DNA of 64,000 nt, from positions 72,082,336 to 72,146,335 of the forward strand of contig NC_068990.1 in assembly GCF_001194135.2 (NCBI RefSeq). The letters run 5' to 3'. The notes under the pieces are model-generated. The model saw only the letters and a list, made by a program, of their open reading frames with translations. It ran no database searches and was not told the DNA's origin. Both the position numbers and the translations under genes were made by a program. The first letter of the stretch is position 1; each line of letters begins with the position of its first letter. The stretch comes from Octopus bimaculoides. Its lineage: Eukaryota. Positions 1 to 64,000 of the stretch are shown here, piece after piece.

Positions 1-495
1 GTCTCAAATATTCCATGCAACCATCTAATTGAAGCAAGGGCAGACAGATTCTTATTGAACAAACAGACTAAAATCAGTTGACTGGATAATATTTTTGGAA
101 CAGAACCAAGTGGAGAAATGAGTTTATTGTATATCATGTTAACAAATCTAAAAGTTGAGTTATCAGCTCCAACTATCATTCTGAAATGGTAAATAGATAT
201 GTATATCTCTGGCTGTAGAGGCTTATAACTTTAAAAGTATGTGTTTGCATGTGTGAGATAGGAAACAATTTTGTTGTATTCGAAGATCTCAATTTATGAT
301 AAGATTACAGTCACAATGGTTTCTTTGAACTAATCCCAAACACATACTTAGTCTGGTCTTTACATTCTCTGGTTCATGTGAAAAATTGATTTGCTACCTA
401 AAGGACATAATTTCCATTCTTTGCTTTCTTTTTTTCAGAATAAAAGTGCTTATTTCAATGACTGGGTTATAAAAATATTCTGATATTATTGAAAG

Positions 496-570
<75 letters not shown>

Positions 571-1096
571 TATATGTCTGTAAATAAATATATGTGTGTG
601 TGTATATATGTGTGTATATAGATATATACACATGTATACATGTATTTATGTATGTATTTGCTAGCCATTATATAAACTGCAAAAATTCAAAATGAGGACC
701 AATTTTAGTAAAGTATGTCATGTTAAAATAAAGATATTAGTCTGCATTTTATCTTGACTAGAACTAAATTATAGAATTTTATGTACTAAAAATATAATAG
801 GCAGATGAATCGATATGAAGACAATAAAATGGATGAATATGTCAGTATTTCCCTGTTGGGAGCCTGGCAAATATATTCTTAAAATATCAGACATTGAAGA
901 AATATTTATTTGTAAAGAATAAAATAGAAAATGTAAAGAAAAAGAAAAATGAAAAAAATTACCTGAACTATAACTGCCATTTTTTTTCCTGAATATGATA
1001 TATTTATATGCTTATACACACACAAACACACACACACATGTATACTTATATATGCACATATATATAGATATATAAATATATATATATATAGATATA

Positions 1097-1152
<56 letters not shown>

Positions 1153-1236
1153 NNNNNNNNNNNNNNNNNNATATAAATATAAATATATATGTATACACAC
1201 ATATGTATGCATACACACATATATATACATACATAC

Positions 1237-1278
<42 letters not shown>

Positions 1279-1654
1279 ATATATATATATATATGTATAA
1301 TGAATGAATTAGACAAAATAAACAAAAATATAATGCTAGACAAGCCAGAACATTTAGTATTTTTTTTTATACTGATATGTTTATCCCTAAACTATAGAAT
1401 AGCGATTGCCATGATACAGAGAAAAGTGAAGATGCGTTCTGTACATTCACTTCACTCCAATAGACAGTGTTATTGCTTACTCTGTATATTCCATTTGATA
1501 TGATTATCACTCTTTCTCTTGGTCTCTTTCTCTCTGTCTATTCCTATAGATGTTGTTATTATTGTCTGTATATCTTAATAGATATGGTTATTGCTGACTT
1601 TAATGAAACTGAGAAGTTCCAAACAACAAACTAAGTTTGGGAAAGAATTGTTAG

Positions 1655-2050
1655 AATGTTGGAGAAAATGCTGTGTGATATTTGATTCTGATCTTTAGAT
1701 TCTGGGTTTCAAATCCAGTTAATGTTAACTTTGCCTTTTATCATTAAGTGGTTGGTAAAATAAAATACCAGTAAAGTACCGAGGTCAAAATAACTGACTA
1801 TTTCATCTCTTGAATTTGAAAGCTTGTATCTAAACTAGAAACTATTTATTACGGCAGTGAGCTGGTAGAAGTGTTAGCTTGCCAGACAAAATACTTAGCA
1901 GCATTCTGAGTTCAAATTCCACCAAGGTCAACTTTTGCTTTTCACTCTTTTAGGGGGTCAATAAAATAAAAATCAGTTAAACACTGGGGTTTAAGTAAGT
2001 GACTGTCCTCCTCCCCTAAAATTTCAGGCCTTGTACCTATAGCAGAAAAA
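1655..2050 (+). mobile_element. Two tRNA-derived SINE copies with Deu/Nin-type central domain
   Basis: B-box ttctgagttcaaattcc followed by aggtcaacttt(t)gc(c)tttcatc..ggggtcaataaaata, a motif recurring about 15 times in the window. Domain assignment is from remembered Deu/Nin-SINE consensus. Confidence 0.75.
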
Positions 2051-3865
2051 AATTAGTATTGTTATAATATTGTTATAATATTGGTAATAAATATAGTCTA
2101 AGATATGTATAAATCTAAAAAATGGAACAAAAATGCAACAGATGACAATAAAACATCTGGACAGATAGACGATGTGAAGCTGGACAGGAAAAAACCAGTA
2201 CAGGTCATTCGCAAGTTCCTCTCATCAATCAAGTCACCAAATTATCCTTACAGTTTTGGGCAGTTACAATTAAGACTGTTCAAATCTGGCTGACCCCAAA
2301 AATCTAAGCTAAGAGCATTAAAGCTTTTGGGAGAATGCAAGCGAATGTGTAGGACAACAAAGAGGAGACAAAAACGGAGAACATGTTACACAATTACAAA
2401 TGCAAATAACAAGAAAATAACAACAGGTCTCTTTCGAGTAGTAGGGTGATGGTCCAACTCTGAGAAATATTTTAAAGATAGTTTATTTATTGCTTATACC
2501 TTGTTTATTTTCCTTTTTCAGTTCACATTCTATTTCTTTGTTAATACCAGCATCTTTTGTAATCTAGTCATGTAATGTACTCTCATCCATTTCCCTTATG
2601 GCAAGTAAACGAAATCATCGTCATGATCATCATCACCACCACCAGTGCTGCCACCACCACAATCATGGCACCATGCAGTAGGATTGAACCAAAAACACAT
2701 ATTCATGAAGTGAGCTTCTTAACCTCTTAGCTGGTTAGATACACACACACACACATGTGCGCACGTGCACACACACACTAACACAAACACACACGGACAC
2801 ACACAAATACACACACACATACACACACAAACGCACACACATATACACACAAACATACACATACTCAAACACATGCACACACAAACACACAAACACACAC
2901 AAACACACACATACACAAATATACACACATGCACACATGCACACATGCATGCACACACACACACAAACACACACATACACACAAACACACACATACACAA
3001 ATACACACACATGCACATGCACACATGCACACATGCACGCACACACACGCACACACACACACACACACACAGAGTCATTGGTGGAATCACTTTGATGAGA
3101 GCTTCTCATGATCAGGCTGAGATATACAACAACAAAAACAACAAAAGCAGCAACATCAACAACAAGAATGTGAACTTTCATTCTTTTAAAAGCTGATTAA
3201 GAACCTGTTATAGGGTACCACTAATATCAAATATGTAGTAAGTCCCACTAATAGTTATTTAATTAACTGCAGATTATTACTACAGAAATTAGTGGTTTTG
3301 TGCTAAGATGCTTTGGTGAGTCAAAAGATGGAGAAGGGAAACTCTAGTGTGTCATGTTAGACTAAATTCCTTGCAGCATTTAGTTACAGACCTTTACAGA
3401 CAAGCATTGAGGATGATTTATATTTCTGTAAAGCTTCCTAGATGTGAATAGAATCATTATAATAGAAGATAAAGGAATCATAAATCATTTTGGTTTACTC
3501 TGACAATCGCATAGTGAAACATGGAGAGCAAAGGGCAGATAACTTATCTTAGCTAAGTGAGATAAACATGATTTGTTGAATGGGTATGAGAGATATAATG
3601 AGATATAGGGAGTGTGGATGAAGGTGAGGTGTGGAAAGGAGTTAATGAGTGAGCTGGCTTGGGAGGGGATAATAGTGGGCAAAGGGGATTGTTGGAAAGT
3701 AGTTTCGGTTGCCGTGTTCCTGGAATATAAGGTGATTGTGTGGACAGGGTGAAGAAGTGTCATTTGATAGCTGAAGATGATAACAGCCAATAAAGGATCA
3801 ATAATCTGCATCTACCCCCATATCAATTTTATGTCTTTATTATTATTGCTTCCATTGTTGTTATT

Positions 3866-4075
3866 AAGGCAGTAACTTAGATGTTGTTATAGAATCAGCT
3901 AAAATGCCTGGTGGAATTTGTTTCAGTCCTCTACACTCTGAGTTCAAACCATGCCAAGATCAATTTCATTCTTCATCCTTCTGGGATTGATACAATAAAG
4001 TATAAGATACAAATTTCAATATATTATCAACTGTTCCCATTTACCAAATTTCTGACCTTATGTCTACATTAGAAA
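3866..4075 (+). mobile_element. Degenerate Deu/Nin-type SINE
   Basis: ctctgagttcaaacc...ttcatccttctgggattgatacaataaagta, same family as 1851-2050. Confidence 0.65.
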
Positions 4076-4097
4076 CACATCATCATCATCATCATCG

Positions 4098-4134
<37 letters not shown>

Positions 4135-4144
4135 TATTATTATT

Positions 4145-4706
4145 ATTGAGTGAGAGAGCAGCACATGCCATCTAAGTGGCACTGGAGTACTAATATACAA
4201 AGCCCAGTATATCCGTCATGACTACTCATCTGATAAGGGGACACCAGGCACATGCAACACAACCATGTGTGCATGACATGATGATCTCATATCAAGATAA
4301 ACAGTGCATGACCTTGCAGGTGGGGGACCAGTTAGAATTTTCTTCAGGTCGAGTAGCCCATCCCACTCCAAAAGTCCCTGTATAAGGTTTGTTTAAGGAT
4401 GATGAATGAAACAGCCATATTTCCAGAAGTGAATTATTCAAACCCCAAAGAATTCTTTGCAACACATGGCTATGATGTTCCCCAACTACTTCTGCTCATG
4501 ATCAGAGATGCACATATCATCAGCCACTAAGGGACAAGCTCAACTGGTCATGGTCAAACAACTGACAAGTAAATCAGTGGTATTGAGCAGAATATTTGCT
4601 GTAGCCTATCTTTTATACCAAGACAAAACAAGTACATGATAATACTTCCAATTCAGTTAAGAAGAAAAGCCATGAGAGTCACGGCCTGGTAATGCACCAG
4701 GGCATC
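4145..4706. mobile_element. Unclassified ~560-bp interspersed repeat flanked by (ATC)n/(ATT)n and (ATT)n(GTT)n
   Basis: GC-richer island between trinucleotide tracts with no ORF. It resembles a high-copy octopus non-autonomous repeat as remembered; only one copy is in this window. Confidence 0.45.
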
Positions 4707-4726
4707 TATGATTGTTATTATTATTA

Positions 4727-4806
<80 letters not shown>

Positions 4807-4814
4807 ATCATTAT

Positions 4815-5300
4815 TCAAAGTTGACTTTACCTTTCATCCATTTGGGGGTCCATAATATAAGTACGAGTTGAATGATGGGGTATATGTAATTAACTTACCT
4901 GTCCCCTGAGACTGTTGGCCTCGGAACCATTATTATGATTATTATAATTGTTCTTATTGCTGTTACTATTATTATTCAAGGCTGACTTTGCCTTTCATCC
5001 TTTTGGGGTTGATGAAATAAGTACCAGTGGAGCATTAGGCTCGATATAATCGACTATCCCCATTTCACCCAAGTTTCAGGCCTTGTGCTTCTATAGCAGA
5101 AAGAATTATTATCATTATTAGGGTAGACTGGCAGAATTGTCAGAGCATTGAACAAAAATTCTTTATTATGTTTAGTTATGGCTCTCTGCATACTGAGTTC
5201 AAATTCCATAGAGGTCATCTTTGTCTTTTATCCTTCTTGGGCTGATAAATTAAAGAGTCAGACAAGTACTTGGGTCAGTTTATTTAACTGGTTTTGTGTT
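4815..5300 (+). mobile_element. Cluster of three Deu/Nin-type SINE fragments
   Basis: Repeated gactttgcctttcatccttttggggttgat..aataagtacc cores at about 4820, 4980 and 5210. Confidence 0.7.
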
Positions 5301-5458
5301 TATTTTAGAAGCAGTTATTATTATTATCATTAAAAAGGAAAGAGACGATAGTCATCATCATCATCATCATCATCATTACATCTGCTTACCATACTGGCAT
5401 GTGTTGGACAGATTGTGATATTTCAAATCAGTTCTTATTGGAAAGCTCAATCCTTCCA

Positions 5459-5868
5459 ATATGCCCATGGGCATATGGCATAGTGGTTAAGAGCACGGGC
5501 TACAAGCCCCAAGATTCCGAGTTCGATTCCAAGCAGTGACCTGAACAATAATGACAATAATAATGATAATAATAATAATAATAATAATACCAGGCCTACC
5601 ATCCCTAAAGGAAGTACAAAAAATCGTGTTAACTGGAACGATTCATGTACTGAGAAGAGCATTATTGCTATGAAAACAACATCCATTCATGAATTTATTA
5701 ATTTTTTTACATACATATTTTACCTGTGAATTTGCGTGTGTAAACTGGGAATGCATACAATGAACTCTGTCCTAGGTGTACGGAAAACACTCAGCGAGAA
5801 ATGGAAGAAAATTTGAAGAAAGAAGAAAAGAAGACAACATAATGATAATGATAATAATAATAATAATC

Positions 5869-5904
<36 letters not shown>

Positions 5905-6080
5905 TTGAAAAATACCTTAGGAATGAGAACCCAGGTTCGAAATTATCCCAAGACACTTGAAGAAGGCTGGAGGGTATATCAGCCAAAACGTGTTAACAAC
6001 AAACAAGATGAGGACAAATATCTGTTGAATGTAAATAATGTAAATAATGCACATAGTTCCTCATCTCTTAAATATATAAC
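5459..6080 (+). mobile_element. Composite tRNA-head/(AAT)n/hammerhead-module element, interrupted by an R4/Dong-like 3' end
   Basis: A box tggcatagtgg and B box gagttcgattc at 5476-5530; (AAT)n; then a module (gaatgagaacccaggttcgaaa...cctcatctcttaaatat) collinear with 48030-48198. The hammerhead core is mutated here (ttgaaga...caaaacg). Confidence 0.85.
5590..5840 (+). mobile_element. 5'-truncated R4/Dong-like RLE non-LTR retrotransposon end nested in (AAT)n
   Basis: Translates PGLPSLKEVQKIVLTGTIHVLRRALLL*, matching the C-terminus LQKLALLGTARILHKVLSV of the copy at 52.7 kb; flanked on both sides by (AAT)n. Confidence 0.7.
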
Positions 6081-6284
6081 TGAAGTTCCAGTCATGTACT
6101 GGAATTTAATAAAAAATTGTACTCTTAAAATTTAAAGTTAAATAGCAGTAGCATTCTTCCCTTTCCTGGGACTGCCACATTAAGTTGGCACCAAACCATG
6201 ACTTTATCGTGCTGCTACTGTATAAGTCTCTCTGAGAGATTTAGAAATGGCAATATTTCTAATACTAATTTTAATCTTTTTCAG

Positions 6285-6506
6285 AAAACTAATTTCCATC
6301 GCAGTCATACCTTGAATTACCATAACGGTTATCGCGTAGAGAAATTAGTTCAAAGAGGAATTGGTGGAGAAATTCTCGATAAGAACCAGTTGAATGAACA
6401 AGAACTTCAGGAATTGGCCAATTTCCACACCCTACAGACCTATGGTGAACCAAAACCAGCAGCTCCTGATCCTTTTATTCCTGCACATGTCACCTTAAAT
6501 AACAAA
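6285..6506 (+). CDS. EFHC1: EFHC1 internal coding exon (N-terminal region, KTNFHRSHTLNYHNGY...FIPAHVTLNNK)
   Basis: Acceptor ttttcag and donor aaa|gtaagt bound 222 nt, phase 0-0. The translation aligns by eye to EFHC1 KTAFHRSQTLSYRNGY...GIGG...[23 protein letters not shown] and fits EFHC1 better than EFHC2. Confidence 0.95.
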
Positions 6507-6523
6507 GTAAGTTAATTTAGGTA

Positions 6524-6574
<51 letters not shown>

Positions 6575-6905
6575 CATATGTGTGTGTATGTGTCTGTGTA
6601 TGTATATACATATATGTGTATAAATATATATGTATGTGTTCGTGCATAAATTGAGCATATAATCATTAAAATGATTATATCAGTAGCCAGTGTGTAAAAA
6701 CGACCATATTGGTAAAATTAATATTTTAGTATATAATTATAAATATATAATTATAATTATATACTTAAATATATGTGTATACACACACACACATATATAT
6801 ATATATTATTCTCTGTTTCAAATGAATTTTTTGATGTTCTCTTTCTATGTATTCTGTATTTTCTGTTGAGGATATATTATAAACAGTTTTTTTTTTTGAT
6901 TTCAG

Positions 6906-7056
6906 GTTCTTAGATTTTATTGCTTTTTTAAAGAAACTGTGAATGAATCCCCACAGGAATTCTATCGTGTACGACCTTGCAAGATCTACTACTTCATTGT
7001 TGACGATACTATAAGTGTGAATGAACCACCTGTTGATAACAGTGGAATAGCACAAG
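6906..7056 (+). CDS. EFHC1: EFHC1 exon, first half of DM10 domain 1 (VLRFYCFFKETVNESPQEFYRVRPCKIYYFIVDDTISVNEPPVDNSGIAQG)
   Basis: Poly-T tract plus ttcag acceptor, donor g|gttggt; 151 nt, phase 0-1. Carries the DM10 motifs VLRF, YY..DDT and EP...NSG..QG. Not in the ORF track because it has no start codon. Confidence 0.95.
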
Positions 7057-8429
7057 GTTGGTAAAATAGTTCTTGGTTAAGTGCCTTGCTTGATATGCCC
7101 TGAAAACTTTCGTGCAACCTTACAAAATATGTTACTGTTATCTTTGTGACAACTATCCAATGACTACTATCATGGTAAATACAGGTGACACGTCCAGACA
7201 AGTTCCAGTCTTATCAAACCCCATCAATGAAGCATAACCTGCTCTATACATGCCAAGTTATTCATGAGAGAATCACAATATTGATGTAAAAATAATGTAA
7301 ACATGTAGGCATAGAAGTGTATCATAATGGCCGAGGGAAGTCACTTGGAATGTTCCATCTTCACAAAAAAATAACAGTCAAGATAAATATATACCTACAT
7401 ATAGCTATATTTGTGTACCTGTCTGTCTGTCTGTATTAATGTGTGTCTGTATACACACACACGTGCACACACACACACACACACACGAACACACACACAC
7501 ACACACATACACACACACGTCAACCTACAAAATAAGCAGTTGTGATGAATTAGGTATAATTCTTATTTCTTTTTCTCTTCCTTCTCTTAATCCTTTTACT
7601 TTCGCCAGAGTCTCATCTCTTTCTTTTCCTCCATGAGCACCCATCTGACAAAGTATTTATAAAAACTTCATAATATGGTAATTGTAGGAGCAGAAAAGAA
7701 TAATAGTTATACATACAAGATGGAAGAAGAGCACATGCATCCCATTGCCTTCATACAACTGTACATTAATCTAATAATATGAAAAATCTTGCATGATTTG
7801 AAGAAAACACTTTTACATAAGTGGGTAAGAGAAATAACTCACTGATTGCAATTGAAAGGAAATGAATTATACATGAATTGGGTGACATAATCAATGTCAT
7901 GTGTAAAGATTCTTAATTGAAATTTCCTTCTAAATTAGAGAAAACAAATAGGTAATTACAACTGTTAGTCATTTTCAGTGGAAAAGGGAGATAATTTCAA
8001 GAAATTAATGGTTTATTCTCTCATATTTATTTAGATGTTGAGAAAGAATAGACTGATATTTTTTTGCAGACAAGTAATAACAAAGGACATGTTTTGGTCT
8101 ATTTAAGTATATTTACTCAAACCAGCAAAATAGATAGATGTTTACTTATACAAAAAGTTACGTAAATTTTTAGTCAGAATAATTTGTATAGCTAAACACA
8201 GAAAGATCAATGGGAAATAGTTCATATGGGCCAAAGGTGTAAATATAGATAATTAGGTTACAGGCTGCTTAACTGAGTGCTATACACACAAAAATTTTTA
8301 AGCTAATGAAATTTCTTGTGTTGGAGTAGAAAATATAACAACAAAACGTTAAGGGGAAAATAATTTTAAGAAATTAAGAAGTAATTTTTTAAGGTAAGAA
8401 AGAAAACTTGTGTCTTAGTTTACAGACAC

Positions 8430-8900
8430 TATACCAGCCAAAAATATGTATAACTATTTTTCTACACATAAAATTTATCTATTGGTTAGCACACTCATTT
8501 AGTTTGTACTATGCTGATGAGATTTAATAGGCCAAAACATGTCCATAGTTGTCCCTTTGCTACAAACAAATTGAATTTGAGAAATTGTGTGTCTATACAG
8601 ACAGCACACCCATTCATTCAAATACAGAAGAAAACAAAAACTAAATCCCTCTACATTATCAAAGAACATCTGGCAGTTGAATAACCAAGAAATAGATTAC
8701 CATGTAATCAAATGGAGCATAGCTGCAAAGAGAAAGATATACAATAGATTGACAGTAATTGCAGCTTATGAGCATCTGAAAACTTTAATATATCAAATCT
8801 GCTGGGCAGTATCCTAAATAAGAAGGAAGAAACTTACTCTTCTTGTTTACACGAAAGAAAATTCAAGATATAAAGTTTAACGCATATCACTCTCTTAGAA
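8430..8900 (+). mobile_element. Degenerate Penelope-like element (GIY-YIG endonuclease C-terminus)
   Basis: HTHSFKYRRKQKLNPSTLSKNIWQLNNQEIDYHVIKWSIAAK, then after a frameshift SNCSL*...ILNKKEETYSSCLHERKF. This is the H..SF/STLSK.IW.L/Y.I.W.I/C.LC/LN.R.E...C.H pattern of PLE GIY-YIG domains. Confidence 0.8.
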
Positions 8901-9169
8901 ACATTTCAACTATAAACAAGATTAAAAGAATAGTCAAAAGCTGAACCTTTAATCACACAATAATGTTAAATTTCCCATTATTAAAGTAAGTACTTGTATT
9001 AGCTTGTTTGATATATGTGTTTGTCTTCCTACAGGCATATATGTATGTTATTGCTTTGTTCTGATTTGGTTACTGTCTCACAAAGGTTTTAGATGTGAGG
9101 ACTCGGCTGTTAGATGTGAGAACAGCTTTTGGTTACAGCCAAGTAGATTGATTATATTATGGTATATCA

Positions 9170-9995
9170 TCATCATCATCATCATCGTTTAACGTCCGCT
9201 TTCCATGCTAGCATGGGTTGGATGATTTGACTGAGGACTGGTGAAACCGGATGGCAACACCAGGCTCCAATCTAAATTTGGCAGAGTTTCTACAGCTGGA
9301 TGCCCTTCCTAACGCCAACCACTCAGAGAGTGTAGCAGGTGCTTTTACGTGTCACCCGCACGAAGGCCAGTCAGGCGATACTGGCAACGGCCACGCTCGA
9401 AATGGTGTCTTTTATGTGCCACCCGCACAAGAGCCAGTCCAGGGGCACTGGCAACGATCTTGCTCGAAAATCCTACGAAGGCCAGTCAGGCGGTACTGGC
9501 AACGGCCACGCTCNNNNNNNNNNNNNNNNNNNNNNNNNNNNNNNNNNNNNNNNNNNNNNNNNNNNNNNNNNNNNNNNNNNNNNNNNNNNNNNNNNNNNNN
9601 NNNNNNNNNNNAGGGTGTGGCACTTTTTCACACAGCTATCCTCATCCATTCTCACCACATGTCCATACCAGCGCAATCGTCTCTCTTGCACACCACAACT
9701 GATGCTTCTAATGTTCAGCTTTTCTCTCAAGATACTTACACTCTGACGGGTATTCACATCCAACGGAGCATACTGGCTTCATTCCTTGCGAGCTTACGCA
9801 TGTCCTCAGCAGTTACAGCCCATGTTTCACTGCCATGTAGCATGGCTGTTCGTACACATGCCTCATACAGTCTGCCTTTTACTCTGAGTGAGAGTCCCTT
9901 TGTCGCCAGCAGAGGTAAGAGCTCTCTAAACTTTGCCCAGGCTATTTTTTTCTCCTGTTCATTATTACTAACAATCTCTCTCACACACACACATC
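9170..9995 (-). mobile_element. 3' end of RTE-clade LINE with 3' UTR and (GAT)n tail
   Basis: Minus-strand AWAKFRELLPLL...KGRLYEACVRTAMLHGSETWAV and RRLRWYGHVVRMDEDSCVKKC. The UTR ends gcatggaaagcggacgttaaacgatgatgat and is near-identical to 63650-64000. Confidence 0.9.
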
Positions 9996-10374
9996 ATGAT
10001 ACGTGTTTCATGTCACTGAGATCTTCAGGTGAGAACTGTTACAACTTGGTGATGGTGATGTATTTATTGGTGTAGATATGATTCCATGCTTGTGTCTGTT
10101 TAATATCTGGTTTTTACACTTGCTGATTGGCTGTTATTTTTGTGTTTTTTCACTGATTATTTTTAGATATGGAGGTGTGATATTAATTTGCATATCCATT
10201 GCAGATTTAATAATCTAGTTAAAGTCGTTCTTTTGTTAATTTTCTTTTATTGCATTGTGTTTTCACATGTTATGAGATTTTTAAAGGTGTCTGTGAGTGA
10301 GTTGGTGTGAAACTAATTAAGGATGGTTCTATTTATAGAAGATGATTCATGGCTGAATGGTTTTCGTATGACTC

Positions 10375-10670
10375 ATCATCATTACCATCTTCATCGTCAT
10401 TGTTGTTGTTGTCATCATCGTTGCCGCTGTCAACATTTAGCATCTGTTTTCCATGCTGGTATGGGTTGGATGATTTGACAGGAGCTGACAAGCCAGAGAG
10501 GTGCACTAGGCTCTATTTGTCTGTTTCACAATGGTTTCTACTGTTGGATGCCCTTCCTAATGGTAACCACTTTACAGAGTGTGCTTGGTACATTTTACAT
10601 GGCACCAGCATGGGTGCTTTTCACGTGGGACTTTTGCTGGTGCTTTTGATGCATGGGTGCTTTTTACAAG
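10375..10670 (-). mobile_element. Older copy of RTE-type 3' tail
   Basis: tttccatgctggtatgggttggatgatttgac...gttggatgcccttcctaatgg, collinear with 9190-9350. Confidence 0.75.
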
Positions 10671-11129
10671 TGTTTGTGTTAATTCAATGGGAGTGACTAT
10701 TTCAAATGTGGTATGAGACTAGTCATGAGATGAAAGTTCATTTTCAATAGGCAATATGTGTGTGTATGTGTGTGTATGCATGCATACATGTGTGCAACAA
10801 AATATGTGTGTGTGCAACAAAACCTTCAGAAACTAGAAATACTTGAACAAGTAATACTCTTATCAGAATTAGAATCTCAAGAAGGACAATCATGCAATAT
10901 CAACAGTAATATTTATACAACAAATATGTACACAATAATATGTATACAACAAAACCACTGTAAGCCAAGGAACCAAGAACCATTATTATATAGGTCTAAT
11001 TTGACTAGAACTAGAATTTCAATGAAGGGCAACTTAGAACCATGAGGATACAAAATAGAAAAGTTTCACAGTCAACAAGCACATCATATATGTACACGTA
11101 CATATATATTATATAAAGTATATATAGGA

Positions 11130-11342
11130 TGGCATACTGGCAGAATCGTTAGCATGTTGGGTGAAATGCTTTGCAGTATTTTGACTGTCTTCACGTTCTG
11201 AGTTCAAATTCTACTGAGGTTGAATTTGTCTTTCATCTTTTTGAGCTCAATAAAATAAGTACGAGTTGAGTGCTGGGGTCAATGTAATTGACTTACCTTC
11301 TATCCCAAACCTGCTGGCCTAGTGCCAAACTTTGAAACCATT
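11130..11342 (+). mobile_element. Full-length Deu/Nin-type tRNA SINE
   Basis: ggcagaatcgttagcatg head, B-box, Deu/Nin core, and tail ggcctagtgccaaactttgaaacc. Confidence 0.8.
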
Positions 11343-12084
11343 ATATGAAATATATAGACACACACAGATATATGTTTCTATCTATCTATCTATCTATCCA
11401 TCTCTCTCTATCTATCTATCTTATCTATCGATCTGTCTATATATTTATGTTTATATTATCATCATATGATGTGATAAATATTTATTGTTATGTTGTCTGA
11501 TGTCTGATATCATTAATTATAGCTTGCTTTTGACAATGTGGTAATTGTCTTGTTTTGTCATTTTAAAAAGTAAAACAATAATCATGAATTGTTGGCAATT
11601 GTTGAAAATCACTTGTAATGTCTTTGCCAAATTTTTTATTACAACCTAAACATAGAATTATCTGTAGAATGATAGTGGAAAGCTCTATGAAATGTTTCTT
11701 AATGTTATCTCTCTGAAATAAGCAAAGGATGAAATGTCTGGTGGTTTTAAATTATATCCCTTAATGATCAGCTCTGACTTTTGCCTTTTCAGCATTGATA
11801 AAATAAGTACAGGGGCATGTATGTGTGTGTGCATGTGTATGTATGTATGTATGTATGTATGTATGTATGTATGTATGTGCATGTGTGTGTGCATGCGTGC
11901 GTACATGTGTGTGTGTGCATGTGTGTGAGTGTGTATGTATGCATGTATGTATGTATGTATGTATGTATGTATCTATCTATCTATCTATCTATCTATCTGG
12001 TGGGATGAGTAAATTGTCGCCATTTTATATTTTTAATTTTGCACATGCACATTGTTTGTTCTTGATTTTGTTGACTACACAGTA

Positions 12085-12790
12085 CAGTAGGGTCAGTTGG
12101 GCACTGTCTTTGGGAAAAACAGGACCATGATGCAATTCACTCTGTCAGAAATTTGGAAACGACATGCTGTACTGTTTGGCATTCACACTGGAAGCTCCAA
12201 TATGAACATTTTAGTGTTGGGTGTCAATCTGAGGACATGCACCGGGAGTGATAAAAATCAAACATCCAGTCAACATCATGGTGTTTGGAGTGATCACTAG
12301 TGATGGTGATGTTATGCCTCCATTCATCTTCCCACATGGCCTCAGACTCAACATGGAACCCTACATTGAATGCCTGGAGACGGTAGTGCTGCCCTGGGTC
12401 AAGTGAGTGGCTGCTGGAACACCCTATCCCTGGCAACAAGACTCTGCACCATGCCACATAAGCAGGAGAACCCAGTCATGGCTGTTGGACAATTTCTGTG
12501 GTCACATCACCCCTAACATCTGGCCACCTAACTCCCCACACTTGAACCCCATTGATTATTATGTGTGGGGTACAGTTGAGTGAGAGACCAAGAAAACTCT
12601 TTGTAACATCAAAGATGAACTGAAGGGAAGGATTATGGCAGCATTCACCAACTTAAACAAGGTGACCATCCAGAAGAGTTGCAGGAGATTTTGAAGTCGT
12701 CTAGAGGTCGTGGTTGAAGCCAATGGCGATTTTATTGAATAAATTTACTGTTTAGTATTTCAATATATTTTTATGAAAATGAGATGTACA
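12085..12790 (+). mobile_element. Internally deleted Tc1/mariner transposon, maT (DD37D)-like
   Basis: HPVNIMVFGVITSDGDVMPPFIFPHGLRLN...WQQDSAPCH...WPPNSPHLNPIDYYVWG...RLEVVVEANGDFIE* with in-frame stops. TIRs were not resolved. Confidence 0.85.
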
Positions 12791-12911
12791 GGTGCCAGTT
12801 ACATGACACCAGTTACATGACACTTGGCTTGTTGGGTCTTCTCGAGAACAGCATATAGCCAAAGATTTTGGTCACTAGTCATTGCTTCTGTGAGGTCCAA
12901 AGTTTGAAGAA

Positions 12912-12944
<33 letters not shown>

Positions 12945-13416
12945 CTAATATAATATAATATAAAAATTGATATAAACAGTTAGGTGCAATATAAAACCAT
13001 AAAGGAAAACTTTAATCATTGCTAATTGTAACTGAGGATGCTGAAGCACCTATATCGCAAGAAATAAGAGTTAAAATCTCTTAATTCTGTATAAAGCACA
13101 CAATATATATACACTGACAGAGGAGATAACCACCCCAAGAACGACTCCATTGATCACTGGACTAGACTAGTTTTGCCTATCAGTCATAGGCTCATCAGCA
13201 GTGACTACTCAATTGCTCTATATTTTGGCTAAATCGGACTATCAGTATATATATTTACCATATAGATTTATGGCTGATTTAGCAAAATGCTAATATGTAT
13301 ATTAAAAATTAATATAAACAACTATATGTGCGTGTGTGCGCATGTACAATTGACTATACAGCTTTTGGAAAATGCAATCTGTGTAAATTTTAAAAATCAA
13401 TGTTATTTCTCTGTAG

Positions 13417-13553
13417 GTCCATTTTTGAAACGACAACAAATTCCTAAGAATGATCAAAAGGACATTTGGCACTGGACAGATCTGAACATTGGTGTTGATG
13501 TGACATTTTTTGGTCGTACATTCCATATTTATGACTGTGATGTCTTCACAAGG
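13417..13553 (+). CDS. EFHC1: EFHC1 exon, second half of DM10 domain 1 (GPFLKRQQIPKND...WHWTDLNIG...FGRTFHIYDCDVFTR)
   Basis: Acceptor ttctctgtag, donor agg|gtttgt; 137 nt, phase 1-0, restoring frame with the previous exon (151+137=288 nt). Confidence 0.95.
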
Positions 13554-13809
13554 GTTTGTTTCATTCTTTCATTTACTACAATTCTCTCGAATGATTATTA
13601 TTTGTTCATTTTTTCTCAAGAGTTATTTCATTTTGCTTAATTTACCAAAGATTTTGTCTTTCTGAAATGCAGATTATTAAATATCATACAAAATATTATT
13701 TTGAAGTTTGCTTTCCTGATTCATATCCTTTTTCTCTTATATTGTTCTCACAAGGTATGAATATCTAGGATTACGCTAAATAATTTCTTTTTGTCTCGTA
13801 TGGTTTCAG

Positions 13810-14037
13810 AACTTCTTGGAGAGTGAAGGAATTGAAGTTAATGCAAAGGAAGAAGTGCCCATTGATCCATACATTGACAATCGTAGGAAAGCAAACCTGC
13901 AAAAGACATACACTGCACCATCAGAATTTGATAAGCTCAAACAATTCTTAGAAATGGACCGCAAAGTATTGCGTTTCTATTGTATCTGGGATGATAGTAA
14001 AAATATGTTTGGAGAGATAAAAGAATACATCATACAT
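13810..14037 (+). CDS. EFHC1: EFHC1 exon, DM10-1/2 linker and start of DM10 domain 2 (NFLESEGIEVN...DKLKQFLEMDRKVLRFYCIWDD...EYIIH)
   Basis: Acceptor tttcag, donor cat|gttagt; 228 nt, phase 0-0. Matches EFHC1 FLESQGIE...DPY...FDQLKQFL..DKQVLRFYAIWDD. Confidence 0.95.
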
Positions 14038-14189
14038 GTTAGTATTACCATTTTATTTCTCCAATTACTGTAAGTTTTAAATAGATTGTTGAAGAGCAAA
14101 TAAACATTTTGAGAATTTAAAAGAGATGTTCATGCAATCAGAAATATAAGTAAATATCTGACAAATATAAATATATATATTAAAAGTGT

Positions 14190-14830
14190 AGGCATGGCTA
14201 TGTGGTTAAAAAGTGCACTTTGTTAACCAAATAATTTCTGGATTAGTCCCATTGTGTGCATGGAGGCACATGGCTTAGTGGTTAGGTTGTTGGTCTCATG
14301 ATTGTAAGATTGTGGTTTTGATTCCTGGACCAGGCAGTGTGTTGTGTTCTTGAGCAAAACACTTCATTTCATATTTCTTCAGTCCACTCAGTTGGCAAAA
14401 ATGTGACAGACTGGTGTCCTGTCCAGGTGGGGAAAATATATGCCATGGAAACTGGGAAACCAACCCTTATGAGTTGATGCGACTCAAGAAGGAAACTTTA
14501 CCTTTACTTTTTACTCACTGTATGACACCATGGGCCAAGTGCATTATACTATAGTCCTGGACCAAACAATGCTTTGTGAGTGAATTTGGTATAGAAAAAC
14601 TGCGCAGAAGCCCATCAAATAGGTATGTGTGTATGTGTGTTTGTGCTTGACTCTTGCTTCACTGCTTGGTGGCCAATATGGGTTCATTTACATCCCCATA
14701 ACTTAACATTTCAGCTAGAGACTTAAAAATAAGTAACGAGGTCGATTTGTTCAAGTAAAATTCTTCAAGGTGGTGCTAGAGGCCCAGCTACGGTCTAATG
14801 ACTAAAATAAGTAAAACATGAAAGATAATA
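14190..14830 (+). mobile_element. tRNA/CORE-like SINE interrupted by a Meta/V-domain-like SINE (about 14260-14515)
   Basis: The outer element's head and tail match the 42060-42440 family. The inner copy has its own tRNA head, gacagactggtgtcctgtccagg core and (CTTTA)n tail. Confidence 0.75.
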
Positions 14831-16768
14831 GAAGCTACAATGTTGTGAGATTATGGTATTGCTTACTGATGGCTCATTTCATGGTCATAAGTTCAAACCA
14901 TGCTATCCTTGTGCTCATAAAGCAAAGTTCATAACTCTACTTGCTTTAGTTTACCAGGCTGACTATACAGGCCCCACTCATACTCTGCATTTCAGAGGCT
15001 GCCTGCTGTAAAAGTGTCTATAAAAGCAATAAGGAGCCTGTATGTAGTTGCTCAACTTACTGCAAATTGCAACTAAATCTCCCTCAAATCAAACCTTACT
15101 ATCTAAAAGAAAGGAAAGGATGGATTGGATAATTAGAATAAGACAACTGGGTGCTGATGATTTGGTACATGCTGATTGGACTTTCAGCTTGTTTTAGCGA
15201 TTGTACATTTTGGTGTTGGAGGCACACACACACACACACACACGCATGTGTGCGCATGCACACACACATGTGCACACACACACATGCATGTGCATGAAGA
15301 AATATACTCATACAGATAGAAAGGGTGAAAGATAGAGAGGGAGAGAGAGTCAGAAAGAGAAACAGACATAGACAGAGAGGCATTACAATTTACTATCAGA
15401 AGACTACCCTCTGAGCAGTTTTCTGCTAGCTTCTTGATAATATTTTCACATTTGATTCCCATTTCTAATAATTTTTATATTTTATGTCTAATTATTTCTT
15501 TGTATAATAGTGCTCACTTGCTTAGTAAATATTGCTTTCTTTATTTTATCACAGTCATAATCTTTCTTTTTTAAACAAACATCATGGTAGTCCAACAACA
15601 GAGGGAGAAGCAGTTTGTCAAGTTTTACCTTCCCCTCAAAGCAGCATAGAGATTTCAATTCAGCAGCCCATCTGTAAGCTTTGCAGTGTCTGTGTGAGAG
15701 AGAGAGAACAGTGCAAACAATGAATGAAACAGACATGAAATGAAAAAAAATCGTATAAATAAAAGAGCATTACTACAGATATATATGCCCTCAACTTTGT
15801 TGCCTCACAACATCCAGAAAAATGGATACTTTTTAACAAAATTTTCTACAAATACCACTTAGATGTTGTGGCTTCAGAGTATATAGGGATTTATGGGAAA
15901 GAAATTTTGCAAGGGGGTGGAGTGAGGAGTGGAGAGAGGAGTTTCAGGAAATTCACACGATCTGACTTTCAGAAAGATGGGTGTCTTTTTATGAAAATTT
16001 ATTCAAATCCCTTTCAAGTGGTATAGATTACGATTATAGAAAAATTTGTTGGGATAATTTTTTCGGGTATTTTCCCCCTTTTTTATTAAACCACAGCCTT
16101 CGANNNNNNNNNNNNNNNNNNNNNNNNNNNNNNNNNNNNNNNNNNNNNNNNNNNNNNNNNNNNNNNNNNNNNNNNNNNNNNNNNNNNNNNNNNNNNNNNN
16201 NNNNNNNNNNNNNNNNNNNNNNNNNNNNNNNNNNNNNNNNNNNNNNNNNNNNNNNNNNNNNNNNNNNNNNNNNNNNNNNACGGGAAGAGCATTTTCTGTA
16301 AAAAAAAAGAAAATTCAGAGGAAAAAGTGATTTAATGACGATTTGACTGTTGTTTTTAGCACATCCAAAGACAACCCTCTTCGTTTCTTTATCACTCTCA
16401 CATGTATTGATGTTTTTCAATATTTTTCCCCCATAAACACATTTATATGCTATAAAAAAGAAAATTTGAGAAATTATGAATTTTTTGCAACCTCACTCCC
16501 TGCACCTGGTTGTTTCTGTTTATAAATTAAAATATTGGAGAGCCTGAGAAGGTCATTGCTGACATTTATCCACAGTGATTTTAAAAAAAGTACGGAGATG
16601 TACTTGCATAGCAAGTGACTTGATCTGAGATTGTGTGCTGAAACAAAAACAATTGCAGTGTGGAAGATGTTTGTAAACCATTCAAAAACACACAAATACC
16701 GTTAGTCTCACTTCAACATTAAAACTTCATTTGTGTCAAAATATTTTCATCGCTTTGAAACCACAACC

Positions 16769-16824
16769 TGTTCACTGACAAAACTTCACAAAAGTAATGC
16801 AGCACGAAGTTTTGTCAGTGAACA
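16769..16824. repeat. Perfect 19-bp inverted repeat with 18-nt spacer
   Basis: tgttcactgacaaaacttc (16769-16787) is the reverse complement of gaagttttgtcagtgaaca (16806-16824). Confidence 0.9.
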
Positions 16825-17515
16825 ACACACAACACACACACATTCATTGCCTTTCATTTGTGTGTATGTGTATCTATGTGTGTGTGTGCGAGTGTGTATT
16901 GGTGTGTGTGTACGTGTGTCACTGTTGAAGTTGTGTTTGGAAACTGTCAATAAGGTGCAAGCCATGAGTACTTGTTGGTAACTTTTTGTCTTTTTTTTTC
17001 TCCTCATCTTCTAATAGAGATTACCCATCTTTCTAGGCTCTTCTCACAGCTATCCCACATTCAAAAATTATACATGTATTTAAAAAATTTTCATTCAATA
17101 AATAATGTTTTTACATTACGTATACATTAATAGTGAATTAAAACTTAAAAGAGAAAGTGAGAGATTTTGCAAATGAAAAATTAATACTCTGCAGTGAATA
17201 CAATGAATATTTAAATTTTTGATGAATTGGATGCAGTGAATATTTAAAAATGCGAGAAACTGAAGTTTAAAAAATTCAATAAACTTGAGAAGTCGAAATT
17301 ATAGGAAATTTCTTAGAACATGAATTTATAAAAATATTTCCCTTTAATAATTGCTTTCTTTTAGAACTTTTAGTAATTGTTACATACCTAATTAATAAGT
17401 AGCTTTCTCCATTACAGTATAGATTAATTGAACATAATTGACATAAACACTTTTCCTCTTCTCATGGATATAACTGAAATATGCTCATCCACATGAATGA
17501 GAAAGAGAAAGAGAG

Positions 17516-17573
<58 letters not shown>

Positions 17574-18691
17574 GAAAAGAGGGGAGAGAGAGCAAAAGAA
17601 ACATTAAAATTAAAATGTTTGCTGTTAAATAAATAATAAACCAGCATCAAATTAGCAGCACCATTTTGGCGGTGCTGAAATGGCTGTGCCGAAATGCCAC
17701 ATATGTTTGAATAATGTAGCTCTAATGTAGTTCTAGATATACTATTTATGAAAACAAAATGGAGAAGTTAGTTTGATTGGCTGGTCTTCGGTGTGTGAAG
17801 TACAAAAATGAAAATAGTGTAATGGAAAACTACAAAGTTCTTAACATTACGTTTGTGCAATGTAGTTTTCTGGGTCACAATTTTTACATAACACATAATT
17901 AAATTTAATGTGATACATTATTACATTGAAATTACTTGTTGCTTTCATGTTAAGTTTAATAACCTTCTTATTGTGTATATGTGTGTGTAAATGAGTGAAG
18001 ATGTTCTTGTAGTTAGGTGATTTAGTGTAAATATGTCTTTCAGATTATTGTACATTATTTTGTTTTGTAATTTCTTTTAAGTATGCAATCTTTTGTCTCA
18101 TAATGAACATGCAGATTTAAAAGAAAAAATAATTTATAGATGTTATCTTCATCTTTAACATTAAAGTTTTATATTCAACCATTTGTATTTTATATATTAA
18201 CTAAGTATGAAGTCAGTAAGTCAGTCATATATTGTGATGCTCTTTAATGAGAATGGCATTGATATATCTGATGACCAGTCAGTCTGTGTGTGTGTGTGTG
18301 CACGCGTGCATGCGAATAAAAGCTACCTTACAAATATTAACCTTCCCATTCCCTGCCAATTATTTTATATTACTGTTATTTTTAACATTAATGGTGTTGT
18401 GTATTAATGTGAAAAACTTCAAAATCAATCAAATCAACTGCTATTAAATTCTGTGTGTTCTTAATGCTTACACACACACACCACAAAAATATGTATGTAT
18501 ATATGGTTATATATATATATATGTATGTATATATAATTATATATATATATGTATATATAATTATCTCACTCTTTCTCTCTCACTCTCTCTCTCTCTCTCT
18601 ATCTTTCTATCTATCTATCTCTCTCTATATATATACATGTATATGTACATACATACATTTAAACATGTACATATATAAATATGTATGCGTA

Positions 18692-19175
18692 TATGGAGTG
18701 TGCTCAAAAAGTATCTGGCTTTATTTTTTCTCACCAAAACTAATACTGCGTGGACAAAATCCTTTGGGTGGAAGGTGATGTCAACCTTTCTGCACATGTG
18801 TGGAAATTTTAATGCTGGTAGGCCATGTCAATTTACAGCTGTTACTTCCTAGAGTACAGACATGCAGTGCCCATTTGTCAGATTTTTGTTTCCATGCAAG
18901 ATGACCAAATGCATCAAGCAAAGACCATTAAGCAGTGTCCCATAACTACTGATGATGGTCTTTATGAAGTCTGGGTCGTGAGTTGCACTGTGCAGCATGT
19001 CCTGAGTGATTTCCATGGGAAGTTGCTTCTGCAGTTCCGCTAGTACCTTGGTGGTGAATTTTGCTGACACTCTCCACATGCACAATTCTTCTGTTCAAAT
19101 GGAATGCACTGATCATGTACTTATTCCCACTTCATGAGCAGTTTCCTGGATTGTTATATGACGATCTTCCACAAG
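18692..19175. mobile_element. Mariner relic: plus-strand 5' end joined to an inverted internal fragment
   Basis: Plus strand: TIR-like gagtgtgctcaaaaagtatctgg and ATG MTKCIKQR at 18901. Minus strand from about 18925: RVSAKFTTKVLAELQKQLPMEITQDMLHSATHDPDFIKTIIS, a mariner KF.P..L...FL..IIT.DE equivalent. Confidence 0.8.
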
Positions 19176-19788
19176 CTTGGGAATCCTGAGCCCATATTGG
19201 CCCATACATAAATCCAGTCCTGCATACAGCTCTGGGTCTAGTAGGCAGAGGGGTTAGTATAATTAGGCCTTATTAGTGGACACAATGTTTCTGTTGAATT
19301 GCTTGGGAAATTCATCAGAAATGGAGAAGTAAATGTAAATGAAGGCAGGTTCAGCTAGTTGAAGAAGAGCCATTGTATTGATGGTGTTGATTGAGTTGAT
19401 GGAATTGGAGGAGACAGTCAGTTTTGTGTTTCAAAACTGATGATAGGATGCAGCTTCGGGAGGTGACCATGATTGATATTTCCTTGATTTACGTTTTTTT
19501 TCTTGCATATGTATGAGTGTCACTGCTGTGTGGTTGCTTGTATATATGATGTATGAATGTAAAGAATTTTTGCAAGTACACACACACACATACACGTACA
19601 CACACACATACATGCACATGCATATTCTCTCTCTCACACACACACACACACATGCACACATATTTTCTCTCAGTCACACATATTTTCTCTCAGTCACACA
19701 TACACACACACACACAAAGCTAAAGATGAGTATTTTAAAAATCATAAAACAACAAACATTGACTCAAAGGATACAATCAATAAAATTA

Positions 19789-19833
<45 letters not shown>

Positions 19834-19890
19834 GTGGGTGTGTACTTGTAAAATTCTCTACATATATATATATATATATATCATCATCAC

Positions 19891-19953
<63 letters not shown>

Positions 19954-20841
19954 GTTTGTATGTATGTATATGTTTATCGTATTTTCAGAGGGATATTTGT
20001 TAGTTTCTAAATAACTAACGTTTCCCTGTGTACCTGAAATTCTAATTCTATAATCTTGGGTGATTAATAGATAATAGATAAAGATTTTTTTTTAAAGTGC
20101 ATATGTAAAAAAAAATTTATGTTTTGGATGAAGTCATTCTTCAAGAAGAGAAGAAAACAATTTTCCTTTTTTTATTTTTCATGCATAAAAGAGTGGAAAA
20201 AGTAAAAAGAATTGCTAGAAATGGTAAAGAATTAGTTACTGCAAAAGGTGTGGGAATTTAAATGACTAGAGAGAGAAATGAAAAAAATTTAGAGGCTATG
20301 GAAAAGAGAGAGGAAAGAACAAGAAACAGGGAATTAAAATGAGAAAGAAGAGTAGGATTATTGATTGGCATAAGGTAGGGGTGAGTTGTAGGGGATTGGT
20401 TGGAGGTCAGTGATCAATAGGCCACTTGTCAATAATGATATACACATTCATGCTTCTACATGCTCATACATATAAACTGCTGAACTTTTTTTTCTTTTGC
20501 TAGTTAATATATTTTCATGCTTATAAGGACCTACATACATGGCTCATGCATACGTACAATTAAGTAGAAACTAAGCTTCTGGCCCTCATGTTGCCACATA
20601 TATGCAAAACACATGCCTACATGTATGCATGCACATACAGGGTTACATGCTGTTGCAGCAAGCAAAACTATACATTCATGTAAGACATCAACATGCATGA
20701 AACATAGCGTATGCATGAACTGGCAGGCAAATGCATGTACGTGACTAAAAATGTAATATGCACATACATATGCCCGTTCATCCATATATGAATATATATA
20801 TGTACATATACACACACACAAACGCACGTGTGCACACACAC

Positions 20842-20877
<36 letters not shown>

Positions 20878-21736
20878 NNNNNNNNNNNNNNNNNNNNNNN
20901 NNNNNNNNNNNNNNNNNNNNNNNNNNNNNNNNNNNNNNNNNNNNNNNNNNNNNNNNNNNNNNNNNNNNNNNNNNNNNNNNNNNNNNNNNNNNNNNNNNNN
21001 NNNNNNNNNNNNNNNNNNNNNNNNNNNNNNNNNNNNNNNNNNNNNNNNNNNNNNNNNNNNNNNNNNNNNNNNNNNNNNNNNNNNNNNNNNNNNNNNNNNN
21101 NNNNNNNNNNNNNNNNNNNNNNNNNNNNNNNNNNNNNNNNNNNNNNNNNNNNNNNNNNNNNNNNNNNNNNNNNNNNNNNNNNNNNNNNNNNNNNNNNNNN
21201 NNNNNNNNNNNNNNNNNNNNNNNNNNNNNNNNNNNNNNNNNNNNNNNNNNNNNNNNNNNNNNNNNNNNNNNNNNNNNNNNNNNNNNNNNNNNNNNNNNNN
21301 NNNNNNNNNNNNNNNNNNNNNNNNNNNNNNNNNNNNNNNNNNNNNNNNNNNNNNNNNNNNNNNNNNNNNNNNNNNNNNNNNNNNNNNNNNNNNNNNNNNN
21401 NNNNNNNNNNNNNNNNNNNNNNNNNNNNNNNNNNNNNNNNNNNNNNNNNNNNNNNNNNNNNNNNNNNNNNNNNNNNNNNNNNNNNNNNNNNNNNNNNNNN
21501 NNNNNNNNNNNNNNNNNNNNNNNNNNNNNNNNNNNNNNNNNNNNNNNNNNNNNNNNNNNNNNNNNNNNNNNNNNNNNNNNNNNNNNNNNNNNNNNNNNNN
21601 NNNNNNNNNNNNNNNNNNNNNNNNNNNNNNNNNNNNNNNNNNNNNNNNNNNNNNNNNNNNNNNNNNNNNNNNNNNNNNNNNNNNNNNNNNNNNNNNNNNN
21701 NNNNNNNNNNNNNNNNNNNNNNNNNNNNNNNNNNNN
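20878..21736. other. Assembly gap (N run); one of many, most flanked by microsatellites
   Basis: N bases. Other gaps are near 1153, 9514, 16104, 33867, 38353, 45363, 47753, 52042, 56570 and 62153. Confidence 0.99.
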
Positions 21737-21777
<41 letters not shown>

Positions 21778-22726
21778 GCATGTATGTATTGTATGTATGT
21801 ATATGTATATGTATATATGTATAATATACATACATACACTCACACAAGCACACACACACACACATGTATGTATGTATGTATGTATGTATGTATGTATGTA
21901 TGGATTTATACATATATATATATCATTAGATAAATGAAAATAAAAATAATATGAAATGTAAAAACCAGAAGATATGTATTTATAATTAATCTGTAACAAT
22001 AAATTGTATTTTAGAGTGTGGTTATTGCTCATTGAAAACTTTTTTACAGAACATTGGTCTCCATTTGGAATTATTTCAGCTGCAATGGAATATGGCAAAA
22101 TTTTAATGTTCTGTTCATGAACGGAAGTTGATGCTTCTTGCAATGACAGTAGCATCAACAGAATGTTATCTATCATGTACGGCATGCTTTTGTGTTTGAG
22201 AATGGTATAGTGTGTGTGGGTTTCAGAAAGATATAGAGAATATGTGTTTGGGAAAGGTTTAGTGAATTGTGTATGGAAAAGGTTGGAAGCATCTAGTTAT
22301 TTATGTTTGAACAGGTTGCAATGAAATAATTACTTTCATTTAAATTTTTATGGAAATTACAAAAGAAGTTGAGAAGTAATACAATGAATTTGAATTGGTC
22401 TTTGACACATCATCATGTTTCTGATTACTAATAACACAACGATTTTTTTTTATGTGAAAATGTATGTAAAAAGTAAGTATTGTACTTGGTTGCAATATTT
22501 TATTCCTAAGAAAAATCACAACTCTTTTAAGCATTCAGATTGCTAAAAATCACAACTCTTTTAAGCATTCAGATTGCTTAAAGTGCAGTTTGAGGATCTT
22601 CTACTATAACACTGGGTTGACCAATAGCTTGTGAGTGAATTAAGTAGATAGAAACTGTGTGGATGCCCATTGTATGTGTATATGTATATATGTATGTATA
22701 TGCATGTGTATGTGTGTGTGTATGTG

Positions 22727-22818
<92 letters not shown>

Positions 22819-22989
22819 TAAAGGTTATGAAGGGTATTGGAGTCAACCAAACCCTAAAGATATAGGTAATACCGAGTAAGTGCTGTATACCAACTAGTTT
22901 TGCCCCTGACGTGGTTGCAACATGAGTGGGGAATGTAACATGGGTCATGTATTAGCGTGTGTACATATAAAAAAAAAGAATAAGATAAA

Positions 22990-24712
22990 AAGACCAATGG
23001 CAAAAGTAGAATTATATTTTATGTATAAAGTCTCACAGCTGTTTCAGGGAAAATCCAATGTATCCCTTCATCGGAGACGGTAATAGTAGAAGAATGGATT
23101 ATTACATCTATAAGAGGAGATTTGTAGTAAGAAGTGAGAGCGATGCGTAGAAGAAAGAACAAAGAAGAAAAAAGACTTGGAGTATAGTTTCATTCCAACA
23201 GTAAACATCCATGTAAAGAATTCATGTGGGTATTTTCTGGAGATAATTGTAGTTGCAAAGGTGGATATATATCATATCGTATCCAGTATACTCTGTGCGT
23301 TGTTTACTCAAAGGATAGTCCGAATCGAGTGAGAGATGTGTGTAGGATTAAGAGGTCAAGCCTTAAGACAGGAAGGAAGGGAGGAGGAAGTAATTAAGAG
23401 AGAAATGGAGATACGGTTGCTGGTAGTAGGTGATCGTTAGGTCAGTTATACTAACAGGAAGGAAGGAAGAAGGAGAGAGAGCAAAGGGAAGAATATGGGG
23501 GTGGAAGTATAAGTCTAGTAAAGAAATGGATATGTAGAGAGGTAATGTGGAGAAGTATTTATAATTGTGTACAGTGTCAGGATATGAAGGTACCTGTAGG
23601 TGGTGATGGTGTTGGTGGCATTCGGAGAATAGTATTAAAGGAAGGAAGCAAAATAAGAGAACAGAGATAGTAGTGATAATATTCTAAAAATAGAGTTAAA
23701 CCTATTTTAAAGATGGTAGAAGGGGGACCTATTTGCTAACTTGAGTTGGTTGGGGTTACCTATGGGGAGTTGTGGGAGTACGTTGTGTGGTCATTTGTGC
23801 ATTTGTGTCTGTGATAGAATTTGAATGTATGGAAGAAACGGTGATTACAGGTGCTAAGTGCTTCGTTATATCGATTAAGTAGTGTGGGAGAATTGTATTT
23901 TAAAATATGGAATGCCTCCCCCAAGCAAAACTTGCAATTAGAGCGCTGGCCTTGTTATGGAATTCCAGAGTCCAGAATGGACCATGTTAAAGTATACTGG
24001 GTATTTGTGTTTTTGAGGTGGTGAATGTGGTTGGCTAGTATTGTAGATTTGCTGTGTTTTTCATATCTAAAAGAGCGAAGGTGGGCTGTATGGCGTTGCT
24101 TGAAATCTTTAGTTGAACCTATGTATGCAGCTGTAGAGTTATGTAGCAGATTGGTTACAGTGCATTTATATATTACGTTATATCTTACACAATGCGTTTG
24201 CAGCAGGCAGATTGTCCCGGAGCGACAGTTACAAGTAGATGAAACTTGGGGGTTGTGTTCTGTGGTGGATGAGGCAATATTGTTGGAGGATATGTTATAT
24301 GAGGATGTAGAAGAATCTAGATCAGTGAAATCATTACTGTTATAGTTATTATTCCCTCTATTGTTATTATTATAGGATATAGTAGTATTATTTCTGGGTA
24401 TACTAGTGGGCTGGGATCTATTATGGTCGTGTTCAAGTGTACGAGTGTCAGTGTTAGATGTATGTATATGAATGTCTATGTTGGGTATATGCGTGCGCTG
24501 AGTGCTAGTATTACCATAGTTATAGTTGTGTGAGTTTTGATAATAGAGTGAGAGTTTATGTTTATTAGAAGTTGCTATAATAGATTCGAAGCTAGGCATG
24601 GTTGAATAAGACAATTTCAAAGTGGATCTGTTAAATATAGAATGGTATTTATGTTGTCGGCGGAAACTGATGATCATTCTGTGACAGGCCCTAACTTCTA
24701 ACTTCTTAAACA
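22990..24712 (-). mobile_element. Penelope-like element 3' portion: N/T-rich linker, GIY-YIG endonuclease, CT-rich 3' region, degenerate hammerhead
   Basis: CNCRSGTICLLQTHC...VIYKCTV...AYIGSTKDFKQRHTAHLRSF...STILANHI..LK....YTLTWSIL..GIP*(Y)...CKFCLGEAFHIL...LLNRYNEALSTCNH. One premature TAA at the conserved PY tyrosine. Confidence 0.9.
23030..23078 (-). ncRNA. Variant/degenerate minimal hammerhead ribozyme in the PLE 3' region
   Basis: Minus strand gtct-CCGATGA-aggg...ccct-GAAA-cagctg-TG-agac: helix I and II pairs and a palindromic helix III are present, but the core has U4C and the cleavage position is G. Confidence 0.6.
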
Positions 24713-24722
24713 TATATGTATA

Positions 24723-24776
<54 letters not shown>

Positions 24777-25015
24777 GACACATGCATATATTTCTAATCC
24801 AGAAGGGAGACAAACACTGATGTTCGATGTGGCAGGCTTGATAATTGTTAAGGGACTTCTCTTAACATGAAACCAATGGTAGCCTTTACCCATAAATATA
24901 GAATCTTTATCCACCAATGCAGTTTTGAGCATTCATTCTCATTGTCTGACATTAACACACACACACACACATATATATTTCAGCATAACATTTAAATACT
25001 TAATCTATTTTCTAG

Positions 25016-25345
25016 TATTACCTGTCTGATGACACACTGGAAGTTCGAGAAATCCACAATGAGAATGATGGCAGAGACCCTTTCCCTGTCCTTATAAAAC
25101 GTGACAAAGTACCCAAAAACCGCAACAATGTTCCCTCCACATACCCAGCCATCTCATTGGAACTCACTACCCATGAAGTCAGGGAATACGTCACTCCACC
25201 AGACTTTGTCATAGGTAAAACCGTCAATATATATGGCCGTGTCTTTCTTGTCTATGACTGTGATAACTTCACCAAGGCTTATTACAACAGACACTTTGGT
25301 ATCACAGATTTCACTCCCCTTGATGTGAAACACTTGCTTCCAAAG
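25016..25345 (+). CDS. EFHC1: EFHC1 exon, DM10 domain 2 (YYLSDDTLEVREIHNENDGRDPFP...DFVIGKTVNIYGRVFLVYDCDNFTKAYY...HLLPK)
   Basis: Acceptor attttctag, donor aag|gtaagt; 330 nt, phase 0-0. Strong DM10 motif match (NDGRDPFP, YDCD.FT). Confidence 0.96.
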
Positions 25346-25394
25346 GTAAGTATTTTTATACTGTGTGTTTTGATTTGTTGAATAAATGCAGTGA

Positions 25395-25740
25395 ACCAGC
25401 AGTATCATTGGCATGCTTGACAAAATACTTAGCGACATTTTTTCCAGCTTCATATTCTGAGTTCAAATTCTACTGAGGTTAACTTTGCCTTTCATCCTTT
25501 CGGGGTTGATAAAAAGTACCATTTGAACACTTGAGGTGGTGTAGTGAACAAGCCCTCTCCCACAAGATTTCAAGCCTTGTGCCTATAATAGACAGAATTA
25601 CTTATGTTAGGGCAGTAGAACTGCGAGTGTGGTGGACAAAATATCTTGTGGTGTTTTAACTCCCTTTATTCTAGTTTGAACTTCTACTGAGCTCCACTTT
25701 GCTTTTAGTTTTTCTAAAAGTGGTGAAACAAAGAACCACT
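25395..25740 (+). mobile_element. Two tandem Deu/Nin-type SINE copies
   Basis: ttctgagttcaaattctactgaggttaactttgcctttcatcctttcggggttgataaaaagtacc followed by a more decayed copy. Confidence 0.75.
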
Positions 25741-27099
25741 TAAGTATAGTATTTGACAAAATAAAGTACCGTTCAAATACCACAGTTAATTAAATAAAAT
25801 ACTCTTCGTGTACTGGGGTTTGATATAATCAACTATAACCATGCCATTGTTACAAACATCATTTGGATTTTCTTACCTTTGATGATTATTTGTTTATGTC
25901 TATGGTTAATTCAGCTCATTGAGATGCTGAAAATTTATGACTGCCTGAATTACTCAAGGCACAAGGAAATATAGCCTTCTCCAAGATCTCTAGTTAGGCT
26001 GTACTTGTTCATAAGACCTTTGATCTGATATATAAGATAACCTATTTTTGCCATACATGCAACTCCAAATCAAAACATTGTTATTATCATGTTTATACCT
26101 TATTGAAATTCATAGCCTACATTTCAATTAATTTTGCAATTAACGAAGAATTTAGCAAACTAACTTTATCATAATTAAGCTGAGGTTTGGAACATAAATC
26201 AACATGAAATTTTGATGGATGGTTTTAATGTGGATCACTTTAAATAGGAAATTTGTATCACAGAACCAAGGGGGGGGGGGTCTCATGCAGTTTGGTATCA
26301 GAATGCTAAATGTCTGATTTATACACTGTAGGAGGAATTCTTTCAGTGTACAATTTTGGACATGCTCTCAACTATCAGAGCTGAACAAGTTAAATTCTAA
26401 TTTATCTAACACTAGACTTTTTACCAGTTTCACATTTTAAGTCCTCATGCTGCTGGATTATGCTGGTACATTGATTTTTCAGAGAAATACACCAGTTTTA
26501 TATACAATTTGTCCCACAAGTTGAGGCCTTGTACTTATGCTAGAAATAATTACATGTTAAATGGTTTTCGTTGCTCAGTTTCCAATCAGGACTGATCAAG
26601 AAAACCTATGATCAAAAATATTCCAGTTGTAGCTGTTATTGTCTATTTTGCTTTTGTTCTCCAAATACATATACTGATTAAATAATTAAAAAAAAAAACA
26701 ATTAAATTGGAGCAATGAGCAGTCATGTCTGTGTGGTGAAAACATAAAATCAATGCAAAGCTGTTGCTATTGATTTGATCCATGTTTTACAGCTTCATTG
26801 AACAAGATTTCCTGCACGCATTCTTGATGATAGACATTCCAGCCATGACATACCTGTTATTTTTCCCAATCTCATCCATCCTATTTTAAAACCAGTTAGG
26901 TGTGATATGATGAAAATATTGCTGCTATTTCTAACAATTTGAGTGACTCATTGACTTTAGGTTCTAATGTTGGCTCATGGTTCCATGGTAGCTCAGTTTA
27001 AGTCTACAGACTCACTCCCTCATTCTTATGGCTCCCCTTGCTGGCTTCTACCCATACATTGGCTTAGAATCCACTCAGTTGACTGTACCTCACTATTGA

Positions 27100-39847: not shown

Positions 39848-39870
39848 AGACATGTGAGTGTATATATCTA

Positions 39871-39915
<45 letters not shown>

Positions 39916-39964
39916 GTCTATCTATTTACCTGCCTATCTATCCATCTATATATCTGTCTCTCCA

Positions 39965-40011
<47 letters not shown>

Positions 40012-40327
40012 GTATACACACACACATGCACGCACACACATACATGATACACATGCACATCATGCACACTCAAACATATGTCATGAATAACATAATAAAA
40101 ATGCAAATACAGTTACACAATAAAGAGCTTCTGGATAACTCATTCAATTTCTGATTGAAGAGCAAAAACTGATGTGAGAAAAACTGGTAAACCATGTAAT
40201 TAATATAGAATCATATAATAACATTTGAGGATTAAGATTATATTACAGAAACATTTGAGGAGTATTCTATCTATGTATGAGGAATGTAATCCTAACATTA
40301 TACTGAATGAGAATTTTAATCTTACAG

Positions 40328-40459
40328 GAAGACACAACTGCCCCAACCAAAAGAGTCGCTGTGACATACACTACTCCAGCTCCTCCACAATTCGCTCAAC
40401 CAGATAATTCGCATATGAGTGAAAATGACAATGTAACTTTGCGGTTTGAAGCAATCATG
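40328..40459 (+). CDS. EFHC1: EFHC1 exon, divergent linker and start of DM10 domain 3 (EDTTAPTKRVAVTYTTPAPPQFAQPDNSHMSENDNVTLRFEAIM)
   Basis: Acceptor cttacag, donor atg|gtaagt; 132 nt, phase 0-0. The last 16 residues align to EFHC1 KMLVNDNKVLRYLAVL; the first ~28 do not align. Confidence 0.85.
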
Positions 40460-40654
40460 GTAAGTATAGCTTTTCATAATTTTATGTTGTTGTTGCAAAG
40501 TACAGGATTCTTTCCTCTCCTGACCAGTTGAAGATTTGTATCCCATTATTGCTAAATGATGTATTTTCACGACAAATACATTTAACTCACAACTGGTGCA
40601 GCTAATTTTGCTGTAAATAGAGACTATGCAGAAATGTAACTTAATTTTAACAGA

Positions 40655-41400
40655 CTAAAAAGAGGGATCTTCCAGGAGATAGAACAGTGGGACAAGAGGG
40701 GTTTCCATAGGGTGTATATGACCGTAGTGGCCAGACAACATCTGCTGTTGATCTCCGGGGTCAGGTCTCTGTTGGTGAGTTTGGAACTTAGGTAGCTGAA
40801 AAAGCTGACAAACTCCATGACATTTGGGCCAATATGGAGATGGGGAGGATCTGGGCCATCACCAACATGCATCAGCTTTGTCTTCACCCAACTCACCCAA
40901 AGGCTATCTGCTCCACATCTATAATGCATCAGTCCTCTCCATTCTCATCAATGGAGCAGAAACGTGGTCTCTCTCAAAGACCCTGGCAAAGAGGATCAAC
41001 GGCTTCAATAGCAGAGCCCTGAGAACCAATGAGAAAACAAGATGGTACCATCATGCTTCCAACAGAGAACTGCATGTGTGCGTGCACCAACCTCCAGCCT
41101 CCCACCTCATAGCAGTTCATCCTGTGTGCTGGTACAGGCATGTCCCCCACCCTGTCTCCCACTAGATCATCCTAGTTGGGCTTTACTCTCATTTGATGCA
41201 GCAGCTGCAGGCTTGAAGAGGCCTTGTGGCAGGCCCTACACCAGATAGCTAGACGTGATTGGGGAACATCTCCAGAGGATTGACATCCCCTTGAGGGATG
41301 CCAAGTAGCTGGCACAGGACCAACAGTGATGACAGTACCGATGGGCCTGATCTGATCTATGCATAACGACAACTCTGGAAACACTAATTTGGAATGACGC
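40655..41400. mobile_element. RTE-clade LINE fragment with 5' inversion
   Basis: Minus strand 40655-40915: LWVSWVKTKLMH...EFVSFFSYLSSK...EINSR...LWKPL...ISWK. Plus strand from about 40916 continues IYNASVLSILINGAETWSLS...RINGFNSRALR. Consecutive ORF segments in opposite orientation. Confidence 0.85.
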
Positions 41401-41653
41401 ATGTATTTCAATGTATTTGAAGATTGTTTTGGAATTATAAAGTTCTAGAAATTTTCCATCATGCGACCATCTTGGGTGAATGCCTTTACTATTATCTGAA
41501 ATCAACTTGATCCCTGCATACGAAACTATGTAGCTGGACACTGTGCAGAGCCTGTCAGATAGTGAAAACTTGTAAACAGAAAATAAAACTTGTAAAAAAT
41601 CGTAAACCCAGGATCTCATAAAGTGGGCCATCGTAAAGTGAGGTATTACTGTA
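41400..41653 (+). mobile_element. Possible pogo/Tigger terminal fragment
   Basis: Ends cgtaaagtgaggtattactg|ta, resembling a Tigger-type TIR plus TA target (from memory); the other end was not found. Confidence 0.45.
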
Positions 41654-42059
41654 CTTTGTAATAAAGGGTTTTGTAATATAGAATCAGTTTCAAATGGATT
41701 GCTCACAAGGTCAGGTCAGGCCAGGTGTGTGTGTGTGGGGGGGGCATGTGTTGTTGTAGTGTGTTGCTGCATTTACCATTTGTTGGTATATTCCTGTGTC
41801 CTCCCAGGAAACACATCAAGCAGAGTGCCAGTCAGTCTCCATATCTGTGAGATACTTCCTCATTTGCTGTGACTATGTAACATGTGGTTGACCAACAGGA
41901 GCTGTCAGCCCAGTCAGATTCTCAGTGAAGAGAACACAGTAAACAGAGTCTAACTCAGAAAATCAACCAAATAGTCTGCTTGCAGGACATGATTTTATTT
42001 CGCATAAAATAGTTGCTAAAATAAAAATTGTAGTAAAAACAAAAAAAAATAAAGGATTA

Positions 42060-42440
42060 TTCTTATTCTTTCATTCTTTTACTTGTTTCAGTCATTGGAC
42101 TGCAGCCATGCTGGAGCACCACCTTGACACACAGGACTTATTTCTTAAACCTAGTACTTATCCTATAGGACGCTTTTGCTAAACTGTTAAGTTACAGGGA
42201 TGCAAACACATCAACACTGGTTGTCAAGCAGTGATGAGGAGACAAACACAGACACAAAGACACACACACACACACATTTTTATATGATAGGCTTCTTTCT
42301 GTTTCCATCTACCAAATCCACTGACAAGGCTTTGGTCAGTCCGAGGCTATAGAAGAAGACACCTTCCCAAGGTGGCATACGGTGGGACTAAGGCTGAAAC
42401 TACGTGGTTGGGAAGCAAGCTTCATACCACACAGCCATAC
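42060..42440 (-). mobile_element. Full-length tRNA/CORE-like SINE with central microsatellite
   Basis: Minus-strand head gtatggctgtgtggtatgaagcttgcttcccaaccac..caccttgggaaggtgtcttc and tail ggtgctccagcatggctgcagtccaatgactgaaacaagtaaaaga. Sits immediately upstream of the DM10-3 exon. Confidence 0.85.
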
Positions 42441-42504
42441 ATTTTATTAATTAATTAATTTATTTATTTATTTATTTATTTATTTATTGTCTTTTGTTAA
42501 TCAG

Positions 42505-42799
42505 GATAGTGTCATGGATGAGAATAAAGGTCGCCGCTTTATAATCACTTATCACCCAGCAGATCAGAGGATTATGGTTCATGAGCCACCTTCTAGAAAT
42601 TCTGGCATTGTAACTGGAAAGTTCCTTAATTTAATGAAAGTTCCCAAACCTAACCACGACCCTGAAAACCCCATCTACTATGGTATACATGACTTCTATA
42701 TTGGAGCAAAAATTGACCTTTTTGAACACAGATTCATCATTACCAATGCAGATCTATTTGTCTTGAAATATATGGAGGCACATAAAGACCAATTTTCCA
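42505..42799 (+). CDS. EFHC1: EFHC1 exon, DM10 domain 3 (DSVMDENKGRRFIITY...EPPSRNSGIVTGKFL...DFYIGAKIDLFEHRFIITNADLFVLKYME...QFS)
   Basis: Acceptor ttaatcag, donor a|gtaagt; 295 nt, phase 0-1. Matches EFHC1 RRFVFSY...EPPVRNSGIIGGKYL...DFFIGAVIEVFGHRFII...YVLKYME. Confidence 0.96.
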
Positions 42800-42959
42800 G
42801 TAAGTTGTATACTATTTTATGTATTTTTTTTTATTCATTTACCCTTTTCAATCAACATTGAATCATATACATATATACTTATGCATTTGTCTGTCAGAAT
42901 GACAAGGACCACCTAGTCATCCTCAAGGGTGACTGATAACTTGAACAGTGACTTTGATT

Positions 42960-43060
42960 AATCCGTTAACATTCAGATTACTCTGTCAAATGTAATGCTT
43001 ATTTATTCACATTGCTTTGAATTAATCATGCATTATCTTATAACTTTCAAATATTCCCAG
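42960..43060 (-). mobile_element. Partial piggyBac-type MITE
   Basis: cattcagattactctgtcaaatgtaatgcttatttattcacattgctttgaattaatcatgcattatct is the reverse complement of the 37.6-kb MITE end. Confidence 0.7.
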
Positions 43061-43254
43061 ATATTTATAACTGGACCGAGGTTCAATTGCCTTCATCATT
43101 TCACCACTTGGCACATTGTCCTTCTTTTCTGATAAGCTTTCGTCATCTCATCATTAGCGTAGCACATTTTGTATTATTATTATTCTTTTCATCTCTAATG
43201 TTATAAATATTTCAAAGGGACTGAACCCAGAACCATGTGGTTGGGAAGCAAGCT

Positions 43255-44020
43255 ACTTGGTGCATTCCAGACGTTTTGAGATGTTTTTAGAAGAGGCAGT
43301 TATAACTGCCATAGATTATTGTTATTTTAATATATCGTTACTATGCATTTAATAAGCTGACCTGCCAATTTTTATTATTCTAGATTAAAGGAGATAAGTG
43401 TAACAACAATTTGAGCAAACCCTACTAAAATCCGCTTGTCATAAATGATTAGTTTGCAGAATGCAGCCAGGATGTTTGGGAGCTTGCTCTGCAATAAAGT
43501 TTTGTGTTAAACAGTAAAAGCACTACAAAAACTTATGAAATGTTTCAGACTGCTTATGGATTAAATTTTCCATTTTTCAAGGATGATAGAGAAGAGGTGA
43601 CAGACAATGAGAAGTGTGTGAAAAAGAGGGAGGTCAAAACATCAGAACTAGTTGAGAAAATTCAGAGTTTTCTGGGCGAAGGCCATTGTGTGTCTATAAA
43701 GACAATAAGCATACAGTCTGGAGTTGGTGTGACAACTGTACACAGAATTATTCATGAATTTCTGAATATGCACAAAATGCGTGCAAAGTTTATTCCCGGA
43801 GTGCTCAGTGAACAGTCTCTTGGCAATCAACTACTTGACAGAGATGGGCATCAAAACCGTCCCTCACCCTACCTAGTCTGGACCTTGCTCCTTTTGACAT
43901 ATGGTTGTTCTCCAAACTGAAGGAGAAACTCAGAGGTAGTCCTTTTGCCGGTGAAGTAGACGAACATGAGTTATATTTTTGTGAATGATTGCGTTTGAGA
44001 GAGCAAGAGAGGAAGAGGGA
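43255..44020 (+). mobile_element. Internally deleted mariner transposase relic
   Basis: KSTTKTYEMFQTAYG...FKDDREEVTD...VEKIQ...SIKTISIQSGVGVTTVHRIIHEFLNMHKMRAKFIP (paired HTH region) and a PSPYL-like YSPDL remnant. Confidence 0.8.
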
Positions 44021-45029
44021 AAGAAAGGAATAGATAACGTGAGCAATGTGTATGTTGTTGTCACAGATTACGTATGTGTGGTTGTGTGTGTTTTTACGTA
44101 TCAATGTTATGAAAAATAGGTAAAGAATACTGAGATGAAAGTTTAATCTATGACGTTGTATGTATCACTTTCTCTCTCTCTGTTGAGCGCGTGTGTAAGA
44201 ACGCTGTTCCAGGTAGAAGGGAAGAAATATAAAAGTTGCTAGAAACAACAGCCAAATCTCCCTTAAATCACACAAAGTAAACGGAATTTTAAAAATCTAA
44301 TTACTGCACTGGAAATTTCACATCGAGAAAATTCCATTGATGTAAAAATTTTTATGAAAAAGTGGAAAATGTGGATTTCTATAAACTTTTAAAAAGGCTT
44401 CACACAGACACACAACTTCAGTTTTATATATTAAGATATACACACACACACCTTTGTATGTATGTGTATATATCTATAGCTATCTATCTATACATATTCA
44501 TACATATATATATACAAATAAACATATACATATATATACACACACACACTCTTATAGAAAGCTTAACAAGACACACATCAATATAAATATATTTTTATGT
44601 ATTTCTGTATGTATGTGCATATATGTATGTATATATGTATGTATGTGTGTATGTATGTATGTATGTATGTATGTATGTATGCATGCTTGTATGTTAATTT
44701 GTCTGTCCGTCTACCTAAAGTGTAGCTCGTTATTTTGAATATTTGCTGTCGTTTTATTGATTTGTAGGTCGGTTCATTTAAACAGACATTAATGAATTAG
44801 GTATTTATTCCTCAACTGATATCCATATATCTCTGTGCTAACGAACATCTCACCATTAATTTTACATCAAAATTTCCAATTCCATATATATGTGCAATTC
44901 ACTTCATATTGGTGAGAAATTTAGTTATGAAATTATGTGTGTGTGTATGTCTATACATCCATACATACATACATACATACATACATGCATACAAGCATAC
45001 ATACGTACAAACATACGTATGTACATACA

Positions 45030-45260
45030 TATCATCACTATCATCCTTTAACGTCCATTTTTGATGCTGATATGGATTGGACATTTTAATCAGGAACGGC
45101 AAGCAAGAGAGCTGCACCATGTTCCAGTCAGATTTGGTTTGATTTCTAATGCCAACCATTTTACAGTGTGTGTTGAATGCTTTTAATGTGGCACTGGCAC
45201 AGGGATCTTGCTGGCCAATCCTCTTCCTCAGAGGGAATGGCATTAACACTTCTGCTGATG
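45030..45260 (-). mobile_element. RTE-type 3' tail copy
   Basis: atcatcctttaacgtccatttttgatgctgatatggattgg...gccaaccattttacagtgtg, collinear with the 9.2-kb UTR. Confidence 0.7.
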
Positions 45261-45573
45261 GGGACGGGGTACCAGATATCTCAGTCGTTTGTCATCTCCA
45301 CAACATTCAACGTCCTGAGGTTATTCTTCAGTATTTGATATATATATATATATATATATATANNNNNNNNNNNNNNNNNNNNNNNNNNNNNNNNNNNNNN
45401 NNNNNNNNNNNNNNNNNNNNNNNNNNNNNNNNNNNNNNNNNNNNNNNNNNNNNNNNNNNNNNNNNNNNNNNNNNNNNNNNNNNNNNNNNNNNNNNNNNNN
45501 NNNNNNNNNNNNNNNNNNNNNNNNNNNNNNNNNNNNNNNNNNNNNNNNNNNNNNNNNNNNNNNNNNNNNNNNN

Positions 45574-45626
<53 letters not shown>

Positions 45627-45641
45627 TATATAAAATTTGTG

Positions 45642-45939
45642 GGTAAGGCCGGAACAATACAAAATAAATCCAAGGTAAATCACAAGAAAATAGGCATATG
45701 AATTAATGGTGACTTACCCTGCATTCAATATTTCAGGATTATGAACCCCTCTTCAGGAATTAGTGAATGTTGCAGATGTACACACACATGTACACATATG
45801 TACATCTGCAACATTTGCTAACTCCTGAAGAGGGGGTCATAACCCTGAAATATTGAATGCAGGGTAAGTCATCATTAATTCATGTGCCTGTTTTCTTGTG
45901 ATTTACATTAGCTTTATTTCGTATTGTTCCAGCCTTACC
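45642..45939. repeat. ~300-bp fold-back palindrome (141-bp arms, 16-nt loop), MITE-like
   Basis: Arms 45642-45782 and 45799-45939 are reverse complements with 13 mismatches counted by eye, mostly transitions. Confidence 0.95.
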
Positions 45940-45959
45940 TACATGAACAATGCCAGGGC

Positions 45960-46268
45960 CGTCTAACTGGCTCCTGTGCCATCTGAACATGACCAATACC
46001 AGTGCCCCCTGAATGGCTCCCATGCTGGTGGCATGTAAAAAGTACTATCCAAACATGATTGATGCCAGGCCCACCTGACTGATTCCTGTGCTGGTGGCAT
46101 GTAAAAAGCACCCACTATACTCTCAGAGTGGTTGGTGTAAGGAAGGGCATCCAGCTGTAGAAACATTGCCAAATTAAATTGGAGCTTGGTGCAGCCACTG
46201 GCTCTCCAGACTTCAGTCAAACCATTCAACCCCTGCCAGCATGGAAAACAGACGTTAAACGATGATGA

Positions 46269-46272
<4 letters not shown>
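45960..46272 (+). mobile_element. RTE-type 3' tail copy
   Basis: gtaaaaagcacccactatactctcagagtggttggtgtaaggaagggcatccagctg...gcatggaaaacagacgttaaacgatgatgatg. Confidence 0.85.
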
Positions 46273-46306
<34 letters not shown>

Positions 46307-47551
46307 AAATATGAAAAACATATAGCATCTGATACAGATGTTTAATGTGTAATGTTTTCATATTTATAAAGTAATGCAAGTTAATTATATATTGTGTGGG
46401 CTACTGTTGGTTTTAGGGGCTTAGTTTTCAGACCCTGTTTATATTCATATGTTATAAAGGTGAGAAATATTTTGAAACTGTATTTTCTCCAACTCTCACT
46501 TTCATTAGTGTGAATAGCTTGCCCTCAAGAGCTGTGAATTTATTTGTTCCTACCAAAGTCACAGAGAAAAAAAAACATAAAATATTTGAAGTTGAAGCAA
46601 GGAACCCCCAAACAAATAAAGGTGAAAATAATAGGTATTAGGGGAGGGGAAGGTAAGTGTTGGGCAAAGTAAATATAAAAATTAAGTAGGTGGAAAAAGG
46701 AAGGAAGAAAGTTAGAAAGTTAGAAAAGAAAAATGTGAAGATGATATGAGATGAGACAGTAACATATGTAATTCTAATGAGACAAAGATGATACTTCCAG
46801 CTGTTTAATAAATCTTTTTCAAAATTTCTGATTTACCAGAACACTTCTGATCTGTTGTTTAAATAAAAGTCACATTGATGAAAGCTTTTTAGGATTGTTT
46901 CTTCTCTTCTATGTACAACCTGCATTTTTTACTTTCATTTCAGGATTTTTCATTTATTAATATAGATTGAAGGTTTCCTTTTGATTGTTGGGTGTAGTGT
47001 GTCTATTTACTAACGTTTGTTTTATCCTGTAAATGAAGATGCATGATTATAAAATTTTTGTTTAAATTTTCCATCTTTCATTCATATGCAACACTTACAT
47101 ATTTCTTTCAGATTATGTTTTATAGACATGGTGCCTACCTCAAAAGTTATTGCTTCCACATCACAGAATTTGTTTAGTGGGTATATATTAGAGCTCCTGC
47201 ATCAAAATGTGCTTTGGGCTTCTTTTGGTGTTTGTTTTTCATATTTGAGGTGCAAGTATGGCTAATTTAAGATTGCTCTCTTTAAAAAGTTTCTACATCT
47301 ATAGTCAGAGAGAAGTGCTTGTCTGTTAAAGTTAGGAAGTTTCTTGCTGTAGTATATTTTGTATTAAGTGAAAGAAGTTACAAACCACATAAGGTTCGCT
47401 TTGCTGTCAGTTCACTAAGCTGTCAATTCATCAGGCTGTTCACTTATCTGTCACATCATTTAGCCATTGCCTTAATAGTGGCATACCCATAGTTACATTA
47501 TTTACATTATCTACATTTGACGGATATTCGTCCTCATCTTGTTTGTTGTTA

Positions 47552-47595
47552 ACACAACGTTTCGGCTGATATACCCTCCAGCCTTCGTCAGGTGT
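47552..47595 (-). ncRNA. Minimal type I hammerhead ribozyme (inverted copy)
   Basis: Exact reverse complement of 48068-48111. Confidence 0.85.
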
Positions 47596-47657
47596 CTTGG
47601 GGAAATTTCGAACCTGGGTTCTCATTCCTATCGATGTTACTATTATTATTATTATTA

Positions 47658-47688
<31 letters not shown>

Positions 47689-47974
47689 CAGGTCGCTGCC
47701 GTGAATCGAACTCGGAACCTTGGGGTTAGTAGCCCGCGCTCTTAACCACTACNNNNNNNNNNNNNNNNNNNNNNNNNNNNNNNNNNNNNNNNNNNNNNNN
47801 NNNNNNNNNNNNNNNNNNNNNNNNNNNNNNNNNNNNNNNNNNNNNNNNNNNNNNNNNNNNNNNNNNNNNNNNNNNNNNNNNNNNNNNNNNNNNNNNNNNN
47901 NNNNNNNNNNNNNNNNNTTAAGAGCGCGGGCTACTAACCCCAAGGTTCCGAGTTCGATTCACGGCAGCGACCTG

Positions 47975-48005
<31 letters not shown>

Positions 48006-48067
48006 TAATAATAATAATAATAGTAACATCGATAGGAATGAGAACCCAGGTTCGAAATTTCCCCAAG

Positions 48068-48111
48068 ACACCTGACGAAGGCTGGAGGGTATATCAGCCG
48101 AAACGTTGTGT
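48068..48111 (+). ncRNA. Minimal type I hammerhead ribozyme
   Basis: acac-CTGACGA-a-ggctg(gagggtatat)cagcc-GAAA-c-GTT-gtgt: CUGANGA and GAAA cores, 5-bp helix II, 4-bp helix I, and palindromic AACGTT helix III typical of PLE-associated minimal hammerheads. Confidence 0.85.
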
Positions 48112-48212
48112 TAACAACAAACAAGATGAGGACGAATATCCGTCAAATGTAGATAATGTAAATAATGTAAATAAGTCCTCATCTCTTAAATATAGAACTA
48201 TACCCATAGTTA

Positions 48213-49330
48213 GTTCATATAGCAGTCATCTGTCTGTGAAATCACCTAGCTGTCAGTTCACCTTAATGTAACCTCATCTAGTTGTCAAAATCCAGTCAGT
48301 GCTAAGTTCACTTAGCTGTCACTTGCCCATCTGTCACTTCACCCAGCTGTCATTTTACCTAGTTGTTTCTTCACCCAGCTGTTACTTTATTTAGCTGTCA
48401 ATTTACACAGATGTCATATTACCCAGCTGCTAATCCCCTTTACTCTAGGTTCAGTTAACAACCAGTTCACCTAACTGTTGCATCACCCAACTATTTGTTG
48501 ACTTAGCTGTTAGTCCACATGGTTGTTAGTCAACCAACTATCTGATCATCTATTAGTCCTTTCTTTACCTAGCAGTCAGTTCACCTAACTCTGTGCATTT
48601 GTCTAACTCCACCCATAAGTTTACCATGCTTTCAGTTTACCTAGTTGTCACTTCATCCAGTTGTTACTCCATCTAGCTGTTAGTTTACCTAGTTATCACT
48701 TTATCCAGCTCTTAGTTTATCTATTTGTGAGTTCACTTATGTGTGGGTTCCACCTGATGTTGCTTCCTTTAGTTGAGACTTACTTAACTGCAACATCAAT
48801 CACCTGACAATTTTCGCAGCCGTTAGTTCACCTAACTAGTTGTTAGTTTACTTAAATGTTAGTTCATTTCAATCAGCTATCTATTCATTCAGCTCCTACT
48901 TCACCTAAATTTTAGCCCACCTTGTAATCAGGCTACCAATCCATCACTTCATCTAGCTGTCACATTACATTGTTCTTTTATCTCCCTAATTGATAGTTCA
49001 TATAGCTGTCTCTAAAGTTATCTTATATTTCAGCCTGCTGTTAGTTCACACAGCTATTACTTTACATAGCTGTCAAGTTACCTAACTTTCAAATCACCTA
49101 AGTGGCACTTTGCCTAGCTGTCAATGTACCTAGCATTTCATGTTTCACGTACGTTACATTGAAGTGTCACTTTCCAGCTGTCAGTTTTATCTACCCATTA
49201 GTTTACCGAGCTGTCAGTTTCTATAACAGTTATTTCACATAGCCATCTGCTCAACTAACTCTTAGTTTACTTAGATATTTGTTGATTTAACTGTCCTTTC
49301 ACTGAGCTTTTGGTTCATCTAGCTGTCAAC
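48213..49330 (+). repeat. Degenerate ~1.1-kb minisatellite built on tcacYtagctgtca (roughly 18-20-bp period)
   Basis: Dozens of variants of cacctagctgtcagtt/cacttagctgtcac. The same motif at 47400-47480 shows the hammerhead insertion split this array. Confidence 0.8.
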
Positions 49331-51692
49331 CTGATCTTGAGTTTAGCTGGATATTGGCAATATATGTCAGATCATTGAGAATGTTAATGTTACCTGAGAT
49401 AGACTGGCATCCTTTCCAGGTAAAATATTAATTTCTCATTCCCTTAATACCATGAAACAAGAGGTAATTATAGTATACATATTTACAGCTTGACTGATTG
49501 GTCAGATATATTCTTAGCTTATAGCCAAAGCAACCAAACGTATGTGAAGATGAACAAAAATATTGACCCACCACCCATCACCAAATAGTCCAATACTCTG
49601 TTGATCTGGCCAGTTTGTCTTTCATTGTGATGCATCTTCTTAATTGTCAGATTCTTTTCTTTTGTCATTCTAGGCTCTACTATCCAGTCTATGAAGGACA
49701 ATATCAAAGTATCTAATAAGAATTTTGATGACAAGGTTCCATTCAAACGATCGTGAGTATTTTAACCTTTACAAATTCTTTTATTTTTCCATTGGTTTCA
49801 TTTAACCACCACCACCGCCACCGCCGCCACCGCCACCGCCGCCACCGCCGCCGCCGCCGCCACCGCCGCCACCACCACCCTATCTTGTACTCTAACAGTT
49901 CTGTCTATACACTGTTTAAACAACTCCAAAAGGATGAATTTCAAATTTGACCTTAGTGAGAATTGAACTCATAGCATTAGAAGAAATACTGTAAGACATG
50001 CAATCCAATGTTCTAAAGACTTTGTTAATCTATCAACATATATGACCAAAGATATTTGGACCTTGACCAACCTGCCTTTTGTGAAGTATCATGTTATCTA
50101 ATTGATTGACAGATATATACACCAATCAGCAAACAGGTTTGTTTGCTAAAATTACAAAACAAAGCTAGTGGATTGTTTAGGCTCAAAGGACTGGTGGGTA
50201 CTTCAGGTTGACAAGACACATGTTGAAACACAGGTATCCCAGAATCCTTTGCTCTTATGAGCTGAGTGTGTTATGAACCCACTGTCAATGTAAAAGGAAG
50301 AAGTTGTTCTATGACATTTATAACAGAAGCTATCATCTGTATTTGAATCTGCTGGAAGGCATCAAAAATAGATATGCAAATTGTAGTTTATCAAATGAGT
50401 CCTCCACATTAAAAACAAAAACAGAACCAAACAAAATGGTAGTTTGATATTTGAGGGAGGTTTGGCTGCTATTTCTTGCAGGTTGAATGAACATATTTAG
50501 AAGCTTTGTGACAAACACTAGTATAACACAATAAATAATATGTTCACCACAGCTGTCTGAAGACTGATTGAAGATTAAATCAGCTCCGTTAAATATGTAA
50601 CATGCTCATCATATTATATGCATGCTTATATGTGTGAGTGTGTGCACATGCATGTATATGTGTATGTGTGTATGTTTATACATGTATTGGTGTGAATATA
50701 TGATGTCTTTTATTTTCTTTTTGTTTCCATGCAGTTCTGAATAATTTATGAAGGAGATTTATCAAGCAGCTTGTTTAGGAGTTGATTGATGCAGTTTATA
50801 GACATATTCTGTTTTATCTGCAGTAATTTACAATATATCAAATAAAGTATGCCTGGAGTAGAGTACTGTACTGTACAATGCTCACATTGTAAAGCAGCAT
50901 TGAGAAGCTGGGTGCATTATCACCTAACAGATATGATATGTGAGTCTGCCCAGGATTATTCAGAATGAACTTCGTGGACAAGGGAAATGTGGTATTTTGT
51001 CATTTTGGTCACACTGACTTAAGAATAATTTATATTCTATACATGCACATGACGTATAGATAAATGGACACACACACACACACACACATATGTTCAAACA
51101 TACAAAGATATGTATGAATGTATAATATTTTTTATTAACTGAGAATGCCCAAACAGTTGTTAAATGGACTAGAGAGAGTTTCATGTTAAAGCATTTATCA
51201 ACACACACATGAACATACACACACACACACACACACATACACACACAAATACCTACCTACCTACATACATAGATACGTATGTGTGTGTGTAATATATGTA
51301 TGTATGCATGTATGTATGTATATGTGTGAATGTCTGTGTGTCCTTGCCATATCACATGATAACTGTCAATAAGAGTCACTGTCACAAGCAAAGTCATTCT
51401 CTGTAAGAACATGTCTGGTTATTGAGAAATATTACATTGCTTGGAAACAGGTAAGGGTTGGTGACAGGAAGGGCATCAGAAAATCTGCCTCAAATAAACT
51501 GCAACCAACCCATGCAAGCATGGGAAATTGGATATTAAAAGATGATGATGATGGTGATGATGATATATAAGGTGTATTCTGTTAGAAATGTTGTAGAATA
51601 CAAAATAGAGCTTGTTCATTCTTAGAATTACCAAATAGTGTTTATTAAATAGCTGTCTAACCATACTCCTTCTTTTTACTCAATTTTCTCAG

Positions 51693-51724
<32 letters not shown>

Positions 51725-52000
51725 ATAATATTAAATCTGAACAAGAGATAAACAGTAACAGTATGGAATTGTAAAATATATCTGCCAGCAAAATGTGGCA
51801 GTCCTATAGAGGATGGTGTTACTGTTGTTTTTAGCCCCATACATACATACATACATACCTATCATGGACTCTCCCATTGTTAGACGATGTATGAGGGTTC
51901 TGCAATTTCTTGCTTAACAGCCACACAGATGATTTGTTTATAGTGATCAAATGTTTGTGTAAATGTTATATATATGTTTACATACATACATACATACATG

Positions 52001-52041
<41 letters not shown>

Positions 52042-52089
52042 NNNNNNNNNNACACACACACACACACACTCACACTCACCCCCCCACAC

Positions 52090-52874
52090 ACATGGTGTTC
52101 AGGCTAATACTGAAAGACTAATCATTGCTGCCCAGGACCAGGCATTGAATACCAACTCAGGAAAAAGAATATATACCACACGAGTGCAATGGACCTCTGC
52201 AGAATGTGTGGGAAGAGGTTGAAAGTATGACTCACATTGTAAGTGCTTGTGAAAGTCTTGCACAGAAAGAGTACAAGTGTAGACACAACAAGGTATCCCA
52301 AAACCTCCACTGGCTACTATACTGTAAGTGTGGATATGAGGTTATGGGTGCTTGGTACCAACATACACTGGAAAAGGTAATGGATGAAAAGGGGAAGGCA
52401 AAAATTCTCTAGGACTTTGACTTTCAGACAGACAAAGTATTAGAGCACTGAAAGCTGAATATAGTAGCCTTTAGGAGGCACAAACAAAAATGCCTAATAA
52501 TTGATGCGGCAGTGCCAGGAGATCAACATATCATCATGAAAGAAAGAGAAAAGGTTGATAAATATGAAGACCTAAGAATTGAGATCACTAAGATGTGGCA
52601 GCTACATGAGTCCAACATTAAGGTTATCCCTATTCTCATCAGAGCATTGGGTTCAATACCACTCAACCTGAAAAAACATCTGAAAACTTTAGAAATACCC
52701 TACAATCTAGATGTATTGCAAAAGTTGGCATTACTTGGAACTGCACGCATATTGCATAAAGTACTGTCTGTCTGAAGTTCTTGTTGTGACTTGACAAACT
52801 GTACAAACTCCTGGTAGACGCAATATCTTCAGTCAACACCCTCCTGATATTGTATATTGTGCGACATCTACTAC

Positions 52875-52920
<46 letters not shown>
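52090..52920 (+). mobile_element. R4/Dong-like RLE LINE 3' end: CCHC zinc knuckle plus PD-(D/E)xK endonuclease, (AAT)n tail
   Basis: ERLIIAAQDQALNT...CRMC..EVESMTHIVSACESLAQKEYKCRHNKV...KIL*DFDFQTD...IIDAAVPGD...EKVDKYEDL...LGTARILHKVLSV, then (AAT)n at 52877-52920. Confidence 0.92.
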
Positions 52921-52923
<3 letters not shown>

Positions 52924-53099
52924 GGTTTGCCTCTTTAGTATAGCCAGAATAATCAGCAAAGTATTAGATAGTTGAAAAGAACAGATAGCATGATACTGTA
53001 GGCTACAGGCAGCAAACTTGCTATGCATGCAAGACTCCAGGAGTTCCAACAAAGCCTGGGATAAAAAAAAAAGTAATAATAATAATTCTCACAACTTTT

Positions 53100-54245
53100 A
53101 TCACAAGATCAATGATCCATAAGTTGGTAAATCAATTACATCTACCTCAGAGCTCGAATGGTACTTATTTTATCAGCCCTTGAAAGGATGAAAGTCAAAG
53201 TTGAGCTTGGTAGAATTTGAACTCAGCATATAAAGAGCAAGAAGAAATGCTGCTCAACATTATATCCAATTTGCTAATGATTCTGACTGAAATTTATTGT
53301 ATGCAGTGCTTGGGTGGATAACTATATTAATATGCACAACACAACATAAAAATAGCAACACACAGACAAGTCTTTGATGTTAGCATTGTTTGTTTGAAAG
53401 TGGTTTTAATTTGAGAAGAAATGCTTCTGTATAAATTACATTACCTTCAAGATTGTTTAGAAAAAGTGGTTGATATACAGTACAAACATTGATAAATATA
53501 GTGTATGTAAATGTCATAGCAACTGATATCCGGATCAAACATAGTGAAAATATCTGAATAATCATATCAATGGATGTCTTGTCCTATAAAGACATAGCAA
53601 CAAACGTTCTGCAAGTATATAATGATAGTTAGCCTAGACAGACATTACAAACACATACCCATTTAAAGATATTGTGAAGGGCAACAGGCTGGCAGAATTG
53701 TTAGCACACTGGGCAAAATGCTTAGCGGTGTTTTGTCTGCTGTTATGTTCTGAGTTCAAAGTCTGCCGAGGTTGACTGTGCCTTCCATCCTTTTGGTGGG
53801 GTTGATTAAATAAGTACCAGTTACACACTGCAGTCGATGTAATTGACTTAATCCCTTTGTTGTCTGTCCTTGTTTGTCCCCTCTATCTTTAGCCCCCAGT
53901 GGGCAATAAAAAAATAAATATGTGAGGTCACATAACTTGGTGGTTGGAGTATTTGGCTCTTGACCATAGGTTCTCAAGTTGATTCCTGGTGGTATGCTGT
54001 GTCCTTAAACAAAACACTTTATTTCTCATTGCTCCAGTCAATTTAGCTGACAAAAGTGAGTTGTACCTGTAATTCAAAGAGCTAGCTTTGTTACATTCTG
54101 TGTCATGCTGAATCTTCATGAGAATTACATTAAGGTTGTATGTGTCTGTGGAGTGCTCATCCACATGCACATTAATTTCACGAGTAGGCTGTTCCATCAA
54201 TCAGGTCAACTGGAACCCTCATTGTTGTAACAGATGGAATGCCAG
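53100..54245. mobile_element. SINE cluster: minus Deu/Nin SINE (about 53100-53290), plus Deu/Nin SINE (53680-53915), plus copy of the 29.6-kb SINE (53930-54245)
   Basis: Family motifs as described for the other copies. Confidence 0.78.
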
Positions 54246-54469
54246 TTATATGTCACTTGAAGAGCAATTGATATCCTATCAACCATTTCGATAGAAATCC
54301 AATATCCACATCCTTGTTAGTGTTATACTGAAAATGTTCATAAGACACATGAATACTTGCTATCTCTTTCAAGAGTGAAGTAGAGAACAATAGAATCTAG
54401 AAGTCTTCTGGTAGATGTATCCCTTTTCCTGTCTGAAGGTACTGGTCACTCCACTGACTCAAGGTATGG

Positions 54470-54934
54470 GGCTTAGTGGTTAGAGTGTTGCATCCACAAC
54501 TGTAAGGTCATTTCTTTGATTCCCAAGCTCGGCAGTGTGCCATGTTCTTGAACAAGACTCTTCATTTCATGTTGCACCATTTCACTTCACTGTAAATAAG
54601 TTTCATCTAGTAGCTGGGAAGTCGTCCCTGTGACAGAACAGCATCCTGTACAGGGGAGAGGAGAGACTGTTGTAACTTCAGTCACCTATTCATCATGGAA
54701 ACTGGGTTAACCCTTAAGCATTCAGATTACTCTGTCAAATGTAATGCTTGTTTGTTCACGTTGCTTTGAATTAATTATGCATTATCTCATAGCTTTGAGA
54801 CTTTGATGCAGTGTTTGTTTGTTTTTAGAATGACATGGTAGGGTAGGTGTGAAAAACCAAATCTGGCCAGTTTAAACATAAAACAGATAGAATATTTGGG
54901 CCAGATATGACTGGTTTAAATGCGTAGGGATTAA
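54470..54934. mobile_element. Meta/V-like SINE (54470-54706) abutting a piggyBac-type MITE (54707-54934)
   Basis: ccctgtgacagaacagcatcctgtacagggg core; TTAA-cccttaagcattcag...aaatgcgtaggga-TTAA. Confidence 0.78.
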
Positions 54935-55173
54935 GCTCTGGCATCATGAGTCTAAGGGTTCATGAAGATCTAACTGACTTGTTGATGCTGTAGCATTAAC
55001 TTGATGCTAATCAGGGGCCCTGTCAGTCTTAATACTTATCTTTTTTGCTAGATAAGCAAACTGGAACAATACCCAATGACACAATGTGCCACTCTGATAA
55101 AAAAAAAAATCAAGACAATGACCTCATGGACATGTGTCCAATTGTCTAATTACTTGGTCATGCACATGCGCGT

Positions 55174-55219
<46 letters not shown>

Positions 55220-55240
55220 TTTCAATCCATTTCAAGTATA

Positions 55241-55637
55241 ATTGCCTCCACCAAGAAAGGAGGTTATGTTTTCATTGGCATTGGTTTGTCCGTCTGTCTG
55301 TCTGTGTGCAAAATAACTCAAAAAGTTGTGAACAGTATTTGATGAAACTTGCAGGAAAGGATGGTAATGACACAAGGAACAGATGATGTTAGTGATTCAG
55401 GAATTTTTATGGATTCTTAAAGGGTTTTTCATTTCTTATATTTACTTTACATGATGTATTACAATGTTGCGTTCTTTGATTATCTCCCTTGAAAACACGT
55501 TCATCGTTTCCACATAACCTATGGTAGTGTTGCTGTTTCCAAAGTTTATTTTCGTTTCTCTATTAGTAATTTTACTTGCGTATCTATCTTAAAGTGGGCT
55601 TGGTGGAGGTCTGTACTCTCCGAGTGCTTTTCTAGTT
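55241..55637 (+). mobile_element. Non-autonomous Helentron-type element (HINE/DINE-1-like)
   Basis: Sub-terminal inverted repeats cctccaccaag (55245-55255) and cttggtggagg (55599-55609), an internal (GTCT)n, a 3' hairpin gtactc-tcc-gagtgc and a ctagtt end. Confidence 0.85.
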
Positions 55638-56184
55638 CCTAATAAGATAAACCCACTTAAAAAATACCTTCATAAAGTTGCAAGTAATAAAAATAAAACA
55701 TCAACATAGCATATTAAAACATAGCACTTCACTTTCAAACAGAAACTATTAATTCCTACAAGACCATTGACTCCTGTAGTATCTGTTAGCTTTGTACTTG
55801 TTAATCATATACACAACATTCATTCATAATTAGATTACAGCTTTTGTCTTATGTAAATCACTTCTTTGTAAATTGATTTTTATAACAGGCTTATCTTTAT
55901 TGTTTTGCTTTGGTTATTCTGTTGTTTTAGTTATTCAGATATAAGAACCACAAAGGGTGCCTTGACATCCTGCTACTAATTTTGGTTTATCAACAACCCT
56001 TGACCATAAATATTCTATTCTCTACATTTTCTCTTTATACATTGTAATTTGCTCTGATTTTGTGATTAAAATAAACAAATTCAATCAAAATTGAAAGAAA
56101 AAATATCAAGATATGTTAACAGTCATCCTGTATAGAATATATACACAAACATCCAAGATAGATAGACACTGTATAAACAAAATA

Positions 56185-57350
56185 ATAGGTGCAGGTGTGG
56201 CAGTGTGGTAAGAAGTTTGCTTCCCAACCACATGGTTCTGGGTTCACTCCCATCGCATGGCACCTTGGGCAAGTGCCTTCTACTATGGCCTTGGTTTGAC
56301 CAAAGCCTTGTGAGTGGATTTGGTAGATAGAAACTGAAAGAAACCCATATATATATTCTTTTATTTTTTTACTTGTTTCAGTCATTTGACTACGGCCATG
56401 CTGGAGCACCGCCTTTAGTCGAGCAAATTGACCCCAAGGCTTATTCTTTGTAAGCCTAGTACTTATTCTATCAGTCTCTTTTGCTGAACCGCTAAGTTAC
56501 GGGGATGTAAGCAGACCAGCATCGGTTGTCAAGCAATGGTGGCGGACAAACATGGACGCACAAACACACNNNNNNNNNNNNNNNNNNNNNNNNNNNNNNN
56601 NNNNNNNNNNNNNNNNNNNNNNNNNNNNNNNNNNNNNNNNNNNNNNNNNNNNNNNNNNNNNNNNNNNNNNNNNNNNNNNNNNNNNNNNNNNNNNNNNNNN
56701 NNNNNNNNNNNNNNNNNNNNNNNNNNNNNNNNNNNNNNNNNNNNNNNNNNNNNNNNNNNNNNNNNNNNNNNNNNNNNNNNNNNNNNNNNNNNNNNNNNNN
56801 NNNNNNNNNNNNNNNNNNNNNNNNNNNNNNNNNNNNNNNNNNNNNNNNNNNNNNNNNNNNNNNNNNNNNNNNNNNNNNNNNNNNNNNNNNNNNNNNNNNN
56901 NNNNNNNNNNNNNNNNNNNNNNNNNNNNNNNNNNNNNNNNNNNNNNNNNNNNNNNNNNNNNNNNNNNNNNNNNNNNNNNNNNNNNNNNNNNNNNNNNNNN
57001 NNNNNNNNNNNNNNNNNNNNNNNNNNNNNNNNNNNNNNNNNNNNNNNNNNNNNNNNNNNNNNNNNNNNNNNNNNNNNNNNNNNNATATATATATATATAT
57101 ATATAGGTATGTATGTGTGTGTGCGTGTGTGTCTTTGTCTACCACCTCCGGTTGACAACTGGTGTTGGTTTGTTTATGCCCCTGTAACTTGGTAGTTTGG
57201 CAAAAGAGACCAATAGAATAAGTAATAGGATTAAAAAGAAAATAAGTACTGGGGTTGTTTAGTTAGACTAAAATTCCTCAAGGTGGTGCCCCAGCATGTC
57301 CACAGTCTAATGACTGAAACAAATGAAAGATAAGAGATAAAAGATAAAAG
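56185..57350. mobile_element. CORE-like SINE (plus head 56185-56350, plus tail 57085-57350) enclosing a minus-strand tail of the same family (56355-56570) and an N gap
   Basis: Head gtggcagtgtggtaagaagtttgcttcccaaccac...caccttgggcaagtgcc. The two tail copies are reverse-complementary but not identical. Confidence 0.8.
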
Positions 57351-59204
57351 ATATCTTTTATACACAACAGCAACATATAAGCCAAAATGCTAATTCTAAA
57401 ATCTCTCTAAGTGAGCTACTGCCATTTCTAGCAGTTGAGGTGTCCAGTACTGAAGAGAGGTAGAAATAGCCCAAAACCAGGCTGGTCTGCTGGTCCCGTT
57501 GCTAGAAAGTGGTAGGTGTTCACAATATCTCGGATGCAGATGTGCATCATTAACCAGCTAGAAATGTTGTCCTCTTGGGGTTAAAAAACCACAGTAAAGT
57601 CTGTTCGAACGGACAGACATGTTGAAGTAGCTATGAACATTACCTGTTACAACAGCATATGTCTTAAATAAATGCAGACAAACTAACAACTCTACTATAT
57701 TCAACATGCAATAACTCTCTCCAAACCTCACTCAAGGAAATATCACATAATAGTATTGTGCTCCACATGGCTAACACTGAGGAAATCTTGTTTAATCTGA
57801 AACAGCTTAATCTGAAAGATTTCCTCACTGTACCTCTTATGGCCTAATACTGTATGACAGAACATATAGTATAGTCTGACATAAGACTGTCACACATGTA
57901 TGTTCCAGATGGCCTAACATTCGATGGTAGAATGCACTGCAACACCGTCACCTTTATAATGAAACGAACACTATCAGTATGGTTGAATGTACATGTTAGG
58001 CTTAGAGCAAATTGAAATCTGGCATCAGCAAGCAAGGTAGCTGACCAGACCAGTTGACTGTTCTTCATGTGCCTCATTAGCATACAAGCCAGTTATTACC
58101 ATCACCACTATCATTGTCATCATCATCATCATCATCATTATCATTATCATCAACAACAACAACAACGATGACAATGACAATAAGGCAACCTTAATATGGT
58201 CACCCAGCCTGCTAGAAATAGCAACCAGGTTTACTTTAAATCACAACCTACCATGTTAAAAAAACCCCCAAAAACAGAGGCTGCAATGGCTAATGTAGTC
58301 TTAGACATACTTCTGAAAATTAAAGTCTGGAATATCTTTGAGCATGGCTCTACTCCATCAGGACTGACCTGGGGCTAAACAACAGCAACAACACCAACAA
58401 CAACAATGTTTTCAAAACAATGGCAGCAGTCATAAACTATTATGGGCATCTTTACATGGTTACTCAGCCTGCCAGATATTGCAGTCAAAGCTCCCTCAAA
58501 TCACACTCAACTGCTTTAAAAAAGGAAAGAGTCATTGGATAACCTTGTACGGGATCTACAAAATAACAGGAAGGGTTGTCATAACAGGAGAGTCTTTGTT
58601 TATAAGCCTGTTCAAACGGGGTTGACTTGGAGCTAAACAACAATAGCAAATGCAGCAACAGTATTAATTACAACAACAACAACAGCAACAAACAGGCAGT
58701 TGTTTGGTCGGCTAGAAATAACAGCCAAACTTCCTTCACATCATTTCTATTGTTTTATAAAATCTATAATACACAGGATAGAAAGGTAGTCTCAGATACA
58801 CTGTTTAAGTAAAAGATGGGATGGTCATAGCTGGAACCTATTTAATCTCATGCCTGCTCAATCATTGCTGGTCCAGAGCCAAATAACCATTTCCAACATA
58901 GGTTTCAGCCCACAAATTTGGAGAGAGGGGAAATAGTTGCTGATATTACTTGACAAGTACTCTATTTTATTGGCCCTCAAAGAGTGAAAGCAAAGCTGAC
59001 CTTGGCCATATTTGAAATCAGAAAGTAACGGTCTGGAACAAATAAAGCAAGGTGATTTGTCTGCCATTCTAATGAATCTGTCATCTGTAGCCTTTCTTAT
59101 TTCTTTAGCCAATGGTTAAATAATTGTTGCTAATTTAGGCAGAAGGTAAGCAAGCTTTTGAGATGCAGCCACCTTCTCCTCTATTACACCCAGCCCACTC
59201 AGTC

Positions 59205-59427
59205 AAGGGGGATTTTTGTCTTGCAAGTTACTTGATAACCTCACTTGTGCCAGTGCTATGAGCAAAAAAAAAAAAAAAAAGCATCCAGTATTCTCTGCAA
59301 AATGGTTAGCATTAGAAACCATGCCAGAGTAGACAGTGGGACTGGCCACAACCTTCTGGTTTGTTGAGTCCTTTTCATCCGTCCAACCTATGCAAGGATG
59401 GAAGACAGAAATTAAATGATGATGATA

Positions 59428-59501
<74 letters not shown>

Positions 59502-59523
59502 AATAATAATGATAATAATAATA

Positions 59524-59567
<44 letters not shown>

Positions 59568-59600
59568 AATAATAATGATAATAATAATAATGATGGTGAT
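59205..59600 (+). mobile_element. Decayed RTE-type tail ending in a long (GAT)n/(AAT)n microsatellite
   Basis: ccgtccaacctatgcaaggatggaagacagaaattaaatgatgat, followed by about 190 bp of GAT/AAT repeats. Confidence 0.7.
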
Positions 59601-61009
59601 GATTGACCCCCTAGTATATGTCTGGCACTTTATTTTGACCTTGAAAGGAGGAAAAGCAAAGTTAATCTGTGTAGGATTTGAACTCAGAATGCAAAGTAGC
59701 CAAAACAAATGCTGCAAGGCATTTTTTTTTATGCGTCACTCTAAGAATTCTTCTGATTCACCACACCCTGCCTAAGGTTAAATAACAACAACAACAACAA
59801 CAATGAGACAGAATTAAGGAATTATATAATTCAGACTGTGATCTATATGATGTCAACTTAGATTATCCAAATATGATATATCTAACCTCGGTTGCATTTA
59901 TATTGATTTATACAAATGTCATCTGAAACTTCCGCCATGTCACATTGAATTTGATCAATGTCAACACAAGTTAGGACAACGTTAGCTTTGATGTGCATCA
60001 TCTCGGAACTCCCTACACCACCACTACTACCACTCACTTGTCTGACATTTTAATGATAATAAATCTACACTATTATTAAATAACAGTCATGAGACATAAA
60101 TTCTATATCTAAATGAGTTGATGTAAGATTCTCAGGGTACTGCAAATTAGTTTCCACAATCTTACAACCAATTTTTTTATTTATTTTCAATGCCACTTTG
60201 TTCTTTTCTTTTCTTTTCTTTTCTTTTCTTTTCTTTTCTTTTCTTTTCTTTTCTTTTCTTTTCTTTTCTTTTTCATCTTTGGTAAATTTGTAAATTTGTT
60301 GACTTCTACATCTGTATGCTGCTAATATTGTTGCTGCTTAACCCCAAAATTAGCCTTGTTTGAACAGACCCATAATTAAGACCTTTCTAGCCTAGGCCAT
60401 CTTGTCTCTTTTTTTATATCTTGGACTACATTGTTCAATGAATTCTTTCCCTATATTTATGACATTAGAGTTAGTTGTTATGTCTAGCAATTGTGAAGAA
60501 CCTCATCAACAACAACAACAACAATTACAACAATTAACATTAGGCTGAATAAAGATCTAATATACATAACTCAGGCAGCATAAATTAAAATATAGTCATA
60601 TGTATATTATACTTAATGTATATACATGATTGATACCCAGGTACTGCGGTATTTGTCCTGAGATAACTTCTCTAATGCATGTGTTGTGTTATAAACACAA
60701 TAAATATTGGATGGAGATGATATTTAGAGTGTTTTTAACACAGCAGGATGAATACTGCAGTTACTAGCATATCAATGGTGTATATACATTAATCATGATA
60801 CATATATTCTGTTTTAATTAACTTCACTCCCAAAGACAACTACCACTATTAGAAATATAATAATGTAGTTGGAGATGAACAATATTTGAATAACACCAAC
60901 ACCACCTGGACAACATCAAAATCTGTAAAAAAACAGGTAAATGGATTCACTATGAAAAACAATTGGTTGCAAAGCTCTGTGAGATAAGTCAGCTAATATA
61001 ATGTTCATT

Positions 61010-61548
61010 GTGGAGGTGTGTGGTTTAGTGGTTAGGGGTACACAGCTCATCATCATAAGGTTGTGAGTTTGATACCAGGTGATTCGTTGTGTCCTTGAGC
61101 AAGACACTTTATTTCATGTTGCAATAATGCTGGCAATAATGCATAGTACCTGTATTTCAAAGGGCCAGCCTTGTTACATCCTGTGTCACACTGAATCCCC
61201 CTGAGAACTATGTTAAGGGTATGTGTGTCTGTCATGAGCAGGCTGTTCTTGTTGATCGGATCTACTGGAACCCACATTATTATTACTGATGGAGTCTCAT
61301 AATGTTCATTTGGATAAGTCCACCTGTACTCTTTCTAAGATGAGTCCGATGTAATACATTTTGGGATAAGTTCACACATTTTAATGTTTATATTAATTAA
61401 CTCTCTGAGTTCAAATTCCACCGAGGTCAGCGAGGTCAGCTTTGCCTTTCATCCTTTCGGGGTCAATAAATTAAGTACTAGTTGCATCCTGGGGTCAATC
61501 TAATCGACTGGCCCCCTCCCCCAAAATTTCATGCCTAGAATAGAAAAG
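61010..61548 (+). mobile_element. Copy of the 29.6-kb SINE family (61010-61290) and a 5'-truncated young Deu/Nin SINE (61405-61548)
   Basis: gtacctgtatttcaaagggccagccttg body; gcctttcatcctttcggggtcaataaattaagtac core. Confidence 0.8.
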
Positions 61549-61549
61549 T

Positions 61550-61999
61550 ATATTAATTAACACTAAAATATCATTAACAATCAATTAATTAACTCTCCTC
61601 TACTTCCATATTATTCCATTAATTAACTCATATTTCAGTATCAGTCTCTTAATTAACTTCCAGTCTCACATATTTTAATATTTATCTATTTACTCTCTCA
61701 CATATTCCAATATTATTCCATTAATTAACAAAAACATTAAAATACTAATCAATTAATTAACTTTTCACGCTTACCTTTTTTTACTATCTTTCACTTGTTT
61801 CACTCATTAGAGTGTGGCCATGCTGGGGCATTGCCTTGAAGAAGGTTTAGTTGAATGAGTCGGCCCCAGTACTAATTTCTTTTTTATAAGCCTTGTCTCT
61901 TTTGTCAGATCACTAAGTTACAAGAATGCAAACACCCTGACATTGATGGTAGGGAACAAGTACAGAGACAGACAGTCACACACACACATTCTCTCTCTC

Positions 62000-62057
<58 letters not shown>

Positions 62058-63350
62058 ACAATGGCTTCTTTCAGTTTCCATCAACCAAATCCACTTTCAG
62101 GACACTTACCCAAGGTGTATGTATATATATATGTATATATATATCTTGATCTNNNNNNNNNNNNNNNNNNNNNNNNNNNNNNNNNNNNNNNNNNNNNNNN
62201 NNNNNNNNNNNNNNNNNNNNNNNNNNNNNNNNNNNNNNNNNNNNNNNNNNNNNNNNNNNNNNNNNNNNNNNNNNNNNNNNNNNNNNNNNNNNNNNNNNNN
62301 NNNNNNNNNNNNNNNNNNNNNNNNNNNNNNNNNNNNNNNNNNNNNNNNNNNNNNNNNNNNNNNNNNNNNNNNNNNNNNNNNNNNNNNNNNNNNNNNNNNN
62401 NNNNNNNNNNNNNNNNNNNNNNNNNNNNNNNNNNNNNNNNNNNNNNNNNNNNNNNNNNNNNNNNNNNNNNNNNNNNNNNNNNNNNNNNNNNNNNNNNNNN
62501 NNNNNNNNNNNNNNNNNNNNNNNNNNNNNNNNNNNNNNNNNNNNNNNNNNNNNCACCACCACCACCACCACTGCCCCCCCCACACCACCACCACCAACAA
62601 CTCCTGAAATTGCTGGCCTTGTGCAAAAATTTGAAACCAATATCAATCCATGAATTAATGTAGTGAGCTGGTAGAATCATTACTGTGCCAGGCAAAATAC
62701 TGAGCAGCATTTTGTCCATCTTTACATTCTGAGTTCAAATTCTGAGGTTAACTTTGCCTTTCATCCTTTTAGGGTCCATAAAATAAGTACGAGGGGTCAA
62801 TAAATTAAGTACTGGGGTTAATGTAATCAACTTGCCCCCTTCCCTGCAATTACTGGCCTCCAACCAAAATTTGAAATCACTATTAATTTATTGATTGATT
62901 AATTCCCATATGTCAAAATTTACCTGTTAATTAACTTTCTCACATATTTCTATGTTATTTCTCTCAATTAACTTTCTCATAATTTGATATTTATTTTTTA
63001 CATCAAACTCTCAAATTTCAATATTATTTTATTAATTTTCTCTTATGTATTTTAATATTTTAATATCAACCTATTAATTAACTCACACACACTTTAACAT
63101 TCATCTATTGATTAACATTGAAACATCATTGACAATCTATTAATTAACTCCCTCCTACTTCTATATTATTCTATTAATTAACCCACATATTTTGATATCA
63201 GCTTCTTAATTAACCCCCTCTCTCACATATTTTAATAACAATCTATTAACTCACATACATATTCCAATATCATTCTGTTAATTAACACTCACATTTCAGT
63301 ACTAACTTATTAATTAACTCTTTCACACATGTCAACATTAATTTTTTAAT
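61550..63350 (+). repeat. Two blocks (61550-61765 and 62880-63350) of degenerate attaattaact-based repeat sharing a ~220-bp unit
   Basis: attaattaactctcctctacttccatattattccattaattaac at 61.6 kb matches attaattaactccctcctacttctatattattctattaattaac at 63.14 kb. Confidence 0.75.
61770..62115 (-). mobile_element. CORE-like SINE copy
   Basis: Same head and tail motifs as 42060-42440. Confidence 0.75.

Positions 63351-64000: not shown

Follow-up and report, generated by a model that had tools for sequence, protein, structure and literature searches.

The window, a 64-kb stretch of Octopus bimaculoides DNA analysed here as a whole, holds the EFHC1 locus with the gene on the + strand, and is interrupted by 11 N gaps. 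EFHC1 lines the inside of cilia and sperm-tail microtubules and, with RIB72, counts among the core proteins inside the doublet microtubule of cilia; human EFHC1 is linked to juvenile myoclonic epilepsy. The identity of the locus was given by a draft protein drawn from the open frames, which matched EFHC1 proteins across animals; the 90% cluster of the best match includes the RefSeq protein XP_014774088.1 (P0122, O. bimaculoides, 667 aa), and this protein is 100% identical (tblastn) to the exons readable in the window.

The upstream exons, placed by tblastn of P0122 and by their splice sites, lie at 6285-6506, 6906-7056, 13417-13553 and 13810-14037 (+; approximate bounds, spanning 6285 to 14037) and code for DM10-1 together with the N-terminal region and for the first part of DM10-2. 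The C-terminal half of DM10-2 is carried by the exon at 25016-25345 (+; 330 nt, bordered by tag and gtaagt), which is 100% identical in tblastn to P0122 residues 263-372 and closes with ...GITDFTPLDVKHLLPK, where the linker that joins DM10-2 to DM10-3 starts. Two linker exons, at 27589-27699 and 40328-40459, are followed by the DM10-3 body exon (DSVMDENKGRRFIITYHPADQRIMVHEPPSRNSGIVTGKF...) at 42505-42799 (+; 100% to P0122 residues 454-552, donor adjusted by hand) and by a downstream exon (STIQSMKDNIKVSNKNFDDKVPFKRS) at 49674-49752 (+), the latter set by P0122 mapping and splice sites. The readable DNA of the window shows neither exon 1 (MEGLPFIPGNSFRDPT) nor the two EF-hand exons, and the gene runs past the window ends or into gaps. 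Two entries of the N-run list fall in the linker interval: a gap of 335 N at 33867-34201 and one of 778 N at 38353-39130.

Linker exons of the octopod gene

The exon at 40328-40459 (+) is 132 nt long, is bordered by cttacag and gtaagt with phase 0 at both ends, and belongs to the RefSeq model XP_014774088.1; its translation is EDTTAPTKRVAVTYTTPAPPQFAQPDNSHMSENDNVTLRFEAIM. Its last 16 codons (40412-40459, HMSENDNVTLRFEAIM) align to canonical ...KMLENDHKVLRFEAIM and give the first beta strand of DM10-3; the linker exon of Lottia matches the window at 40385-40459 (tblastn, E=5e-4), with only a residual PQ..D match, from 40385, upstream of this kept third. The diverged 5' two-thirds (40328-40411, EDTTAPTKRVAVTYTTPAPPQFAQPDNS) stands, in translation, in place of EIPPYNxFGSxEDSLQSCLSLIPQPPKKDF, and 15 of its 28 residues are T, P or A. 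The preliminary description of this DNA, made from its letters, had given the exon phase-0 ends, an aligning last third and a T/P/A-rich run of about 28 residues, and all three features were confirmed by the splice sites and RefSeq model, by the tblastn match and by the residue count, respectively.

In Lottia and Lingula the canonical linker is encoded by one 47-codon phase 0/0 exon, EIPPYN...RFEAI[ML], which follows an exon ending in ...PKM; in Saccoglossus the linker is joined to the upstream exon, and the 3' boundary is unchanged. The exon at 40328-40459 agrees with the Lottia and Lingula exon in both phases, opens with E, closes with M and can be aligned with it from PQ onward; by position it is therefore the orthologue of the ancestral linker exon of 47 codons (EIPPYN...RFEAIM) seen in these two relatives.

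The interval first read as the intron upstream of this remnant contains a further coding exon, RAGPEPTTVTKTVPEDYKKTDKTFQSQTAAAADEPRM, at 27589-27699 (+; 111 nt, 37 codons, phase 0/0), which is flanked by cttgcag and gtatgt and encodes P0122 residues 373-409. The earlier gene model was thus right about the exon at 40328-40459 and had overlooked this one, and probably a second as well; the linker is consequently longer than in that model, not shorter. The new exon is octopod-specific: it is 79% identical to its counterpart in O. sinensis and has a homologue in Argonauta (L001 4930-5043), with the pattern R.GP.P.T.TK.V in common. Its first 19 residues, which hold this pattern, are about 50% identical between Octopus and Argonauta, as against about 15-25% in the remaining linker, a hint that a new element here is under constraint and that the stretch is not just slack. 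Neither linker exon has a further copy within the window, and no evidence was found that the new exon originated from a repeat element.

A second extra linker exon, of 17 residues (NLEE[NT]CERPERAHVPGM), occurs in the 685-aa proteins of O. sinensis and O. vulgaris and is also carried by Argonauta, with NCE.PE common to O. sinensis and Argonauta. Neither the O. bimaculoides RefSeq model nor the readable + strand DNA at 25346-42504 contains this 51-nt exon; it may lie in the gap at 33867-34201 or in that at 38353-39130, or be missing from O. bimaculoides. DSCERPE at 37314-37294, the one string with some likeness to the 17-residue exon, is on the minus strand and was taken as a chance occurrence.

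The EFHC1 gene of Argonauta hians (L001; 8.4 kb, zero N) has the same layout as in Octopus: a DM10-2 exon ending in ...DVSHLLPD is followed by RVGPVPKTMTKKVDKEFEKPVAGQGSTKNAQPSAR, by QGETPHIVTKQNCEAPEGFDPEQSVAALNKQAG and then by a 33-codon remnant, QSAGEIVNPSAEDKEIVCACDPENIALRFEAVM. Aligned as DNA to the Argonauta gene, the window interval gave the DM10 exons and microsatellites only, and none of the linker exons. The gene ranges of O. sinensis and Sepia pharaonis EFHC1 are 133 kb and 227 kb, respectively. Exon usage as described here is that of the gene models of four species.

Conservation of the linker and search for its motif

The PPYNxFGSxEDS motif is absent from the O. bimaculoides EFHC1 protein, and all four available octopod proteins (O. 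bimaculoides, O. sinensis, O. vulgaris and Argonauta) are without it. In an alignment of 125 EFHC1 proteins (121 non-octopod and 4 octopod), a regular expression for the motif was positive in 119 of the 121 non-octopod sequences, the remaining two differing only trivially (SLQDS, SLEDT). PP[YF]xG[FWY]GSEEDS is likewise present in 120 of 120 EFHC2 proteins, the best matches of a profile search that retrieved at least that many, and the motif is found in human EFHC2, Chlamydomonas RIB72, Tetrahymena RIB72A and RIB72B, and sea-urchin Rib74. The mean frequency of the top residue in the EFHC1 alignment is 0.83 over the linker exon versus 0.67 over the whole protein; the DM10-2/DM10-3 linker is therefore among the better-conserved parts of EFHC1, and we found no paper that gives it a role. 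Against a profile HMM of the linker the octopods score 2.5-11 bits versus 85-112 bits for canonical EFHC1, a motif-half HMM has no match in the octopod proteins, and octopod EFHC1 does not fit the pattern PP[YF]xG[FY]G[ST]xEDS...P.PPKKD[FY].

The closest non-octopod relative is the EFHC1 of the cuttlefish (P0002, whose 90% cluster includes the Sepia/Acanthosepion pharaonis protein CAE1325732.1), which is 64% identical to the octopod protein outside the linker. Unlike the octopods, it has kept the canonical linker KMEIAPYNGLGSIEDSLMSCVSLLPQPPRKDYVKMMENDHKILRFEA, including APYNGLGSIEDS. Octopus and Argonauta are both Incirrata and cuttlefish belong to the Decapodiformes; this distribution places the linker change on the octopod stem, after the decapodiform split and before the split between Octopus and Argonauta, as far as the sampled sequences tell. 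At a larger scale, about eight others of 150 representatives of the wider family (50% identity) are without the motif half, so that motif loss is rare but recurrent across eukaryotes and not unique to octopods. Proteins of this kind include the EFHC1 of the medaka Oryzias melastigma and RIB72/EFHC-like proteins of two chytrid fungi, Phalansterium, Platysulcus and two further sources (P0209, P0241, P0254, P0294, P0170 and P0281), in which the PPYNGFG half is absent and the ...KD..K.LEND..LRF end is kept.

The Oryzias melastigma protein (XP_024147728.1, P0189) resembles the octopod proteins in the absence of the motif, only the linker end ...NLENHNKVLRY remaining, but its linker is shortened rather than expanded, and NDGRDPFP and EPPVRNSGI are not kept; the protein may have decayed independently, or its gene model may be poor. 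In the Nucella lapillus model P0027 (697 aa), KDFIKMLENDHKVLRFEAVICVVLCCGV occurs three times in tandem within the linker, which looks like an assembly or annotation artefact.

Motif-coding DNA was sought in the window by three methods. Four regular expressions gave no match on the + strand at 25346-42504; tblastn with three linker exons (Lottia, cuttlefish and consensus) found nothing in the window beyond 40385-40459; and a 22-position profile HMM of the motif half, which as a positive control scored 32-55 bits on canonical EFHC1 and EFHC2, gave negative scores in all six frames of the whole window. Restoration of the motif by A-to-I editing was rejected, as A-to-G changes cannot, by our reasoning, make EIPPYNxFGS from EDTTAPTKRVAV. 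The preliminary description had held that the segment is strongly conserved in EFHC1, EFHC2 and Rib72, that the octopus linker has lost it, and that no PPYNGFG-coding sequence exists in the readable DNA between 25345 and 42505; all of this is borne out, the conservation extending, with the two variants included, to 121 of 121 EFHC1 and 120 of 120 EFHC2 proteins and to RIB72.

Domain content and modelled structure of the octopod protein

Outside the linker the protein has the expected composition. P0122 contains three tandem DM10 domains (Pfam PF06565, three stretches, E=5e-101), as do the Argonauta and cuttlefish proteins, and a C-terminal EF-hand pair (PF13499, residues 602-664), which is also found in Argonauta. 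In both sequence and fold, the best matches of octopod EFHC1 are canonical metazoan EFHC1 and sea-urchin Rib74 (7UNG, 7RRO, 8I7O, 8SNB), with which it shares the three DM10 domains, the C-terminal EF-hand pair and a similar length; exon positions are common to octopod and lophotrochozoan EFHC1. The best structural matches of the AlphaFold2 model of O. sinensis EFHC1 are EFHC1/Rib74 chains of doublet microtubules (E ~1e-58 to 1e-45), but TM-scores stay low, since the free model lacks the extended arrangement of the bound state.

The difference from canonical EFHC1 is concentrated in the linker, where the 35-residue core PPYNxFGSxEDSLQSCLSLIPQPPKKDFIKML is gone and a stretch about twice as long, predicted to be disordered, takes its place. 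Octopod linkers are 77-97 residues long versus 47-48 in canonical proteins, their hydrophobic share is 0.16-0.21 versus 0.33-0.34, and their share of disorder-promoting residues is 0.72-0.78 versus 0.57-0.60. In the O. sinensis model, linker residues 379-458 are nearly all below pLDDT 50, the sole structure being a three-residue helical turn at 387-389, and DM10-3 begins with a strand at 465-472; the cuttlefish model, built from the same alignment, has linker helices at 388-396 (IEDSLMSCV) and 407-413 (DYVKMME) with pLDDT 49-63. Composition and models together suggest that the octopod linker is probably disordered or floppy.

The linker also diverges faster within octopods: identity between O. 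bimaculoides and O. sinensis is 78% within the linker as against 93% in the rest of the protein, and between Octopus and Argonauta it is 28% as against 63%. Outside the linker, the identity to eleven outgroups is 0.55 and 0.50 for the octopods versus 0.60 for cuttlefish, by which measure octopod EFHC1 seems moderately faster-evolving than cuttlefish EFHC1 there too.

Among more distant relatives, human EFHC2, Chlamydomonas RIB72 (6U42), Tetrahymena RIB72A/B (8G2Z) and the Trichomonas protein (9D5N) are alike in their three-DM10 architecture and luminal position. Unlike octopod EFHC1, EFHC2 and RIB72 have kept a recognisable motif (PPYNGFGSEEDS, PPFNGYGTIEDS, PPYNGFGSEADS); the RIB72-like protein of Trichomonas vaginalis (9D5N chain CW) carries the variant PPPSLIGSDEDT / PPPSLIGSDEDTLRSCISLHPKPAPKD, in which the aromatic Y and F are replaced and the acidic residues and PKPP are kept.

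The preliminary description had also counted the PY..GFG segment among the short motifs proposed to bind the microtubule lumen, which is not supported in that form: the PYG and GFG modules are defined in other proteins, PYG (a P-Y-G loop after a short helix) in FAM166A-C, C10ORF82 and FAP129/222/252, and GFG (a repeat of about 31 residues with G-F-G) in EFHB, CFAP77 and FAP21/77, and EFHC1 is listed under DM10 only (Andersen et al. 2024, PMC10973386). Neither the PYG nor the GFG signature occurs in the octopus linker. The likeness of the EFHC1 PY..GFG segment to these modules is a lead, not established membership.

Remodelling of the linker and alternative readings

In doublet microtubules of other species, DM10-1, DM10-2 and DM10-3 bind protofilaments A01, A03 and A05, and in Tetrahymena the region of the DM10-2/DM10-3 linker is contacted by another inner protein at A04 (PMC8742875); at 16-nm intervals EFHC1 alternates with EFHC2, and the two contribute to anchoring the tektin bundle (PMC8595878, PMC10663601). 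The gene structure, the loss and its taxonomic spread, the intact DM10 and EF-hand domains and the predicted disorder are shown by the results above. From these we hypothesize, with good though not full confidence, that the exon at 40328-40459 is a genuine exon of a single EFHC1 orthologue whose DM10-2/DM10-3 linker was remodelled, on the way to the incirrate octopods, from a docking strap into a tether. Of the ancestral 47-codon linker exon only the part coding for the first strand of DM10-3 was kept; its first two-thirds diverged beyond recognition, and with them went the PPYNxFGSxEDS motif and two helices, SLQSCLSL and PQPPKKDFIKML. One or two new phase-0 exons were added in the upstream intron, so that a highly conserved segment of 47-48 residues became a polar, low-complexity segment of 77-97 residues. 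Octopod EFHC1 would still sit in the A-tubule lumen, held on A01, A03 and A05 by its three DM10 domains; where the strap crosses A04, a sequence-specific docking element would, most likely, have given way to a flexible tether, and the contact of the canonical linker with A04 or with a partner may have been lost or replaced. The canonical linker is called a docking strap here because it is conserved.

The loss itself could be challenged on two grounds, both foreseen in the preliminary description. One is that it reflects an artefact of assembly or annotation, a canonical PPYNGFG exon being hidden in the gap at 33867-34201 or in that at 38353-39130 and spliced in; the two intronic gaps amount together to 1113 N, and the short exon known in O. 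sinensis and O. vulgaris does lack a place in the readable DNA. In Lottia and Lingula, however, the motif shares its exon with ...LRFEAIM, and this exon is readable here and is T/P/A-rich instead, so that any canonical exon inside a gap could only be a second copy. Moreover, the gap-free Argonauta gene contains no motif-coding sequence by tblastn or profile HMM, and the O. sinensis and O. vulgaris models, which come from chromosome-sized records (110 and 118 Mb), are likewise without the motif. Given the readable remnant of the same exon and the motif-free Argonauta gene, a hidden canonical exon is very unlikely, to the point that we attach almost no weight to it. The other ground is that the gene is a divergent paralogue and that the canonical EFHC1 orthologue lies elsewhere in octopus genomes. 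The evidence on orthology comes from protein matches, a profile and a tree, and octopus EFHC2 is not among the matches: a profile search for EFHC2 returned no cephalopod sequence in its best 120, in which vertebrates and other invertebrates predominate. Still, the best matches of the octopod protein are all EFHC1, and no other Octopus cluster occurs among the best 120 of 1108 matches, for which three Octopus species are among the sources. A search with a profile of the octopod linker region gave no further octopod sequences or transcript contigs, the query's own proteins being unlisted as well. In a neighbour-joining tree of 585 columns (linker columns left out, EFHC2 as outgroup, three octopod proteins), the octopods have 100% bootstrap support, as does their grouping with cuttlefish EFHC1 inside EFHC1; cephalopod-specific residues are common to the octopod and cuttlefish proteins, and the intron positions agree with those of the lophotrochozoan EFHC1 gene. 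The octopod protein is thus placed as EFHC1 and not EFHC2, a second EFHC1 copy in octopods appears unlikely, and an orthologue elsewhere is highly improbable.

Granted that the change is real, its meaning may differ from that proposed above. If constraint had been relaxed, octopod EFHC1 would be decaying and the linker change would be the first visible sign of a loss of function. The somewhat lower identity of octopods than of cuttlefish to outgroups outside the linker is compatible with this, and the medaka EFHC1, in which the motif is absent and the DM10 core motifs are degraded too, indicates that such decay occurs. The octopod gene, by contrast, has an intact reading frame in four species of two families, retains the DM10 core motifs NDGRDPFP and EPP.RNSGI and three DM10 domains that are strong in Pfam, reaches 93% identity outside the linker between two Octopus species, and has preserved the splice phases of its new exons; decay is accordingly an improbable account, if a less remote one than a paralogue. 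A gain of function may be ventured somewhat more readily, though it too is doubtful: RxGPxPxTxTKxV, at the start of the exon at 27589-27699, would dock a different luminal partner. The contrast between the Octopus-Argonauta identity of this element and that of the rest of the linker speaks for it, as does NCE.PE in the second new exon of O. sinensis and Argonauta; against it, the comparison covers two families and a short stretch only, and the AlphaFold2 confidence is low throughout the linker. In its strongest form, which we put forward only as a speculative proposal, the incirrate octopods would have rewired the A-tubule lumen, with the RxGPxPxTxTKxV and NCExPE linker as a lineage-specific docking module for a different partner or surface. 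If so, the module would replace a contact otherwise fixed from green algae to mammals, and octopus axonemes would be a natural experiment on the role of the DM10-2/DM10-3 strap.

Octopods have motile cilia and flagellated sperm and are without the conserved segment, which shows that there is at least one setting in which it is not needed; the octopod linker also provides a naturally occurring variant on which structural and swap experiments could draw. Our literature search found no paper combining EFHC1 with octopus and none containing PYNGFG, and the protein sequences are already public, so that only the observation on the linker appears to be unreported. On the evidence of the compared sequences, we regard the octopod linker loss as a real lineage-specific variant of a well-known protein.

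Some features of the window are independent of the linker. Nine intronic open frames were scanned against Pfam, which was uninformative for eight of them; the ninth, at 12407-12580 (+), has a sub-threshold DDE_3 match (E=0.009, 16 bits versus a cut-off of 28.6) and is probably a decayed transposon. Open frames at 47521-47742 (+) and 47921-48142 (-), on either side of the N gap at 47753-47917, have an identical 74-residue translation on opposite strands, so that the DNA flanking this gap forms an inverted repeat, whether through an artefact of assembly or as a hairpin-like repeat element.
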